DNA of 63,640 bases from an uncultured Alphaproteobacteria bacterium (GTDB lineage Bacteria > Pseudomonadota > Alphaproteobacteria > RF32 > CAG-239), in contig CALXTP010000010.1 of assembly GCA_944391435.1 (NCBI GenBank), forward strand, positions 1-63,640. The letters run 5' to 3'. How positions within the stretch are numbered: position 1 is the first letter of the stretch; the number at the start of each line of letters is the position of its first letter. Under the pieces are notes generated by a model that worked only from the letters and a program-made list of their open reading frames with translations, was not told the DNA's origin and did not search any database. Shown in pieces: positions 1 to 63,640 of this stretch. A program made the translations under genes and the position numbers.

Positions 1-2
1 TG

Positions 3-455
3 ATGGATAAAAAAGTGGTGGATGCGATTCTGACCATACAGGAAAATAAATTATTTATGAAAGGAATTTTCAGCTGGGTGGGGTTTAAGTCCTGCGGGGT
101 AGAATATAAGCGTCCGGAACGCGCCGCAGGAAAAACAAAATGGAATTATTGGAAATTGTGGAACTTTGCATTAGACGGCATAACGGCATCTACAACATTG
201 CCCTTGCGCGTATGGACATATATCGGCAGCATTATTGCGTTTATATCGGGAATGTATGCGTTGTATATCATTTTTCGGACATTGTTTTACGGCGTAGCCC
301 TCCCGGGATATGCCTCATTGTTGGTGTTTATTTTGTTTTTCGGTTCGGTACAGTTAATTGTATTGGGGATTTTCGGCGAATATATCGGCCGGATTTTTAC
401 CGAAGTCAAACGCCGCCCCCGCTATATCATTGATGAAAAAATAAATTGCGAATAG
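3..455 (+). CDS. Family-2 polyprenyl-phosphate glycosyltransferase (ArnC/GtrB-like), C-terminal 150 aa; 5' end lies outside the window
   Basis: Frame is open to the window edge. 'ERAAGKTKWNYWKLWNFALDGITASTTLPLRVW', two C-terminal TM helices and 'GEYIGRIFTEVKRRPRYII' match the typical C-terminal half of this GT2 subfamily. Confidence 0.75.
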   Translation: MDKKVVDAILTIQENKLFMKGIFSWVGFKSCGVEYKRPERAAGKTKWNYWKLWNFALDGITASTTLPLRVWTYIGSIIAFISGMYALYIIFRTLFYGVALPGYASLLVFILFFGSVQLIVLGIFGEYIGRIFTEVKRRPRYIIDEKINCE

Positions 456-457
456 TT

Positions 458-488
458 GCATAAAAAGAGGGGATACTCCTTTTTATGC
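458..488 (+). terminator. Hairpin just after the GT2 stop codon
   Basis: 10-bp inverted repeat GCATAAAAAG ... CTTTTTATGC with an 11-nt loop. No clear U-run follows. Confidence 0.35.
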
Positions 489-746
489 CTGTTTGCGTTT
501 AACCGGGGAGGCTGTTTTTAAACCACGATATCTGTTATCGGGGCAATATAGGCTATTTCTGTTTATGCCCGTTCGGATTTCGGCAAAATATTTCATTTAT
601 TTTTTCAGTTATATTTCAGACTAACCATTTAATATAAAAACTAAGAATTTTTATATGAGGCAATTATGAAAAAATATCTGATTTCGCTTATTAGTCTGAT
701 TTTGCTTATTTCTTTGCTATGCCTGAATAAAAAAGAAAAGGAGATT

Positions 747-947
747 TCCGTAACCGCTGCCGTCCCGTTAATCATAAGCCGGGGAACTGGAGCCGAACTG
801 CGTCAGCCGTTGGGTGTAGTTATTGCCGGCGGGTTATGCTTGAGCCAGCTTTTGACAATTTTTACAACTCCGGTCATTTATCTGTATATAAATAAACTAA
901 GGCTGTATGTGGCAGACAAACGCAAGAAAAAGTCTGATAATATATAA
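747..947 (+). pseudogene. 3'-terminal remnant of an RND efflux permease (MdtB/MdtC-like); about 1000 codons of the gene are missing
   Basis: The last ~65 aa of ORF 666..947, '[49 protein letters not shown]', match the extreme C-terminus of RND permeases ('[29 protein letters not shown]'). The N-terminal 27 aa of the ORF are unrelated. Confidence 0.6.
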
Positions 948-964
948 GCTTGATTTTGCAATAA

Positions 965-1158
965 ATGTACAATCTGTTTGATATGCGGTTGGATGGCGAG
1001 TTGGACAGGGAAACCTTTGATGCCAAGTGTAAAAAGATACAAGGCTTGCAGGGAAATGATAACAAAAATATCCAAATCGGGTCTTTAAAATCATACGAAC
1101 CGCAAATTTTAGATGAAAATCAAGAGGTTACATCTAAAAATGCAACCTCTCTCCAAAT
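965..1158 (+). pseudogene. Possible C-terminal fragment of a large serine recombinase next to the tRNA-Lys 3' end (tentative)
   Basis: 'LFDMRLDGELDRETFDAKCKKIQ' resembles the coiled-coil motif 'LY..Y.DG.IS.E.F..K...L' of large serine recombinases. It is only ~65 aa, and the rest of the ORF runs antisense into the tRNA. Confidence 0.25.
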
Positions 1159-1234
1159 TGGTGAGCCCGACGGGATTCGAACCCATGACCCTTTGATTAA
1201 AAGTCAAATGCTCTACCGACTGAGCTACGAGCCC
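1159..1234 (-). tRNA. tRNA-Lys (anticodon UUU), CCA encoded
   Basis: The reverse complement reads GGGCTCGTAGCTCAGTCGGTAGAGCATTTGACTTTTAATCAAAGGGTCATGGGTTCGAATCCCGTCGGGCTCACCA. It folds as a cloverleaf by hand with anticodon loop CTTTTAA. Confidence 0.95.
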
Positions 1235-1383
1235 ATCTCATAACTGAGATGTGTATATAAAGGATAAAAAAATGATAGTCAACAAAAAAATATAATTTTT
1301 TTTATTTAGCTATGCATTTGTTAACTATTTCATGCTAAAACATACACAAACAGTATAACAACAATAGTGTAAAAGGGGTGAAA

Positions 1384-1701
1384 ATGTCCACAATGAAAGA
1401 ACTTGAACAAGAAAGCAGATATGACATTTTGCAAAACGAAGCCGGCGAAATATTGATTATCATAAATTCGCGCGCCGGCGGGCCGGAGAATCCTCGTTTT
1501 GTATACGACGGCGGAACAACAGCTTTGCTATACCGCAATAAAGACGGTGCCGTTATCTTCAAAAATATAGCCAAAGATGCACGCCTGCCTTTGAAATCCG
1601 TAAGCTCAATGCTGATTGTTGAAGTAGAAGACGAAGACGTGGCTCGGGAATATGTTGTCCCCGTTCGCATCGTAAAAGATGTAAAAGCCTTGATAAAATA
1701 A
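1384..1701 (+). CDS. Hypothetical protein (105 aa)
   Basis: Open frame with AGGGG five nt upstream of ATG 1384 (the ORF track starts at GTG 1378). No motif recognised. Confidence 0.5.
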   Translation: MSTMKELEQESRYDILQNEAGEILIIINSRAGGPENPRFVYDGGTTALLYRNKDGAVIFKNIAKDARLPLKSVSSMLIVEVEDEDVAREYVVPVRIVKDVKALIK

Positions 1702-1766
1702 TATCCGTCGCTTAAAATCCCCACGTCTGTAGATTCTTTTAACTAAAGGAATGATTCGGAGGGAAA

Positions 1767-3440
1767 ATGGCGAATATGATGGTTTATCTGGTTGTAGCCG
1801 GATTGGTCGGGCTGTTGCGGTTGAGGATGAGATACGACCGCATAATGTCTTGGCTGATGTTTTTTGTTGCAGCCTTTTTGTTCATCAATTTTTCCGAACA
1901 GCTCTGCCGGGAATGGAAACAAGGCTTTTCTTTATTATGGAATAGTTCAAAAATCGGGGATATAACAATAGATTTTTACCCGTCTGAAAAAGAATGCCAA
2001 TTATTGTTTCCTGTTTTTTTTATTTCCCTGTTGACGATTCTGCATAATAATATTTTCCGCTATGAAGAAAAAAAGAGTGCTTTTAATTCTTTGATAATTT
2101 TAAATTTCGTGACGCTGAGCCTTCTGGTTTGTGCTGAAAATTACATCCAGCTGATGACCTGCGTTTTCGTGGCGGATATTTTGGGCTATGTCCTTTTAAA
2201 AGATGTTGATGCATCCCGGCGTTATGTTGTGTATAATTTTTTGGCCGATACTTGCCTGTTTATGATATTGGCACTGGTATGCGGCAAACTGCAAAGCCTT
2301 GAATTATCGGATATGCCCCGCTATGAAGAAATCGGCCGGCACAAGGACTTTGTAGGGCTTATAACGGCCTTGGCACTGCTGATAAAAAGCGGCTGTTTTA
2401 TGTTTCAGAGTTATCTGCTTGACTTGAGCACGGCCAAATTTCAGCGCATGAGTGCGGTTAATCTGCTGTTTTCGCCGTTGGCAGGAATTTTGGTTTTATT
2501 AAAGATGCACAGCCTGATAACATTGTCGGATTTGGCGTTGCCGCTGGTAAAAATAATCGGCTTTCTGACTTATGCGACGGGCATAGCTTACTTTGTGCTG
2601 ATAGATAATATCAAAAAAAAATCAGTTTATTTGAATATGGGGTTTATAGGCTTGGGGGTGTTGATGCTGGCCGAAAACGGCTTTGCCGCAAATTGGAATT
2701 TTTCTGCCTATTATACAGCCATATGCTTTTTTAACCTGATGTTGTTAAAAATTTACCTTTACCAAAATCATGAAACAAAAGTCAGCGCAATGTTGAATGC
2801 GAACGAAACCAATGTATGGCTGCTGCGCGGGACCTTGATACAGACGATTATGACCGCCAATATCTTTTTAACCGTCCTGTGGCGGCTGTCGTCTGAACTA
2901 TCATCGGTTTGGGTAATATACGGCGGAGTCATCATTATGTTGGCTCTGGCAGTAGTGTTAAATCATATATATCGTTCTCCGCATACACGCCGGCTTGAGG
3001 AATTGAATCCCAATCCGTTACGGGTAGTATCATTGTTAATAAATGTTGCTTTGCTGGCTTGGGGCAGCTGGTGTTTGCGGGCGTATATGTGGTATAATCT
3101 GGTATGGGTGTTATTATTTATGGCATTGATAGCCGTGCCGTGGCTGACAAAGTTGCGTTCGGCATATGAAATTGCATGGCTTCAGCGTGAAGATTTGAGC
3201 AAAAGTTTTTTCTTTTACACGCTGGTAACGCCGTTGATGTATTTAAGCCGGACTTTATGGGTAATGTTTGATTTTGTTTTTTCGGAAAAAATAGTTACGG
3301 CCGGGTTGGCCTGGCTTAACCGGCTGAGTTTGTCCGCTTTTTTAAAATTAAATCGTAAAAGCGGCAAAGCATGCTTAATATTCACATTGTTCGGTTTGGC
3401 CGTTTTTGCGGCATCGTTCTATCTGGGGAGGCAGAAATGA
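1767..3440 (+). CDS. nuoL: NuoL-like antiporter-type membrane subunit, highly diverged
   Basis: GGAGGG RBS. The 557-aa product is polytopic. 'VFVADILGYVLL', 'LLIKSGCFMFQSYLLDL' and the C-terminal lateral-helix-like 'FDFVFSEKIVTAGLAWLNRLSLSAFLKLNRKSG' line up with NuoL landmarks. It sits at the nuoL position, three genes before birA. Confidence 0.6.
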   Translation: MANMMVYLVVAGLVGLLRLRMRYDRIMSWLMFFVAAFLFINFSEQLCREWKQGFSLLWNSSKIGDITIDFYPSEKECQLLFPVFFISLLTILHNNIFRYEEKKSAFNSLIILNFVTLSLLVCAENYIQLMTCVFVADILGYVLLKDVDASRRYVVYNFLADTCLFMILALVCGKLQSLELSDMPRYEEIGRHKDFVGLITALALLIKSGCFMFQSYLLDLSTAKFQRMSAVNLLFSPLAGILVLLKMHSLITLSDLALPLVKIIGFLTYATGIAYFVLIDNIKKKSVYLNMGFIGLGVLMLAENGFAANWNFSAYYTAICFFNLMLLKIYLYQNHETKVSAMLNANETNVWLLRGTLIQTIMTANIFLTVLWRLSSELSSVWVIYGGVIIMLALAVVLNHIYRSPHTRRLEELNPNPLRVVSLLINVALLAWGSWCLRAYMWYNLVWVLLFMALIAVPWLTKLRSAYEIAWLQREDLSKSFFFYTLVTPLMYLSRTLWVMFDFVFSEKIVTAGLAWLNRLSLSAFLKLNRKSGKACLIFTLFGLAVFAASFYLGRQK

Positions 3441-4864
3441 ATTCGTATTTGCTGCTGTTGCTCGTTATTATACCGCTGATAGGGTCTTTGTTTGTTCTGG
3501 CGGCCCGCAGCGACCGTTTATATGCGCCGGAAAATGTTTATAATGTTTCGCTGTTGAGCCAAATAACAAACATCGGTGTCATTCTGTACATTTTTTCCCA
3601 ATGCGATATAACGGAAACCGGAATGCAGCTGGTGGAAAAATTATCTTGGACTGATTGTCCTCCTGTCATTTTGCATTTCGGGGTGGATATTTTTTCATTG
3701 ATGTTGATTTTAAGTGTCAATCTGGCTTTTTTTATCGGCGAAATATGCCTGCATCGCCTGACCGAACGTTCCAAAACGTTGGTGGCGTCGGGACTGCTTT
3801 TTGTCAGCCTGATAAACGGATATTTTATTGCGGCGGATGTTATAACGTTTTATATTTTTTTCGCCGCATTATCGGCTCCGCTGATAATTTTAATAAGCAC
3901 ATATGGCAGCCAGCGCAAAAAAACGGTTTTAGTCCGTTTTAGCCTGTATAATCTGATAGGGGCTCTGTTGTTGTTGGTCTCGGTTGTAATGATGTATAAT
4001 GTCCGTGATGAAAACGTATTTCTGAATGCGGCAGGAAAGCTCAGCTTTTACGGAAAGGAAAAATATTTTGTCTGGCTGGGTATCTTTTTTGCTTTCATAT
4101 CTCGTATGCCGATATGGCCGTTTCATTATTGGATATCATCTATTAACTCCAGTTTAAAAAATCCGTTGGTTTTTATCGTCGGCAATTTGATTCCGTTGAT
4201 TGGCCTGTACGGTTTTATCCGGTTTTGGCCGAATACGGTTCCTGCAGCCATTGCCGTTTATGCCCCGGTGTTTGAAATAATCTGTATCGTTACTATGATG
4301 TTCATAGCCCTGGTCAGCCTGAGCCACAAAGATATGCGCTATAAATTGTTTGCCTATACGACGGTATATTATCTTTTATATCTGACCGGCGTATTTTTGC
4401 CGACGGACGTATTAAAACAAAACATCGGCTATTCGCTGTTTGCTTATATCATCATCATCACGGTGTTATCTTTTTTAGTCAGCCATGTGGAATACCAGAA
4501 AAAAGTACTGGGCATTTACGGGTCGGGCGGTATTTTATGCTATATGCCGCGCACGTCAAAATGCCTGTCATTGTTTATCCTGGCCGGAATAGGGCTGCCG
4601 GTAACCCCGTTGTTTTGGAATAATTTTATCATTTTATCCGAAATATTTAATTATAATCTGATATTGGGGATTATGGTGGTATTGTCTACGTTTATTGTGG
4701 CACTGTCGTTGTTGGAAGAGTTGTTCCGCCTCAAAGATAAAAGTGCGGCATCGTCTGCCTGTGTATTGGGGACGGATTTGTCAACTCTGCATTATGCGGT
4801 CTATATCGGCAGCCTGCTGATATTGTTCTTTTCGTTTTTCAAACCGTTGTGGTTTGTTTTTTAA
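3437..4864 (+). CDS. nuoM: NuoM-like antiporter-type membrane subunit, highly diverged
   Basis: The ATGA start/stop overlap with the preceding gene places the start at 3437. The N-terminus 'MNSYLLLLLVIIPLIGSLFVL' is NuoM-like. 'AFISRMPIWPFHYWISS' and 'LYGFIRF' align with NuoM 'AFAVK.P..P.H.WLPDAH' and 'YG..RF'. Confidence 0.65.
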   Translation: MNSYLLLLLVIIPLIGSLFVLAARSDRLYAPENVYNVSLLSQITNIGVILYIFSQCDITETGMQLVEKLSWTDCPPVILHFGVDIFSLMLILSVNLAFFIGEICLHRLTERSKTLVASGLLFVSLINGYFIAADVITFYIFFAALSAPLIILISTYGSQRKKTVLVRFSLYNLIGALLLLVSVVMMYNVRDENVFLNAAGKLSFYGKEKYFVWLGIFFAFISRMPIWPFHYWISSINSSLKNPLVFIVGNLIPLIGLYGFIRFWPNTVPAAIAVYAPVFEIICIVTMMFIALVSLSHKDMRYKLFAYTTVYYLLYLTGVFLPTDVLKQNIGYSLFAYIIIITVLSFLVSHVEYQKKVLGIYGSGGILCYMPRTSKCLSLFILAGIGLPVTPLFWNNFIILSEIFNYNLILGIMVVLSTFIVALSLLEELFRLKDKSAASSACVLGTDLSTLHYAVYIGSLLILFFSFFKPLWFVF

Positions 4865-4870
4865 GGGAGA

Positions 4871-6301
4871 ATGGATGTGTTGTGGCGTCATCTGATATAC
4901 ACGTTTCCCGAATTGGTTCTGTTAGCGGGTATAATACATTTGCTGCTGTTATATTTGTTGTCATACGATGCAGCCAGGGTTTATGCGCGGGTATCCCGCT
5001 TTTGGCTTTTGATGTCATTGTTTTGGAGCATCGTGTTGTATGACAAAACGGCAGGACCGGCCTTTTTTGAAAACAACGCCTATACGCTGTTATTTAAATT
5101 GCTGACCGGATTCCTGGCATATATTATGCTGGGGCTGTCGGCTCTTTGGTTTGGTACGGAAAACCGCACCGGGTGCAAATATTATATTTTGGTGCTCTGC
5201 GCCTTAATTGTAAACAGCCTGCTGCTGGCATCAACACATTTGCTGCCGCTGTTGCTGTGTTATTGCCTGATGGCTTATATCAATTATCGCCTGCTGGGGA
5301 TAAGTTATGAAAAACTTCCCTCAGAAACGCCGGCACGCTATATGGGCGTGTCGGGAGCCATGGCGCTGATGTTCGCCATGGGTTTCTTGTATCTGCACGG
5401 GAGGCTGGACGGCAATGTGGAATATTCCGCCATAAGCAGGCTGTTCGCGGAAGAAGAGGGGAGCTTTCCTTTGTATGCATCGGCCGTGGCCGTGGTTGTC
5501 CCTTTTTTATACTCATTAGGGCTGGCGCCTTTTCATTTTATGGCTGAAGACAAAGCCGGCAAGGGGATATTGCCGGTCAGCCATTATTTTGCCCTGGTAT
5601 TGCCGATGGCATTATGGGGTGTGTTGATAAAGATGGATGTACAGCTTTTAAGTCCGTATCAGGCGGAGTTTGCCCCGGTTTATGCCGGCTTTGCCCTGCT
5701 GTCGGTCATATTTGGGGCAATGGGCGCTAACGCCAGGATAAATTTGCACCGCATAATGGCATATAGTTCTATGTACCATTTCGGAATGGTGTTGTTGCTG
5801 TTGTCTTTTTTTAAGCTTGAAACGGACTTTGCTGCATTTGTATATTTGCTGGTCGTCCTCCTTAGCCTGAATGGCGGCTATCTTGTTTTTTACAGTTTAA
5901 AAAGTCATGGCGAATATTTGGCCTCCATTACCTCATTGGCCGGGCTTGCCGAAACGCGTCCGTATACGACGGGTGCTTTGTTGGTCAGCCTTTTTTCGCT
6001 GATAGGCCTGCCGCCTTTAGCCGTTTTTATGGGGCAATTCGGGTGCATTTCGGATTTGTTGCGCAACGGATACTTTATCAGTTTGGGGATAGTGCTGTTT
6101 TTCCTTCTGGTACTGGCCAAAGCCTACCTGGAAATTATCAAAACGGCATATTTTGAAAAAAAGGTAAAGCTCTACGATGCCGAAAACCGGATTATCTCAT
6201 TGTATACGGTGTTTTGCATGGCTTGTGTTGTCATTGTGGCGTTTAACCCCGGAAATTTGTTCCAAATACTAAAGGATATGTTCTATGTCGTCAGTTTATA
6301 A
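4871..6301 (+). CDS. nuoN: NuoN-like antiporter-type membrane subunit, highly diverged
   Basis: The 476-aa product is polytopic. 'LGLAPFHFMAEDKAG' aligns with NuoN 'PFH.W.PDVY.G'. The gene lies directly upstream of birA and overlaps it. Confidence 0.6.
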   Translation: MDVLWRHLIYTFPELVLLAGIIHLLLLYLLSYDAARVYARVSRFWLLMSLFWSIVLYDKTAGPAFFENNAYTLLFKLLTGFLAYIMLGLSALWFGTENRTGCKYYILVLCALIVNSLLLASTHLLPLLLCYCLMAYINYRLLGISYEKLPSETPARYMGVSGAMALMFAMGFLYLHGRLDGNVEYSAISRLFAEEEGSFPLYASAVAVVVPFLYSLGLAPFHFMAEDKAGKGILPVSHYFALVLPMALWGVLIKMDVQLLSPYQAEFAPVYAGFALLSVIFGAMGANARINLHRIMAYSSMYHFGMVLLLLSFFKLETDFAAFVYLLVVLLSLNGGYLVFYSLKSHGEYLASITSLAGLAETRPYTTGALLVSLFSLIGLPPLAVFMGQFGCISDLLRNGYFISLGIVLFFLLVLAKAYLEIIKTAYFEKKVKLYDAENRIISLYTVFCMACVVIVAFNPGNLFQILKDMFYVVSL

Positions 6302-7061
6302 AGGAAAAATTGCCCTCTGGTCATGGTATGAAGCAGAAACGGTTGCATCCACCAACGATGAAATAAAAAAAATGGTTCCGGACAAGGGCCGCAACATTGT
6401 TTTCAGTGCCGTCTGCCAGACAAAAGGGCGTGGCCGGAGGGGGAGGAGCTGGAAAGGCATGGAAGGCAATTTGTTTTTTACATACAGTCAGGAGGCAGAA
6501 CCTGCGGAACTGGGACGGATAGTCTGCCTGACCGGCTTAAGCCTGGCAAAGGTTGTCAAAAAAATTGCGCCGGGCGCCCGGGTGCAAATAAAATGGCCGA
6601 ATGATGTGTTTTTAGAAGGAAAAAAGCTGTCAGGGATTTTGCTGGAGAATATTAGCGGAAATTTGTGGGCAATAGGCATTGGTGTAAATATTGTATCCGC
6701 GCCGGTGCTGACGGATATGCCGTATCGTGCCGTTTCGCTGCGGGAGTGCGGAATATCACTTGACCGGACGGAATTTTTACGTTATTATCTGGACGAATTT
6801 GCCGCGGACATGGAATTATACCGGCAGCAGGGCTTTGCCGCAATAAAGGGGCAATGGAGCGCTTTAGCCTTAAATTATCAGCAGGAAATAAGCATCAAAG
6901 CCGAAACGGGCATCAAAAGCGGTAAATTTGCGGGTATAGATGACAACGGTTATTTGCTGTTAAAAACGGGAGAAAAAATGGAGAGGGTAACGGCCGGAGA
7001 TATGTTTGCGGCCTGGAACGGAGAGTGCGGTCTTGAGGAAAAAGAAAAAACATATAAATAA
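6285..7061 (+). CDS. birA: Biotin--[acetyl-CoA-carboxylase] ligase
   Basis: Contains 'QTKGRGRRGRSW' (the GRGRxGRxW biotin-binding loop) and 'KWPNDV'. 258 aa. Confidence 0.9.
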   Translation: MSSVYKGKIALWSWYEAETVASTNDEIKKMVPDKGRNIVFSAVCQTKGRGRRGRSWKGMEGNLFFTYSQEAEPAELGRIVCLTGLSLAKVVKKIAPGARVQIKWPNDVFLEGKKLSGILLENISGNLWAIGIGVNIVSAPVLTDMPYRAVSLRECGISLDRTEFLRYYLDEFAADMELYRQQGFAAIKGQWSALALNYQQEISIKAETGIKSGKFAGIDDNGYLLLKTGEKMERVTAGDMFAAWNGECGLEEKEKTYK

Positions 7062-7083
7062 AAGAAAAAAGGACGAATGAAAA

Positions 7084-8766
7084 ATGAATGAATTTAAGAA
7101 AAAAGGGCTTTATTTTTTGCCGATGGGCGGTGCCGATGAAATCGGAATGAATATGTATGCGTATGCGGTCGGCGGCAAACTGATAGTCGTTGATGCCGGG
7201 TATGGTTTTTTAAATGATGACTTTCCGGGGATGGATATGTGTTACGCCTCGCCGGAATTTTTGGAGCATTACCGCGATGATATTTTGGGATTGTTCATTA
7301 CGCACGGGCACGAAGACCATTTGGGCGCAATAGCCCAGGTATGGCCGTCGTTGCAGTGCCCGGTATACGGCACGAATTTTTCTCTGGGTCTGGTTCGGGA
7401 AAGATTGGGCGAATATAAGCTGCAGGATGCTGTTCCGTTGGTTTCCGTAAACCGGGAGCCGACTGTCCGGGTCGGAGATTTTGAAATAACTTTCATTCCG
7501 ATAGCACATTCCATTCCGGAAACCTCGGCCTTATTTATCAAAACGCCGTACGGCAATGTTATGCATGCGACGGATTGGCGCTTTGACGATAATAAGCTTT
7601 CAATGGTAAAAACCGATTTCGCCGGGCTAAAAAAGGCTGCATCGGAAGGCGTGGATATTTTCGTTTGCGATTCCACAAACGTTATGGTGGACGAGCCCCA
7701 GGCCAGCGAAGAAGACGTGCGCCAGAATTTGATAAAAATAATTCCGGAAATGCAGGGCGGTATTGTCGCAACGTGTTTTGCCTCCAATATTATGCGGCTG
7801 GAAAGCTTGATATTGGCAGCGCGTGCCGCCGGGAGGACGCCTGTTTTGGCCGGGCGCAGCCTGGTAACCAATGCCAAGATTGCCCGGGAATGTGGATATC
7901 TTAAAGAATATGCGGATTTGCATACTTTAGAAGAAGTAGACGGCATAACTTCCGATAAAGCTTTGTATATTTGCACTGGCTCACAGGCCAATTACCGCAG
8001 CGCGATGACGCAGATAGCCAACGATGAGAGCAAATACATCAAACTGGAAGCGGAAGACAATGTTATTTTTTCTTCCAAAATAATTCCCGGCAATGAAGAT
8101 AAAATTGAGCGTCTGCAGGAAAAAATCCTGGCCAAAGGCGTTAATCTCGTAACCGAAGAAGATTATCTGGTTCATACGTCCGGGCATGCCAGCCGCAAAG
8201 ACTTGCAGGCAATGTATGAGCTGCTGAATCCGCGGATAGTTTTGCCCGTACATGGCGATAAAAAATTTATTCGCGAGCATAAGCGTTTTGCTAAAAGCTG
8301 CGGTGTTGAAGACGTTTTTTCGGCAGAAAACGGGGATGTTTGCTTATATCAGGGCGGCAAGATTGAAAAAATGGAACAAATCGCCGTTGACATTATGGGG
8401 GTTGACCGCGGGCGGAGCGTATCGCTCGGTTCTGAATTGATAAAAAACCGCCGCCGCATCATGTATAATTGCACATTGTTCATTTCCGCCGTTATCAGCC
8501 GCGATTACCGCTTAAAATCCCTGCAATTCAGCTCCATAGATATTTTGGAAGAAAACGAATGGTACGTTCTGCATGAAGAAATAATGAAAGAGGTAACGCC
8601 GCTGATAGAAAAGAAATTGTCGGAACATCCATCGCATAATTCGGTAGAAGACTTTATCCGCGGGCGGATTCGCCGCCGCATTTACGGCGCCACCGACATC
8701 AAGCCGGTAACGGCATTGCATGTGCATTGGGAAGAAGACGAAGATAAGGCGGAAAATAACGTATGA
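7084..8766 (+). CDS. rnj: Ribonuclease J (metallo-beta-lactamase/beta-CASP)
   Basis: Contains 'ITHGHEDHLGA' (the HxHxDH motif). 560 aa. It follows birA, as is typical in Alphaproteobacteria. Confidence 0.9.
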   Translation: MNEFKKKGLYFLPMGGADEIGMNMYAYAVGGKLIVVDAGYGFLNDDFPGMDMCYASPEFLEHYRDDILGLFITHGHEDHLGAIAQVWPSLQCPVYGTNFSLGLVRERLGEYKLQDAVPLVSVNREPTVRVGDFEITFIPIAHSIPETSALFIKTPYGNVMHATDWRFDDNKLSMVKTDFAGLKKAASEGVDIFVCDSTNVMVDEPQASEEDVRQNLIKIIPEMQGGIVATCFASNIMRLESLILAARAAGRTPVLAGRSLVTNAKIARECGYLKEYADLHTLEEVDGITSDKALYICTGSQANYRSAMTQIANDESKYIKLEAEDNVIFSSKIIPGNEDKIERLQEKILAKGVNLVTEEDYLVHTSGHASRKDLQAMYELLNPRIVLPVHGDKKFIREHKRFAKSCGVEDVFSAENGDVCLYQGGKIEKMEQIAVDIMGVDRGRSVSLGSELIKNRRRIMYNCTLFISAVISRDYRLKSLQFSSIDILEENEWYVLHEEIMKEVTPLIEKKLSEHPSHNSVEDFIRGRIRRRIYGATDIKPVTALHVHWEEDEDKAENNV

Positions 8767-8791
8767 TATTTGATTTTTAGGGAGAGAAAAA

Positions 8792-9772
8792 ATGCAAAAG
8801 ATTATTCCGGACAGATTAAAAAAAGGCGATAAGATTATGGTCATTGCCCCGGCCAGAGGCGTAAAGATTATCGGACAGGATGTGCGCGATATTGCCCGCG
8901 GGCGTTTGGAAAGCTTGGGGCTGGAAGTTGTCTTTGCCCCGAACGCGGTGGATGAAAACTGGGATTATATGGGGTCAAGCTCTATAGAAAAGCGTGTTGC
9001 CGATATCCACACTGCATTTGCCGACAACAGTGTTAAAGGGATTATGACCATCATCGGCGGAGCCAATTCCAATCAGCTGTTAAAATATTTGGATTATGAT
9101 TTAATCCGCCGCAATCCGAAAATCTTTTGCGGTTTTTCCGATATTACCGCGCTGGAAAACGCCATATTGGCAAAAACCGGCCTCATAACCTACTACGGGC
9201 CGCATTTCAGCTCGCTCGGCATGAAAAAAGGCTGCGACTATACGTTTGAACATTTTGTAAAAATGCTTGTAACCGATGGTCGGGATGAAATTGAACCGTC
9301 TCAAATCTGGAGCGATGACTTATGGTTTATAGACCAGGAAAAACGCGAATTTGAAGCCAATGAGGGCTATTGGAACATTCAAGCCGGCACAGCCGAAGGC
9401 ACAATAATCGGCGGCAACCTGGGCACTTTCAACCTCTTGCTCGGCACGTCATATCGCCCGCAATTTACACCGGATACGATTCTGTTTATTGAAGATACGG
9501 AAGGCTGTTCTCTGGCAGATTTTGAGCGCAATCTACAGGCATTGATTTATCAGGATGATTTTGAAAACGTTAAGGGGCTGGTCATCGGCCGCTTCCAAAA
9601 AGGGTCAAAAGTAACGCGTGAGGGGTTAGAGTTTATTTTGAATACCAAAGCCGAATTAAAAAATATGCCGATATTGGCAAATGTGGATTTCGGTCATTCG
9701 GCGCCGCTTTTGACGATTCCTCTGGGCGGAACGGCAAGGTTGGAAAACGGCATCCTTTCATATAAAAACTGA
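8792..9772 (+). CDS. LD-carboxypeptidase / MccF-like peptidase S66
   Basis: Contains the 'FCGFSDITAL' nucleophile-Ser motif and a C-terminal 'DFGHSAP' His motif. 326 aa. Good RBS. Confidence 0.8.
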   Translation: MQKIIPDRLKKGDKIMVIAPARGVKIIGQDVRDIARGRLESLGLEVVFAPNAVDENWDYMGSSSIEKRVADIHTAFADNSVKGIMTIIGGANSNQLLKYLDYDLIRRNPKIFCGFSDITALENAILAKTGLITYYGPHFSSLGMKKGCDYTFEHFVKMLVTDGRDEIEPSQIWSDDLWFIDQEKREFEANEGYWNIQAGTAEGTIIGGNLGTFNLLLGTSYRPQFTPDTILFIEDTEGCSLADFERNLQALIYQDDFENVKGLVIGRFQKGSKVTREGLEFILNTKAELKNMPILANVDFGHSAPLLTIPLGGTARLENGILSYKN

Positions 9773-9809
9773 CTTTATATGTCGTAAGGCAACCGAAAAA
9801 AAACAAAAA

Positions 9810-9833
9810 ACAGCCGGGGTTTTGCCCGGCTGT
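9810..9833. terminator. Bidirectional intrinsic terminator between convergent genes
   Basis: 9-bp stem ACAGCCGGG/CCCGGCTGT, with an A-run upstream and a T-rich tail downstream. Confidence 0.6.
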
Positions 9834-9851
9834 TCTGTTATCATATCCCTG

Positions 9852-10337
9852 TCAGACTTGAGCAGGATATGTGGTGTTGTTTTCATCAATAACGGTTACC
9901 GTCTTCACCGGAGTTAAATTTTCCATGTGATAAGCCGTTACGACTTTAATAGAGTGTCCGCTGTTTAATAAAGCGGGGACGGTGGCATTTTTACTCGGTT
10001 GCAACAAAATCGCAACTGTTTTTCCTTTATCCTCGCTATAAGCAAGCAAAGATATTTGATACCAGCCGGGCTGCGTAGGCAGAGCCGTTGCCGAAGATGT
10101 GGCAATGGTAAGTTCTTCTGTTGACGGCGGCATGATTTTTTCTTCCATACCGGCGGCAAAATCTTTTGTTTTTTCTACGGCCTGGTTAAACTTCTTTTGA
10201 ATGTTTTCTTTACCGTAAAACCAAACCAGCCCTCCGCCGACTAAAAAGCCGAGGATAAACCCGAAGTTTTTCAACACGAACGCTAACACTAAAATCAATA
10301 CGGCAATAACCGCAAAAGTTTTCCATGATTTAATCAT
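9852..10337 (-). CDS. Hypothetical membrane protein (two N-terminal TM segments)
   Basis: ATG at 10337 (the ORF track starts at GTG 10364). Contains 'WKTFAVIAVLILVLAFVL' and 'GFILGFLVGGGLVWF' hydrophobic segments. No family recognised. Confidence 0.5.
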   Translation of the reverse strand: MIKSWKTFAVIAVLILVLAFVLKNFGFILGFLVGGGLVWFYGKENIQKKFNQAVEKTKDFAAGMEEKIMPPSTEELTIATSSATALPTQPGWYQISLLAYSEDKGKTVAILLQPSKNATVPALLNSGHSIKVVTAYHMENLTPVKTVTVIDENNTTYPAQV

Positions 10338-10394
10338 AATTGTAAGTTTTAAAGAATTATACACTATTTTTTTTAAGAGTCATAGCATAACGCT

Positions 10395-10916
10395 TTATGC
10401 TGATTTCTGATGAGCAATGCGCTCCTGATCTTCTTCATAAGAGCTGTACCCGAGAGAATCGGCATACATTTTCATACTGCCTTCAAGCGACCGCAACTGG
10501 CCGTTTCTGGAACGAGCCGATTCTTTTGAAATAAGCCCGTGATCAACAAGGATTTGATTCTTGTCTACCATAGACTTGAGCCGGAGCGCCACCCCGTAAA
10601 GGTAGATTTTCTGTTCTTCCATCTCCAGTCTTGCCATAGTTTTTTGATAAGCTTTGATATCGGCAGTTATCTCACCAAGGTTATGGATTTCTTTGCCTTG
10701 ACTACCCAGCCCTTCCGCCAATGCGGTAAGATGCCCTCTCAGCTTAGACGCTTCTTGCTCATGATCAGCCAATTGCTGCTTAAAGTTTTGTTCCCGCGTC
10801 GCAGTATTTTTATAATATCTGTACGCAAGAATAGCACCAGTCACTACTGTAATAAATAAAACAGCTGACACAACGATTAACCATGTAACCGCGTTTTGTA
10901 AAAACACTTGATCCAT
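10395..10916 (-). CDS. Hypothetical membrane-anchored coiled-coil protein
   Basis: One N-terminal TM ('VTWLIVVSAVLFITVVTGAILAY') followed by charged, heptad-like sequence. 173 aa. Confidence 0.5.
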   Translation of the reverse strand: MDQVFLQNAVTWLIVVSAVLFITVVTGAILAYRYYKNTATREQNFKQQLADHEQEASKLRGHLTALAEGLGSQGKEIHNLGEITADIKAYQKTMARLEMEEQKIYLYGVALRLKSMVDKNQILVDHGLISKESARSRNGQLRSLEGSMKMYADSLGYSSYEEDQERIAHQKSA

Positions 10917-11045
10917 AATAGTTAAGATTTAATTAGACATAAAGTTATTTTGACAAAAAAACATAAAGCATAAGTTTTGTCATTTGTCAAGACTTTTTTT
11001 AGTTAAATTTATAAAAACGCCGGAAGAATGAAAGATAAAGCAAAA

Positions 11046-12083
11046 TTAACGACGTTTGTTTGCCATAATTGTAAAAATTTCAATAAATTTTTGTGCTTGC
11101 GATAAACTGTTCCAATCCCGTGCAATCTGCTTTATCTGTGTGCGTATCTGATCGGTTTTCATCGGATTCTGCCTCAGTTCATTTAGTCCGGCAATAAAGT
11201 CTGGTTCATTCTGGTACATGGGCAGTGCTTCGCCGAATATTTTGTAAATTCCGTTATTAAAGCGGACATAAGGTACCCCGCCGTTTTCTATAATTTCTAT
11301 GATTTGCGGCAAAATCTGCTCATCGCGTACCGTTTCATCGCTTTGGTCAATCAGGACAACGGCATATCGTGCAAAATCATCCGGTGACGGGAAATCCTTT
11401 TTAATTTCACTGGCAGGCCAAACATGTTCAAATCCCTTGCCGTAAATGTCAACGCTCATATCCTGCCTGCCGGCCAGATAAAGAGATAGCGAAAATCCAT
11501 GATTGTCGCCATAAAACATGGCAAATCCGTTTAAAGGAAGTTTTCTCGTTTCTTTTATATTAAAGGCATCGGGAATATAGGCTGTCCGTACGTTGATGGC
11601 TTTAAGGTGGTTAAAGGCCGAAATACTTTTGACGACAATGACGTCAAACGGGCGCAAAGGAGCCGGAGATGCTGTTTCTGCAATTCCGGGAATCCACAAA
11701 ATGTTAATTGCATTTTTGTCTGCCACCGCCGGCAAATGGTCAATATCCTGGGCGATGTATAAATTAAAATTGCCGCTGGCAAACGAATTTTTATCCGCAA
11801 GGGCAACTTTTTGCCCGGTTTTTTCCATCGCTTGGGCGAGTTTTAGCACCGAGCGGTAAAGAGGGGATATTTTTAACTCATTGACATTGATATAAATGGT
11901 TTCATCGGATATTGAAACATCGGCGGATTTATCTGCCGGCTGGGCGTTATCCGACGTTGCTGCGGTATTTATGCCGCTTGCCGCTTTTGTGGCAGAAGGA
12001 GCCTTTTGCTGCCGGGCAACATAGCCTGCCATACAAATAGCTAAAATAAAAAAAACTGAAATAATCGCAAATTTCCTTTTCAT
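11046..12083 (-). CDS. Exported or membrane-anchored protein with one diverged CgeB-like (Glyco_trans_1_2-like) module
   Basis: ATGA overlap with the upstream gene. N-terminal hydrophobic anchor 'FAIISVFFILAICMAGYV'. The C-terminal 'YAVVLIDQSDE...IIENGGVPYVRFNNGIYKIFGEALPMYQNEPDFIAGLNELRQNP' parallels both modules of the 677-aa neighbour. Confidence 0.55.
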   Translation of the reverse strand: MKRKFAIISVFFILAICMAGYVARQQKAPSATKAASGINTAATSDNAQPADKSADVSISDETIYINVNELKISPLYRSVLKLAQAMEKTGQKVALADKNSFASGNFNLYIAQDIDHLPAVADKNAINILWIPGIAETASPAPLRPFDVIVVKSISAFNHLKAINVRTAYIPDAFNIKETRKLPLNGFAMFYGDNHGFSLSLYLAGRQDMSVDIYGKGFEHVWPASEIKKDFPSPDDFARYAVVLIDQSDETVRDEQILPQIIEIIENGGVPYVRFNNGIYKIFGEALPMYQNEPDFIAGLNELRQNPMKTDQIRTQIKQIARDWNSLSQAQKFIEIFTIMANKRR

Positions 12084-14113
12084 TGTTTGCTCCTGCCGAT
12101 TTCATCAAAAATTTGTTTTAACCGTTTTCCGACTGCCAGATTCGTATAGCCTTGAAGCGTAATTTCCCGCGCTTGTTCAGCCTTTTGTTTGCGGGCTTCG
12201 GGATGGGCAAGGTAAAAGTCAACCAAAGTTTTGAATTCTTCTTTGTTTTTAAACATCGGGATGCTGTCGCCGAAAATCTCCGCAATATAGGGGCTGTATT
12301 CGGAAATAACAAAAGCGCCGGCGGCACTGGCATCATAAAGGCGGTTGATAACCAGCCCCATCTCTGCCAAGTCATCAGGATGGTCGCTCAAGACGATTTT
12401 GGCTGACGAATAATACCGGTTAAGTTCATTGTTGTTGATATAATTGCCTTTAATATGCTTGTCGGGAATAATCCCTTGCCAATTCAAACCGTACACATCA
12501 ATATCATAGCCGTTTTCCACGGCGTAGGTAACGCTGATGCGTTCATACCACGGCGAACCGACGAACAGCAAATCCGATGCGGCTTCGGCATCAAATTCGG
12601 GCTTGAATTTATAGGGGTTTGTAAATTGCGGCACAAATACGGCTTTATGCCCCGCTTTTTGCAATGCCGGGATAAGCGCTTTTGCCGGAGTCGCGATAAC
12701 ATCAAAATATTGCAGTTCGTCATTTAGCGAAATATCGGTATTATAACGGAAGGTATCGCGTGTGTTTTTGAATTTGGCGGTATCGGGAATTTCCGTTGGA
12801 AAATAAAGATACATAATGCGGTTTTTATGTTCATCTTCAAAGCCGGTCCGGTTATATTTGAACTGCATATAGAGCAGGTTTCCGGCATCGTTATAAAAAT
12901 CATCTTCATAAAAATCTTGGCTGAAATAATAATTTTCAACTTCAAAGCCGTTTTGTTTAAGGCCTTCCGCCAAATCTTTGGCCAGCCAGTGTTCGCCGAC
13001 ATCGGTTGCATCGGCCGGCCACGGGCATTTAAGAGCCAGTTTGCGATAATCAGGCGTTTTGTCTTTTGTTTTTTTTAACATCGGGGCGGCAGTTTGCGGC
13101 AATGCCTGCATGATTTTTTGTGCCGCCGCGGCATTGGTAAAGTTTTTTAGCGTGATATCCTGTGCCTGTTTTGCTTTTTTAGAGCGTTCTTCCGGGTGTG
13201 CGAGATAATAGTCCAAGAGCTGTTTGAGTTCTTCTTTGGTCCTAAACATCGGGATACTGTCGCCATAAAATTGTTCAATTTCGGGCATATAGTCGGAGAT
13301 AAGAAAACCGCCGCTGGCCGTAACGTCAAAAACGCGGTTGCTGATAAACCCTTTTTCTTTCATGTCCGGACGGGTATCGTTCAGGACAATTTTTGCCGAA
13401 GCATAATATTTGTGCAGTTCGCGATTGTCAATATACGTCCCTTTAACCATTTCAGGCGGCGCCTGCCTTTCCCAGCCTTCGCCGAAGAGGGCAACGTCAA
13501 AGCCGCTTTCCATTGCCCATTTGGCGCTGATACGTTCATATCCCGGCCGTCCGACAAACAAAATATCATAAGCGGCCTCCGGGGCATATTCATAAAAAAA
13601 CTTTTCCGGATTCGTAAATTGCGGCACAAAAATCGTTTTTAGGCCAAGTTTATCCATCTTTTTTTGATAAGTCGGAGAGGCAACGGCGATGAGCTGAAAA
13701 TCCCACAATTCCGTTTGCAGCGACATCCAGGCCGGTTCGTCAATGTTTTTGAGGTTTATAAATTTCTCCGTATTGGCTGTTTCCAGCGGATAATAGAGAT
13801 ATAAAACATTTGTTTTGTCAGGATTAAGCGGCGGATTAAAAGGGATAAAACCGTGCATATACACATCAATCGGAGCATTTTGGCTGCTTGCAGGATAAAA
13901 ATCGTCCATATAAGCCGGGCTGACAGAATAGCCCAGACGTTCAAATCCGCTTTTCAAATCCTGTCCCAAAATATAATCGCCCCAGGAATACCAGTTTTTT
14001 CCGGCAGAAATTTTAAGGCTGATATCCTCTGCCTCGGCTCTGGGGGCAAAAGCCAAAAGTGCCAGCATAAGGCAGGAGTGCCGCAAAGCCCGAAATGTCC
14101 GCCGCCATATCAT
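12080..14113 (-). CDS. Signal-peptide protein with two tandem CgeB-like glycosyltransferase-family modules
   Basis: N-terminus 'RALRHSCLMLALLAFAPRAEA/ED'. Each half ends with 'AKIVL(N/S)D...S(D/E)Y.P.I...(Y/F)GDSIPMF..KEE.K.L.D(Y/F)YLAHPE.R.K.A..A...TL', which resembles the PF13524/CgeB signature. Confidence 0.65.
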   Translation of the reverse strand: MIWRRTFRALRHSCLMLALLAFAPRAEAEDISLKISAGKNWYSWGDYILGQDLKSGFERLGYSVSPAYMDDFYPASSQNAPIDVYMHGFIPFNPPLNPDKTNVLYLYYPLETANTEKFINLKNIDEPAWMSLQTELWDFQLIAVASPTYQKKMDKLGLKTIFVPQFTNPEKFFYEYAPEAAYDILFVGRPGYERISAKWAMESGFDVALFGEGWERQAPPEMVKGTYIDNRELHKYYASAKIVLNDTRPDMKEKGFISNRVFDVTASGGFLISDYMPEIEQFYGDSIPMFRTKEELKQLLDYYLAHPEERSKKAKQAQDITLKNFTNAAAAQKIMQALPQTAAPMLKKTKDKTPDYRKLALKCPWPADATDVGEHWLAKDLAEGLKQNGFEVENYYFSQDFYEDDFYNDAGNLLYMQFKYNRTGFEDEHKNRIMYLYFPTEIPDTAKFKNTRDTFRYNTDISLNDELQYFDVIATPAKALIPALQKAGHKAVFVPQFTNPYKFKPEFDAEAASDLLFVGSPWYERISVTYAVENGYDIDVYGLNWQGIIPDKHIKGNYINNNELNRYYSSAKIVLSDHPDDLAEMGLVINRLYDASAAGAFVISEYSPYIAEIFGDSIPMFKNKEEFKTLVDFYLAHPEARKQKAEQAREITLQGYTNLAVGKRLKQIFDEIGRSKQ

Positions 14114-14118
14114 GGGAT

Positions 14119-15498
14119 TTATACCTTTTCGGCACTGACATTCATCAGGGAATGTTCGGCTTTGACATTATATTTATAAATTTTGTAAAGAAAGAATATG
14201 CCAATCGGAATAAACACCAAGGCATAAATCCAGAAAATATCAATCACGCGGACTGCTCCGGCAGTGCTTTCATGTTCCAGCAAAAACTTCGGCGCCATCA
14301 GCATAACGGATGTCAGCAGCCGTCCGGTCATCATATTGACCGAAGAAGAAAGCGAACGTATTTTGGGGTTGATAAGCCGGTGCAGGCGGCTGATATGCGA
14401 GATGGTAAACATCAGCTGCAGGCCGATGCAAACACAAAGGAAGATAATAAACATCAGGCATTCCAACGGGGTAATAAAACCGGATTGCATAAGCGCAAAG
14501 GAAAGGGAACAGCCGATGATTTCCATTACGAAAGACGTAAGCCCGAGCCGGTACAGGGAAACGTATTTTGCCACGCCCGCCGCGAAATAGCTGAAAGATG
14601 AACGGATGACATTGTTTATAAAGATGACCACGCCCATAACTTTAATAAAATCAAGCCAGTTTAAGCTCAAAAGGTAATTCCAAGCCGCCTCGCCGAAAAC
14701 GCGGGCATCCCAGCCGATACTATCTGCCAAATCAGTCAGGGAAACCGACGGATCAATCCCTGAACTTTTCATTAACGGCTGGAAACTCCAAAAGAAAAAG
14801 TGTGACACGCCGACCATAAAGCCGGAAAAAAGGACAAGGTAGCAATATTTGCGCGATTTTAAGATGTAACGTACGGCGACCCAGAATTTTTTTAGCCGTT
14901 CTTTAAAGCTGCTAACGGCATTTTTCACCGGGCGGTGCGCATTCGGCAGGCATGAAAGCAGCAGGATGGCCGTTGAATAAATCACAAATTCGGCAATCAG
15001 CAAAACATGCGACCCCAGCTTTTCATATAAGCCGGCACCGAGCAATGCGGCGATTCCCGTGCCGATGTACATCGCAGCGTTAAAGTTGGAATATGCTTTG
15101 ACCATTTTCGCTTCTTCATTGTTCTTTTTCAAAATATCATAAATAAACGAAGAGGAAACCGAATCAAAACACGCCTTGGAACATGCATACAAAAATTCGC
15201 CGATAAGGATAATTTCAAATCCGCGAAAGAATATCCATAAAAACAACCGTCCCAAAAACAATGCATATGCCGTAATCAAAATATACTTGCGTGGGAAAAT
15301 GTCTCCCAGATAGCCGGCCGGGATTTCAAATAAAAAGGCAAAAAAGACAATCAGCCCCTGGATGAGATAAAAATCGCCGACCGTCAGCCCGTTTTCCTGA
15401 TAAAAAAACAGTAACACCGGCAACAAAAACAATTGAGAACGCAAAAAAGCCGCAATATTATACAGGCTCAACGGGACAAAAGATAAATATTTACTCAT
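14119..15498 (-). CDS. MFS transporter
   Basis: Polytopic (about 12 TM). Contains MFS motif-A-like 'GYLGDIFPRKY'. ATG at 15498 (the ORF track starts at GTG 15507). Confidence 0.75.
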   Translation of the reverse strand: MSKYLSFVPLSLYNIAAFLRSQLFLLPVLLFFYQENGLTVGDFYLIQGLIVFFAFLFEIPAGYLGDIFPRKYILITAYALFLGRLFLWIFFRGFEIILIGEFLYACSKACFDSVSSSFIYDILKKNNEEAKMVKAYSNFNAAMYIGTGIAALLGAGLYEKLGSHVLLIAEFVIYSTAILLLSCLPNAHRPVKNAVSSFKERLKKFWVAVRYILKSRKYCYLVLFSGFMVGVSHFFFWSFQPLMKSSGIDPSVSLTDLADSIGWDARVFGEAAWNYLLSLNWLDFIKVMGVVIFINNVIRSSFSYFAAGVAKYVSLYRLGLTSFVMEIIGCSLSFALMQSGFITPLECLMFIIFLCVCIGLQLMFTISHISRLHRLINPKIRSLSSSVNMMTGRLLTSVMLMAPKFLLEHESTAGAVRVIDIFWIYALVFIPIGIFFLYKIYKYNVKAEHSLMNVSAEKV

Positions 15499-15687
15499 CA
15501 GACGCACTTTCGCTTAATTATGGCTCCGGCTGGCACCGGAAAAACTTTTCAAGAAATAACATAGAATAACTGGTCTTATTTGTCTTGTGTTATTTTTCAG
15601 CTGTTATAATATATCAAAGAAGTTAATAACTTTTTAAGCGGCACCCGGCAAAACTGGGAGCAGCTTGACGGACTAAGGGACTATCGG

Positions 15688-16134
15688 ATGGAAAAAGGAA
15701 AATATTCGGAGGAAGACAAAAAATTTATGTATATAACCGGCAAATCTTTGAATGCGTCGCGCATGGAAGAGCTGTTAAATTTCATCAGGCTGAGCGGTTT
15801 TAAAAAAATAGGCATCGCCAATTGTTTTTCCGTTAACAAAATTGCGGAAAAGCTGAAAGAAATGCTGGTTCTCCAAGGGCTGGACGTGTATATGGTCAAC
15901 TGCAAAGAGTCCGGCCTCATGGCTGCGGATATATCGCCGGAATTGCAAGGTGCTTCATGCGATCCGATGGCGCAGGCGCAATATTTGAATGAAGCCGAAA
16001 CCGATTTGAATATCAACTTCGGGCTTTGCCTGGGGCACGGGCTGTTGTTTCAAAAATATTCGGCGGCTCCGGTAACCACATTGCTGGTAAAAGATCCGCG
16101 CCACAAGCATAACATAATGGAAAATTTTGTTTAA
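15688..16134 (+). CDS. DUF1847-family protein (short form)
   Basis: 'KKIGIANCFSV', 'VNCKESG', 'CDPMAQAQYLNEAETDLNINFGLCLGHGLLFQKYSAAPVTTLLVKD' match the C-terminal two thirds of DUF1847 as I remember it. Confidence 0.6.
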   Translation: MEKGKYSEEDKKFMYITGKSLNASRMEELLNFIRLSGFKKIGIANCFSVNKIAEKLKEMLVLQGLDVYMVNCKESGLMAADISPELQGASCDPMAQAQYLNEAETDLNINFGLCLGHGLLFQKYSAAPVTTLLVKDPRHKHNIMENFV

Positions 16135-16137
16135 GAG

Positions 16138-17181
16138 ATGAAAAAAAAACGGATTATCGTCATAGCTGTTTTGATTTTTGCGATTGCCGCAGGCATCCTT
16201 TTCCGGATTTGCGGCGCGCGGCACTTTTTAAGCATTGCCGCCATCATGAAAGATGAAAAGCCGTATTTGAAAGAATGGATTGAATATCACCGTCTGCAGG
16301 GTGTGGAGCATTTTTACCTGTGTGATAACGGCAGCACGGACGGGACAAAAGAGTATTTGCAGCCGTATGTCCGGACAGGCCTGATAACCTATATTGATTT
16401 TCCGGGCACCAACCGCCAACTGCCTTGCTATGAACACATTACCAAAAATTACGGCAAAGAAACAAAATGGCTGGCTTTTCTTGATTTGGATGAATTTTTA
16501 GTGCCGATGCAAAATAATGATATGCAGGAATTTTTGGCCGGCTTTGGCGATGTGGACGAAGTAAGCCTGCACTGGATGAATTATGGCAGCAACGGCATTT
16601 TTTCCCGTGCCTCTGGGTTGGTAACGGAAGCTTTTACGGCACACGCGCGCTTTTTAAACCACACGGTTAAGTCAATCGTTCGCCCGGAGGCGGTCAAAGA
16701 TTTTTCTTCTTTCGGCGCCAATCATTATATTCCGGTAAAAGGCTTGAGTGTTAATGAATACCATAAGCCTGTCTCTTATATGTTGAATTTTAATATTTCG
16801 GGCGACAAAGCACGGGTCAACCATTACATAACCAAATCGTTTGCCGAGTTTGTCAACAAAAAGCGTCGCGGCCATCCGGAAGGGACACCGATAAATTACG
16901 GCTATTACTTTTTCCACAATGAAAATGATATAAAAAATGACGCCTCCATGCAGCGTTTTTTGCCGGAATTGCGCCGCCGTATGCGGCAAAGCCCTCTGCC
17001 TGATGTGGATATACCGAAACAAGAAGGCCTGCCGGAAACATTCTCCGAGTTTTACTTCACGCCGGAAGAAGCCACGCAGATTTTGGGACGCCCGGTGACG
17101 TCACCCATGAGTTACGGCGAGGTAGAAAAAGACTATCGGAAAAACACCCCGCCGTCATACCTGCCAAAATCAGATAAATAA
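16138..17181 (+). CDS. Glycosyltransferase (Glyco_tranf_2_4 / GT92-like)
   Basis: N-terminal TM followed by 'IAAIMKDEKPYLKEWIEYHRLQGVEHFYLCDNGSTDGT' and 'FLDLDEF'. Confidence 0.65.
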   Translation: MKKKRIIVIAVLIFAIAAGILFRICGARHFLSIAAIMKDEKPYLKEWIEYHRLQGVEHFYLCDNGSTDGTKEYLQPYVRTGLITYIDFPGTNRQLPCYEHITKNYGKETKWLAFLDLDEFLVPMQNNDMQEFLAGFGDVDEVSLHWMNYGSNGIFSRASGLVTEAFTAHARFLNHTVKSIVRPEAVKDFSSFGANHYIPVKGLSVNEYHKPVSYMLNFNISGDKARVNHYITKSFAEFVNKKRRGHPEGTPINYGYYFFHNENDIKNDASMQRFLPELRRRMRQSPLPDVDIPKQEGLPETFSEFYFTPEEATQILGRPVTSPMSYGEVEKDYRKNTPPSYLPKSDK

Positions 17182-17192
17182 GCGGAAAAACA

Positions 17193-19037
17193 ATGATAAA
17201 GTTAGAAAACATAACAGTTCAGATTGCCTCAAAGATATTGCTGGAAAATGCTTCGGCACAAATTGACGACGGTCAAAAGGTTGGCGTTGTCGGCACCAAC
17301 GGTTGCGGCAAAACGACATTATTTAAAGTCTTAAAAGGCGAACACGACGTCAATTCCGGCGAAGTCTTCTGTTCGCCAAATCGTGTACAGGCGTTTGTGG
17401 AACAAGAAATAAAAACAGAGGACATGGAACTGCCGATTTTAAAATATGTTTTGGGAAAAGACAGGCGCCTTGCAGAATTGCGAGCCAAAGAAAAAACGGC
17501 CACGCCAGAAGAACTTCCGGAAATTATGGAAAGGCTGTGGCTGATGGAGGCGGATTCGGCAGAAGCCAGAACGGCAGAAATTTTGGTAGGGCTCGGCTTT
17601 AATCAGGAAGATTTGTCCCGCCCGGTCAAAGATTTTTCCGGCGGTTGGCAAATGCGGTTGAATTTGGCCGGAGCATTGTTTCAACAGTCGGATATCCTGT
17701 TTTTGGATGAACCGACCAACCATTTGGACTTAGAGGCAATTGTCTGGCTGGAAAATTATCTGCGCAAGTATCGCGGCACCGTCCTGCTTATCAGCCACGA
17801 CCGGGATTTTTTGAACAATGTATGCGAAGCGGTTATCCATTTTGAGGGCGGCAAGCTGGTACGTTACGGCGGCAATTATGACAGCTTTGCGCGCCAATAT
17901 GCCCAAAAGATAGAATTGGCGGGCAAGCAGATAAAAAAGCAGAACGAGCGCCGGGCGCATTTGCAGGCGTATATAGACCGTTTCCGATATAAAGCCTCCA
18001 AAGCCAGGCAGGCGCAAAGCCGCATAAAAATGTTGGAAAAAATGGCGGATATTGATGAGGTTGCCCGCGACAAAGAGAGTATCTTTGTTTTTCCGGAAAT
18101 TAAACCGTTGCCGTCGCCGCTGATAACTTTGGAAAACGCCGCCGTGGGATATAACGGCACGCCGGTATTGAAAAAATTGTCCTTTTACATCAATCAGGAT
18201 GACCGCATTGCCCTGCTGGGCAAAAACGGCAACGGCAAATCCACGCTGGTCAAATTATTGTCCGGCCATCTGCCGCTTTTAGACGGCACGATGAAAAAGT
18301 CAGGCAAGTTGAAAATCGGCTATTTTAACCAAAATCAAACCGAAGAACTCCCGTTGGAACAAACGCCGGCGGAATATATGCAGGCGTTACAGCCGGAGAA
18401 GCCGGAACGCCTGGTACGCGCGCAGCTGGGGCAGTTCGGATTGGAACAGGAAAAAGCCGTAACCCTTATCCGCGATTTATCCGGCGGCGAAAAGACCCGT
18501 CTGCTGTTTGCCCGTATTTCTATGGAGGCGCCGGAATTATTGATTTTTGATGAACCGACCAATCATTTGGACATGGCCGGGCGCGAGGCGCTGGCAGACG
18601 CTGTAAATGCCTACCGTGGTGCCGTCATATTAATTTCGCATGATTTTCATTTGTTGGAAAGCGTTGCCGATAATTTATGGCTGGTTCATAACCATTCTTG
18701 CATGCCCTTTGACGGTGATTTGAATGACTATCGCAATTTTCTGTTGGAAAAGGATAAAAAAGCTTCCGTTAAAGAGAAAACGTTGCCTGTGAATAAAATG
18801 GAACCAAAAGCACCGTCTTCAGCCAGAAACGCCAAAGACAGCCGCAAGGACAGGGCGGCATTGCGTGAAATAGAACAAAAGCTCTCCTGCCTGGAAAAAC
18901 AAAAAGAAGGATTGCTGCAAAAATTTACAACGGCCGGTGGTAATGAAATCTCAACCTTGCAAATAGAATTACATCGGCTGGAGCAAGAGATTGCCGGTAC
19001 GGAGGAGCAATGGCTCACTTTAAGCGAAAAATTGTGA
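17193..19037 (+). CDS. ABC-F family ATPase (Uup/YheS-like)
   Basis: Two Walker A motifs ('GTNGCGKTT', 'GKNGNGKST'), two ABC signatures ('FSGGWQMRL', 'LSGGEKTRL'), no TM domain, and a coiled-coil C-terminus. Confidence 0.9.
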   Translation: MIKLENITVQIASKILLENASAQIDDGQKVGVVGTNGCGKTTLFKVLKGEHDVNSGEVFCSPNRVQAFVEQEIKTEDMELPILKYVLGKDRRLAELRAKEKTATPEELPEIMERLWLMEADSAEARTAEILVGLGFNQEDLSRPVKDFSGGWQMRLNLAGALFQQSDILFLDEPTNHLDLEAIVWLENYLRKYRGTVLLISHDRDFLNNVCEAVIHFEGGKLVRYGGNYDSFARQYAQKIELAGKQIKKQNERRAHLQAYIDRFRYKASKARQAQSRIKMLEKMADIDEVARDKESIFVFPEIKPLPSPLITLENAAVGYNGTPVLKKLSFYINQDDRIALLGKNGNGKSTLVKLLSGHLPLLDGTMKKSGKLKIGYFNQNQTEELPLEQTPAEYMQALQPEKPERLVRAQLGQFGLEQEKAVTLIRDLSGGEKTRLLFARISMEAPELLIFDEPTNHLDMAGREALADAVNAYRGAVILISHDFHLLESVADNLWLVHNHSCMPFDGDLNDYRNFLLEKDKKASVKEKTLPVNKMEPKAPSSARNAKDSRKDRAALREIEQKLSCLEKQKEGLLQKFTTAGGNEISTLQIELHRLEQEIAGTEEQWLTLSEKL

Positions 19038-19051
19038 TATGTACAAAAGTA

Positions 19052-19079
19052 TTGACAAAATGGTGGAAATATATAAAAT
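19052..19079 (+). promoter_or_regulatory. Sigma70-like promoter candidate
   Basis: TTGACA, a 16-nt spacer, then TAAAAT, ~45 nt upstream of ATG 19125. Confidence 0.4.
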
Positions 19080-19124
19080 ATACCCCGTAAATAATAAATT
19101 ATTGTATAACTAAAAAAATAAATT

Positions 19125-20096
19125 ATGAAAAAATTATTATCTTGGAGAATGGAACAGGTGTTTCAAGGCTCCGCTTGGAAAAAATTAAGTTTTATGGAAT
19201 GGGTGGCTTATGTCTGCGGAACAGCGGTATTTGTTGTAAGCTATGTTTCGTTTGCTGAACTACGGCCCTTTTGCCTGGTAGCAATATTCATTATCACAAT
19301 GGCTCTGCTGCTGGAAGTCGGTGCTGCCGATGATTATCGCAAAGTCATTATCGGCGGAAAAAAATACAAGATGTACGTATACAAAACCGGCCTGTTGTCT
19401 CCGGCTTATCAAATTGCTTTGAAGAGCAGGAGCGATATGATATTTTTGGAAGCTGACGGCTATGAAAATGAACTTTTTGCGCCGGAAGAAAAACAATTCA
19501 TTTACCGCCCGGCAAATCAAAACGAATGGTTTTTATACGACGGTACAAGCCAATATCACCGCTATTTAGGCATAAGAGTGTCCGAAACTGTTTTTATCTC
19601 CGATTCGGAAGAGGAAAACAAAACGGTTTTGCGTATCTTAAACGGCTCGCAGTTCATAGCAAAAACCGTAGATTGCTTTACCTTTGAGGTATTTGTCCCC
19701 GCTGAAGGGAAGGCAATTGCGGATAAAGATGTCCGGTATCTGGTAACTTCTGTTGCCGGAGAATACAGCGTATATGCTTTGACGTCTGCGCCAGGAGAAA
19801 ATCCGGTTCTAGAAGAACGGCAGCCTGCCGTCATTATGTGCCGGCAGAATAAAATAAACGTCAGCGTTTTAATTCTGCGGGATGGAAAATATGAGATATA
19901 TTATCAGACGGAAAGTTTTATTCCTTGTATCAACGGCCACATTGTCGAGATTGATACGGGCGTCCCGATGCATGGGCGTATTTTACGCCTTAATCCTGAA
20001 ACGATGACGTTGGAAAAACTGTTAGAAGGGCATATTAGCAGTATCGGTTTTCAGGACGGCAGTGTCATATGCGAAAACCAAAAGTTTTATTTATAA
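19125..20096 (+). CDS. Hypothetical membrane protein (two N-terminal TM segments plus a ~250-aa soluble domain)
   Basis: Open frame with its own promoter and a strong terminator. No family recognised. Confidence 0.55.
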   Translation: MKKLLSWRMEQVFQGSAWKKLSFMEWVAYVCGTAVFVVSYVSFAELRPFCLVAIFIITMALLLEVGAADDYRKVIIGGKKYKMYVYKTGLLSPAYQIALKSRSDMIFLEADGYENELFAPEEKQFIYRPANQNEWFLYDGTSQYHRYLGIRVSETVFISDSEEENKTVLRILNGSQFIAKTVDCFTFEVFVPAEGKAIADKDVRYLVTSVAGEYSVYALTSAPGENPVLEERQPAVIMCRQNKINVSVLILRDGKYEIYYQTESFIPCINGHIVEIDTGVPMHGRILRLNPETMTLEKLLEGHISSIGFQDGSVICENQKFYL

Positions 20097-20100
20097 AATT

Positions 20101-20136
20101 AAAGAAAGAGCCTCTGATTTCAGAGGCTCTTTCTTT
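20101..20136. terminator. Bidirectional intrinsic terminator
   Basis: Near-perfect ~15-bp inverted repeat AAAGAAAGAGCCTCTGA / TCAGAGGCTCTTTCTTT between convergent genes. Confidence 0.75.
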
Positions 20137-20167
20137 TGTTCAAACGGAATGTCCGGCTATTTAGATT

Positions 20168-21127
20168 TTATTTCAAGCTGTTGAGCTTATTTTGTAAGTC
20201 CTCATAGCTTCGCCCGTAAAAAGGCTCGCCGTTAATCAAAAGCATCGGCACGCCGTTAATGCCGAGCACCTGCGACAGGGAGTCTATTTCCTGAATGCCG
20301 CGGCGGATTTCTTTTTCTTCAATCATTTTTTTGATTTCATCTACATTCAAACCCTCATCAGCTAAAATCTGATTGATGCTTTCTTCGTTGAGTTCCGGCA
20401 AAGTCATCATGCCGTCAAAGACTTCCGCAAATTTGCCTTTTTCAAAAGCTGCCAACGATACTTTTGCCGCATAAGGCGAATGCTCGCTCATAAAATAAAG
20501 CGGATGGAAGACGAATTTGACATCTGGATTGTCTTTCATCAGGCGGCTCATAATCGGAGCCAGCGCTTTGCAATGCCCGCAGGCAAAATCAAAAAATTCC
20601 ACCACGGAAACTTTGGCGTCTTTGGGACCGACATACGGCGCTATGTCGCCGTTGCTCATTTCATCCCAATGATCAATAAATTTTTGGTTGGGATTATCTT
20701 GTGCTGCAGTTTCTTCTCCTGTTTGATTTTCTGTTGCGGCGTTGCCTTCTGCCTGGGCAGCCGTTGTTATAGCTTGCTTAAATTCATCGGTATCGGACAA
20801 GATTTTCATAACTGTTGCTGCATTGTTGCTGATAAAGTTTTCTAGAATATAGGGGTTATTTTCCAGAAAATATTTAATTTTTTCGTTTAATTCTTCATCG
20901 CCGATGGAAGAAAAGCTGCGCACCACCGTCCCAAAGTTATCATTTTTTGAAACAGCTTCCAAAACAGCTTGCGGATGGTTATCTATATACAAGGCGATAG
21001 ATTTCTCCATCTGCGCCTGCCGTTCCTGCTGTTTTTCGGGGCAATTCCCTTCCATATACAAAACGACACCTGCCCCCATGGCCGCCAAAACCAGTACGGC
21101 CAGATATTTAAGAACAATTTTCATCAT
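20168..21127 (-). CDS. DsbA-family thiol:disulfide oxidoreductase with a long N-terminal extension (Com1-like)
   Basis: Signal/anchor 'LKYLAVLVLAAMGAGVVL', the thioredoxin motif 'EFFDFACGHCK', and 'GINGVPMLLING'. Confidence 0.85.
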   Translation of the reverse strand: MMKIVLKYLAVLVLAAMGAGVVLYMEGNCPEKQQERQAQMEKSIALYIDNHPQAVLEAVSKNDNFGTVVRSFSSIGDEELNEKIKYFLENNPYILENFISNNAATVMKILSDTDEFKQAITTAAQAEGNAATENQTGEETAAQDNPNQKFIDHWDEMSNGDIAPYVGPKDAKVSVVEFFDFACGHCKALAPIMSRLMKDNPDVKFVFHPLYFMSEHSPYAAKVSLAAFEKGKFAEVFDGMMTLPELNEESINQILADEGLNVDEIKKMIEEKEIRRGIQEIDSLSQVLGINGVPMLLINGEPFYGRSYEDLQNKLNSLK

Positions 21128-21282
21128 TTAAAAACTCCTCAAAACACTACTAAAAGCAATTTAAAACATTCAAGGCATTATGCAAGATTTTTTTAGGAAT
21201 ACTCAGGTATAATTTTAAAGAATAAAAAATTCTCATGTTGTGCTGCTTTTTATCAGCCTTAACGAAAGTTTATTTTTTTTAT

Positions 21283-21311
21283 AAGAAAAAGCCTGCCCGT
21301 TTGGGGCAGGC
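21283..21311 (-). terminator. Intrinsic terminator of the second dsbA-like gene
   Basis: Stem GCCTGCCC/GGGCAGGC, followed on the minus strand by a U-run. Confidence 0.7.
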
Positions 21312-21334
21312 CGAAAGCAAAATCAACAATCAGA

Positions 21335-22102
21335 TTATTTCAGATTATCAATTGCGTTCTGGATAGAAGCAGAATCAATCGCCGGCAGAGCCTCACCGTT
21401 AATAATCAGTGTCGGAACGCCGCGGATTTCAACTTTTTGCGACAAGCTTGCAATAGCGGAAATCTCTTTGGCTATTTCATCGCTTTCTGCCAGTTTTTTC
21501 GTTTTTTCAACGTCTAAACCGGCATCTTTAACGGCCTTTTCAACAACAGCCGTTGTAATTTGTCCGTTATGTGTAAGCAGGGCTTCGTAAACTTCAAGGA
21601 ATTTGCCTTGCTTGTTTGCGGCCAAAGCCATCTTAGCCGTCGGCATAGAGCCTAAGAACGTAACCGGCTTGAAGACAACTTTGACTTTCGGATTGTTTTT
21701 GATGACTTTCATCAATTCCGGAGCCAGACGCTTGCAGTAGCCGCAGTTGAAATCAAAGAATTCAACAATGGTAATTTTTGCATCTTTCGGTCCGACAAAT
21801 GGCGAACCCTCATAGCTGCTCAAATCTTTCCAGTTGGCTTTATAGAGTTCGGCAATACGCTTCTGAGCTTCTTCCTGCTCTTTCTGCTCTGCCAAAACCA
21901 AAGCTTCGCGAATCTTTGTCGGATTTTCAACAAGGTAGCTCTCAATAGCTTTGTTGATATCAGTATTGCCGGCCGTCGCCGCCGCATCCGAAGCGGAGTT
22001 CGCCCCGCCGCTGATTGTGGCGCACAGTGCAACCGAAACGACAACGCTGCAAATAACTGATACTAAAATGGTAATGATATTATCTTTTTGCATATTTCCC
22101 AT
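21335..22102 (-). CDS. DsbA-family thiol:disulfide oxidoreductase (Com1-like), paralog
   Basis: Contains 'EFFDFNCGYCK' and 'IRGVPTLIING'. The start may instead be ATG 22093, which has a better RBS spacing. Confidence 0.85.
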   Translation of the reverse strand: MGNMQKDNIITILVSVICSVVVSVALCATISGGANSASDAAATAGNTDINKAIESYLVENPTKIREALVLAEQKEQEEAQKRIAELYKANWKDLSSYEGSPFVGPKDAKITIVEFFDFNCGYCKRLAPELMKVIKNNPKVKVVFKPVTFLGSMPTAKMALAANKQGKFLEVYEALLTHNGQITTAVVEKAVKDAGLDVEKTKKLAESDEIAKEISAIASLSQKVEIRGVPTLIINGEALPAIDSASIQNAIDNLK

Positions 22103-22360
22103 CCTTAAAAAGTGTTATATAACATTTCAAAGCTAATAAAATAAAAAAATAATTGCAAGCGCAAAATAAAATATGTTGACAGGCAAATCAAGGGGTACGC
22201 CGGTATTTAACAAAAAAGGGAAAAAGATTGACGGGCGGAGAAAAAGGGATAATAATTCTTAAAGAGGGATACCGGCAATATGGCAATGCCGTGAAGAACC
22301 GCGACCGTGCCGCCGCGGAAAGCTGTTGCATATTAAAATGGAATAGGAAGGGAAGTAAAA

Positions 22361-23020
22361 ATGTTCAATGTCAAAATTTCGCTGTTTGCCCGCACCCGCG
22401 ATTTGGAACACAATATTGATAATTTGCATGATAAAATAATTGAGATGACGATGGTTTTCAAAGAAGCGGTAGATATTTACCTGAAAGAACGCCGCAGCGA
22501 AACCTACCGCCATGTCAGCAAAAAGATAAAGACGATTGAACACGATTCGGATAAGCTGCGCCGGGAGATAGAAAGCAAATTGTATGAAGAAAACCTGATA
22601 CCTGATTTGCGCGGCAATATTTTAAAATTGGTAGAAAATTTGGACCGTGTCATTAATCTGTTTGACGAAGTGGCGCACAAATTTTACATTGAGCAGCCGG
22701 AAATCCCTGAAATATACCATGGCCAGCTGCGTGAATTGGTCGCCCAGGTGGCGGATTGTGCCGAAAACATGGCCATTGCTTCGCGTGCATTTTTCCGCGA
22801 TTTGGTAACTTTGCGCGATTATTCGCAAAAAGTATACCTTTTGGAGCATCAGAGCGATAAGACGGCGGCCAAATTGCGCCGGCAGGTTTTTGAATCGGAT
22901 ATGGACTTGGCCCGCAAAATGCAAATCAATAATTTTGTGGAAGAAGTGGCGGATATTGCCGACCTTGCCGAAGACTGTATTGACGCGTTGCTGATTTTCG
23001 CGATTAAAAGGGAAATCTGA
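22361..23020 (+). CDS. DUF47/TIGR00153 PhoU-like phosphate-transport regulator
   Basis: 219-aa helical protein immediately upstream of the PiT transporter, which is the classic pairing. Confidence 0.75.
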   Translation: MFNVKISLFARTRDLEHNIDNLHDKIIEMTMVFKEAVDIYLKERRSETYRHVSKKIKTIEHDSDKLRREIESKLYEENLIPDLRGNILKLVENLDRVINLFDEVAHKFYIEQPEIPEIYHGQLRELVAQVADCAENMAIASRAFFRDLVTLRDYSQKVYLLEHQSDKTAAKLRRQVFESDMDLARKMQINNFVEEVADIADLAEDCIDALLIFAIKREI

Positions 23021-23022
23021 TA

Positions 23023-24075
23023 ATGTTTGAGTACCTTTTTTTTCTTTCCAGCGGTTTATTTTTAGGATGGTCATTGGGAGCCAACGATGCGTCCAATATA
23101 TTCGGGACGGCCGTCGGGACAAAAATGTTGCGGTTTCGCACTGCGGCGGCCATTGCCTGCGTCTTTCTAATTTTGGGCGCCGTGGCCAGTGGGCAGAATA
23201 CGGCGGAAACGCTAAACAATTTAGGCGGCGTAAATACTTTGGCCGCAGCTTTTACGGTGTCGCTGTCTTCGGCGCTGGCTGTCCTTATGATGTTAAAATC
23301 AGGCATCAGCGTTTCCATTTCGCAGGCCATCGTCGGCGGTATTATCGGTTGGAACGTCTACAATCATAAGCCGACGGATATGGACACGCTTGCTTCAATA
23401 TGCGCGTCATGGATATGCTGCCCGGTCATATCGGGCGCACTGGCTGTTTTGTTGTATTTGTGCGTCCGAAACATTCTTCACCATACAAAGGTGCATATCC
23501 TGTGGCAGGATATGGCGGTGCGTGTGGGAATGATTCTGACCACGGCATTGGGCGGATTTGCCCTCGGCGCCAACAATATGGCCAACGTGGTGGGGGTTTT
23601 TATTGATTCAAATGTTTTCAGCCCGTTGAAGATAGGCAATATATATACATTAAACGGTACGCAGGTCTTGTTTTTGCTTGGTGCCGTTGCGGCGTGCATC
23701 GGCATTTTTACATATTCGCAAAAAGCGATTAAAACCGTCGGCAAAAACGTTTTATCTTGTTCGCCGACGGTTGCCTGGATTGTCATATTGTCGGAGTCGC
23801 TGGTATTGATACTCTTTTCATCGGAAACGCTGGAACGCTTTTTGCTGTCAATAAATCTGCCGCCATTGCCGGCTGTGCCGGTATCCAGCACGCAAGCGGT
23901 TATCGGGGCGATTGTGGGTATCGGGTTGGTTAAGGGCGGCAAAGGCATCAAATGGAGCCTGGTCTTAAAAGTTGTTTCCGGCTGGGTTGCTACCCCCGTC
24001 ATTGCATTTGTTTTGAGCTTTATTTCGCTGTTTTTTATGGAAAACGTTTTTAAGCAGACAATATTTATGCCATAG
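23023..24075 (+). CDS. Inorganic phosphate transporter, PiT family
   Basis: 'GANDASNIFGTAVG' and a second-half 'GANNMANVVG' are the PHO4 signature repeats. Polytopic. Confidence 0.9.
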   Translation: MFEYLFFLSSGLFLGWSLGANDASNIFGTAVGTKMLRFRTAAAIACVFLILGAVASGQNTAETLNNLGGVNTLAAAFTVSLSSALAVLMMLKSGISVSISQAIVGGIIGWNVYNHKPTDMDTLASICASWICCPVISGALAVLLYLCVRNILHHTKVHILWQDMAVRVGMILTTALGGFALGANNMANVVGVFIDSNVFSPLKIGNIYTLNGTQVLFLLGAVAACIGIFTYSQKAIKTVGKNVLSCSPTVAWIVILSESLVLILFSSETLERFLLSINLPPLPAVPVSSTQAVIGAIVGIGLVKGGKGIKWSLVLKVVSGWVATPVIAFVLSFISLFFMENVFKQTIFMP

Positions 24076-24083
24076 GGGGGGCA

Positions 24084-25595
24084 ATGTCGTATCTGAAAAC
24101 TTTATACTATAAATTTCCGACATTGTTTTTCTGTGCCCATTTGGCAGCGGGATTGGTTTTTTGCCTTTATGTCGCGTGGTACACGGATACGCTCGGCGGC
24201 GATACGTTGGAACATATCCATTCGTCGTGGCTGGTATTTGCCAATTTTGTTCCGTATAAAGATTTTTTTCAGCATCATAACCCTTTGTTGTGGTATATGT
24301 TTGCACCGGTTGTCGGATGGCATGCCCGGGGGCTTGACGATAACATAATCACTTCATTGGCAGAAACGGCATCGGTTTTGGTATCGTTTTTAAACTATTT
24401 CTACCTCTATCTGATAGCTTCAAGGTTTTGTACCGGCAGGCGCGGCGGGCTGTTGGCGGCGTCATTGGCCGTAACGCCGTATATAGTCGTGTCGCTGTCG
24501 TCTTTTCGTCCCGATAATTTTATGATGGCGGCGTTCTTTGCCGGATTGTACCATTATTTTGCTTATTTAAAGCAAAAGAAGCTCTGGCAGTTGTGCTTGG
24601 CGCTGCTGTTGTTTTGGGCGTCTTTTATGTTTCTGCAAAAAATTATTTTTACATTGGCTTTGATGGGCATAATTTCCTTGTATTTATTGTATCGCCGCCA
24701 AATTCGCTGGCCGGATATGGGGTATGCGCTGCTTTTGCCGGTGTGCCTGAGTTTGCTGTTTGCGGTATATCTGTGGCAAAACGGCATCTTGGCCGTTTGG
24801 TATCATTCCAATTTCACGTTTAATTTGCACATCCCGGAGTTATTTGCCGGCCGGCGGGTCGGAATGTTGTGGCCGGAATTGAAGCTCTTGGTCTTGGGCA
24901 GTTTTCTGGCGATAATATTTTGCTGGCGCGGTTCGGAAATTTATTTTAAGATTCTGGTCATATTGTTTTTTGCCGAATTGTTGCAGCGTTTGCTGTATTT
25001 TTCCGCGTTCGCGTATTATTTTTATTTGCTGGTTTATGTGGCGGCAATTTTGTGTGCGGTCTTTCTGGAAGAAAAAATTTTCAAAAAGAAATTTGTCTTT
25101 ATTTATTTACTGGTGGCTGCATTGGGATTTTGCATGTATAAGCCGGCAGTTTACAATGGCAACATCGGCAATCGGGTCGGGCGCTTTTATGAGCCGCTGA
25201 ATAAAAAGATTTTACATTATATAACGCCGTGCGACTACGTCTTAAATGGTGACGGGACAATCTACAATTTATACAATCGCGACCCGCATTACTATTGGAA
25301 TTTGCTGGGGCAATTGGATGTAATAGGTGCTAAGGTCGGTATTCGCCCGCTGATGGACATTAACAAAGTCATTATGGCTTACAAGCCGAAAATTATTTCT
25401 GCCGCCCCATATCGGGATAAATATGCTTCCGAGCGCGGGATAGACATATATGTCCACCGGCCGGACATGGAGTTGGTAAACAAATATTATAAGCGTTTTG
25501 ACAATTCGGACGTCCTTTATATCCTAAAGCCGGAATACAGCAAATTAAAGTGTGAATATGATTACAAAAAGCGTTTTTACCGTGCGTATGACTAG
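24084..25595 (+). CDS. GT-C-fold membrane glycosyltransferase (ArnT/PMT-like), tentative
   Basis: The 503-aa product has about 11 TM segments followed by a ~150-aa soluble C-terminal domain. An acidic first-loop motif 'GGDTLEH' is present. The architecture is typical of polyprenyl-phosphate-sugar-dependent transferases. Confidence 0.5.
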   Translation: MSYLKTLYYKFPTLFFCAHLAAGLVFCLYVAWYTDTLGGDTLEHIHSSWLVFANFVPYKDFFQHHNPLLWYMFAPVVGWHARGLDDNIITSLAETASVLVSFLNYFYLYLIASRFCTGRRGGLLAASLAVTPYIVVSLSSFRPDNFMMAAFFAGLYHYFAYLKQKKLWQLCLALLLFWASFMFLQKIIFTLALMGIISLYLLYRRQIRWPDMGYALLLPVCLSLLFAVYLWQNGILAVWYHSNFTFNLHIPELFAGRRVGMLWPELKLLVLGSFLAIIFCWRGSEIYFKILVILFFAELLQRLLYFSAFAYYFYLLVYVAAILCAVFLEEKIFKKKFVFIYLLVAALGFCMYKPAVYNGNIGNRVGRFYEPLNKKILHYITPCDYVLNGDGTIYNLYNRDPHYYWNLLGQLDVIGAKVGIRPLMDINKVIMAYKPKIISAAPYRDKYASERGIDIYVHRPDMELVNKYYKRFDNSDVLYILKPEYSKLKCEYDYKKRFYRAYD

Positions 25596-25685
25596 AGATA
25601 AAAAAGCAGGCATGCAAAAAAGTGATTGACAAATCATAAAAGATATTTTAGTCATATTTGTCTAAAATAATGAAAGGGATAAATA

Positions 25686-26933
25686 ATGACTGTTTTTTCG
25701 GTTATCCGGCAAAAAATAAAAGAAAGTCAGGGAAAAAGTTTTGCCTTGCTGGCGGAACGGACGGATAAGACATCTGTCGCGCCGCATGGCATAAAAGTTG
25801 CTGAAAATATTTCCCCGGAGGAAACGGCGGTATTGGTTCTTGGCGGTTTCGGCGGGCAGGGGGTGCATCTTCGCGGCTATAACGGATATTTGAAAAAGAC
25901 GGACGAATTCATTAAAACGCATCCGGAGTTTCAGGGGAAGAATGTCCGGGTCTGCGTAGCCGTTTGCTATATCGGATCATATTATGATGAAAAAATAATA
26001 CAGAAGTGCATGTATGATAAAAGAATGCTGGCAAAGGCCTGCACAAAAGATATAACGGATATGTATCGGGAAGAAACCTTAAACCCCGGGTATATACGAG
26101 ATATTTTTAACGCAGCTTTTCTGCCGCGCATATCACGCAAGGGCGGAACGGAACGCCTGTCGGCAGAACAGGCATCGCGGAATATCCGCCGCCTGAATAT
26201 TATAACGCATTGCCATGGCAGTTATGATGCGTTGTGCTTGGAACAGATGATGCTGGAAAAAATGTCTGAGTTGGGATATGCGCCGTCCGAGCAGCGCAAA
26301 GTTGTCCGCAGCCTTCTGGTTTTGAATTATGCGCCGGTTTGTGCACAGGACATGGCAAAGTCGCAGTTTATATCAATTGAAAGTGCGGCTGATGACCATA
26401 ATAGGTACCAGACGGATTTTAAAGAATATTTGCAGATGAAATCTTTTGATTTCGGTCTGATTCGCATGCCGAAACAGAATGGAAATATATTAATGTGTAC
26501 TAAGATAGATAAAAGCGGCATAGAGGGAAATCCACCAAAAGTCGTGATATTAAGGCCGGTAACGGGCGATGAAATTTTTAACAGACCGAAAGCAGGCAGA
26601 GAAAAAAAAGATGAGCTCAAAAAACTTGGCGAACATGAATTTTTAGGATTTAAAAAAGTGGCAAATATGAGCAATGGGGCAGTGAAAATGCAGTCTTTCG
26701 CCAACAATATTCTGAAAAACGCGGTATTAAACTCTCTGGCGCAAAATAAAGAAAAGGCAGTACCGCTTCCCCCGCTCCGTAAGCTTGCCTGCGATACGCC
26801 GGAACAATATGCCGAATTTTCCCGTGCATACCTGAAAGGCTGGCAGCTGATAATACGCTGCATTCATTCCAATCAGAAAAAATTAGCTGCATTCATCCGT
26901 TATCATCAGGCGCACAGGGTAGAACTGGGCTGA
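25686..26933 (+). CDS. Hypothetical protein (415 aa), possible alpha/beta-hydrolase-like fold
   Basis: Good RBS (GAAAGGGA). 'AVLVLGGFGGQG' and 'RLNIITHCHGSYD' look like the oxyanion and nucleophile-elbow strands. No family recognised. Confidence 0.55.
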   Translation: MTVFSVIRQKIKESQGKSFALLAERTDKTSVAPHGIKVAENISPEETAVLVLGGFGGQGVHLRGYNGYLKKTDEFIKTHPEFQGKNVRVCVAVCYIGSYYDEKIIQKCMYDKRMLAKACTKDITDMYREETLNPGYIRDIFNAAFLPRISRKGGTERLSAEQASRNIRRLNIITHCHGSYDALCLEQMMLEKMSELGYAPSEQRKVVRSLLVLNYAPVCAQDMAKSQFISIESAADDHNRYQTDFKEYLQMKSFDFGLIRMPKQNGNILMCTKIDKSGIEGNPPKVVILRPVTGDEIFNRPKAGREKKDELKKLGEHEFLGFKKVANMSNGAVKMQSFANNILKNAVLNSLAQNKEKAVPLPPLRKLACDTPEQYAEFSRAYLKGWQLIIRCIHSNQKKLAAFIRYHQAHRVELG

Positions 26934-26990
26934 CAAAAACACCTGCTGTAACTAACACAAAAAGCCTGCCGTATTTCGGAATGCGGACGG

Positions 26991-28979
26991 TTAAATATCC
27001 AAATCTTCGGCAAATTTAGCCCGTTCAATAATGAATTTGAATCTCTGTTCAGGATCTTTGCCCATCAGCCGTTCAACCTGGCGCCGCGTTTCAAATGCTT
27101 CGTCGCGTCCTTCTTCTGTATTGGTGGAAGGCAGCACGACACGCAGCAAAACACGGTTGTTCTTGTCCATAGTCGTTTCCTTCAGCTGTTGCGCGCTCAT
27201 TTCTCCCAAACCTTTAAAACGGCTGATATCCGGTTTTTGGTTGGCTTTTGCCTTGCTGAGGATTTTATCTTTTTCTTCATCATCCAGCGCATAATAGTTT
27301 TTGCCGCCGAAAACGATTTTATACAGTGGTGGAGTCGCAATAAACAAATGCCCGTTTTCAATTAATTTCGGCATATACTGGTAAAAGAAAGTCATTAACA
27401 GCGAGGTAATATGCGCCCCGTCCACATCGGCATCGGTCATGATGATGATTTTTTCATAGCGCAGGTTTTCATCTTTATAATTATCTTTGGTGCCGCAGCC
27501 GAGCGCTTCAATCATATCTTTGATTTCCTGGTTTTGCGTAATTTTATCCAGGCTGGCGCTTGCCACGTTAAGAATTTTTCCACGCAAAGGCAGGATGGCC
27601 TGCGTCATCCGGTCGCGTCCCTGTTTCGCCGAACCGCCGGCGGAGTCGCCCTCAACAATAAATATTTCCGTATCTTCAGCCGCAGATTTGGAGCAATCGG
27701 CCAATTTGCCGGGTAGGCGCAGCTTTTTTGTTGGCGATTTTCGGTTTTGCACTTTTTCTTCTTTTCTCTTTTTGCGCAATTCTGCCCGTTCCACCACATA
27801 GTCAATCAACGCCTCGGCATTTTCTTTGTCAGAAGATAGCCAGTGGTCAAAAGAATCTTTAACGGCCTTTTCCACCAGATTTGCCGCCTTGGCCGAAGTC
27901 AGCTTGTCTTTTGTTTGCCCCTGAAATTGTGGATCGCGGATAAAAACGGAAAGCATAATCGCCGCATCACTTAAAAAATCCTCAGCTGTCACGCCCGCTG
28001 CCTTTTTGATATTGGCCATATCGGCATATTCTTTAAGGCCTTTGAGCAAAGCCGTGCGGAAACCTTGTTCATGGGTGCCGCCCTGTGGGGTAATGACCGT
28101 GTTGCAATACGAATTGCAAAACCCTTTTTCATCTTCGGGCCATGTAACAGCCCACTCCACCTTGCCTTCATCGCCGGCCAGCTCCGCCTCGCCGGAGAAA
28201 GGCATGCGGTTAATGGTAGTCCGTGCGCCGATTTGATAATTCAAAAAGTCCAGCAGCCCGTTCGGAAAGTTAAATTCCGTTTCTGCAGGAATCCCGTCGG
28301 CGTCATCTAAAAGTTCCGGGGCACATTTCCAGAAAATTCGGATTCCTTTAAATAAAAAAGCCTTGGAACGCGCCATACGGTATATTTTTGCGGGAACAAA
28401 TTTGTTATCGCTGCCAAAAATCTCCTCGTCAGGCAAAAAGGTAATGCTCGTACCGCGGCGGTTGGGGGCGTTTCCGACAAAAACAAGGGGAGAGAGCGGC
28501 CGTCCGCGGGAATATTCCTGCCGGTAAAGTTTTTTGTCGCGTGCCACCTCAACCACCAGCTTTTTGGATAAGGCGTTAACGACCGAAGAGCCGACCCCGT
28601 GCAAACCGCCGGAAACTTTATAGGCATGGCCGCCAAACTTTCCGCCGGAATGCAGGGTGGTAAAAATAACTTCAAGAGCTGATTTTCCCGGATATTTCGG
28701 GTGCTCGTCAACAGGAATGCCCCGTCCGTTGTCGGTAATGGTAACCGATAAATCCGGATTGACGGAAATATCTATCTTGGTGGCATAGCCGGCTACGGCT
28801 TCATCCATGGAATTGTCCAGAATTTCGGCGACCAGATGGTGCAAAGCCTGTTCATCGGTACCGCCGATATACATGCCCGGACGGTGCCTTACCGGATCCA
28901 GCCCTTCCAACACTTCAATATCCCGCGCTGAATATTCCTCCTTGACAGCCGTTGCCGAATTTTCAAACAAATCGCTCAT
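26991..28979 (-). CDS. parE: DNA topoisomerase IV subunit B
   Basis: Contains 'HHLVAEILDNSMDEA' and 'ITDNGRGIPVD' (GHKL ATPase) and 'VEGDSAGGSAKQGRDR' (Toprim). It is 662 aa and lacks the long GyrB insertion. Confidence 0.8.
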   Translation of the reverse strand: MSDLFENSATAVKEEYSARDIEVLEGLDPVRHRPGMYIGGTDEQALHHLVAEILDNSMDEAVAGYATKIDISVNPDLSVTITDNGRGIPVDEHPKYPGKSALEVIFTTLHSGGKFGGHAYKVSGGLHGVGSSVVNALSKKLVVEVARDKKLYRQEYSRGRPLSPLVFVGNAPNRRGTSITFLPDEEIFGSDNKFVPAKIYRMARSKAFLFKGIRIFWKCAPELLDDADGIPAETEFNFPNGLLDFLNYQIGARTTINRMPFSGEAELAGDEGKVEWAVTWPEDEKGFCNSYCNTVITPQGGTHEQGFRTALLKGLKEYADMANIKKAAGVTAEDFLSDAAIMLSVFIRDPQFQGQTKDKLTSAKAANLVEKAVKDSFDHWLSSDKENAEALIDYVVERAELRKKRKEEKVQNRKSPTKKLRLPGKLADCSKSAAEDTEIFIVEGDSAGGSAKQGRDRMTQAILPLRGKILNVASASLDKITQNQEIKDMIEALGCGTKDNYKDENLRYEKIIIMTDADVDGAHITSLLMTFFYQYMPKLIENGHLFIATPPLYKIVFGGKNYYALDDEEKDKILSKAKANQKPDISRFKGLGEMSAQQLKETTMDKNNRVLLRVVLPSTNTEEGRDEAFETRRQVERLMGKDPEQRFKFIIERAKFAEDLDI

Positions 28980-29195
28980 GTTTTCCCCTGATGTTCAGGC
29001 CTTTTGATAGCCGTTATTCTTAAAAAATCTTCCCTGAAACATACAAAATAAAAAGGATAAACACAAGCAAATTTTCCGAATATTAAACAGAAAAAGCCCG
29101 TATCGCAAAAAAAACTTTGCATAATTAAACAAAAAACTTGTATTCTGTCAAAAAACGTGTTAAATATATCTCGGATTTTAAATTTTTAAGATATT

Positions 29196-29903
29196 ATGTC
29201 AAGAGGACCAATGTCTGCCCGCATCAATCAGATTGATGCCGCAGGGAATTTTCACGTTTTCAACGTGGAGCTGTTAAATGAGCATTGCTACGGCAAGGCG
29301 GAAGTATTCAAATTGCCGCAAACGGAGGTAACGGGGCGTTTGCAAAAAGGCGATGTCGTTACCTACTATTATGCTGAAGATTTTGCCGGAAGCGCAATAG
29401 GTGAAGATGGCAAAATTTTTTGGCCGCGTGAGAGCCGGGGTGAAGAAAGGGTTGTTCTCCTGTTCAAATGCGCATCAGATGAGGAAAATTTTCCCCGGCC
29501 CGAAGAGAGGGTTCTCTGGTTGGATAAGGGGGAAAGGCTGTTGACGCTGGATCATCTGCCTCGTCTGGTCGAGATTTTGCTGGAAGTTTCTCCTTATTAC
29601 GACAGGCGCCGTTCCGCAGTTGAAAAGTCTTTGGACGTATTGGAATTATCGCAGGATCCGGAAACGATTGATGCGCTGTTTTCCATTCGTCCGGAAAAGC
29701 TGGATGTACTGCTTGGCGGCAAGGATATGCTGTTTGCCGTGCAAATTGCCGATGCTCTGTTGTATCTCGCATCGCTCGGTGCCGATTTTGAACATCCGCG
29801 CCGCCGCGAGCTGAGACAGATTCTGTCATTGGCCGTTTTTCACGGCACATCGGAAAAAGCGGTAAGGGAATACATTGATTCTTATTACCGCGAGCTGTCT
29901 TGA
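29196..29903 (+). CDS. Hypothetical protein (235 aa)
   Basis: Open frame with a TTGTAT-17-TAAATA promoter-like element upstream and a terminator downstream. An alternative ATG lies at 29211. No family recognised. Confidence 0.5.
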   Translation: MSRGPMSARINQIDAAGNFHVFNVELLNEHCYGKAEVFKLPQTEVTGRLQKGDVVTYYYAEDFAGSAIGEDGKIFWPRESRGEERVVLLFKCASDEENFPRPEERVLWLDKGERLLTLDHLPRLVEILLEVSPYYDRRRSAVEKSLDVLELSQDPETIDALFSIRPEKLDVLLGGKDMLFAVQIADALLYLASLGADFEHPRRRELRQILSLAVFHGTSEKAVREYIDSYYRELS

Positions 29904-29925
29904 TAGCGGCAAAGAACAGTTAAAG

Positions 29926-29966
29926 AAAAGCTTTCCTTCTTTCAAAGAGGGGAAGCTTTTTCTTTT
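29926..29966 (+). terminator. Intrinsic terminator
   Basis: Stem AAAAGCT(T)TCC/GGAAGCTTTT with one bulge, followed by a T-run. Confidence 0.6.
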
Positions 29967-30033
29967 TGGGGGAAGGGTAACCGGAGGATGGCTGCAAACG
30001 GGCATTTTTTTGCCGAAAAAACAAAAAAAACTC

Positions 30034-30062
30034 TTGCAAAATAAATATTTTAACATTATAAA
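30034..30062 (+). promoter_or_regulatory. Sigma70-like promoter of rpsB-tsf
   Basis: TTGCAA (30034-30039), a 17-nt spacer, then TATAAA (30057-30062). This predicts a ~150-nt leader. Confidence 0.5.
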
Positions 30063-30217
30063 AACAACGAAACGGCAATCACGCCGTTTTTTAATTCACA
30101 CGCAGGCAGGCGTCGGCATATTTGGCTTACGGGCAAAAGATGCCTCACGCTCCGGTGCTTAAGAGATTAAGCCGAGGTCCTGCGGAGGTTTAACCGGAAA
30201 ATAAGGAAAAATAAAAT

Positions 30218-30997
30218 ATGACACTTCCTACTTTTACATTGCGTCAGCTTGTTGAAGCCGGCGTACATTTCGGACACCACGCCCGTCGTTGGAATCCGCA
30301 AATGGCTCCGTATATATATGGCAAAAAAGATAACGTTCACATCATTGATTTGCAAAAGACTTACCCGATGCTCTATACGGCCTTGTCCGTAGCCCGCGAC
30401 GTGGCAGCCAAGGGCGGCAAAGTTTTATTTGTTGCCACCAAGCGCCAGGCGCAGGACATTGTTAAGGAAAGTGCGGAAAGATGTGGGCAGTATTATGTTA
30501 ACTATCGTTGGCTCGGCGGTATGCTGACCAACTGGAAAACGGTTAACAAATCCATCAACCGTCTCGTTAAATTAAACGAAATGGAAGAAAAGAATGCCTA
30601 TGACGGCTATACCAAAAAAGAAATGCAGAATATCAAGAAAGAACAGCACAAATTGGCTCTTTCTCTGGACGGCATCAAAAATATGGGCGGTCAGCCGGAC
30701 TTGTTGTTTGTGATTGACACGCCGAAAGAAGCATTGGCGATTAAAGAAGCCAAAAAGCTTGGTATTCCCGTAATCGGCATTACGGACACAAATGCCAACC
30801 CGAACGACGTGGATTATCCGGTTCCGGGCAATGACGATGCGATTCGCGCCATTCAGATGTATTGTGAATTGATTTCATCTGCCATTCTGGATGGTATGCA
30901 GGCAGAGGTTGCCGCTCAGGGCGTCAAAGTTGACGAAGCGGTTAATGCTGCGGCAAACGAGGCATTTGCCGAAAATAAAGAAGTGGAAAACGCTTAA
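30218..30997 (+). CDS. rpsB: 30S ribosomal protein S2
   Basis: Contains 'LVEAGVHFGHHARRWNPQMAPYIYG'. 259 aa. Confidence 0.97.
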   Translation: MTLPTFTLRQLVEAGVHFGHHARRWNPQMAPYIYGKKDNVHIIDLQKTYPMLYTALSVARDVAAKGGKVLFVATKRQAQDIVKESAERCGQYYVNYRWLGGMLTNWKTVNKSINRLVKLNEMEEKNAYDGYTKKEMQNIKKEQHKLALSLDGIKNMGGQPDLLFVIDTPKEALAIKEAKKLGIPVIGITDTNANPNDVDYPVPGNDDAIRAIQMYCELISSAILDGMQAEVAAQGVKVDEAVNAAANEAFAENKEVENA

Positions 30998-31022
30998 AAT
31001 TAAACAGGCGTTTCAGCAAAAA

Positions 31023-31062
31023 GGGAGGCAGCCGCGCGCTGCCCCCGGGTTTTTGTTTTTTT
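31023..31062 (+). terminator. Hairpin plus T-run between rpsB and tsf (partial terminator/attenuator)
   Basis: GGCAGC-cgcgc-GCTGCC, flanked by GGG/CCC, then TTTTTGTTTTTTT. Confidence 0.55.
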
Positions 31063-31087
31063 AGAATATCAGACAAGGGGAATAGTA

Positions 31088-32020
31088 ATGGCAGAAATTA
31101 CCGCAAGCATGGTAAAAAGTTTAAGAGAAACCTCCGGTGCCGGTATGTTGGATTGTAAAAAGGCTCTGGTAGAAACAAATGGCAATATGGAAGAAGCGAT
31201 AGACTGGCTTCGCAAAAAAGGTTTGGCCTCTGCTGCCAAAAAAGCCGGGCGTATTGCGGCAGAAGGGCTGGTTTCCGTTTGTGTTGAAGGCAATGCCGGC
31301 GCTGTTGTGGAAGTTAATTCCGAAACGGACTTTGTTGCCAAAAATGAAATCTTTCAAAATTATGTGGAAAACGCTGCCAAGGCCGCTTTGGCTGTTAAAG
31401 GCGATTTAGATGCGTTGAAATCTTATGTATGTCCGGAAACCGGCAAAGAAATGGGCACGATTTTAACCGATATGATTGCTAAAATCGGCGAAAATATGAA
31501 TCTGCGCCGTGCGGCATATCTGGGCGTGGACAACGGCGTCATCTGTTCTTATATTCATAACAGCGTCCGCAGCAATTTGGGCAAGATTGGCGTGTTGGTT
31601 GCGGTTGAAGGTACTGCCGATAAAGCCAAAATGCAGGAACTGGGCAAGCATATTGCGATGCACATTGCCGCCACCAACCCGATTGCGATGACGATTGCCG
31701 AAGTTCCGGCATCCGCCGTTGAGCATGAAAAGTCCATTTTCAGCGAACAGGCTCTGGCTTCCGGCAAACCGGCAAATATCGTTGAAAAAATGGTAGAAGG
31801 CCGCATCCGCAAATACTATGAAGAAGTTGTTTTGGAAGAACAGGCTTACATTATGGATCCGGATAAGAAGGTGAAAAATGTTGTTGCCGACTTTGCCAAA
31901 GAAAATAACACCGAAATTAAGCTCGGCGGTTTTGTATGCTTCAAGCTGGGTGAAGGCCTGCAGAAGAAAGAAGAAGATTTTGCTGCCGAAGTGGCTGCAC
32001 AGTTGGGCAAATCCGCTTAA
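31088..32020 (+). CDS. tsf: Translation elongation factor Ts
   Basis: Contains 'ITASMVKSLRETSGAGMLDCKKAL'. 310 aa. Follows rpsB. Confidence 0.97.
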   Translation: MAEITASMVKSLRETSGAGMLDCKKALVETNGNMEEAIDWLRKKGLASAAKKAGRIAAEGLVSVCVEGNAGAVVEVNSETDFVAKNEIFQNYVENAAKAALAVKGDLDALKSYVCPETGKEMGTILTDMIAKIGENMNLRRAAYLGVDNGVICSYIHNSVRSNLGKIGVLVAVEGTADKAKMQELGKHIAMHIAATNPIAMTIAEVPASAVEHEKSIFSEQALASGKPANIVEKMVEGRIRKYYEEVVLEEQAYIMDPDKKVKNVVADFAKENNTEIKLGGFVCFKLGEGLQKKEEDFAAEVAAQLGKSA

Positions 32021-32069
32021 ATACGGTAATCGGCAAAAGATTCTTCATAAATATTTAAGAAAAAGCAAT

Positions 32070-32102
32070 CCGCCGGTTGTTAGCCGGCGGGTTCCTTTTT
32101 TT
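32070..32102 (+). terminator. Intrinsic terminator of tsf
   Basis: Stem CCGCCGG/CCGGCGG followed by GTTCCTTTTTTT. It overlaps the stop codon of the convergent orphan gene. Confidence 0.6.
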
Positions 32103-33150
32103 ACTTGTAAAAGTAAAGTTCAATTGTTTTCTGAGTATCAGGCAGTTTGAAAAGTCCTGTGCAAAGTTCTATATCAAATTTACAAATGGTTGCTTCAATT
32201 TCCTGTTCTGACAGAGGAAACCAGCACAAGCAATCACCATCTTTTGCAAATTTGCAGGTCTTAACGTTTGGGTTACCCAGCAACTTACCATATTTGCATA
32301 CTCCTGGACATCCTGTTTCATTTTTGTTTTTTAGCCGAGAGTTTTCTGACTCAGTGCAACCATTAATTTTAAATATATTCCCTTCAGAATCAATATCAAC
32401 AGAAATAAAATATGGATTCGAATCGTCCTCAAAATATACTTTCTCCGCAATAAGTGCAATTTTACAGACAGTCACTTCGCCGGAATCATCTGGTTGGTAG
32501 ATGGCTTTATTTCCAAAGACGATTTTCTTTACCCTATACTGTTTCAGACAATAAGGAGAACAAAGCAATTCCACATCTTGCCGCTTGACACTTTCCACAC
32601 AGGCATTGAATATCTTTCGCAGTATTTGACATTTTTGTTCGTCCGTCAACTCTTTGGCGCAATATGCAGCATCCAGTTCTGCGGCCGAGAGCGGGCGGCA
32701 AAGATATTGTATGCCGTATTTAGAATCTTGCCAAAGATGTGCCGGTGCAACATCTGTAACGGCAAATTGTTCTTCCAAAGACCCAAAACAACTTGCGAAC
32801 TGCGAAAGATCATAATTGCAGGTACGGAAGATGATTCCGTCATCGGTAATGAGAGTGTAATATCTTTCAAACGGTACATTCCACACTTCCCACACTTTTT
32901 GTTGATTAGGTGCGAGTTCCCACAAAGATGCACTCTGATATTCATGTCTTCCCCTTGCTTTATTCCAGATATAAACCGGCATCCCATTGGAGCTGCCGAT
33001 TTTGGTAACGGTTCCGGCCAGAGTGGCTTTTGCAAGATTTTTCTTACACTCCGCAATCAATGCATCAGAAGAAGATGTTTGCAGGGAAGATACTCTCTCT
33101 CTCAGACTTTCCCAAAAATTCCAAGATTTTTTCAGCGTTTTCATTTTCAT
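32101..33150 (-). CDS. Hypothetical Cys-rich cytoplasmic protein (about 350 aa), AT-rich gene
   Basis: The start is set at ATG 33150 ('MKMKTLKKSW'), because the longer ORF would overlap the sirtuin gene and its terminator. It has 18 Cys, including 'CPGVCKYGKLLGNPNVKTCKFAKDGDCLCW'. No signal peptide and no family recognised. Confidence 0.55.
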   Translation of the reverse strand: MKMKTLKKSWNFWESLRERVSSLQTSSSDALIAECKKNLAKATLAGTVTKIGSSNGMPVYIWNKARGRHEYQSASLWELAPNQQKVWEVWNVPFERYYTLITDDGIIFRTCNYDLSQFASCFGSLEEQFAVTDVAPAHLWQDSKYGIQYLCRPLSAAELDAAYCAKELTDEQKCQILRKIFNACVESVKRQDVELLCSPYCLKQYRVKKIVFGNKAIYQPDDSGEVTVCKIALIAEKVYFEDDSNPYFISVDIDSEGNIFKINGCTESENSRLKNKNETGCPGVCKYGKLLGNPNVKTCKFAKDGDCLCWFPLSEQEIEATICKFDIELCTGLFKLPDTQKTIELYFYK

Positions 33151-33290
33151 AATAATAAAATTTGCGAAACAAAACCATTCAGGTTTTATTTCAATTAAAC
33201 ATAAATTAACCTCTCTAATAATTTTTTTGAATAATATAAGTTTTCTAGCTAAAAAGTATCTTATTGGAGTAATTTTGTCAAGTTTTTTGC

Positions 33291-33327
33291 AAAAAAAATC
33301 CCTCGGCTGTGGCCGGGGGACTTTTTT
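33291..33327 (-). terminator. Terminator after the first cobB-like gene
   Basis: Stem CCCTCGG/CCGGGGG (one mismatch), flanked by an A8 run and a T6 run, so it could work in both directions. Confidence 0.45.
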
Positions 33328-33331
33328 GCTT

Positions 33332-34054
33332 TCAGCGTTTTTCTGAAGCCAGGGTGCGAAGCTTTGCCGTGAACGCTGGCAGGGTTTGACTGATTTTACC
33401 CAAAATAACCGTATCAAAATAACGATAGTTTTGAGGCGGTGTCAGATTTAGAGCAACGGTTTCTGCTCCGTTTAGTTTTGCTTCTTGAACAAAAACGGAT
33501 GCCGGCGGAATTTCTCCCGACGTTCCCGCCGCAATGAACAAATCGGCATTTCTTAAGAGCTGTTTAATTTGCCGTTCACAAAAAACAGGTTCATTAAACA
33601 AAACAATATTGGGGCGGACAACGCCTGTTCGTCCGCATGCCGGGCAGGGCGTATCTGCTGCGATATCCTCCCATGTTTCCCAAACCGTATCGCAATCCTG
33701 GCAGCGAACCTGATTGATTTGCCCATGGATATGAAAGATATCGCCACTCTGTGCCCGTTCGTGCAGGGTATCCAGATTTTGCGTAATAATAGACACCTCG
33801 CCCGGATACGATTTTTGCAGTTCGGTCAAAGCAATATGTGCGGTATTGGGGTTTGCGCCGGCCATTTCCCGCCGCAACCGGTTGTAAAAATCCAGCAGGT
33901 TATCCCGGTTATCGTCCAAAGCCGCATGGGATGCTATATCCTCAATCTTGCAGCCATTCCACAGCCCGCCGTTGCCGCGAAAAGTGGCAAGCCCGGATTC
34001 GGCAGAAAAGCCCGCTCCGGTCAAAAAAACGATGTGATGATAAATTTTTGCCAT
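33332..34054 (-). CDS. cobB: NAD-dependent protein deacylase (Sir2/CobB family)
   Basis: Contains 'VFLTGAGFSAESGLATFRG', 'TQNLDTLHERA' and 'HIHG', plus the Zn-ribbon Cys pairs 'CQDC...CPAC'. 240 aa. Confidence 0.88.
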   Translation of the reverse strand: MAKIYHHIVFLTGAGFSAESGLATFRGNGGLWNGCKIEDIASHAALDDNRDNLLDFYNRLRREMAGANPNTAHIALTELQKSYPGEVSIITQNLDTLHERAQSGDIFHIHGQINQVRCQDCDTVWETWEDIAADTPCPACGRTGVVRPNIVLFNEPVFCERQIKQLLRNADLFIAAGTSGEIPPASVFVQEAKLNGAETVALNLTPPQNYRYFDTVILGKISQTLPAFTAKLRTLASEKR

Positions 34055-34286
34055 AAGATGTGATTTTTTTTATGAGGTTCGGTCCTTGGCCTAATCCTGC
34101 GTTGCAAAATTATAAAAAAATAATGGAACAGATAAATACTCAGACAATGAAAATATACAAAATTATGCCGTCTTGTCAACCCGTCGGTCTGAATATTTCG
34201 GGGTTATTTGCCTGTAAAATTTGACATCTTTTTTTTAAGGCTTAAACTTTCCGTCGCTAAACAAAATAAAAAAGAGGGCAAGAAAA

Positions 34287-35222
34287 ATGTTATTTGCAAA
34301 AGCAGCAATTTTGGGTATCGGCTTAATCGGTTCGTCATTAGCCAGAAATTTAAAGCAAAACGGCGATGTGGGGGAATTATCCGTGTACGATTCGGATGAG
34401 GGGCATCTTGCCGAAGCGCGCCGCCTCGGATTGGCGGATGTATATGAAAATACGCCGGAAGCCGCCGTAAAAGATGCGGATATCATCATTTTTGCTACGC
34501 CTGTTTGCGCGTTTGGCGCATTGGCGCGGCAAATAGCCCCGTATGTCAAAAGAGGCGTTATTATTACGGATGTCGGCTCGGTCAAACAATACAGCTTGCG
34601 GGAGATGGAAAAATATCTGGACAAATCGCACGGGCAAGTTGTTGTCGGCGGCCATCCGGTTGCCGGAACGGAAAAATCCGGCCCCGAAAACGGGTTTGCG
34701 TCGCTGTTCAAAGGGCGTTGGTGCATATTGACACCGGATGAAAATTCCACTCCGGAAGCCGTTAGCCTGATTACAAAAATGTGGGAGCGTTGCGGTATGA
34801 AAGTGGATACCATGGATGCGGCACATCATGATAAAGTCATGGCGGCCGTATCGCACCTGCCGCAGCTGATTGCCTATTCCATTGTGGGGACGGTGGCCGA
34901 TTTGGAAGGTTACGAACACAAAGAAATCATCAAATATTCCGCGGGCGGCTTTCGCGATTTTACCCGTATTGCCGGTTCAGACCCGACCATGTGGCGCGAT
35001 ATTTTCTTAACCAACAAGCAGACTGTTCTGGAGTTGATACAGCGTTTTGTAGAAGACCTTATTGCGCTGGAGCGTAACATTCGCTGGGACGAGGGGGACA
35101 AGCTTTTTAATCTGTTTAAACGTACGCAAAAAATCCGCAAAGACGTTATAGAGGCTCGCCAAGACCAGCCGGAACATGAAAAACGCATATTGGAAGAATT
35201 GCAAAATAAAACTAAAATTTAG
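34287..35222 (+). CDS. tyrC: Prephenate/arogenate (cyclohexadienyl) dehydrogenase
   Basis: Rossmann motif 'ILGIGLIGSSLA', plus 'GGHPVAGTEKSG' and 'HDKVMAAVSHLPQL'. Confidence 0.85.
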   Translation: MLFAKAAILGIGLIGSSLARNLKQNGDVGELSVYDSDEGHLAEARRLGLADVYENTPEAAVKDADIIIFATPVCAFGALARQIAPYVKRGVIITDVGSVKQYSLREMEKYLDKSHGQVVVGGHPVAGTEKSGPENGFASLFKGRWCILTPDENSTPEAVSLITKMWERCGMKVDTMDAAHHDKVMAAVSHLPQLIAYSIVGTVADLEGYEHKEIIKYSAGGFRDFTRIAGSDPTMWRDIFLTNKQTVLELIQRFVEDLIALERNIRWDEGDKLFNLFKRTQKIRKDVIEARQDQPEHEKRILEELQNKTKI

Positions 35223-35252
35223 AGCTCCGCCGCTGCGCGGCCGTGAAAAATA

Positions 35253-35280
35253 TTGACAACCGAAAATAATACACTAAATT
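35253..35280 (+). promoter_or_regulatory. Sigma70-like promoter candidate
   Basis: TTGACA, a 16-nt spacer, then TAAATT, 36 nt upstream of ATG 35316. Confidence 0.45.
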
Positions 35281-35315
35281 AAACGCAATGGTAAAATCTA
35301 TGAGGAGATAGGGTA

Positions 35316-35765
35316 ATGACTAAAAGGTTTTTAGGTGCGGCAATGGGCGCTTTGCTGCTTGCCGGCTGTGCGGATAACATCAATTCTGATTACTATTCCG
35401 TCAACCAGACGGGCAAAGTATCAACAGTTTCCCAGTGTACGGTATTGAGCGTCCGCGCCGTTAATGTCAACACGGATTCTGGTGCCGGCACGCTGATTGG
35501 CGGTTTGGCAGGCGGTGTTGCCGGGTCAACGATTGGCGGTGACAGCACGGCGCATGCGCTGGGTGCGGTCGGCGGTGCGCTGCTGGGCGGTTTGGCCGGG
35601 AGCGCAGTGGAAAAAGGCGTTAACTCGCAGACCGGTTTGGAATATATCGTCAAGCTGGATAACGGCCAGGTCATCAGCGTAACCCAGGGGACGGGGCAGG
35701 CGCTCGGCGTCGGTCAGCGTTGTTTGGTTTTGTTCGGCAGCACCACGCGCGTTATTGCACAATAG
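35316..35765 (+). CDS. Glycine-zipper outer-membrane lipoprotein (17-kDa surface antigen-like)
   Basis: Lipobox 'LLLAGC' and Gly-zipper repeats 'GGLAGGVAGSTIGG' and 'GAVGGALLGGLAGS'. Confidence 0.8.
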   Translation: MTKRFLGAAMGALLLAGCADNINSDYYSVNQTGKVSTVSQCTVLSVRAVNVNTDSGAGTLIGGLAGGVAGSTIGGDSTAHALGAVGGALLGGLAGSAVEKGVNSQTGLEYIVKLDNGQVISVTQGTGQALGVGQRCLVLFGSTTRVIAQ

Positions 35766-35768
35766 AAG

Positions 35769-36665
35769 ATGAAAAAACGCACTATAGCCGCCATCATCGT
35801 ATTGCTGGCGTTGATAGGCGGAATACTGTTGCTTGCACGCGCCAGCCGGCAACGGGAACCGCTCGTATCCGTCGTTATGTTAACGTACCGGCGGGCAAAT
35901 CTTTTGCCTAAAGCGATAGAAGGGGTATTGGCGCAGGATTTTGACGATTTTGAATTTATCATCATTAACGATGGTTCTGCGGACGGAACGGATGATATTG
36001 TCAAAAAATATAGTGCGGGTGATTCGCGGATACGTTATTATAAAAACAGGCAAAACAGGGGAATATCCTACTCCCGCAACCGTGCGGCATCTTATGCGCG
36101 CGGAAAATATATTATGATAATGGACGACGATGATGAGATTTTGCCGCAGCGCATGTCAAAGCAGGTTGAATTTTTGGAAAAAAATCCCGATATTGCGGCG
36201 GTGGCCGGCCAATTGAAAGGCTTTCGGCGTATTCCGTTGCATCACGATGAAATAGCCGCCGGGCTAATCCAATATAACAACTTCGGCAATGCCAACGTAA
36301 TGTATCGCCGCGATTTTGCACAAAAGAACCACATCCGTTATGATGAAAATCTGCTGGTTTCCGAAGATTGGGATTTTTGGCTGCAAATGTTGTTTGCCGG
36401 CGGCAGGCTGGCGGCTTTGCCCGATGACGTGCTGCTAAGGAATGTGGAAAGCAGAAGATACCACAAAATCGGCTATGAAGAAGCAAACGTGATAGTGCGG
36501 CGTAAAGTCGGAGAATATTTTTCCCCGCAAAATGCCGAAGCATTTTATGCAGCAGACGGGTGCGGCAAATTAAAAATGATTGCCGGGAAAAACATTTTTT
36601 CGCCTGCATTTGTTCAACAGGCGCTTGAGGTTAATTGCCGTGGGCCTCTGCCAGAAGCCCGTTGA
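35769..36665 (+). CDS. Family-2 glycosyltransferase
   Basis: N-terminal TM, then 'VSVVMLTYRRANLLPKAIEGVLAQDFDDFEFIIINDGSADGT' and 'MDDDDE'. Confidence 0.85.
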   Translation: MKKRTIAAIIVLLALIGGILLLARASRQREPLVSVVMLTYRRANLLPKAIEGVLAQDFDDFEFIIINDGSADGTDDIVKKYSAGDSRIRYYKNRQNRGISYSRNRAASYARGKYIMIMDDDDEILPQRMSKQVEFLEKNPDIAAVAGQLKGFRRIPLHHDEIAAGLIQYNNFGNANVMYRRDFAQKNHIRYDENLLVSEDWDFWLQMLFAGGRLAALPDDVLLRNVESRRYHKIGYEEANVIVRRKVGEYFSPQNAEAFYAADGCGKLKMIAGKNIFSPAFVQQALEVNCRGPLPEAR

Positions 36666-37350
36666 CAAACGAAGGCAGCGTGTCGCCGGCTTTCCCCATG
36701 ACGTGCTTGTCAAAATAAAAGTTATTGGATGTCGGCTCCAAGTTAAATTCTATCGTATCCGCACCGTAGTATTTTGCCGTCTGGACAAAGCCGGCTGCCG
36801 GATAGACGACACCTGAAGTACCGACGGAAACAAAAAGGTCTGACGAACGCAGCAGTTTTTCCACCTTGTCCATATACAGCAGGTTTTCGCCGAAAAAAAC
36901 GATATTCGGCTTCATCATGCCTGCCACTTGGCAGTTGTCGCAAACCGTTTCGGAAGTAACATCTCCCCAGGTTTCCATGATATGGCCGCAGTTCATGCAT
37001 ACGGCCTGATTGATTTGCCCGTGGATATGGATAACGTTTTGACTCTTGGCTTTTTCGTGCAGCGTATCAATATTTTGCGTTACAATATAAACCTCACCGG
37101 GATATTCCTGTTGCAGGCGTGTGATGGCCAGATGTCCGGCATTTGGTTTGGCGTTCCATAACTCAGGCTTCATATTATTATAAAAGTCATGGACATAGTC
37201 CGGGTTGCGGTAATAGGCTTCAATCGTAGCAACATCCTCCACCCGGTGGTGATTCCACAATCCGTTTTCGCTGCGAAACGTGGCCAATCCGGATTCGGCG
37301 GAGATTCCCGCCCCGGTCAAAAATAAAATACGCCGGTATTGTTTCTTCAT
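36631..37350 (-). CDS. cobB: NAD-dependent protein deacylase (Sir2/CobB family), second paralog
   Basis: Contains 'LFLTGAGISAESGLATFRSENGLWN', 'TQNIDTLHEKA' and 'HIHG', plus 'CMNC...CDNC'. 239 aa. Collinear with the first paralog. Confidence 0.88.
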   Translation of the reverse strand: MKKQYRRILFLTGAGISAESGLATFRSENGLWNHHRVEDVATIEAYYRNPDYVHDFYNNMKPELWNAKPNAGHLAITRLQQEYPGEVYIVTQNIDTLHEKAKSQNVIHIHGQINQAVCMNCGHIMETWGDVTSETVCDNCQVAGMMKPNIVFFGENLLYMDKVEKLLRSSDLFVSVGTSGVVYPAAGFVQTAKYYGADTIEFNLEPTSNNFYFDKHVMGKAGDTLPSFVNGLLAEAHGN

Positions 37351-37462
37351 GAGCTTCTCTCCTTGATATTTGCTGAAATATATGGCTCCTTAAATATATT
37401 CTTAAACAATTTAGGATAGATAAAACAGAGAAGCAACTTTTTTATGCAAAGGAGAGTAAATA

Positions 37463-38200
37463 ATGTGTTGCAACGGAATTATCGTTCTGCTGGCGCTGTT
37501 TATCGGTTTTATGGCCATCATTTATCTGCTGTACCAGACATACTCGTATATTCGTTGCGGGTGCGGCAAATACGGCCCTTTTGTATCTTCATACGGAAAA
37601 ATTAAAGAAGACATAATAGGCGAGGCTCGCCGCATTTTGCAACAATCGTCGGCACCGCTGAAAGTAACTGATTTGGGATGTGGCAGCGGAGCTTTGCTGT
37701 TGCCGCTGGCCAGAGAATTTCCGCAACACGAATTCATCGGCTATGAATGGGATATAGTACCGTTGACCATGGGCAAAATAAAGGCTGCAGGCCTGGCAAA
37801 CATCAAATTTGTCAAGGGCGATTATATGAAGCAGAATTATTCCGCTATGGATTTGATTTTGTGTTATGTGTTAAAGGTAACCGGAGAGCCGCTGGGTAAA
37901 AAGCTGGCTCAGGAAATCAAACCAAGCTGTACGGTTATTTCAGAGATGTTTCCTTTAGGGCATCTGGAAGAAGTAAAGCAGATTGAATCTTCAATTTACG
38001 GCGTACCGGAAAAAATCTTTATCTATCGGAAACCGCGGCAGGAGAAAAAACAGCCTGCGGCCGCGAAAAAGAAGGCAGAGGCCAAATCAGGAGCCAAAAT
38101 CGCGGATAAGGTGAAGGCCAAATCAAACACCAGGTCCGGAATGGCAAAGGGAAAAGCTTCCGGCGCCAAGGTTAAAAGCTTAAAATCAGGGAGAAATTGA
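37463..38200 (+). CDS. Membrane-anchored class I SAM-dependent methyltransferase with a Lys/Ala-rich C-terminal tail
   Basis: N-terminal TM 'IIVLLALFIGFMAIIYLLY'. SAM motif I 'VTDLGCGSGALLLPLA'. Tail 'KKQPAAAKKKAEAKSGAKIADKVKAKS...KGKASGAKVKSLKSG'. Confidence 0.7.
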   Translation: MCCNGIIVLLALFIGFMAIIYLLYQTYSYIRCGCGKYGPFVSSYGKIKEDIIGEARRILQQSSAPLKVTDLGCGSGALLLPLAREFPQHEFIGYEWDIVPLTMGKIKAAGLANIKFVKGDYMKQNYSAMDLILCYVLKVTGEPLGKKLAQEIKPSCTVISEMFPLGHLEEVKQIESSIYGVPEKIFIYRKPRQEKKQPAAAKKKAEAKSGAKIADKVKAKSNTRSGMAKGKASGAKVKSLKSGRN

Positions 38201-38201
38201 T

Positions 38202-38537
38202 ATGTCAAAAAGATCATGTTTTATAGGTTTCATCGTAACACTTGCTGTGGTATTGGCATCTTTCGTGTTGCATTTTTCGCCGGTTACCGCGCCGGTCGCA
38301 AAAATATTTTATGCCATGCAAAACCCCTATATCGCCTTATCTGCAGTGATTGCGGCACTGCTGTTGTTAAAGCAAAAATATTATTGGCTGATAATGTTGG
38401 GTTGCGGGCTGTTCATCGTAGCATTGATGCAGCTGTTTCTTATTGGCGGCGCATTGATAAGCGCGGCAGCATTATACCGTGTCCTGGCCTTTTTGGTATA
38501 TGCGTATCTGGTCATCTTGGCGCGCCATATGTTATAA
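38202..38537 (+). CDS. Small hypothetical membrane protein (3-4 TM)
   Basis: The ATG lies 1 nt after the preceding stop. The 111-aa product is entirely hydrophobic segments. Confidence 0.5.
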   Translation: MSKRSCFIGFIVTLAVVLASFVLHFSPVTAPVAKIFYAMQNPYIALSAVIAALLLLKQKYYWLIMLGCGLFIVALMQLFLIGGALISAAALYRVLAFLVYAYLVILARHML

Positions 38538-38572
38538 AAAACGCCGGATATTATAAAGAAAAGCCGCCCAAA

Positions 38573-38602
38573 CAAAAAAAAGCCCCCGCATGGGGGCTTT
38601 TT
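38573..38602. terminator. Intrinsic terminator
   Basis: A-run, stem AGCCCCC/GGGGGCT with a 4-nt loop, then a T-run. Confidence 0.75.
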
Positions 38603-38724
38603 GCATATCGCCGCCGGATAAATTTCCGCGGTGCAAAAACATTTTCTGTTTACATTTAAAACAAAATATCCTAAACTCCGTTTTGCTTTAAAAACAACAT
38701 TTAACGTATGGGGAATAAATTAAA

Positions 38725-40113
38725 ATGTTAAAAAGAACTAAGATTGTAGATTTGTTGCGGTCGGAAACGACGCAGCCGCAAGTGTTGGCCAAAGGCTGGG
38801 TCAGAACCAGAAGAGATGCCAAAGATTTTTCGTTTATTGAATTAAATGACGGGTCATGCTTAAAGAATTTACAAATCATTGCTCAGAATAATCTCCCCAA
38901 TTATAATGAGATAAAGAATTTGTCAACCGGCTCGTCCGTTGCCGTTTCCGGAGCTTTGGTTGAATCGCAGGGCAGCAGCCAGAAATACGAAGTCGTCGCC
39001 GACAAGATTGAGATATACAGCCTTGCGCCGGACGATTTTCCGTTGCAAAAGAAAAAGCATTCGGATGAATATCTGCGCACGATTGCCCATCTTCGTCCGC
39101 GTACCAACAAATACGGTGCGGCATTTCGCGTCCGTTCCGCATTGTCGTATGCTATCCATAAATTTTTTCAGGAACGCGGTTTCCAATATGTCCACACGCC
39201 GATTATTACCGGTTCGGACTGCGAGGGGGCCGGCGAGATGTTTCAGGTAACGACGCTGGATATGAAAAACCCGCCGCGTTTGCCGAATGGCGATATTGAT
39301 TACGGGCAGGACTTTTTCGGCAAACCGGCGCATCTGACGGTATCGGGGCAATTAAACGGTGAAATGTATGCCTGCGCACTGGGAGATATTTACACTTTCG
39401 GGCCGACATTTCGTGCCGAAAATTCCAATACGCCGCGCCATGCTGCCGAATTTTGGATGATAGAGCCAGAAATGGCCTTTGCCGATATTCATGATGATAT
39501 GGATTTGGCCGAAGATATGGTGCGCTACTGCGTAACGGACGTTATGGAAAGATGTGCCGACGATATAGAATTGTTTGCCAAATTTGTGGATACGTCGCTG
39601 CTGGATACCTTAAATAACATCAAAAATAACAGCTTTGCCCGCATTACCTACACCGAAGCGATAGAGATTATGCAAAAGTCCGGCAAAGATTTTGAATACA
39701 AGCCGGAATACGGTATAGATTTGCAAACCGAACACGAACGTTTTTTGGCAGAACAGCACTTTAAAAAGCCGGTTATCGTTCGCGATTATCCGAAAGAAAT
39801 TAAGGCCTTTTATATGCGGATGAACGATGACAATAAAACCGTTGCCGCAATGGACGTTTTGGTGCCGCGGATAGGCGAGCTGATAGGCGGTTCGCAGCGT
39901 GAAGAGCGTTATGATCTGTTGCGGAAGCGCATTGAAGAGCTGGGAATGCATGAAGAAGATTATTCATGGTATTTGGATTCCCGCAAATACGGTTCGGTTC
40001 CACATGCCGGATTCGGATTGGGGTTTGAACGGATGATGATGTTGCTGACGGGCATTGCCAACATTCGCGACGTCATACCGTTTCCGCGCACGCCGAAGTC
40101 ATTAAACTTTTAA
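38725..40113 (+). CDS. asnS: Asparagine--tRNA ligase
   Basis: Contains '[22 protein letters not shown]' and '[21 protein letters not shown]', plus class II motif 3 'GFGLGFERM'. 462 aa. Confidence 0.92.
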
Positions 40114-40134
40114 TACGGATAAAGAGGAGGTTGT

Positions 40135-40668
40135 ATGCACAAATTTTTGATGGCAGCAGCATTTGCTTTTGCGGCAATTCCGGCCGGTGCTGAAGATATC
40201 GCCGCATTGCCGGGGCAAAGTAATGCCCCCGCGAAAGCAGCGGAAGTCATAACGCACAAAGTGGAAGTTCCGGAAATTCCGCTGCCGGCATGCAATGATA
40301 AAGGCTTGCTGTCGGCCGTCAAAAAATTTGTGGCAGATTATTATTCGGACAACCTGGATCAAAATGTCCGTTTTCGCCGGCATCGCTATTTTACGATGCG
40401 CAATCTGGATAGATTTTCGGAAGAAAACGTTGGTAATTACAAAACGGAGAAAACCCGTCCGGTTTCTGATGTTGTTGCCGACATAAAAATCAATCAGGGT
40501 GTGGCGGAATCAAACATCCGCATATGTAAAAACCAAAACCCGTATACGGCTCCGAAAAATATTTATCTGATAATTTATCCCAAAGATGGAGCCTATCGGT
40601 GCCTATTGATTAACCTGAGTGATGAACAGGGTGATTTTCCGTCTTTTACGTACAAAAAAGAGCAATAA
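40135..40668 (+). CDS. Hypothetical secreted protein
   Basis: Strong RBS (AGAGGAGG). Signal peptide 'MHKFLMAAAFAFAAIPAGA/ED'. No family recognised. Confidence 0.55.
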   Translation: MHKFLMAAAFAFAAIPAGAEDIAALPGQSNAPAKAAEVITHKVEVPEIPLPACNDKGLLSAVKKFVADYYSDNLDQNVRFRRHRYFTMRNLDRFSEENVGNYKTEKTRPVSDVVADIKINQGVAESNIRICKNQNPYTAPKNIYLIIYPKDGAYRCLLINLSDEQGDFPSFTYKKEQ

Positions 40669-40767
40669 AAGACTTGATTTTGTCAAAAAAACAATATAAA
40701 TATAACCGCTGGAGCAAAAGAATAAATATCCGGACAGGGATATGCCTTGAATGCCTGAAGGGGGAAC

Positions 40768-41664
40768 ATGAGCGAACATAAAGAGTTAGTCGTTATCAAT
40801 CAAAAGCCGCAGCTGCCCATGGTCGTGGAAGAGAGCGGTCTGCATGGCTATTTGGAGCAAATAAAAAAGTTTCCGGTCTTAACCGAAGAAGAAGAAAAAA
40901 AGCTGATTGACGACTTTCAAAACAAAGGGGATTTGTTGGCAGCGCAAAAGCTGATAACGTCCCATCTTCGCCTGGCGGCAAAAATAGCTTTAACCTACCG
41001 CCGGTACGGACTGCCGATGTCGGATGTTATATCCGAGGCAAATATCGGTCTGATGCAGGCCGTGAAAAAGTTTGACCGTGAAAAGAAAGTCCGCCTGGCC
41101 ACTTATGCGATATGGTGGATAAAAGCGGCGATAAACGATTATATTTTGCGTTCCTGGTCTTTGGTAAAAATAGGCACGGTAGCCGCGCAAAAAAAATTGT
41201 TTTACAACCTGAGCCGGATAAAGGCGCGCTTGGGGATTTATGAAAACAAAGAGTTGGAGCCGAAGGTCGTCAAAGCCATTGCCAACGAGCTGCTGGTTGA
41301 TGAAAAGGACGTTAAAGAAATGAACCGGCGCATCGGCGGCGACAGTTCGTTAAATGTCAGTATCGGCGATGATGAAGACGGCCGCGAAAAAATTGATATG
41401 GTTATAGACGGGCGTGAAAACATAGAAGGAAAACTGGCCGCCCGCCAGGAACAGGCATATAAATCAAAAATACTGGCGCAATGCCTGAAAAAGCTGGACG
41501 AACGCGAGCAGTACATCATCAAAAATCGTATGCTGACTGAAAAGCCGAGCACGCTGGATGACATCGGCGCCCGTTTTAACATCAGCCGCGAGCGTGTCCG
41601 CCAGATAGAAAAGAAAGCCTTTAACAAGCTTTCCGATGAAGTCAAAAAATCTATGGCGGCATAG
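40768..41664 (+). CDS. rpoH: RNA polymerase sigma-32 (heat-shock sigma factor)
   Basis: Contains 'SHLRLAAKIALTYRRYGLPMSDVISEANIGLMQAVKKFD', the RpoH-box-like 'AAQKKLFYNLSRIK', and region 4 'ISRERVRQIEKKA'. Confidence 0.9.
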   Translation: MSEHKELVVINQKPQLPMVVEESGLHGYLEQIKKFPVLTEEEEKKLIDDFQNKGDLLAAQKLITSHLRLAAKIALTYRRYGLPMSDVISEANIGLMQAVKKFDREKKVRLATYAIWWIKAAINDYILRSWSLVKIGTVAAQKKLFYNLSRIKARLGIYENKELEPKVVKAIANELLVDEKDVKEMNRRIGGDSSLNVSIGDDEDGREKIDMVIDGRENIEGKLAARQEQAYKSKILAQCLKKLDEREQYIIKNRMLTEKPSTLDDIGARFNISRERVRQIEKKAFNKLSDEVKKSMAA

Positions 41665-42513
41665 ATGGGAAAAAAACTCCAAAGTCAATTTCCGGAAAGC
41701 GGAGTGGATATCAGGGATGATATGATATGCCGGTTGTCAGCCGCCAAGATTGCTTCGCCGCGTTTGGAAGCCGGCATTATTTTGCAAAAAGCCGCGCCTT
41801 CATACCCAAACCTGACGGCTGAGGAAAAAGCCGCGGCATATGCCATGTTATCGCGGCGCCTGCGCCATGAGCCACTGGATAAGATTATCGGCTGTCGTGA
41901 ATTTTACAAATCGGTGTTTAAGGTAAATGGAGATGTCCTGTCTCCCCGTCCGGATACGGAAATACTGGTAGAAAAAGCCTTGGCCCTGCTGCCAGAGGAT
42001 AGCGAAATCCGCATTTTGGATTTGGGAACGGGCAGCGGCTGCATATTATTGTCGTTATTGGCCGAAAGAAAGCAGGCTGTCGGCGTCGGTTTGGATATAT
42101 CGCCGGCAGCATTGGCGGTTGCCGCAGAAAATGCAGAGGCCTTAGGGCTCGGCGGGCGTTGCCGGTTGTTGGCCGGAAGCTGGAACGATACGTTATTTTC
42201 GCCCGGCAGTTTTGATATAATTGTTTCCAATCCGCCGTACATAGCACATGATGAAATAGAAAAGCTGGATACGGAAGTAAAAGATTTTGACCCACCGGTG
42301 GCGTTAGACGGTGGTGCCGACGGCTATGGCTGTTATCGCGAGATAGCCGCTCTGGCTCCCGTGGTTTTGAAAAAAGGCGGTTTTATCCTGTTGGAAAGCG
42401 GTGCCGGCCAGGCGGAACGCATCGCTGAAATTTTCATTCGGGGCGGATTGGAGCTGGTTGAAACGGCCAAAGATTTGGCCGGTATTAACAGATGTGTGAT
42501 ATTAAAAAAATAG
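41665..42513 (+). CDS. prmC: Release-factor glutamine N5-methyltransferase
   Basis: Contains 'ILDLGTGSGCILLSL' and the catalytic 'VSNPPYI'. The ATG directly follows the rpoH stop codon. Confidence 0.88.
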   Translation: MGKKLQSQFPESGVDIRDDMICRLSAAKIASPRLEAGIILQKAAPSYPNLTAEEKAAAYAMLSRRLRHEPLDKIIGCREFYKSVFKVNGDVLSPRPDTEILVEKALALLPEDSEIRILDLGTGSGCILLSLLAERKQAVGVGLDISPAALAVAAENAEALGLGGRCRLLAGSWNDTLFSPGSFDIIVSNPPYIAHDEIEKLDTEVKDFDPPVALDGGADGYGCYREIAALAPVVLKKGGFILLESGAGQAERIAEIFIRGGLELVETAKDLAGINRCVILKK

Positions 42514-42514
42514 G

Positions 42515-42542
42515 TTGCAAAATAAATTTTAGCAGGTAATAT
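42515..42542 (+). promoter_or_regulatory. Sigma70-like promoter candidate for the DUF4167 gene
   Basis: TTGCAA, a 16-nt spacer, then TAATAT. This predicts a ~100-nt leader. Confidence 0.45.
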
Positions 42543-42650
42543 ATACTACCGTATCGGGTACGCGGTTTTGTTTGATGGGCGTACCGTTCTTTCCTTTTTT
42601 TAATTTAATGGTAGGCGGGCTTTCGGGCTTCGTCGTGATTGTAGGATTAT

Positions 42651-43178
42651 ATGAAAAAACAAAACAACAGATTTCGTGGTAATGGTAACAACGGTTACAC
42701 ATTAAACTATAAATTTGACAGTGTGAGCATTGCCGGAAAAATCAGCGGTACGGCTCTGGACTTGATACGCCGTTACAATGATTTGGCAAAAGAGGCGCAA
42801 GGTAGCGGCAATTATGTAGATATGGAAATATATCGCCAGTACGCGGAACACTATCGCAAAATCGTAACGGATATTAACGAACGCCGCCAGGCGCGCCAGG
42901 AGCAGGTGCTCCATACGGAAGAAAATGCATCCGGAAGGGAAGATGTTGCAGAAACGCCTGAAGCGGAAGAAAATAACGTTTCGGCACCGATAGAGCCGGT
43001 TGCCGAAGCCAATGGCTATGTGGAAACTCTGCCGGCTTCATCGGAGCCTGTTGCGGCCAAAACTTTCCAGGTTGTAGAAATTTCTGAAGAAAAAGCTCCA
43101 GAGGCAGAAGCGCCGAAAGCCAAAAAAATTGTACGCCGTAGAACGGCCGCGCCACGTAAAAAAGCGGCAGAAGCGTAG
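42651..43178 (+). CDS. DUF4167 domain protein
   Basis: 'NNGYTLNYKFDSVSIAGKISGTALDLIRRYNDLAKEAQGSGNYVDMEIYRQYAEHYRKI' matches the DUF4167 pattern, with a low-complexity acidic/Ala tail. It sits downstream of prmC, as in Alphaproteobacteria. Confidence 0.75.
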   Translation: MKKQNNRFRGNGNNGYTLNYKFDSVSIAGKISGTALDLIRRYNDLAKEAQGSGNYVDMEIYRQYAEHYRKIVTDINERRQARQEQVLHTEENASGREDVAETPEAEENNVSAPIEPVAEANGYVETLPASSEPVAAKTFQVVEISEEKAPEAEAPKAKKIVRRRTAAPRKKAAEA

Positions 43179-43219
43179 GCCGGAAAAGTAAGACAGAAAT
43201 GCCGAAAGGGAGGAAAAAG

Positions 43220-44452
43220 ATGCCAGCAGATATTGCATTTTTAATCGTTGCTGTTGCCGTTATTGCAATAACATACAAAACTTATGTCGGATACGGAAAT
43301 TACGGCTGGGGGATAAAGGTTGGTTTTCTGTTATTTTTGCTTGTTGGCTGGAGTGCGCCGTTCATGGGCTTTGCCCTGCGCCGGATGGATTTGGGCGGCT
43401 GGCTTGTGCATTTGACGGATGTCTTATATTTTTTATTCGGCTATGTCTTCTTTTTGTTTATTGTCAGCTTTATTCGCGATACCGTCTGGATGGTGGCAGA
43501 TTTGGTACGCCGCGTCCCGATAAACGAAATGAAGGATGCTATTCTTCTGCAAAAGGTAAACTTATATACGCTGGCATTTGCCCTGCTGCTATGTCTGTAT
43601 GGCGTATTTGAGGCCGCAAAGACACCGGCCGTTAAAACCTATGATATTTCTTCGCCGAAAATTAAAGAAGACACCAGGCTTGTCATGCTTTCGGATTTGC
43701 ATATTGATGTAGACACTTCCCCGAAAACTATAGAAAAAATTGTCAATCGCGTAAAAGAATTGCGGCCGGATGCTGTTGTTATCGTCGGCGATACGGTAGA
43801 TAATACGCCGGCTAAGCTGTATACCCAAATGCAGGAACTGAAAAAGCTGGAAGAGGACAGCATGGTATATATCGTACTGGGAAATCACGAATTTTATGCC
43901 GGCGCCAGAGATTGGGCTATGGCCTTTTCCGCATTAGGATTCCGTTTTTTGAACAATTATGGTGATAAAGTAGGCAATACGGGGATTTATCTTGCCGGCA
44001 TTCCGGATATCAATGCGGCACAGCGGGTCAATATGCCGATAAAGACAAAAAATGCCTTGTATAAAGCAGAAAAGGACGATTTCGTTATTATGCTTTCACA
44101 TACGCCGAAAATTGCGGAAGGTTTAACCTCCGAAAATGTAGATTTACAGTTATCCGGCCATACGCACGGCGGGCAGATATATCCGTTTCATTATTTTGTT
44201 AAGGCAGCAAACGACGGTATTTTGTCCGGATTTTATAATAAAAACGGCATAAAAATGTATGTCTCCCGCGGGACCAGATACTGGGGGCCGCCGATGCGTA
44301 TTTTTGCGCCGGCAGAAATCACGGTGTTTAATTTAAAGGCAACATCTGAAGCAGTAGAAAAAAACACCCAAACAGAAAAAGATAATCCGGACGTTCGGGA
44401 TGTACAAGCCGATAGCGAAAAGCACCAAACCGAAGAAGGAAGCAATAAATAA
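43220..44452 (+). CDS. Membrane-anchored metallophosphoesterase (YkuE/YaeI-like)
   Basis: GGGAGG RBS before ATG 43220. Four N-terminal TM segments. Motifs 'VMLSDLHID', 'VGDTVD', 'GNHEF' and 'SGHTHGGQ'. Confidence 0.85.
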   Translation: MPADIAFLIVAVAVIAITYKTYVGYGNYGWGIKVGFLLFLLVGWSAPFMGFALRRMDLGGWLVHLTDVLYFLFGYVFFLFIVSFIRDTVWMVADLVRRVPINEMKDAILLQKVNLYTLAFALLLCLYGVFEAAKTPAVKTYDISSPKIKEDTRLVMLSDLHIDVDTSPKTIEKIVNRVKELRPDAVVIVGDTVDNTPAKLYTQMQELKKLEEDSMVYIVLGNHEFYAGARDWAMAFSALGFRFLNNYGDKVGNTGIYLAGIPDINAAQRVNMPIKTKNALYKAEKDDFVIMLSHTPKIAEGLTSENVDLQLSGHTHGGQIYPFHYFVKAANDGILSGFYNKNGIKMYVSRGTRYWGPPMRIFAPAEITVFNLKATSEAVEKNTQTEKDNPDVRDVQADSEKHQTEEGSNK

Positions 44453-44889
44453 TGGAAAATTTACTGGAAAAAGCCCGGACAATAGCTCTAAAGGCCGATG
44501 TTGCCACTGTTCCGGGCGGTGCGGTGGTGTATAGTGTCAGCTATATGCCGACTTCGGAAAATAAAGAAAAGGCATATGCATTTGTCCGCAGTCATGCCGG
44601 CGCGCAAATGCTGGATGACACGCCTTGCGGCAGAGAGCTGGCTGCTTTGGGGCTGGATGGCCGGGTGGACGAAGTCAGCGAGGAAATTACCAAAATTTGG
44701 CGCATTGCATCGTTACGTTATATAGCGGCAGCCTCCGGCAACATCAATGCCTTTGTTGACGGCGCCGATGAACGGAGCACCTTCTGCACCACCGAACTGG
44801 CGGAGATATTGCAAAACCAGAAAATTACCAGCATCAACGGACAGAATAAGTTTGCCTTTGCCAGAGATTTTAAACCGCGGCATTATTAA
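44452..44889 (+). CDS. Hypothetical protein (145 aa)
   Basis: TAATG stop/start overlap with the phosphoesterase gene. No family recognised. Confidence 0.5.
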   Translation: MENLLEKARTIALKADVATVPGGAVVYSVSYMPTSENKEKAYAFVRSHAGAQMLDDTPCGRELAALGLDGRVDEVSEEITKIWRIASLRYIAAASGNINAFVDGADERSTFCTTELAEILQNQKITSINGQNKFAFARDFKPRHY

Positions 44890-44985
44890 AAGAATTTGCG
44901 AAGCACTTAAAACAAACCCCCGCTGGCGAAGATATCATAAACGGGGGGTATGGTTCTATATTATTTTCCGCTTAGGCAAAACGGC

Positions 44986-46575
44986 TTAAAATACCTGTTC
45001 GCGCGTGGTGCGGAGTTCAATTTGCGGAAAATCTTCTTTCGCTTTGTTAAGGTGCCAGGCATTGCGTGCCAAAAATACTTTTTCTCCGTCATGGTCTTCG
45101 GCAATATTGGCCTGGTTGGCATCAACAAATTTTTCCAACACGGTTTTATCACTACAGAAAATCCAGCGCGCCGTATAATATTGCGTCGGCTCAAATGCAA
45201 CCGGGATATTAAATTCGGTGCGTATGCGGTCGGCCATAACTTCAAATTGCAACACGCCGACAACGCCAACAATCCACTCCGAACCGATAATCGGCTTAAA
45301 AACGCTGGCACCGCCTTCTTCGGCAATTTGCTGCAAAGCGTTGCCGAGGTGTTTTGATTTAAGCGGATCAAGCGCCCGCACGGATTTTAACAGTTCCGGC
45401 GCAAAGCTGGGGATGCCCGTAAAATGCAATTTTTCCCCTTCGCTCAGCGTATCTCCGATTCTGAGCTGCCCGTGGTTTGGTATGCCGATAATGTCGCCGG
45501 CAAAAGCATCTTCTGCCAGTTCTCGTTCCTGTGCCAAAAACATAACCGGAGTCGGAATTTTAACCGGTTTGCCTGTGCGCACCTGCAACAGTGACATTCC
45601 CCTTTTGAAATGTCCGGAACAAATACGCATAAAAGCAATCCGGTCGCGATGTTTCGGGTCCATGTTTGCCTGGATTTTAAAAATAAACCCGGTAACTTTC
45701 TTCTCATCGGCATTGACGATTCGTTCTGCCGCCGGCTGTGGGCGCGGGGCAGGGGCAAGCGTATGCAGCCCTTCCAAGACTTCTTTAACGCCAAAGTTAT
45801 TTATGGCGCTGCCGAAAAACACCGGCGTCAATGCCCCCGCCAGATAAAGTTCCATGTCAAAAGGTTGGCATAGTTCTTTAATCATGGTAACATCTTCCCT
45901 GAGTTTTGCCACGGCATGCGCCGGCAGAAGCGTATCCAGTTTCGGGTCGTCCAAGCCTTTGCAGGTTTCAATCACGCTGTTGAGCTGCCCTTTGTTGCCG
46001 GTTTTGTTCATCAGGATAAGCTGGTCGTTCAGTAGGTCATAGCAGCCGAGAAAGTCTTTGCCGCTGCCGATTGGCCAGCTGGCCGGGCAGACGTCAAGCG
46101 CCAGCGTTTTCTCAATATCATCAAGCAGCAAAAACGGATCCAGCCCTTCACGGTCCATTTTGTTGATAAAAGTAATAATCGGAATGTTTCTGAGGCGGCA
46201 GACCTCAAACAGCTTTTTCGTTTGTGCCTCAATGCCTTTTGCCGAGTCTATGACCATAACCGCCGAGTCTACCGCGGTCAAAACCCGGTATGTGTCCTCC
46301 GAAAAGTCTTCGTGTCCAGGCGTATCCAACAGATTAAATGTCGTATCCTGATATTCAAAAGTCATCACGGACGAGGCAACGGAAATGCCTCTTTCCTGTT
46401 CCACTTTCATCCAGTCCGAGCGTGCCCGTCGGTTTTCACCGCGTGCTTTCACCGCGCCGGCCTGCTGGATGGCACCGCCGAATAGCAAAAGTTTTTCGGT
46501 CAAAGTCGTTTTACCGGCATCCGGGTGGGAAATAATGGCAAATGTTTTTCTCTTGCTGACAATGTTTTCCGGCAT
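44986..46575 (-). CDS. prfC: Peptide chain release factor 3
   Basis: Contains 'FAIISHPDAGKTTLTEKLLLFGGAIQ', 'DTPGHEDFSEDTYR' and 'NKMDR'. 529 aa. Confidence 0.95.
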   Translation of the reverse strand: MPENIVSKRKTFAIISHPDAGKTTLTEKLLLFGGAIQQAGAVKARGENRRARSDWMKVEQERGISVASSVMTFEYQDTTFNLLDTPGHEDFSEDTYRVLTAVDSAVMVIDSAKGIEAQTKKLFEVCRLRNIPIITFINKMDREGLDPFLLLDDIEKTLALDVCPASWPIGSGKDFLGCYDLLNDQLILMNKTGNKGQLNSVIETCKGLDDPKLDTLLPAHAVAKLREDVTMIKELCQPFDMELYLAGALTPVFFGSAINNFGVKEVLEGLHTLAPAPRPQPAAERIVNADEKKVTGFIFKIQANMDPKHRDRIAFMRICSGHFKRGMSLLQVRTGKPVKIPTPVMFLAQERELAEDAFAGDIIGIPNHGQLRIGDTLSEGEKLHFTGIPSFAPELLKSVRALDPLKSKHLGNALQQIAEEGGASVFKPIIGSEWIVGVVGVLQFEVMADRIRTEFNIPVAFEPTQYYTARWIFCSDKTVLEKFVDANQANIAEDHDGEKVFLARNAWHLNKAKEDFPQIELRTTREQVF

Positions 46576-46746
46576 TTTAGTTTCAAATCCCCTGTTTATA
46601 TTTAGTATTTTTGAATTGTTTTAAGTATTCGCATATTAGCAAACAAAATCCAATATGCAAGTCAAAAATACGGCTCGTATTCGGTGCTGGCGGCAATAAA
46701 AAACGGTTCGCCGGAAAAAAAGCGCAAAACGAGTGCAAAAAAAAGC

Positions 46747-46774
46747 TTGACTCTCACATTTTTTTTTCTAATAT
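46747..46774 (+). promoter_or_regulatory. Sigma70-like promoter candidate for the ffh operon
   Basis: TTGACT, a 16-nt spacer, then TAATAT. This predicts a ~110-nt leader. Confidence 0.45.
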
Positions 46775-46891
46775 CAAACCAGTTTTTGATAACAAAAATA
46801 ACACTCTGCGGAGTGCCGTCAGTCAGCGAGGGTTCGCACACTGGCGCAATTTTTTTTATCAATAAAGGGTGAAATAAAACAAGGAAGATAA

Positions 46892-48274
46892 ATGTTTGAT
46901 GCTTTGACCAACAAATTGAGCGGCATATTTTCCAAGCTCGGCTCGCGCGGCGTACTGGCAGAAAAGGATATAGAAGACGGACTGCGTGAGATACGCCTGG
47001 CTTTGTTGGAAGCTGATGTTTCGTTGCCCGTGGTCAAAGAGTTTATGGCGCGCGTCAAAGAAAAGGCTGTCGGCGAAAAGATTATCAAATCCGTCCGTCC
47101 GGACCAGCAGCTGGTTAAAATCGTTTATGATGAACTGGTAAGGCTGCTGGGTGCGGAAGATACGGAGCTGAATTTCAAAGCTGTCCCGCCCGCTGTCATT
47201 TTGATGGTCGGTTTGCAGGGGTCCGGCAAAACAACGACTTCCGCCAAAATTGCCCTGAAATTAAAAAAGAATAAACGCGTGTTAATGGCATCGCTGGACG
47301 TTTACCGCCCGGCAGCACAGGAGCAGCTGGCTCAATTGGGCAGCCAGATTGGCGTAGATGTTTTGCCGGTGGTTGCCGGTGAAAAGCCGCTGGATATTAC
47401 CCGCCGCGCCCTGGCAGAAGGGAAAAAAGGCGTTTACGATGTCCTGATTTTGGATACGGCCGGCCGCCTGCAGATAGATGAAAAGCTGATGGACGAGGTC
47501 ATCGCCGTCAAAAAGCTGGCCGCACCGGCTGAAACATTGCTGGTGGCAGATGCCCTGATTGGCCAGGAAGCTTGCAATGTCGCGAAAGAATTTAATGAAA
47601 AAGTCGGCATTACCGGCTTGGTTATGACTCGTATTGACGGTTCGTCCCGTGCCGGTGCCGCCCTGTCTATGAAAATGGTATCAGGTGCGCCGCTGAAATT
47701 CTTGGGAACAGGCGAAAAGCTGGAAGATATAGAAGAGTTTCATGCTGATCGTCTGGCCGGGAGAATTTTGGATAAAGGGGATGTCGTCAGCCTGGTAGAA
47801 AAAGCGGTTGAAAAGATAGATAAAGAAGAAACCGAAGCCATGGCCAAAAAAATGCTGAAAGGCAAATTTGATTTGGAAGATATGCTCAATCAGATTCGCC
47901 AGATGCAAAAGCTCGGCTCTATGAGCAGCATTATGGGGATGCTGCCGGGCATGGGCAAATACAAAGAGCAGATAGAGGCGGCCAATGCCGATTCGCTGGT
48001 TAAAAAGCAGGAGGCAATAATCTTGTCAATGACCAGGGCGGAGCGCCGCAATCCGGATATCGTCAAAGCCTCCCGCAAAAGGAGGATTGCCGCCGGTGCC
48101 GGAGTAGAAGTTCATGAGGTTAACAAGTTGCTTAAATCCTATGAGCAAATGTCAACCATGATGAAAAGAATGGGAAAAATGGGCGGATTAGGCGCTCTGG
48201 CTTCCCGTTTTGGCAAACCGAACCCGTTCGGCGGAAATCCGATGGGCGGGTTTAATCGTAAATTTCCGTTTTAA
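46892..48274 (+). CDS. ffh: Signal recognition particle protein
   Basis: Contains 'GLQGSGKTTTSAKIA', 'DTAGRL' and 'TRIDG', with a Met-rich M domain. Confidence 0.97.
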   Translation: MFDALTNKLSGIFSKLGSRGVLAEKDIEDGLREIRLALLEADVSLPVVKEFMARVKEKAVGEKIIKSVRPDQQLVKIVYDELVRLLGAEDTELNFKAVPPAVILMVGLQGSGKTTTSAKIALKLKKNKRVLMASLDVYRPAAQEQLAQLGSQIGVDVLPVVAGEKPLDITRRALAEGKKGVYDVLILDTAGRLQIDEKLMDEVIAVKKLAAPAETLLVADALIGQEACNVAKEFNEKVGITGLVMTRIDGSSRAGAALSMKMVSGAPLKFLGTGEKLEDIEEFHADRLAGRILDKGDVVSLVEKAVEKIDKEETEAMAKKMLKGKFDLEDMLNQIRQMQKLGSMSSIMGMLPGMGKYKEQIEAANADSLVKKQEAIILSMTRAERRNPDIVKASRKRRIAAGAGVEVHEVNKLLKSYEQMSTMMKRMGKMGGLGALASRFGKPNPFGGNPMGGFNRKFPF

Positions 48275-48316
48275 TGCGGAAAAAATGAAACAAAAAATAA
48301 ACTGGAAAGGAAAAAA

Positions 48317-48721
48317 ATGACAGTTCGTATTAGACTTTCTCGCGGTGGATCAAAGAAGCATCCTTATTATCGCGTTGTAGCTGCTGATCAGAGGGCTCCT
48401 CGTGACGGCAGATTTATTGAAAAGCTGGGCGCTTACAATCCTCAGTTGCCGCAAGACCACCAGGACCGTCTGGTTCTGGACATTGAAAAAGTAAAAGCTT
48501 GGTTGTCCAAAGGGGCACAGCCGACCGAAAGGCTGCAAAAGATGTTTGCCAACCTCGGTTTGTGCGAAGCGCCGAAAATCAAGGCTCAGCCGAAGAAATC
48601 CGCTCCGAAGGCCAAAGCTTTGGAAAGAATTAAAGAAAAGGAAGAAAAGGCCAAAGCCGCCGCTGAAGCCGCAGCCGCTGCAGCTGCCGAAGCTTCCGCG
48701 GAAACGCCTGCTGAAGCCTAA
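48317..48721 (+). CDS. rpsP: 30S ribosomal protein S16 with an Ala/Lys/Glu-rich C-terminal extension
   Basis: Contains 'MTVRIRLSRGGSKKHPYYRVVAADQRAPRDGRFIEKLGAYNP'. 134 aa. Confidence 0.95.
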   Translation: MTVRIRLSRGGSKKHPYYRVVAADQRAPRDGRFIEKLGAYNPQLPQDHQDRLVLDIEKVKAWLSKGAQPTERLQKMFANLGLCEAPKIKAQPKKSAPKAKALERIKEKEEKAKAAAEAAAAAAAEASAETPAEA

Positions 48722-48762
48722 GCTTTTTCTTGAATAAATAAGTTTGTGTTGCGATAGGTTGT

Positions 48763-49302
48763 TTGATGAGCGAAAAAAGGGTTTGTTTAGGCAAGGTTGT
48801 CGGCGTCCACGGTATCCGCGGGGAAGTGAAAATCAAGAGCTACACGGCTGTTGATAAAGATATTGCCCGTTACGGGGAGCTGGAAGACAAAGCTGAAAAG
48901 CATCATTTTTCGCTGCAAATTACCGGCCGTTCAAAAGATTTGCTCCGCGCCAAAATAAAAGGTGTGGATGACAGGACGGCAGCCGAATCCCTCATCGGGA
49001 CGGAGCTGTATGCCCCGCGCGGCGTTTTGCCGGCGCTTCCCGCGGAAGAAGAATATTACGAGGCAGACCTTATCGGGTTAAAAGTCTTGGATGCCGGAAA
49101 GTCAGAAGTTGCCGAGGTCATCGGTTTTTATAACTTCGGTGCCGGGGATATTCTGGAAATCCGTTTAAAAAACGGGCGTTCCGAAATGTTGCCTTTTAAC
49201 AAGGGTTATGTTCCGGAAATAAATCTGGCGGATGGATACATTATTGTGGCGTCAACCGGAATGGTATTTTTGGAAGACGAAAAGGATTCCGAAGAATGCT
49301 GA
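48763..49302 (+). CDS. rimM: 16S rRNA processing protein RimM
   Basis: Contains 'LGKVVGVHGIRGEVKIKSYT', has a PRC-barrel C-terminus, and sits at the conserved operon position. Confidence 0.9.
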   Translation: MMSEKRVCLGKVVGVHGIRGEVKIKSYTAVDKDIARYGELEDKAEKHHFSLQITGRSKDLLRAKIKGVDDRTAAESLIGTELYAPRGVLPALPAEEEYYEADLIGLKVLDAGKSEVAEVIGFYNFGAGDILEIRLKNGRSEMLPFNKGYVPEINLADGYIIVASTGMVFLEDEKDSEEC

Positions 49303-49988
49303 AAGCAAAAGTTCTGACTGTTTTTCCGGAAATGTTTCCCGGGTTTCTCGGTTATTCGCTAACCGGAAAAGCGTTGGAAGAGCAAAAATGGCAGCTGGAG
49401 GCCGTAAACATTCGCGATTATGCGTTTGACAGGCATAAATCCGTGGATGATACGCCATGCGGCGGCGGTGCGGGGATGATTATGCGTCCGGATGTCTTAG
49501 GCCGGGCGATAGAAGCAACCCGTACAAAAGGGCGGATAATTTATATGAGTCCGAAAGGCCGCCCGCTGACGCAAAAGCTGGTGCACGAGCTGGCGGCAGA
49601 AGAAGAGCTGATGATTATATGCGGGCGTTTTGAAGGCATAGATGAACGCATCATAGAAGCCTTCAATGTGGAAGAAATAAGCATCGGCGATTACATTTTG
49701 ACCGGCGGCGAACAGGCTGCGCAGATTTTGCTGGATGCCGTAGTTAGGCTGCTCCCCGGCGTTTTGGGGAATGAGGCGTCTTTGGAAGACGAAAGTTTTG
49801 AAAATTATTTGTTGGAATATCCACAATACACCCGTCCGATTACATGGAATGACAGGGATGTTCCGGAAGTCTTGTTGTCCGGCCACCATCAAAAGATAAG
49901 CCAGTGGCGGCGGCAGCAGGCGGAAATCGCAACAAAAGAGAGGCGCCCTGACTTATTTAAGAAATATCTTGATTCTAAAAATAGTTAG
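49296..49988 (+). CDS. trmD: tRNA (guanine37-N1)-methyltransferase
   Basis: Contains 'VLTVFPEMFPG', 'ICGRFEGIDERI' and 'SIGDYILTGGE'. Confidence 0.95.
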   Translation: MLKAKVLTVFPEMFPGFLGYSLTGKALEEQKWQLEAVNIRDYAFDRHKSVDDTPCGGGAGMIMRPDVLGRAIEATRTKGRIIYMSPKGRPLTQKLVHELAAEEELMIICGRFEGIDERIIEAFNVEEISIGDYILTGGEQAAQILLDAVVRLLPGVLGNEASLEDESFENYLLEYPQYTRPITWNDRDVPEVLLSGHHQKISQWRRQQAEIATKERRPDLFKKYLDSKNS

Positions 49989-50026
49989 GTGTATAAAGTT
50001 AAAAAATTTATTAAAAGGTAAAAGTG

Positions 50027-50413
50027 ATGAACATTTTAGAAAATATTGAAAAAGAGCAAGTTGCCAAATTGACGGAAGGAAAAAATATTCCTGATTTCAA
50101 GGCCGGCGACACCCTGAAGGTTCATACCAAGGTTAAAGAAGGCGATCGTGAGCGTATTCAGATTTATGAAGGCGTATGCATTGCCCGCAAAAATGACGGT
50201 CTGAATTCTTCTTTTACTGTTCGCAAGATTTCTTTCGGTGAAGGCGTTGAGCGCGTATTTCCGCTGTATTCCCCGAATGTTGCGAAAATTGAAGTAACCC
50301 GTATCGGTAAAGTAAGACGGGCAAAGCTGTACTTCCTGCGTGCATTGCGCGGTCGTTCGGCTCGTATTGCCGATGATTTGTCCGCACAAACAAAGGCTAA
50401 AAACGCCGAATAA
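50027..50413 (+). CDS. rplS: 50S ribosomal protein L19
   Basis: ATG at 50027 (the ORF track starts at GTG 50024). Contains '[27 protein letters not shown]'. Confidence 0.95.
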
Positions 50414-50433
50414 GATTTGCTCATAGGGACAAG

Positions 50434-50479
50434 GCCCTTTGTGCGGCAAGGAAAATGCTCTCCGCACAAAGGGTTTTTT
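50434..50479 (+). terminator. Strong intrinsic terminator of the ffh-rplS operon
   Basis: 12-bp stem CCCTTTGTGCGG/CCGCACAAAGGG followed by T7. Confidence 0.85.
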
Positions 50480-50574
50480 TATATCTGGTTATCAGCAAGA
50501 TAAAGGCATAAAATTTGGGCGGCAGAGCATAAAAAAAAGCTTCCGAAGATATCGGAAACTTTTTAAGCAAAAAA

Positions 50575-50865
50575 TCAAGCGACACGCTTTGCCAACAATA
50601 TAATGGCTTTGTGTGACTTGAAAATTTCTTTTTCTGCCGCAAACAGCAAAACCTCGCGTGAACCCTTAACGGCAAGTGCGCATTGTCCATCTTCTGAAAG
50701 CGAAAAACGTGAAATATAGAGTTTGATTAACTCATCATCACCGCGTTCAATAAGGGCAATTTCTGCCGGAGCGAAAAAAAAGCGAAGTGCAATAAACTGC
50801 TTTAACTCATCAAATGTAGCTGTCTGTGCTAATTTGATTTGGTCTCTTTCTATATCTGACGACAT
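50575..50865 (-). CDS. Hypothetical protein (96 aa)
   Basis: Open frame 46 nt downstream of the acetyltransferase gene on the same strand. No family recognised. Confidence 0.4.
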   Translation of the reverse strand: MSSDIERDQIKLAQTATFDELKQFIALRFFFAPAEIALIERGDDELIKLYISRFSLSEDGQCALAVKGSREVLLFAAEKEIFKSHKAIILLAKRVA

Positions 50866-50911
50866 AATAAAAAATAAATAAGATAATAAATATACAAAAC
50901 ACGCTTATAGA

Positions 50912-51469
50912 CTACTTAGAAGAAACCAGAGAGTCAATAATTTTTTTAGCTTCATCTGGAGCATATAGCCAATATTCGGAAGCCAAAATTTTTCGTCTTA
51001 ACGGTTCATCAAAGCGATATTTAAGTATTCTGGCCGGCGAGCCGCCCACCACGGCAAAATCAGGGACATCTTTGTTGACGAAAGAATTTGCACCGACAAC
51101 TGCACCGTTGCCGATAGTAACACCGCGGCGGATAACAGAATCTACGCCAATCCATACATCATTTTTGATAACGCAGGATTTTTCCGTCATATCATGGTAC
51201 CCCCCCCGGTATGAGAGAAGAACAGATGTTGAAATTTCATTAAGGTCATGTTCTCCCGGGCCGATTCGAACATGGGACGCAATGCTACAATAGCGTCCGA
51301 TTGTAGCCCGTGTAATATCCACATCCCGCCCGATACTGGTATAATCGCCGATTTCGCAATATTTATCAACAAAAGTTCCCGGCGCAATAAATGTATGCCT
51401 GCCACGTTTGTACTTTTTATCATGACGGCGGATTTTATCAATTAGTCTTTGGATAAAAGCTATCTTCAT
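50912..51469 (-). CDS. Hexapeptide-repeat O-acetyltransferase (CatB/Vat-like)
   Basis: Left-handed beta-helix repeats 'IGRDVDITRATIGRYCSIASHVRIGPGEH' and 'VWIGVDSVIRRGVTIGNGAVVGANSFV'. Confidence 0.8.
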   Translation of the reverse strand: MKIAFIQRLIDKIRRHDKKYKRGRHTFIAPGTFVDKYCEIGDYTSIGRDVDITRATIGRYCSIASHVRIGPGEHDLNEISTSVLLSYRGGYHDMTEKSCVIKNDVWIGVDSVIRRGVTIGNGAVVGANSFVNKDVPDFAVVGGSPARILKYRFDEPLRRKILASEYWLYAPDEAKKIIDSLVSSK

Positions 51470-51496
51470 AACAATCTCTCCGACTATATCAAAAGA

Positions 51497-52411
51497 TTAC
51501 ATCTTAATCCACTCATCCGGAACAATATCGCCGGAATATTCGGCAGCATCGGGAAGAAACCACTGCTTCGGCGCAACAACAATTTTGTCGGGGTTTGGGT
51601 TGAGCCATGCGCCCCACCAGGAAAAAGTGCTGTTTGCAATAATATTGTGCTTGCAGTTTCGCATCAGCTCCAAATCAAAATAGCCGTGCTTTTCATCATT
51701 GATGTCAACAAAAGTTTGCGGATAGGCCGTTTTAATGTTGTCACGTACCCAGTCCATATCGCTTGAAAAGATGAAAAAGGAAGGATTATCAATCCGTTCG
51801 GCAACATAATTCATGGCGTTTAAGAAATAATCTTTATCAAGATATGTAAAAGGGCTGTGCTTGTTTAGGTAATCACCGCGCCGTATATGCACCGCAATCG
51901 CCTGTGATGATTTAATCTTTTCCAGCATTTTCCGGTTGGGTTCGTCAAGAGGTTCAGACAAAGTCAAATCATGCAGCAATTTAGGACGCAGTTTTTTGAA
52001 ATATTTTTCACTTTGGAATGCTCCGGCGAAAAAGACAGGCCCTTTTCGAGATAAAAGTTCCGGCTGATAACGGTTTAATTGCTTTTCTTCAACACGGTCG
52101 GTATGAAAGTACCACCATCTTTTCATATGAAATTTTTCCCGGATAAAGCGTGGAAAAAAGTTTTTGACGCGGATTTCCTTTTTCAATTGTGCCAGCTGTT
52201 CGGGCGTGGCAAATCTTTTTTCAATGTTGTACAAAGCCAAATCAAAACTGCGGTAGTGGTTTCTTTGAAAAACCGTCGTGTCAAAAAGGACATCGTCACC
52301 GACAGCAAGCCCAAAGGCATACAAAAACATCTGGTTGCCGAGCCCGCCGCCGACGCATACGATGCGCAGAGGGGTGCTCGTTGTTTCGTTGGAAGATAAA
52401 TTTTCGGCCAT
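51497..52411 (-). CDS. Alpha-1,2-fucosyltransferase (GT11)
   Basis: Contains the GT11 motifs '[10 protein letters not shown]' and '[15 protein letters not shown]'. 304 aa. Confidence 0.85.
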
Positions 52412-52566
52412 GGCTTTGTTTCCTTTGCGGCAAGACTATACAAAATATGAAAAAGTATACAGGAAAAGTTCAGTAAATGGCAAGCGCAAGTTAGGCATAT
52501 TAACAATCAAAACAAATAGCTGCTTTCCGGATACAAAAAAACCACCCACAACCGGATGGCTTTTGA

Positions 52567-52643
52567 TGGTCGGAACGGGTGGATTCGAACCACTGACCTC
52601 TGCGACCCGAACGCAGCGTTCTACCAGGCTGAACTACGTTCCG
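52567..52643 (-). tRNA. tRNA-Pro (anticodon CGG), CCA encoded
   Basis: The reverse complement reads CGGAACGTAGTTCAGCCTGGTAGAACGCTGCGTTCGGGTCGCAGAGGTCAGTGGTTCGAATCCACCCGTTCCGACCA. All four cloverleaf arms pair by hand. Confidence 0.95.
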
Positions 52644-52775
52644 CTCAACGACGAACATATATCTACACAAAAAAAAATGAAAAGACAAGTCTTTTTTTAT
52701 ATTTTTGCAAAAAAAATTGACGTTTGTTTAAAAAGCCGTATAATTGCCCCGATACAAAATAAAAAAGGAGGCTGT

Positions 52776-53618
52776 ATGCTGTATCTGGGATGTCATTTGT
52801 CTTCGGCCGGCGGTTTTGCCGCCATGGGGAAAACGGCTTTGCGTTTAAACGCCAATACGTTTCAATTCTTTTTGCGCAATCCGCGCGGCGGCGCTGCTAA
52901 GGATATCCGGGCAGATGATGTTAGGGAGTTTATTGCCCTGGCAGAGAAAAACGGCTTTGGCAAGATACTGGCACACGCGCCGTATACGCTCAACCCGTGT
53001 TCCAAAGATGCCTCAATCCGTGAATTTGCCCGCAACGTCTTTGCCGACGACCTGAAGCGCATGGAGAATATTCCGGGAAATTTATATAACTTTCATCCCG
53101 GCTCCCATGTCGGGCAGGGGACAGCCGTTGCCATTTCTCAGATTGTGGAAATTTTGGATGAAGTTATGCCCGGGGCAGCCCATACCACGGTGTTGTTGGA
53201 AACGATGTCGGGCAAAGGCAGCGAAGTCGGCTCCACGTTTGCCGAGCTGGCGGAAATCATTTCCCGCGCCAAAATCAATGCGCCGGAAAAGCTGGGCATC
53301 TGCCTGGATACCTGCCATGTTTTTTCGGCCGGATACGACATTGTCAATAATTTGGACGGCGTCTTGGCAGAGTTTGACCGCACCATCGGCCTGAACCGGC
53401 TGCACGCCGTACATTTGAATGACAGCATGACGGAATTTGCCTCGCATAAAGACCGTCACGAGCGGCTGGGCCATGGGACAATAGGCAAAGAGGCGCTTAT
53501 TCGTTTTATCAACCATCCGGCATTAAAAGGGATACCTGTCAATTTGGAAACCCCAAACGAATTGCCGGGGTACGCCGAAGAAATCGCCATTCTGCGCCAA
53601 AGCTATACACAAGATTGA
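52776..53618 (+). CDS. nfo: Deoxyribonuclease IV (endonuclease IV)
   Basis: Start at ATG 52776 after AAGGAGG ('[14 protein letters not shown]'). Contains '[10 protein letters not shown]', '[13 protein letters not shown]' and 'AVHLNDS'. The longer ORF crosses the tRNA. Confidence 0.92.
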
Positions 53619-53641
53619 GCTTCTCTGGCTTTTAATAGTTT

Positions 53642-54505
53642 TTATAACAATACTTCCGTAACCAGGCCGAATATGACGCCCAAAACATAAAGCAGAGCTA
53701 AAATGCGCAGATTTTCGCGACGGTTGCGGTTAACCCGATAAAGAACAAGATAGCCAAGTCCGGCGTTGCTGAGCGTTCCGGCCATCATGGTACCGAGCGA
53801 TATGGCATTATCCAAATACAGCTGTGTCAGCAAAACCGAAGGGTAGCAGCTTGGAATCAAGCCGACGCCCGCTGCAATAAATTTGCTCAATAAAGGCATT
53901 CCTGTGAGCAGGGAATGAACTGTTTCCCTCCCGCCGAAGATAAAAACGGCATTGATAATCAGCGAAAAAATAAAGATAAAAATACTGATTTTTTCAGTAT
54001 GGCGGAAAGCCGAGTGCCATATATTGTCATGATGCGTGCATTTGCAGTTTTCCCGTTGGCAAAAAGCCTCAATTTCCGGCTCCTTTCGCAGCTTAATAAA
54101 TTTTTGTGGCAGAAAGGTATCCAGAATGACGCCGCTGATAATGGCAAAGGTCACTTTAAGGCACAAAATCTGCACGATAATGTTAACCCCGGCACCGCCT
54201 GAGATTAAAATCGGCAACATCTCGTCGGAAGTAGAAAGAAAAATCGCCAGCATTGTCCCCAGTGTGATAATGCCGGTAGCATAAAGGTTGGCGGCCGCCA
54301 CCGAAAAGCCGCATTGAGGCACCAGTCCGAGCAAAGCACCGGCAATCGGCCCGTAGTGTCCTGATTTTTTGATATATGCCAATGTCTTGCCGGAAGTTTT
54401 GTGCTCCAAAAACTCCAGTGCCAGATAAGTCAGATACAGATATGGAAACAGTACCAGCGTTTCATAAAGGGATTCCACCAAAATATCCATACCGATTTTT
54501 ATCAT
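53642..54505 (-). CDS. Putative 10-TM metal exporter (ArsP_2-like), tentative
   Basis: 'GALLGLVPQCGFSVAAANLYATGIITLGTMLAIFLSTSDEMLPILIS' resembles the PF11449 signature as I remember it. Polytopic. Confidence 0.5.
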   Translation of the reverse strand: MIKIGMDILVESLYETLVLFPYLYLTYLALEFLEHKTSGKTLAYIKKSGHYGPIAGALLGLVPQCGFSVAAANLYATGIITLGTMLAIFLSTSDEMLPILISGGAGVNIIVQILCLKVTFAIISGVILDTFLPQKFIKLRKEPEIEAFCQRENCKCTHHDNIWHSAFRHTEKISIFIFIFSLIINAVFIFGGRETVHSLLTGMPLLSKFIAAGVGLIPSCYPSVLLTQLYLDNAISLGTMMAGTLSNAGLGYLVLYRVNRNRRENLRILALLYVLGVIFGLVTEVLL

Positions 54506-54664
54506 TGCCGCCTCTTGGAAAATTCATTGCAAAACTAGAAACATATCTAGCAAAGCGAATGTATTTTTGCAACAAAAAAATAAAAGGTTCCGGCTGCGGT
54601 ACACATTGCGAATACAAAACTACCGCCCAAAACGCCTTGCCTTAAAGCGGGTAGGGGAAGACAT

Positions 54665-54691
54665 AAAAAAGCGCGTGCAGAAACACGCGCT
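54665..54691 (-). terminator. Intrinsic terminator
   Basis: 8-bp stem AGCGCGTG/CACGCGCT, followed on the minus strand by a U-run. Confidence 0.55.
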
Positions 54692-54699
54692 TTAGGATT

Positions 54700-54954
54700 T
54701 TACTTCAAGTTGGAAGGGATGCCATCGCGTATCGCCTCCAGTAAGATTCTTGCTTGCTCTTTGGTGTAGGGATGTATTATATCTATTTCATGATTCAACT
54801 CATAATTCATTTCATTTGTAAGAACTTTTTTGCCCGTCAGTATTTCAACGGTATCATCTGCATATAAAACATACGCAACCGAAAGCGAAAAATGCTCTCT
54901 GAAACCACCTACACCCAGTGCATGCAAAACGGCAACAACTTTTTTCTTTTCCAT
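54700..54954 (-). CDS. Hypothetical protein (84 aa)
   Basis: Open frame with a terminator immediately downstream. No family recognised. Confidence 0.4.
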   Translation of the reverse strand: MEKKKVVAVLHALGVGGFREHFSLSVAYVLYADDTVEILTGKKVLTNEMNYELNHEIDIIHPYTKEQARILLEAIRDGIPSNLK

Positions 54955-55111
54955 AATTGTAAGTTTTTAGGTTAAAAAATAAATAATAAAATCACATGGC
55001 AACCAATAGATTATCAATTGTTTTTTTGTCAATATTTTTTTTGAAATAAAAAGCCCGTGCATTGCTGCGATTTATGGATAATTTCATTGCCTGTCCTGAA
55101 TGGCGATATAT

Positions 55112-55143
55112 AAAAAAGAAGAGCTGTTTAAGCAGCTCTTCTT
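55112..55143 (-). terminator. Intrinsic terminator of tig
   Basis: 11-bp stem AAGAAGAGCTG/CAGCTCTTCTT, with a U-run on the minus strand. Confidence 0.75.
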
Positions 55144-55196
55144 AAAATATCGGCCTATAACCGTCCTGTTTGCTCTGAAAGCATAAAGTTTGCTAA

Positions 55197-56525
55197 TCAG
55201 GCAGCCTTTTCATCAAAGTTATACAGTTCTTCAACTGACACTTTCTTCTCTTCGGTTTTTACCTTGGACAAGACATAATCTACGACTTTTTCTTCATAGA
55301 CGGAAGTCCGCAGGCGTTCCAACGCTTCCTTGTTTTTCAGGTAAAAGTCCAAAATGGCTTTGGCCTGCATGGGGTAACGCTGGGCTTCATTCATAATTGC
55401 TTTATTGATGTCTTCCTGCGTCACTTCAATTTTTTCTTCGTTTCCGACTTCTGCCAGCAACAGGCCGAGTTTGACGCGGCGTATGGCAATGTCTTTGTAT
55501 TCCTTGAGCAGGTCTTCTTCTTTTTTATTCTTTTCTTCGTCGTCAAGCTGATTATTTTTCTTGGCATTTTCATACTGTTTGACAATTGCCTCATATTCCA
55601 TGTCAACCAGCTTGGACGGAACATCAAACTTATAAGCCTTATCCAGAGCGTCCAGCAGAGCCCGCTTCAACTTCATTTTAGAAGCCGAGTCGTAATCTTC
55701 AGCGATTCTCTGCTTTACTTTTTCTTTCAGTTTGTCCAAGCTTTCTTCGCCCATGGATTTGGCAAATTCATCGTTGATTTCCGGCCGTTTGATTTCTCTG
55801 ATTTCTTTAATCGTCGTTACAAACAAGGCTTCTTTTCCGGCCAAATCTTTAGCCTGGTAGTTTTCCGGGAAAGTCGCTTTAACGTTAACGACTTCGCCGG
55901 CTTTTTTGCCGATAAGCTGGTCTTCATAACCCGGAATAAAAGAATTGGAGCCGATTTCCAGCGGATAGGCTTCGCCTTTTCCGCCCGGGAATTCTACGCC
56001 GTCAATGGAGCCGACAAAATCAATAACGGCAACATCACCCTTGGCTGTAACCCTGTCTTCCTCAACTTTAACGGTATCGCGGCGGCTCTCGGACATATAT
56101 TTCAAAGCTTTTTCAACTTCTTCTTCCGGAACGTCGGCCGTTACTTTCTCAAGCTTGATATCCGAAAAATCTTTAACGTCTATCGTCGGCATAACTTCCA
56201 TGGATACTTTGAATTTAATATCCTTTCCTTCTTCAAATTTATCCATTTCCACATCTGGCGTAAAGACCGGGTGCAATTCTTTTTCTTTTAGCAGTTCATT
56301 GACGCTGTCGCGCACCATATCGTCCAAAGCCTCGCCCATTGCGCTGGCCTGATATTTCTTTTTGACCATGGCAAACGGAACCTTGCCAGCTCTGAAACCG
56401 GCCATTGATACTTTTTTGGCAATCTGATGCAGTTTCTTATCCACTTCGGCATCAAAATCCGCCGCACTGATGGTAACGTTATATTCACGGCCTAAGCCTT
56501 CTGATTTTAATTCTTTTACTTTCAT
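55197..56525 (-). CDS. tig: Trigger factor
   Basis: Start at ATG 56525 ('MKVKELKSEGLGREY'). Contains the ribosome-binding motif 'GFRAGKVP', with an FKBP-like middle domain. Confidence 0.93.
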   Translation of the reverse strand: MKVKELKSEGLGREYNVTISAADFDAEVDKKLHQIAKKVSMAGFRAGKVPFAMVKKKYQASAMGEALDDMVRDSVNELLKEKELHPVFTPDVEMDKFEEGKDIKFKVSMEVMPTIDVKDFSDIKLEKVTADVPEEEVEKALKYMSESRRDTVKVEEDRVTAKGDVAVIDFVGSIDGVEFPGGKGEAYPLEIGSNSFIPGYEDQLIGKKAGEVVNVKATFPENYQAKDLAGKEALFVTTIKEIREIKRPEINDEFAKSMGEESLDKLKEKVKQRIAEDYDSASKMKLKRALLDALDKAYKFDVPSKLVDMEYEAIVKQYENAKKNNQLDDEEKNKKEEDLLKEYKDIAIRRVKLGLLLAEVGNEEKIEVTQEDINKAIMNEAQRYPMQAKAILDFYLKNKEALERLRTSVYEEKVVDYVLSKVKTEEKKVSVEELYNFDEKAA

Positions 56526-56565
56526 TAGTTGTCTTCCTAAAAAAATAAACTTCAAACCCGCGAAA

Positions 56566-56649
56566 TGGTGCGGACGGAGAGACTCGAACTCTCACGGCAA
56601 AGCCACCAGATCCTAAGTCTGGCGTGTCTACCAGTTTCACCACGCCCGC
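56566..56649 (-). tRNA. tRNA-Leu (anticodon UAG), long variable arm, CCA encoded
   Basis: The reverse complement reads GCGGGCGTGGTGAAACTGGTAGACACGCCAGACTTAGGATCTGGTGGCTTTGCCGTGAGAGTTCGAGTCTCTCCGTCCGCACCA. Confidence 0.95.
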
Positions 56650-56815
56650 GGATTACCGTAACAAATTTGCTCCGAGTATATACAACATTTTTATATAATC
56701 AAGCAAAAAAATAAATATGCCGGATAATTATACGGCATAAAAAGCCCAGCAAAATTTTCAACCTGTTGCAGGGGCGCCGCCGTATCCGAATATGCCGCGG
56801 CAAAAAAACGGCAGG

Positions 56816-57727
56816 CTATACGCATATTCCTTTTTGAAAGTGAAAACCTTTCAAAAGGTCAGCCGTTGCCATCGCCTGTTTTCCTTCGCGTTGAATGGTT
56901 TCAATCCGGAGCGCTTTGCCGCCACGCGTTGCAATGACGAGCTCATCTTGTCCTGCCGTAATTTCGCCGGGCCGCCCCGCTGCTTCCGTAACTGAGGCGC
57001 GGTAGACCTTAAACCTTTCTCCCTGATAAATAAAATAGGTAGCAGGATAAGGGGCAAAAGCCCTGATTTTATTATACAGCGTATCTGCGTCGGCATCAAA
57101 ATCAAGCAGGCATTCGGCTTTTTCCAGCTTCGGCGCGTATGTCGCCAGCGTTTCATCTTGCCGCTGCGGAACAATAGCCGATAAATTTTCCAACGTTTTG
57201 ATAAGCAGCGGGGCGCCTATTACCGTCAGGCGGTCATATAAATCGCCGCCGGTCATTTGTGCGGAAATATCAACGGCTTCTTGTGCCAAAACATCTCCGG
57301 CATCTAATGCCTGCACCATCTGCATAATGGAAATGCCGCTTTGCTTGTCGCCGGCTTCAACGGCCCTTTGAATGGGGGCGGCGCCGCGCCACCTCGGCAA
57401 CAGGGAAGCATGAACGTTTATACATCCGGCCGGAAACATATCCAATACCGCCTGCGGCAGTAACAAGCCGTAAGCAGCCACGATAGCTGCGTCGGCATTC
57501 AGGCCTCGCAAATAATTTTGCTCATCATCGTTTTTCAGCGTTTTCGGAGTCCTGACATCAATGCCGTGCTTTTCAGCCAACAGATGTACCGGCGATTTGT
57601 TTATCTTTTTGCCGCGGCCGCTTTCTTTCGGCGCCCGCGTATAAACGGCAGCGACGTCATGATGCCTGATAAGCGCTTCCAATACCGGAACGGCAAAATC
57701 CGGCGTTCCCATAAAAACAATTTTCAT
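56816..57727 (-). CDS. fmt: Methionyl-tRNA formyltransferase
   Basis: Contains 'MKIVFMGTPDFAVPVLEAL' and 'HASLLPRWRGAAPIQRA'. Confidence 0.95.
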   Translation of the reverse strand: MKIVFMGTPDFAVPVLEALIRHHDVAAVYTRAPKESGRGKKINKSPVHLLAEKHGIDVRTPKTLKNDDEQNYLRGLNADAAIVAAYGLLLPQAVLDMFPAGCINVHASLLPRWRGAAPIQRAVEAGDKQSGISIMQMVQALDAGDVLAQEAVDISAQMTGGDLYDRLTVIGAPLLIKTLENLSAIVPQRQDETLATYAPKLEKAECLLDFDADADTLYNKIRAFAPYPATYFIYQGERFKVYRASVTEAAGRPGEITAGQDELVIATRGGKALRIETIQREGKQAMATADLLKGFHFQKGICV

Positions 57728-59715
57728 TATTCTGAAAATCCTGCCCGTTTGTAGTCAACTTTTATTTCCATTCCCTCTGCCAGGCTGTCCATGGCTTCTT
57801 GTGCCATATCCGTAGCCATAGATGCTTCGGCTCTGTCAATAACCTCTTCCAGCGCTTCGCCGGACAGCTCATCGCTGTAATTCACCGTTTCAAAAGGCGT
57901 AACAATGATAAAACTGTTGCCGGGATGCTCATAAACTTTGATTTCATCGTCTTTGGCAAGGAATAAGTCGCTGATTTCCTGCGGTGTTAACCCGGCAAAA
58001 GTTTCGTTGCGGCTGATGGGTTCGGAGCGGAATAGTTCCAGATTTCTGGCTTTGGCGGCATCGGCAAGCTGTGTGCTGTTCTCGGCATCGGCAACGATAT
58101 TGTCGGCTGTTTCTTTGGCCAAAGCATCTTTCTCCTGAATTGTCCATAAGGCGATAATCTTATCGCGCACGTCTTTAATTTCCGGAAGGTGGGCATCAGT
58201 AATTCCGGTTACTTTAACCACGGCGATGCCGTTGTCAAATTCTTCCGCGGAGCTTATTTCATCTAAGCCGTAAGAAAAGACCATCTCGTTAAAATCTAAA
58301 GACGTTCCGAGGGATTTCAAAGCTTCGGGCAGTTGGGAAACCGGAGAATTTTCGCTGATACCGCTGACTTCAACAATCTCAGCACCGGTTTCTTTGGCCA
58401 CTTCTGCCAAATCTTTGCCACCGTTGACGGCATCATCAATATCGGCTCTGGCCTCTCTGAGGGCATCATACAAATTTTCATCGCTTAAAATAGCCATAAT
58501 CTGATCTTTCGCTTCTTCAAAAGTAGATTTTTTGGCAGGAATAATCTGTTTGACGCTGACAATCTGCCATGTATCGGCAACTTGCAGCAGTTTTGGCTGG
58601 TTAAGAGACATCTCAAACGTGTCATAAGCCAAATCATCAGCCAGCTCATCTTGTGTCACGATGCCCAAAGTCGGATTGTCTGCATTTTCGGCATGGCTTT
58701 CTGTGGCAATTTTGGCAAAATCGCCGCCGGCCTCAAGCTTTTTCAACGCATCTTCGGCGGCAGACTTGTCCATAAAGACCATTTGCAGCACTTCGCGTTT
58801 TTCCGGCTGGTCAAATTCTTTCTCGTTTTCTTTATAGTAATCGCGCACCATCTCGTCGCTGGCCGCATATTTCTTCAAGACATCTTCGTTGGAAAGAAAC
58901 AGGACTTCGGCACTTCTTGTTTCCGGAATCATAAACGTTTCTGCAAAATCTTCAAAATACTGCTGAACTTCGTCATCGCTTATCTGGCGCTCAATGGAAA
59001 CGTCAGCCGGCGATACCAGGACATATTTAAAAGACCGGCGCTGGTTATCCATGGCGTGTATAGCATTGCTCAAGACGGACGGGACTTTAAACGGGGAAAT
59101 CATATCCGTAATTATCATTTTCCGTGCCATCAGCCTTTTGACCATGTCAACATATTCTCCCTCGCTGATGCCGGCGGAAGAGAGATAGTGCTTAAACAAA
59201 TCCGGGCTGAACTGGCCGTTGAGCGGATTGGCAAATTCGGGCTGGCCGAATATAATCTGTTGGATATAGGCGCGCGGAAAGCTGATGTCGTTTTGTTTCA
59301 TCGTCTGGTCCAAAACGCTCTCGTCAATGATTTGGCGCAAAACGCCTTCTGTAAGAGTGTTGCGCATATCGTCAGTCAGTTCAAAATCTTCATCGGTCAG
59401 ATTCTTGAGGGCATTCATTTCTTTTTGCAGCCGGTATGAAAATTCGCTTTGCGTCGTTTTCAGGCCGTCTACGTCAACAACTGTCTGGTTTTGACTGGCG
59501 CTGCTGATGTAGCCCGTAACGCCGAAAAGAGAAATAAAGCTGACGGCAACTGCCGCAGAAATAAGCTTAAAAACCCAGCTTTCATGTGCTTTTGCTAATT
59601 TACTTATCATTTTATCCATCCAAAAATTTATTACCAGTCCCGAAAATAACGTAATCGTAGCCATTATAAAAGCCAAAAAAAAATATGCAATCTCAAACAT
59701 AAATATGTTCAACAT
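57727..59715 (-). CDS. ppiD: PpiD-like periplasmic chaperone / peptidyl-prolyl isomerase
   Basis: N-terminal anchor plus a SurA-N-like domain. It lies divergent from tpiA-secG-pyrG. The true start may be ATG 59619 ('MDKMISKLAKAHESWVFKLISAAV'). Confidence 0.65.
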   Translation of the reverse strand: MLNIFMFEIAYFFLAFIMATITLFSGLVINFWMDKMISKLAKAHESWVFKLISAAVAVSFISLFGVTGYISSASQNQTVVDVDGLKTTQSEFSYRLQKEMNALKNLTDEDFELTDDMRNTLTEGVLRQIIDESVLDQTMKQNDISFPRAYIQQIIFGQPEFANPLNGQFSPDLFKHYLSSAGISEGEYVDMVKRLMARKMIITDMISPFKVPSVLSNAIHAMDNQRRSFKYVLVSPADVSIERQISDDEVQQYFEDFAETFMIPETRSAEVLFLSNEDVLKKYAASDEMVRDYYKENEKEFDQPEKREVLQMVFMDKSAAEDALKKLEAGGDFAKIATESHAENADNPTLGIVTQDELADDLAYDTFEMSLNQPKLLQVADTWQIVSVKQIIPAKKSTFEEAKDQIMAILSDENLYDALREARADIDDAVNGGKDLAEVAKETGAEIVEVSGISENSPVSQLPEALKSLGTSLDFNEMVFSYGLDEISSAEEFDNGIAVVKVTGITDAHLPEIKDVRDKIIALWTIQEKDALAKETADNIVADAENSTQLADAAKARNLELFRSEPISRNETFAGLTPQEISDLFLAKDDEIKVYEHPGNSFIIVTPFETVNYSDELSGEALEEVIDRAEASMATDMAQEAMDSLAEGMEIKVDYKRAGFSE

Positions 59716-59882
59716 TTTTTTTATGCCGCCGCCTGCTTTTGTTCCGGCGATTTTTGCAGGCTCTGTTGTGGCATAAATAAGTGCGGGGGAATTTTTCTGT
59801 AAACAACTTTATTTTGGGCTGGAAAATAAAAATATATATGATAAAAGCAACAGAAGTTATAAGATTTGATTAAGAGGATAAA

Positions 59883-60644
59883 ATGGTCAGAAAAACTTTA
59901 ATAGCCGGAAATTGGAAGATGAACGGATTGTCCGAAGACGGCGTGGCATTGGCCAAAGGCATTGCCCAGGAAGTAAAAAAAGCCGCCAGGAAAGATTGTG
60001 AATTTTTGATTTGTCCGCCTTTCACGCTGTTGACGCAGGTAAAAAAAGCCGTCAAGGGTGCGCGTGTAATGGTTGGCGCTCAAGATTGCCATTTTGCTGA
60101 AAAAGGCGCCCACACCGGCGATATCAGCCCGCTGATGTTAAAAGATGCCGGCTGCCAATATGTAATAGTCGGTCACTCAGAACGCCGTACCAACCATTAT
60201 GAAAGCGACGAGCTGGTACAAAAAAAGGCCTCGGCAGCCATTGCGGCCGGCCTCAAGGTAATAATTTGCATCGGTGAAACGGAAGCCGAACGCGATGCCG
60301 GAAAGACAATAGCTGTCTGCACGGCGCAGATTAACGGTTCCGTTCCGGAATCTTCTACGGCGCAAAATACGGTTATCGCCTATGAGCCCGTATGGGCAAT
60401 CGGGACCGGGCGGACGCCGACAACGGCGGAAGTGGAAGAAGTCCACGCTTCTGTCCGCAAGGCCATAGCCAAAAAACTCGGCCGCGCCAATGCCAATAAG
60501 ATGCGTATTCTGTACGGCGGCAGCATGAAGCCGGGCAATGCAAAAGAGCTGTTGGCTCTGCCTGACGTAGACGGCGGCCTTATCGGCGGTGCCAGCCTGA
60601 AGGTAGCAGATTTTATGGCAATAGCGGAAGCAGGTAAACAATAA
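59883..60644 (+). CDS. tpiA: Triose-phosphate isomerase
   Basis: Contains 'IAGNWKMNG', 'VIVGHSERR' and 'AYEPVWAIGTG'. Confidence 0.96.
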   Translation: MVRKTLIAGNWKMNGLSEDGVALAKGIAQEVKKAARKDCEFLICPPFTLLTQVKKAVKGARVMVGAQDCHFAEKGAHTGDISPLMLKDAGCQYVIVGHSERRTNHYESDELVQKKASAAIAAGLKVIICIGETEAERDAGKTIAVCTAQINGSVPESSTAQNTVIAYEPVWAIGTGRTPTTAEVEEVHASVRKAIAKKLGRANANKMRILYGGSMKPGNAKELLALPDVDGGLIGGASLKVADFMAIAEAGKQ

Positions 60645-60663
60645 TAAGCAAAAGGAAATAAAA

Positions 60664-61056
60664 ATGGGATCAGTATTGTTAGTTATTCATTTAATGGTAG
60701 CCATTTTGCTGGTAACGCTGATTTTGATGCAGCGCAACTCCGGCAATGCCCTGAGCGGGCTGGGCGGCGGCAATGGTGCCAACAGTTTCCTGTCGGCACG
60801 CGGCAAAGGCAACTTGCTGACCAGGACGACGGCAATTTTGGCAACAATATTTTTTATCACGTCAATTTTATTGTCGTTGTACTATAAAGGCGAAACAAGA
60901 AAGCCCGAGTCTATCACCGACGTAGCGCCTTTGGTGCAAACGGAACCGGCCGTTCCGTCAGTGCCTGATGCTGCGGCGGAAGCGCCGAAAACGCCGATTC
61001 CCGCAAAGGCTCCGGCAGCTGATGCTCCGGATGCGGCAACACCGGCGGCGGAATAA
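60664..61056 (+). CDS. secG: Preprotein translocase subunit SecG with an Ala/Pro-rich C-terminal tail
   Basis: Two TM segments and 'LILMQRNSG'. Sits at the position between tpiA and pyrG. Confidence 0.85.
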   Translation: MGSVLLVIHLMVAILLVTLILMQRNSGNALSGLGGGNGANSFLSARGKGNLLTRTTAILATIFFITSILLSLYYKGETRKPESITDVAPLVQTEPAVPSVPDAAAEAPKTPIPAKAPAADAPDAATPAAE

Positions 61057-61085
61057 CTGAAATGCCGAAAAACTCTTAAAAAATA

Positions 61086-61115
61086 AAGGCACCTGATAAA
61101 GGAGGTGCCTTTTTC
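61086..61115 (+). terminator. Intrinsic terminator after secG
   Basis: 9-bp stem AAGGCACCT/AGGTGCCTT followed by a T-run. Confidence 0.75.
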
Positions 61116-61143
61116 ACTGCAAAATTTAACCAAGGGGTAGAAA

Positions 61144-62787
61144 ATGTCAGAACTAAATCCGAAAACAAAATTTATTTTTATAACCGGCGGTGTTGTTTCT
61201 TCTCTGGGCAAAGGGTTGGCCTCCGCGTCGCTGGCATCCATATTGCAATGCCGCGGTTTTAAGGTCCGGTTAAGAAAGCTTGACCCGTATCTCAATGTAG
61301 ACCCCGGCACAATGAGCCCCTTCCAGCACGGGGAGGTTTATGTAACCGATGATGGTACGGAAGCGGATTTGGATCTTGGGCATTATGAACGTTTTTCGGG
61401 AGTAGCGGCAAAAAAAAGCGACAGTATCACGACCGGAAAAATCTACCAGCGCGTGATAGACAAAGAGCGCCATGGCGATTATCTCGGCTCCACCATTCAG
61501 GTTATTCCACACGTTACGAACGAGATTAAGAGTTTCATCACCGGCGATTTGAGCGATGAGGATTTTGTCTTGTGCGAAATCGGCGGCACGGTCGGCGATA
61601 TAGAAGGGCAGCCGTATTTGGAAGCCATCCGCCAGCTGGCTTATGAACTGGGGCGCAATCGCACGATGTTTTTGCATTTAACCCTTTTGCCGTATATTCC
61701 GACGGCCGGCGAGTTGAAGACCAAGCCGACGCAGCATTCGGTAAAAAAATTGCAGGAATATGGTATCCAGCCGGATATGTTGCTGTGCCGCTCTCAAATG
61801 CCGATTCCGGAAAATGAGCGCCGGAAAATAGCTTTATTCTGCAATATCCGCGAAGAAAACGTAATTCAGGCGCTGGATGTCAGCAATATCTACCAGGTGC
61901 CTTTGGCTTATTCGCATGAAGGTATGGACAAAGCCGTTTGCCGGTATTTCAATTTGCCCTGCCCGGAAGCGGATTTAAGCCGTTGGGAACACATAGTTGA
62001 AACGTTAAAAGCGCCGGAAGGCGAGGTAAAGATTGCCGTGGTCGGCAAATATGTCAAGCTGCTTGAGGCATACAAATCCCTGGGCGAAGCGCTGACACAC
62101 GGCGGTATCGCAAATAAATACAAAGTCCGCATCAAATGGATAGACGCGGAAGATTTGGAAAAATCGGAAGCATCGGCTTGCCTTTCCGATGTCAGCGGAA
62201 TTCTCGTGCCCGGCGGATTCGGTATGCGCGGCACGGCGGGAAAAATTGCTGCCGTCAAATATGCGCGGGAAAATAATATTCCGTTTTTCGGCATTTGTTT
62301 CGGTATGCAGATGGCGGTTATAGAAACAATGCGCAACGTGCTGGGCATCAAAAATGCCAACACCACCGAGCTGGATGAAAATTGCGAGCCGGTGGTCGGG
62401 CTGATGACCGAATGGGATAAGGACGGTGCCAGGCAAATTCGCCACAAAGACGGCGATTTAGGGGGAACCATGCGTTTGGGCGCATATGAAACAATATTGG
62501 ATAAAGGTTCCAAAGCTGCGGAAATTTACGGTTGCGAAAAAATATCCGAACGCCATCGCCACCGTTACGAAGTCAACATCAAATACCGCGAGCGGCTGGC
62601 AGAGGGTGGCATGGTAATTTCCGGCACATCGCCGGACGGCAAGCTTCCTGAAATTGTAGAAAGGCCTGGACATCCATGGTTTGTCGGCGTCCAGTTCCAT
62701 CCGGAATTAAAATCCAAGCCGTTTGCACCGCATCCTTTGTTTGTCAGCTTTGTTAAAGCGGCAATAGAAAAAAGCCGGCTGGTATAA
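61144..62787 (+). CDS. pyrG: CTP synthase
   Basis: Contains '[13 protein letters not shown]', the GATase 'GICFGMQ', and 'VGVQFHPE'. 547 aa. Confidence 0.97.
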
Positions 62788-62877
62788 ATGGAAAAAACAG
62801 AAAAAAAAGTTGAAAAAAGCAGTTTCGTTGTTTAAACTTATGATAAAATAAAGTTTTTGTACGAAGGAGATTTACAG

Positions 62878-63588
62878 ATGAATATAAAAAACAATGCCAA
62901 ACAATGGATTGTAGCCGGGATTATCTTAGTGGCGGCAATTTTGATGTTGATGCTTGGCTTTTCAGAAAAGAAAGCGCCGGCACCGGCTGTGGAAAAAGCG
63001 AAACCTGAAGCGGCATTGCCGGTAAAAGCGCCGGAACCTGCTGCTGAAGCGGAACCGGCCGTTCCGGCTGAACCGTCAGCAGAAACAGCACCGGCCGCTG
63101 AAGAAAAGGCTGCTGCTCCCGCAGAGCCTGTTGCAGATGAAGCTGTTGCGCCGGTAAAAGAAGCAAAACCGGAAGAGGCATCTAAAGAAGTAATTGAAGT
63201 AGAGCCGGAAAATGCTGTATTGATGTTTACGGCCACGGCGGAAAAAGATTTTACCTACGAGGTTTATTACACGGTAAAAAGAGAAGTCTGGTTTGATGCC
63301 GACCATGTTGTGGCGGCGGAAGGAAAAGCCGGAACGGAAAATTACGGCATCGTGCTGCCGGAAAAGGCCGTTTACCGCATCCGTTTAGACTTTGGTTCCA
63401 ATCCGGGAACGGTAACGGTTAAAAACGTCCGCTTGGATGGTTCGCAAAAGGCTGATTTAAATGATTTCAACAACTATGAATTTGCTCAAATTGACAAATA
63501 TCAGGAAAATGAAGACGGCAGCCTGACCATTACATCCGAACAGGAAGACCCTTATATGGCATTTCGGACGGAATTATTGTCGGAATAG
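62878..63588 (+). CDS. Hypothetical membrane-anchored protein with a Pro/Ala/Glu-rich linker and a C-terminal beta-rich domain
   Basis: AAGGAGA RBS 7 nt before ATG 62878. TM 'WIVAGIILVAAILMLMLGF', a ~75-aa PAE-rich stretch, then 'YRIRLDFGSNPGTVTVKNVRLDG'. Confidence 0.6.
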   Translation: MNIKNNAKQWIVAGIILVAAILMLMLGFSEKKAPAPAVEKAKPEAALPVKAPEPAAEAEPAVPAEPSAETAPAAEEKAAAPAEPVADEAVAPVKEAKPEEASKEVIEVEPENAVLMFTATAEKDFTYEVYYTVKREVWFDADHVVAAEGKAGTENYGIVLPEKAVYRIRLDFGSNPGTVTVKNVRLDGSQKADLNDFNNYEFAQIDKYQENEDGSLTITSEQEDPYMAFRTELLSE

Positions 63589-63611
63589 TCTGAGTATAAG
63601 TACATTTTCAA

Positions 63612-63640
63612 AGCTCCGAAATAAAGTTTCGGGGCTTTTT
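63612..63640 (+). terminator. Intrinsic terminator at the window edge
   Basis: Stem CTCCGAAA/TTTCGGGG followed by CTTTTT. Confidence 0.5.

Follow-up and report, generated by a model that had tools for sequence, protein, structure and literature searches.

Three tightly packed genes at positions 1767-6301 of the 63-kb stretch of alphaproteobacterial DNA analyzed here (hereafter the window), immediately 5' of birA and the RNase J gene, encode proteins derived from the complex I subunits NuoL, NuoM, and NuoN (named L, M, and N; the 105-aa protein encoded next to them is named S). We favor, at about even confidence, the reading that L, M, and N constitute a stand-alone, assembled, non-pumping structural membrane module of anaerobic gut bacteria, serving as an inner-membrane scaffold or anchor. 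An initial annotation of this DNA had suggested a module retained for a non-redox and possibly non-pumping role: all our findings support this character, with the scaffold role a proposal.

Table 1 Annotated features of the L-M-N locus, in window coordinates.
Feature	Position	Strand	Details
RND efflux permease gene fragment (AcrB/MdtC type)	666-947	+	93-aa ORF
tRNA-Lys (UUU)	1159-1234	-	ARAGORN; Rfam RF00005, 73 bits
S, small conserved protein	1384-1701	+	105 aa; true start ATG 1384
Sigma-70-like promoter match	1690-1718	+	TTGATA-17-TAAAAT, 10/12; S/L spacer
L, NuoL-derived	1767-3440	+	557 aa
L lateral (clamp) helix, residues 482-528	3210-3350	+	model secondary structure
L terminal anchor TM helix, residues 533-556	3363-3434	+	model secondary structure
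M, NuoM-derived, most constrained subunit	3437-4864	+	475 aa
N, NuoN-derived	4871-6301	+	476 aa
birA, biotin-protein ligase	6285-7061	+	TIGR00121, 151 bits vs cut-off 83
rnj, RNase J	7084-8766	+	TIGR00649 E=7e-106; PF22505

The ORFs and junctions described in the initial annotation were all reproduced, i.e., an ATGA overlap between L and M (3437-3440), a 6-nt gap between M and N, and a 17-nt overlap between N and birA, as was the lack of any stop or frameshift across 4.5 kb (no internal stops in the ORF calls for L, M, and N). Each of the three genes is preceded by a Shine-Dalgarno sequence, and the L-M-N-birA-rnj block resembles a single operon, inside which no convincing terminator was found. 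The sigma-70-like match in the S/L spacer is a possible operon promoter, although promoter-type matches were in no excess over chance (21 sites observed vs 22.5 expected in shuffles). Upstream of L in the window there is no nuoK, nuoJ, or nuoI; ARAGORN, Rfam, and PF00873 searches agreed with the earlier description of a tRNA-Lys and gene debris there, next to the 105-aa ORF. Residues ~29-91 of the 93-aa ORF match RND permeases over their final ~60 residues only (PF00873 positions 977-1020 of 1021, E=4e-15; NF007905, E=9e-21), and this fragment is the debris of a lost gene outside the L-M-N module. In a divergent related locus (L049), too, a tRNA-Lys-like sequence is found upstream of L.

Profile searches placed all three proteins with the antiporter-like subunits of complex I, as initially proposed. 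M matched TIGR01972 at E=6e-55 (186.7 bits vs a cut-off of 263.8) and PF00361 (Proton_antipo_M) at E=3e-28 (99.5 bits vs 21.5), and N matched TIGR01770 at E=2.5e-43 (148.8 bits vs 332.6) and PF00361 at 69.8 bits (vs 21.5). As a single sequence, L had no Pfam or NCBIfam match, including TIGR01974 (cut-off 407.5); its family profile matched NuoL chains at E=8e-17, and its AlphaFold model (pLDDT 83) matched only NuoL/ND5/NdhF chains (E ~1e-14, TM 0.6-0.7). Homology to the PF00361 fold was thus found directly for M and N, and through the family profile and model for L. All three window proteins missed the curated NuoL/NuoM/NuoN cut-offs, vs 921.7, 637.2, and 499.6 bits for the canonical Shinella NuoL, NuoM, and NuoN on the same families. 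The best solved-structure matches of M and N were to Paracoccus complex I, and MrpD models scored both proteins far below NuoM/NuoN models. Overall, L, M, and N are of NuoL, NuoM, and NuoN ancestry, with homology far beyond chance. The gene order in Shinella (NZ_CP069303.1), nuoH-I-J-K-L-M-N-birA-rnj, bore out the nuoN-birA-rnj junction noted initially; judged from this synteny, the locus corresponds to where an alphaproteobacterial nuo operon has its 3' end. In canonical alphaproteobacterial operons, birA is the housekeeping gene after nuoN, again by Shinella synteny.

Next, we evaluated distribution and selection across 83 related loci retrieved by the M-like gene, a gene carried by at least 177 species-level gut or rumen Alphaproteobacteria genomes; given this mode of retrieval, lineages that have lost all three genes would not appear. 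The S-L-M-N-birA-rnj gene order was kept across these loci, and L, M, and N were uninterrupted in 83/83, with no frameshift or stop: the only short M and N copies were truncated at contig edges, and the single short L (in L049) reflected an in-frame deletion of ~85 aa in its distal half that spared the conserved parts. Protein lengths were constant down to 40% identity. In unsaturated pairs (dS <1), dN/dS was ~0.07-0.17 in L, 0.02-0.08 in M, and 0.04-0.28 in N, with the top N values at dS = 0.02; birA gave 0.08-0.21. Overall, the ratio for the trio was ~0.02-0.17, equal to or below that of its neighbor birA. The trio is therefore under strong purifying selection over a deep clade. The initial annotation had also raised the possibility that the trio is what is left of a lost complex I and is slowly decaying, with dN/dS near 1 and frameshifts in relatives as signs of plain pseudogenisation. 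Scores far under the curated cut-offs and the nearby RND gene fragment would agree with such decay, but neither sign was seen, and the wide distribution, constant lengths, good ribosome-binding sites, and invariant replacement residues of M (see below) all contradict it; we rejected this extremely improbable explanation based on the intact ORFs in 83 loci and low dN/dS.

Alternatively, the ORFs could have no function of their own and persist through translational coupling to the essential birA-rnj, with selection only for foldable, non-toxic proteins. The L-M and N-birA overlaps and the one-operon appearance of the block are compatible with this, as is the fast divergence of N and L at the amino acid level (22-30% identity between clades). 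However, dN/dS ratios of 0.02-0.1 and the 63 near-invariant positions of M (≥95% conserved, vs 19 in N) indicate far stronger selection than "do no harm", the N-birA spacing is not fixed (-20 to +59 nt across loci), and the sole deletion seen, in L049, is in-frame and spares conserved parts. Nor was a clean 4.5-kb deletion observed among the 83 loci, all of them retrieved by the M-like gene; such a deletion would be easy if the clade were as small and gene-dense in its genomes as Rs-D84, a gut alphaproteobacterial order that may not be the present clade (PMC12306168). We consider this explanation very unlikely.

Residue changes were counted in 81-83 family members from HMMER and MAFFT alignments with the subunits of Paracoccus, Mycobacterium, and Shinella, which reproduced the register previously read by eye at A143, R223, SSIN, L254, and N396 of M, C132, S215, P245, and Q389 of N, and F134 of L (the TM5 Glu position). 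The associated claim that almost every canonical charged position is eroded held for M and N in the window, but went too far for L, where D161, K207, and the lateral-helix acids are retained with almost no variation. In M, the TM7 Lys is replaced by Arg in 81/83 members (R223 in the window), the central TM8 Lys by Leu in 78/83 (L254), and the TM12 Glu by Asn in 83/83 (N396), while the bridging His positions carry Tyr or Phe (Y312, in 79/83, and Y337 in the window) and PDAH reads SSIN in the window. The TM5 Glu position is A143 in the window; Glu is kept there in 46/83 members and is still present in clade B. H230 is invariant (83/83), S235 is found in 74/83, and TM9 includes a new conserved Glu, E280, where Paracoccus has Phe. 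Since the replacement residues are themselves invariant, the change in M is, as judged from these alignments, fixed rewiring and not erosion.

The pattern in N is different: the charged positions of TM5, TM7, and TM8 are replaced (C132, S215, P245) and variable across the family, with both ion-pair positions lost and Pro, Val, Leu, or Ile at the central TM8 position. The TM12 Lys is Gln in the window (Q389) and Lys in 40/81 members, and the TM7 His (H222) is kept. Meanwhile, L retains the TM6 Asp (D161, codon 2247-2249) in 78/82 members and the TM7 Lys (K207, codon 2385-2387) in 82/82, and has lost the TM5 Glu, the TM8 His (N232; Asn, Ser, or Leu across the family), and the TM11 His/Lys. Its TM12 "SKD" segment is absent, the canonical FFSKD aligning to a gap in 82/82, and the modeled helix 350-378 is continuous and without conserved charge. 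Hence, within the aligned families, the ion pair of each complex I subunit is present in L and missing from M and N; the central Lys/His and bridging His are missing from all three; and the distal TM12 residue is Asn in M and Gln in N of the window, while the segment that carries it is missing from L. The alignments thus show that M and N have lost or replaced their ion-pair, central, bridging, and distal residues, and that L lacks the distal Lys-Asp segment and retains the Asp/Lys pair and the lateral-helix motif. The NuoL lateral helix, whose fate the initial annotation had asked about, persists with its anchor in the AlphaFold model of L, at a pLDDT of only 55-79 there; four residues of this region, P489, W498, D502, and E507, align with Shinella P597, W606, D610, and D615, and each is shared by 74-82 of the 82 members.

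Another possibility is that the trio acts as the passive distal arm of an energy-converting complex that pumps only via a proximal, E-channel-like part, with nuoA-K or another driver (e.g., a hydrogenase, formate dehydrogenase, or ferredoxin-oxidising module) encoded elsewhere. The searches covered locus flanks and the window, which leaves room for such a driver elsewhere in the genome, and the lateral helix and interfaces of L are conserved as though in a larger assembly. Clade B genomes are also larger, and PFOR, ferredoxins, and an [FeFe]-hydrogenase domain are encoded within ~10 kb of the cluster, suggesting that these bacteria are anaerobes; the [FeFe]-type domain, the only hydrogenase signal nearby, belongs to a separate gene located ~6 kb downstream, in a single lineage of clade B. 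However, no nuoA-K genes were found upstream of the trio in the window or in the flanks of the 83 related loci from both clades, no nuo, Mrp, or NiFe-hydrogenase genes in the 83 flanks or the 63-kb window, and no NiFe large and small subunits with a NuoH-like subunit, as in group-4 hydrogenases, in the flanks. Alphaproteobacterial nuoA-N normally form one operon, and genome reconstructions of Rs-D84, an order that may not cover the present clade, report no respiratory chain, with complexes I-IV absent (PMC12306168). Finally, no part of the trio is under less constraint than the proximal half of N (TM5, TM7, TM8); since this half contacts NuoK/J/A in complex I, its low constraint is opposite to what a retained partner would predict. 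Overall, this possibility seems unlikely.

In the structural-module reading that we favor, nuoA-K would have been deleted from an alphaproteobacterial nuo operon, leaving L-M-N in place as a remnant that would be expressed, folded, and assembled without a complex I-type proton relay. Each proton-carrying group of M would have given way either to a group of similar shape that is not titratable at physiological pH or to a hydrophobic residue (Lys to Arg, Lys to Leu, His to Tyr, Glu to Asn), so that, with its titratable groups replaced, the subunit would be frozen in one electrostatic state. From conservation geometry and a monomer model, we infer that the N|M|L packing is probably retained, with the lateral helix of L clamping its neighbors, as conserved residues lie where N meets M, where M meets L, and in the clamp helix. 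The outward-facing halves appear free to vary or be deleted (TM4-8 of N and TM9-15 of L), and L conservation peaks in TM4-8 and the lateral helix and is lowest in TM9-15. TM4-8 of N formerly faced NuoK/J/A, and TM9-15 of L correspond to the distal tip. In addition, the TM12 Lys/Arg of N and the TM5 Glu of M were both present or both absent in 75/81 genomes, a covariation resting on only ~two independent events. In complex I, these two positions lie opposite one another at the N|M interface. We identified no partner that the proposed scaffold would organize.

Against a pure scaffold, M has invariant polar residues at its former channel positions (R223, H230, S234/S235, N395/N396, Y312), in contrast to the variable hydrophobic residues at those of N, and this pattern would also fit a new binding or conduction site. 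One explanation along these lines, which we regard as possible but doubtful, is a rewired transporter or channel centered on M and on the half of L that faces it, in which a new substrate path (e.g., a polar conduit of fixed charge that admits an anion, Na+/K+, or a small solute, or a groove that handles lipids) would be retained for a need of unusual uptake systems. The invariance of these replacements in both clades, the new E280, and the titratable Asp/Lys pair of L would be consistent with transport, as would the reported lack of standard transporters and lipid synthesis, alongside many hypothetical membrane proteins, in genomes of Rs-D84, which may not be the present clade (PMC12306168). 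Conversely, the Leu at the central Lys position of M and the variable hydrophobic positions of N leave no continuous polar axis, L lacks the distal exit segment, and buried polar networks may be invariant purely for folding. To our knowledge, no member of the PF00361 superfamily transports without a Lys/Glu relay, which likewise counts against this explanation. In broader terms, we tentatively entertain the idea that the trio is a new, stand-alone membrane machine derived from the distal arm of complex I, with a fixed, non-titratable polar network and a non-proton function. Were this so, the network would comprise Arg, His, Ser, Asn, and Tyr in M together with the Asp/Lys pair in L, and an entire radiation of anaerobic gut Alphaproteobacteria would depend on its function to an important degree, with solute, anion, or lipid handling, or organization of the envelope for a partner-dependent lifestyle, as candidate roles.

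Compared with alphaproteobacterial complex I (Paracoccus denitrificans, 8qby; Shinella), the trio shares ancestry, gene order, the nuoN-birA-rnj junction, and fold. M and N keep the TM7 His, the "P.H.W" motif, and the TM12 "LP.T..F" motif, and L keeps the Asp/Lys pair and a lateral helix with acidic residues. The differences are a locus without nuoA-K, where Shinella has nuoH-K directly upstream, lower bit scores (187 vs 637 for M, 149 vs 500 for N, none vs 922 for L), the loss from M of the TM7 Lys (now Arg), central Lys, bridging His, and distal Glu, the loss from N of the ion pair and central Lys, and an L that is ~100 aa shorter. Mrp antiporters (MrpA/MrpD; 6z16, 7qru, 7d3u) likewise combine several PF00361 subunits without a redox module, but need the small subunits MrpB/C/E/F/G, none of which was found in any flank examined, and MrpA/D keep the Lys/Glu relay, unlike the trio; their structures were also weaker sequence matches to M and N, which clearly resemble NuoM/NuoN more than MrpD. 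Precedents for PF00361 function beyond NADH-driven pumping come from recruited subunits, i.e., NdhF3/NdhD3-CupA of cyanobacterial NDH-1MS (6tjv), DabB/MpsA of DAB-type CO2 uptake, HycC/HyfB of formate hydrogenlyase (7z0s), and MbhH of membrane-bound hydrogenase (6cfw), which were found among the weaker structural or sequence matches of the trio. As far as is known, the NDH-1MS, DAB, and hydrogenase-type subunits each keep the charged relay, and recruited subunits work with a defined partner, soluble or catalytic, encoded alongside (CupA, DabA/MpsB, or hydrogenase subunits). In the trio, by contrast, the relay is gone and the neighboring genes S, birA, and rnj include no partner of this kind; DabA and CupA domains were absent from the precomputed Pfam calls for the flanks. 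A parallel in logic only, with no sequence relationship, is offered by pseudoenzymes and pseudo-transporters, dead paralogues that serve as scaffolds or regulators: their catalytic residues have been replaced, and purifying selection still acts on fold and interaction surfaces, as in the trio. We know of no such dead-paralogue case for a complex I antiporter-like trio, and the literature searched contained no published description of one with a replaced relay.

Finally, the 105-aa ORF upstream of L, initially taken for an orphan, proved to be a highly conserved gene. S adjoins L on the same strand in 68/83 loci, with some copy within the locus in 73/83; in the remaining loci it has moved elsewhere or is missing from the flank. 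Its identity is 57-93% across both clades, with dN/dS of 0-0.1, and the protein is soluble and mostly beta. Searches of S against Pfam, NCBIfam, and PADLOC, and a fold search with its model (pLDDT 82), returned no match. The association of S with L-M-N is one of gene adjacency, and any functional link is putative. By sequence, S is a member of a widespread uncharacterised domain family of 549 representatives, many of them fused to TIR, STAND, or Sel1 domains.

The boundaries that the initial annotation had given for three open reading frames of an orphan NuoL/M/N-like trio (here L, M and N) were all confirmed, and each frame is preceded by a GGAGG-type ribosome-binding site. As that annotation had also noted, no upstream sequence resembled nuoK, nuoJ or nuoI, and the gene debris it had suspected there corresponds to a 93-aa ORF whose match is limited to the C-terminal ~60 residues of RND efflux permeases (977-1020 in a profile of 1021 positions). 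Because the match is confined to this end, the ORF is true gene debris; it is what is left of a lost transporter gene, in line with ongoing genome reduction. Promoter and terminator scans of the locus returned matches not above chance level.

Features of the trio locus, in window positions
Feature	Position	Strand	Remark
93-aa ORF	666-947	+	RND efflux permease C-terminal remnant
tRNA-Lys(UUU)	1159-1234	-	upstream of L
105-aa ORF (S)	1384-1701	+	true start ATG 1384, judged by relatives
L	1767-3440	+	557 aa
M	3437-4864	+	475 aa; own ATG lies in the ATGA ending L
N	4871-6301	+	476 aa; 6-nt spacer after M
birA	6285-7061	+	17-nt overlap with N
RNase J (rnj)	7084-8766	+	

M scored 187 bits against TIGR01972 (E=6e-55; curated cut-off 264) and N 149 bits against TIGR01770 (curated cut-off 333), both passed PF00361 (Pfam), and their best solved-structure matches were to the alphaproteobacterium Paracoccus, with plant mitochondria next. 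These matches point unmistakably to M and N being NuoM and NuoN by descent, though very divergent. L as a single sequence yielded no match in the homology searches; its family profile retrieved NuoL/ND5 chains (E=8e-17), and its AlphaFold model (pLDDT 83, pTM 0.80; structure models were computed on homologues of the locus proteins, not on the window sequences) matched only NuoL/ND5/NdhF chains in the PDB (E about 1e-14, TM 0.6-0.7). The nuoN-birA-rnj synteny was found directly in a 4.6-Mb replicon of Shinella (Rhizobiaceae), which carries the order nuoH-nuoI-nuoJ-nuoK-nuoL-nuoM-nuoN-birA-rnj and whose canonical NuoL/M/N score 922, 637 and 500 bits on the three models. Since the nuoL-nuoM-nuoN-birA-rnj order is identical, the window trio is the 3' end of the ancestral nuo operon, still in situ, with the first eleven genes gone from the locus.

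Relatives of M number in the hundreds, with identities from 100% down to about 40% and lengths of about 475 aa throughout. Scanning one genome per species, we found an M-like protein encoded in at least 177 genomes, all of uncultured gut or rumen Alphaproteobacteria (hosts: human, mouse, chicken, ruminants, deer) labeled at NCBI as 'Acetobacter sp.', 'Azospirillum sp.', 'Ca. Scatocola' or 'Alphaproteobacteria bacterium'; the NCBI taxonomy of Ca. Scatocola is only 'Rhodospirillaceae incertae sedis'. The proteins are named 'hypothetical protein' or 'NADH-quinone oxidoreductase subunit M', and the latter automatic label is misleading and could inflate respiratory potential in metagenome surveys. 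The (S)-L-M-N-birA-rnj order was retained in 83/83 fetched loci, and L, M and N each form one unbroken ORF in all of them, as in the window, where the absence of internal stops and frameshifts had already been remarked. Full-length copies amounted to 82/83 for L, 83/84 for M and 81/82 for N, the short M and N copies being cut at contig ends. Nei-Gojobori dN/dS, calculated only for pairs with unsaturated dS, was about 0.07-0.17 for L, 0.02-0.08 for M and 0.04-0.28 for N (the top value from a pair with dS only 0.02), next to 0.08-0.21 for birA and 0.03-0.05 for rnj, i.e., purifying selection on the trio equals that on the adjacent housekeeping genes. This match, together with the unbroken ORFs of 83 loci, excludes the 'slowly decaying relic' first envisaged, and we give plain decay next to no credence. 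Set beside the same dN/dS values, the alternative that the trio is kept only via operon coupling to birA-rnj appears very improbable.

No nuoA-K gene was detected in the window, in the flanks of the 83 loci (10 kb or less on each side of a gene) or upstream in either of the two clades, clade A (that of the window) and clade B (including Ca. Scatocola). None of the remaining genes of the 63.6-kb window is respiratory: they are of housekeeping or envelope function and comprise gyrB, rpsB, tsf, an aminoacyl-tRNA synthetase, a sigma factor, prfC, ffh, rpsP-rimM-trmD-rplS, trigger factor, fmt, glycosyltransferases, MFS, ABC-F, DsbA-like proteins and PitA. We infer that nuoA-K are absent genome-wide, which the variability of N supports indirectly: constraint is lowest in its proximal half, the presumed former contact side for NuoK/J/A, and this face is free to vary. 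A role of the trio as passive distal arm in a complex driven by a module encoded at another site is, next to these null results, an unlikely reading. Clade B neighborhoods contain genes for pyruvate:ferredoxin oxidoreductase, ferredoxins and Tat, together with an [FeFe]-hydrogenase domain, as anaerobic fermenters would be expected to have. No more than 10 kb from the trio, clade B genomes (L087:20917-21296; L085:853-4203) encode pyruvate:ferredoxin oxidoreductase, a polyferredoxin and a flavodoxin-like protein, as well as the large-subunit domain of an [FeFe]-hydrogenase. This gene set indicates a ferredoxin-based anaerobic metabolism. In Rs-D84, a gut alphaproteobacterial order with genomes of 0.7-1.6 Mb that we do not equate with the window's clade, a published reconstruction reports neither a TCA cycle nor respiratory chains but many hypothetical membrane proteins, with no mention of the trio (PMC12306168).

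The proton relay of canonical antiporter-like subunits comprises an ion pair, a central Lys, at least one bridging His and, at the distal position, Lys in L and N but Glu in M; L has an exit Asp as well (PMC9271201). The alignment set 81-83 family members beside references from Paracoccus, Mycobacterium, mitochondria and, at full length, Shinella; the TM12 position of L was read from the full-length Shinella alignment, mapping from a partial ND5 fragment being unreliable. In sum, M is without its TM7 Lys, central Lys, bridging His and distal Glu, N without its ion pair and central Lys, and L without its distal exit. The initial annotation's claim that the canonical charged residues are substituted therefore holds for the relays of M and N but not for the D161/K207 pair of L, which is retained.

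Canonical relay positions in the trio family and in the window proteins
Position	Family	Window
M TM5 Glu	Glu 46/83	A143
M TM7 Lys	Arg 81/83	R223
M PDAH loop	S-S-x-N	SSIN
M TM8 central Lys	Leu 78/83	L254
M bridging His (two)	Tyr 79/83; Tyr or Phe 83/83	Y312, Y337
M distal Glu	Asn 83/83	N396
N TM5, TM7, TM8	variable small/hydrophobic	C132, S215, P245
N TM7 His	retained 80/81	H222
N distal Lys	Lys 40/81	Q389
L TM5 Glu	Phe, Cys or Gly	F134
L TM6 Asp	Asp 78/82	D161
L TM7 Lys	Lys 82/82	K207
L TM8 His, TM11 His + Lys	lost	N232; A318, F322
L TM12 'FFSKD' segment	gap in 82/82	absent

The M signature is [A/V/T/S]-R-L-Y-Y-N in clade A, where M is at least 54% identical to that of the window, and E-R-L-Y-Y/F-N in clade B. 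Since both signatures carry R-L-Y and N, the core rewiring of M would be older than the split between the clades, with further losses in clade A since. Each proton carrier of M would have been swapped for a like-shaped non-titratable or hydrophobic residue, leaving the subunit frozen in one state. The polar replacements in M are invariant, and a new conserved Glu, E280 (window 4274-4276), occurs near the start of TM9 in 72/83 members where Paracoccus NuoM has Phe; E280 is possibly a membrane-embedded, newly gained acidic residue. Both features favor a rewired transporter centered on M, a possibility that we consider tentative.

Complex I subunits are ordered N-M-L, and the TM4-8 half of each faces its proximal neighbor while the TM9-13 half faces the distal one (structures e.g. 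3RKO, 4HEA). With this orientation carried over to the trio, as we assume here, M would have two internal interfaces and is the most constrained subunit (63 positions at least 95% conserved, vs 19 in N). Conservation of L is high in the M-facing TM4-8 and the lateral helix and poor in TM9-15, the distal tip. An in-frame deletion of about 85 aa falls in the distal C-terminal half of the 472-aa L of locus L049 (8541-9959, +), in which K207, the motif of the lateral helix and the final TM helix are preserved. The AlphaFold check proposed for this lateral helix found it present: in the model, an anchor TM helix comes after a helix of 47 residues, and Shinella P597, W606, D610 and D615 correspond to L P489, W498, D502 and E507, conserved in 74-82/82. 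Finally, the Lys/Arg of N TM12 and the Glu of M TM5, which oppose each other at the complex I N|M interface, are jointly present or jointly absent in 75/81 genomes; with only about two independent loss events, this covariation is suggestive rather than conclusive. As these conservation, deletion, lateral-helix and covariation patterns cohere, L, M and N probably still form an N|M|L arm, with the helix of L as its clamp.

Overall, L-M-N is a deeply conserved, selected orphan module at this locus with its canonical proton path dismantled. Despite shared descent, the trio departs from functional NuoL/M/N in most of their defining features, i.e., curated score cut-offs, relay residues and co-encoding with nuoA-K. 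An Mrp antiporter was ruled out because small subunits and relay are both absent, and a recruitment of the DAB, NDH-1MS or hydrogenase type because both a partner gene and the relay are missing. Literature searches on these gut Alphaproteobacteria groups and on orphan or degenerate antiporter-like subunits returned no description of the module. Because the proton carriers of M are replaced and the subunit would be frozen, the assembled arm may be retained for a non-pumping role, and a structural or anchoring membrane module is the most likely reading, to which we lend about even confidence.

Complex I antiporter-like subunits rank among the most conserved membrane proteins known, and their Lys/His/Glu chain is central to an unsettled debate on proton pumping. 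The trio would constitute a natural experiment beyond the reach of mutagenesis, in which the redox and proximal modules are gone and nearly the whole M/N relay is non-titratable while strong selection has kept the three proteins in well over a hundred species. It could separate the needs of folding and assembly (interfaces, broken-helix motifs, lateral clamp, the salt bridge of L) from those of proton transfer, and implies a second, non-bioenergetic use of the complex I distal arm in widespread gut bacteria. About 4.5 kb of conserved, unexplained membrane proteome is thereby recognized in common uncultured gut bacteria of human, mouse, poultry and ruminants.

Upstream of L, S is conserved above M and birA (57-93% identity across both clades; motifs GGPENPRFVYDG, ALLYR and VAREY.VP.R) and drew no match from family searches (Pfam, NCBIfam, PADLOC) or from fold comparisons with PDB and BFVD. 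Clustering at 50% leaves 549 representatives of its domain, many of them parts of TIR proteins (where it follows the TIR domain on the C-terminal side), STAND NTPase-TPR proteins or Sel1-repeat proteins. With these fusions, the lack of family or fold matches and a predicted soluble, beta-rich structure, a hidden complex I subunit (NuoK or accessory) was ruled out; S may instead represent a domain family so far undescribed and possibly connected with conflict or signaling systems. In L049, an AT-rich relative, no S gene is nearby and an ankyrin-repeat protein lies directly upstream of L. Ankyrin-repeat proteins, a Fic-domain protein and a T3SS/flagellar-type ATPase occur near the trio in relatives (L001:19344-20810; L049:7397-8155; L002:8168-9496, 13820-13983); such features often accompany host- or partner-dependent lifestyles.

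Elsewhere in the window, an rpsB leader (RF01815, 42 bits; 30097-30212, +) and an ffh leader (RF01793, 39 bits; 46811-46854, +), both just over the Rfam gathering score, precede rpsB and ffh. Two separate SIR2-family genes at most 3.5 kb apart (about 33332-34054, -, and 36631-37350, -; L084:4608-5330 and 7907-8626 among the fetched loci) enclose a small Rickettsia 17-kDa-antigen-like protein (weak match), alongside a prephenate-dehydrogenase-like gene and a glycosyltransferase. A DUF1847 protein (E=3e-32; 15688-16134, +) is flanked by an MFS transporter and a family-92/family-2 glycosyltransferase. The window holds at least six glycosyltransferases, an unusually large number that suggests an elaborate surface glycan.
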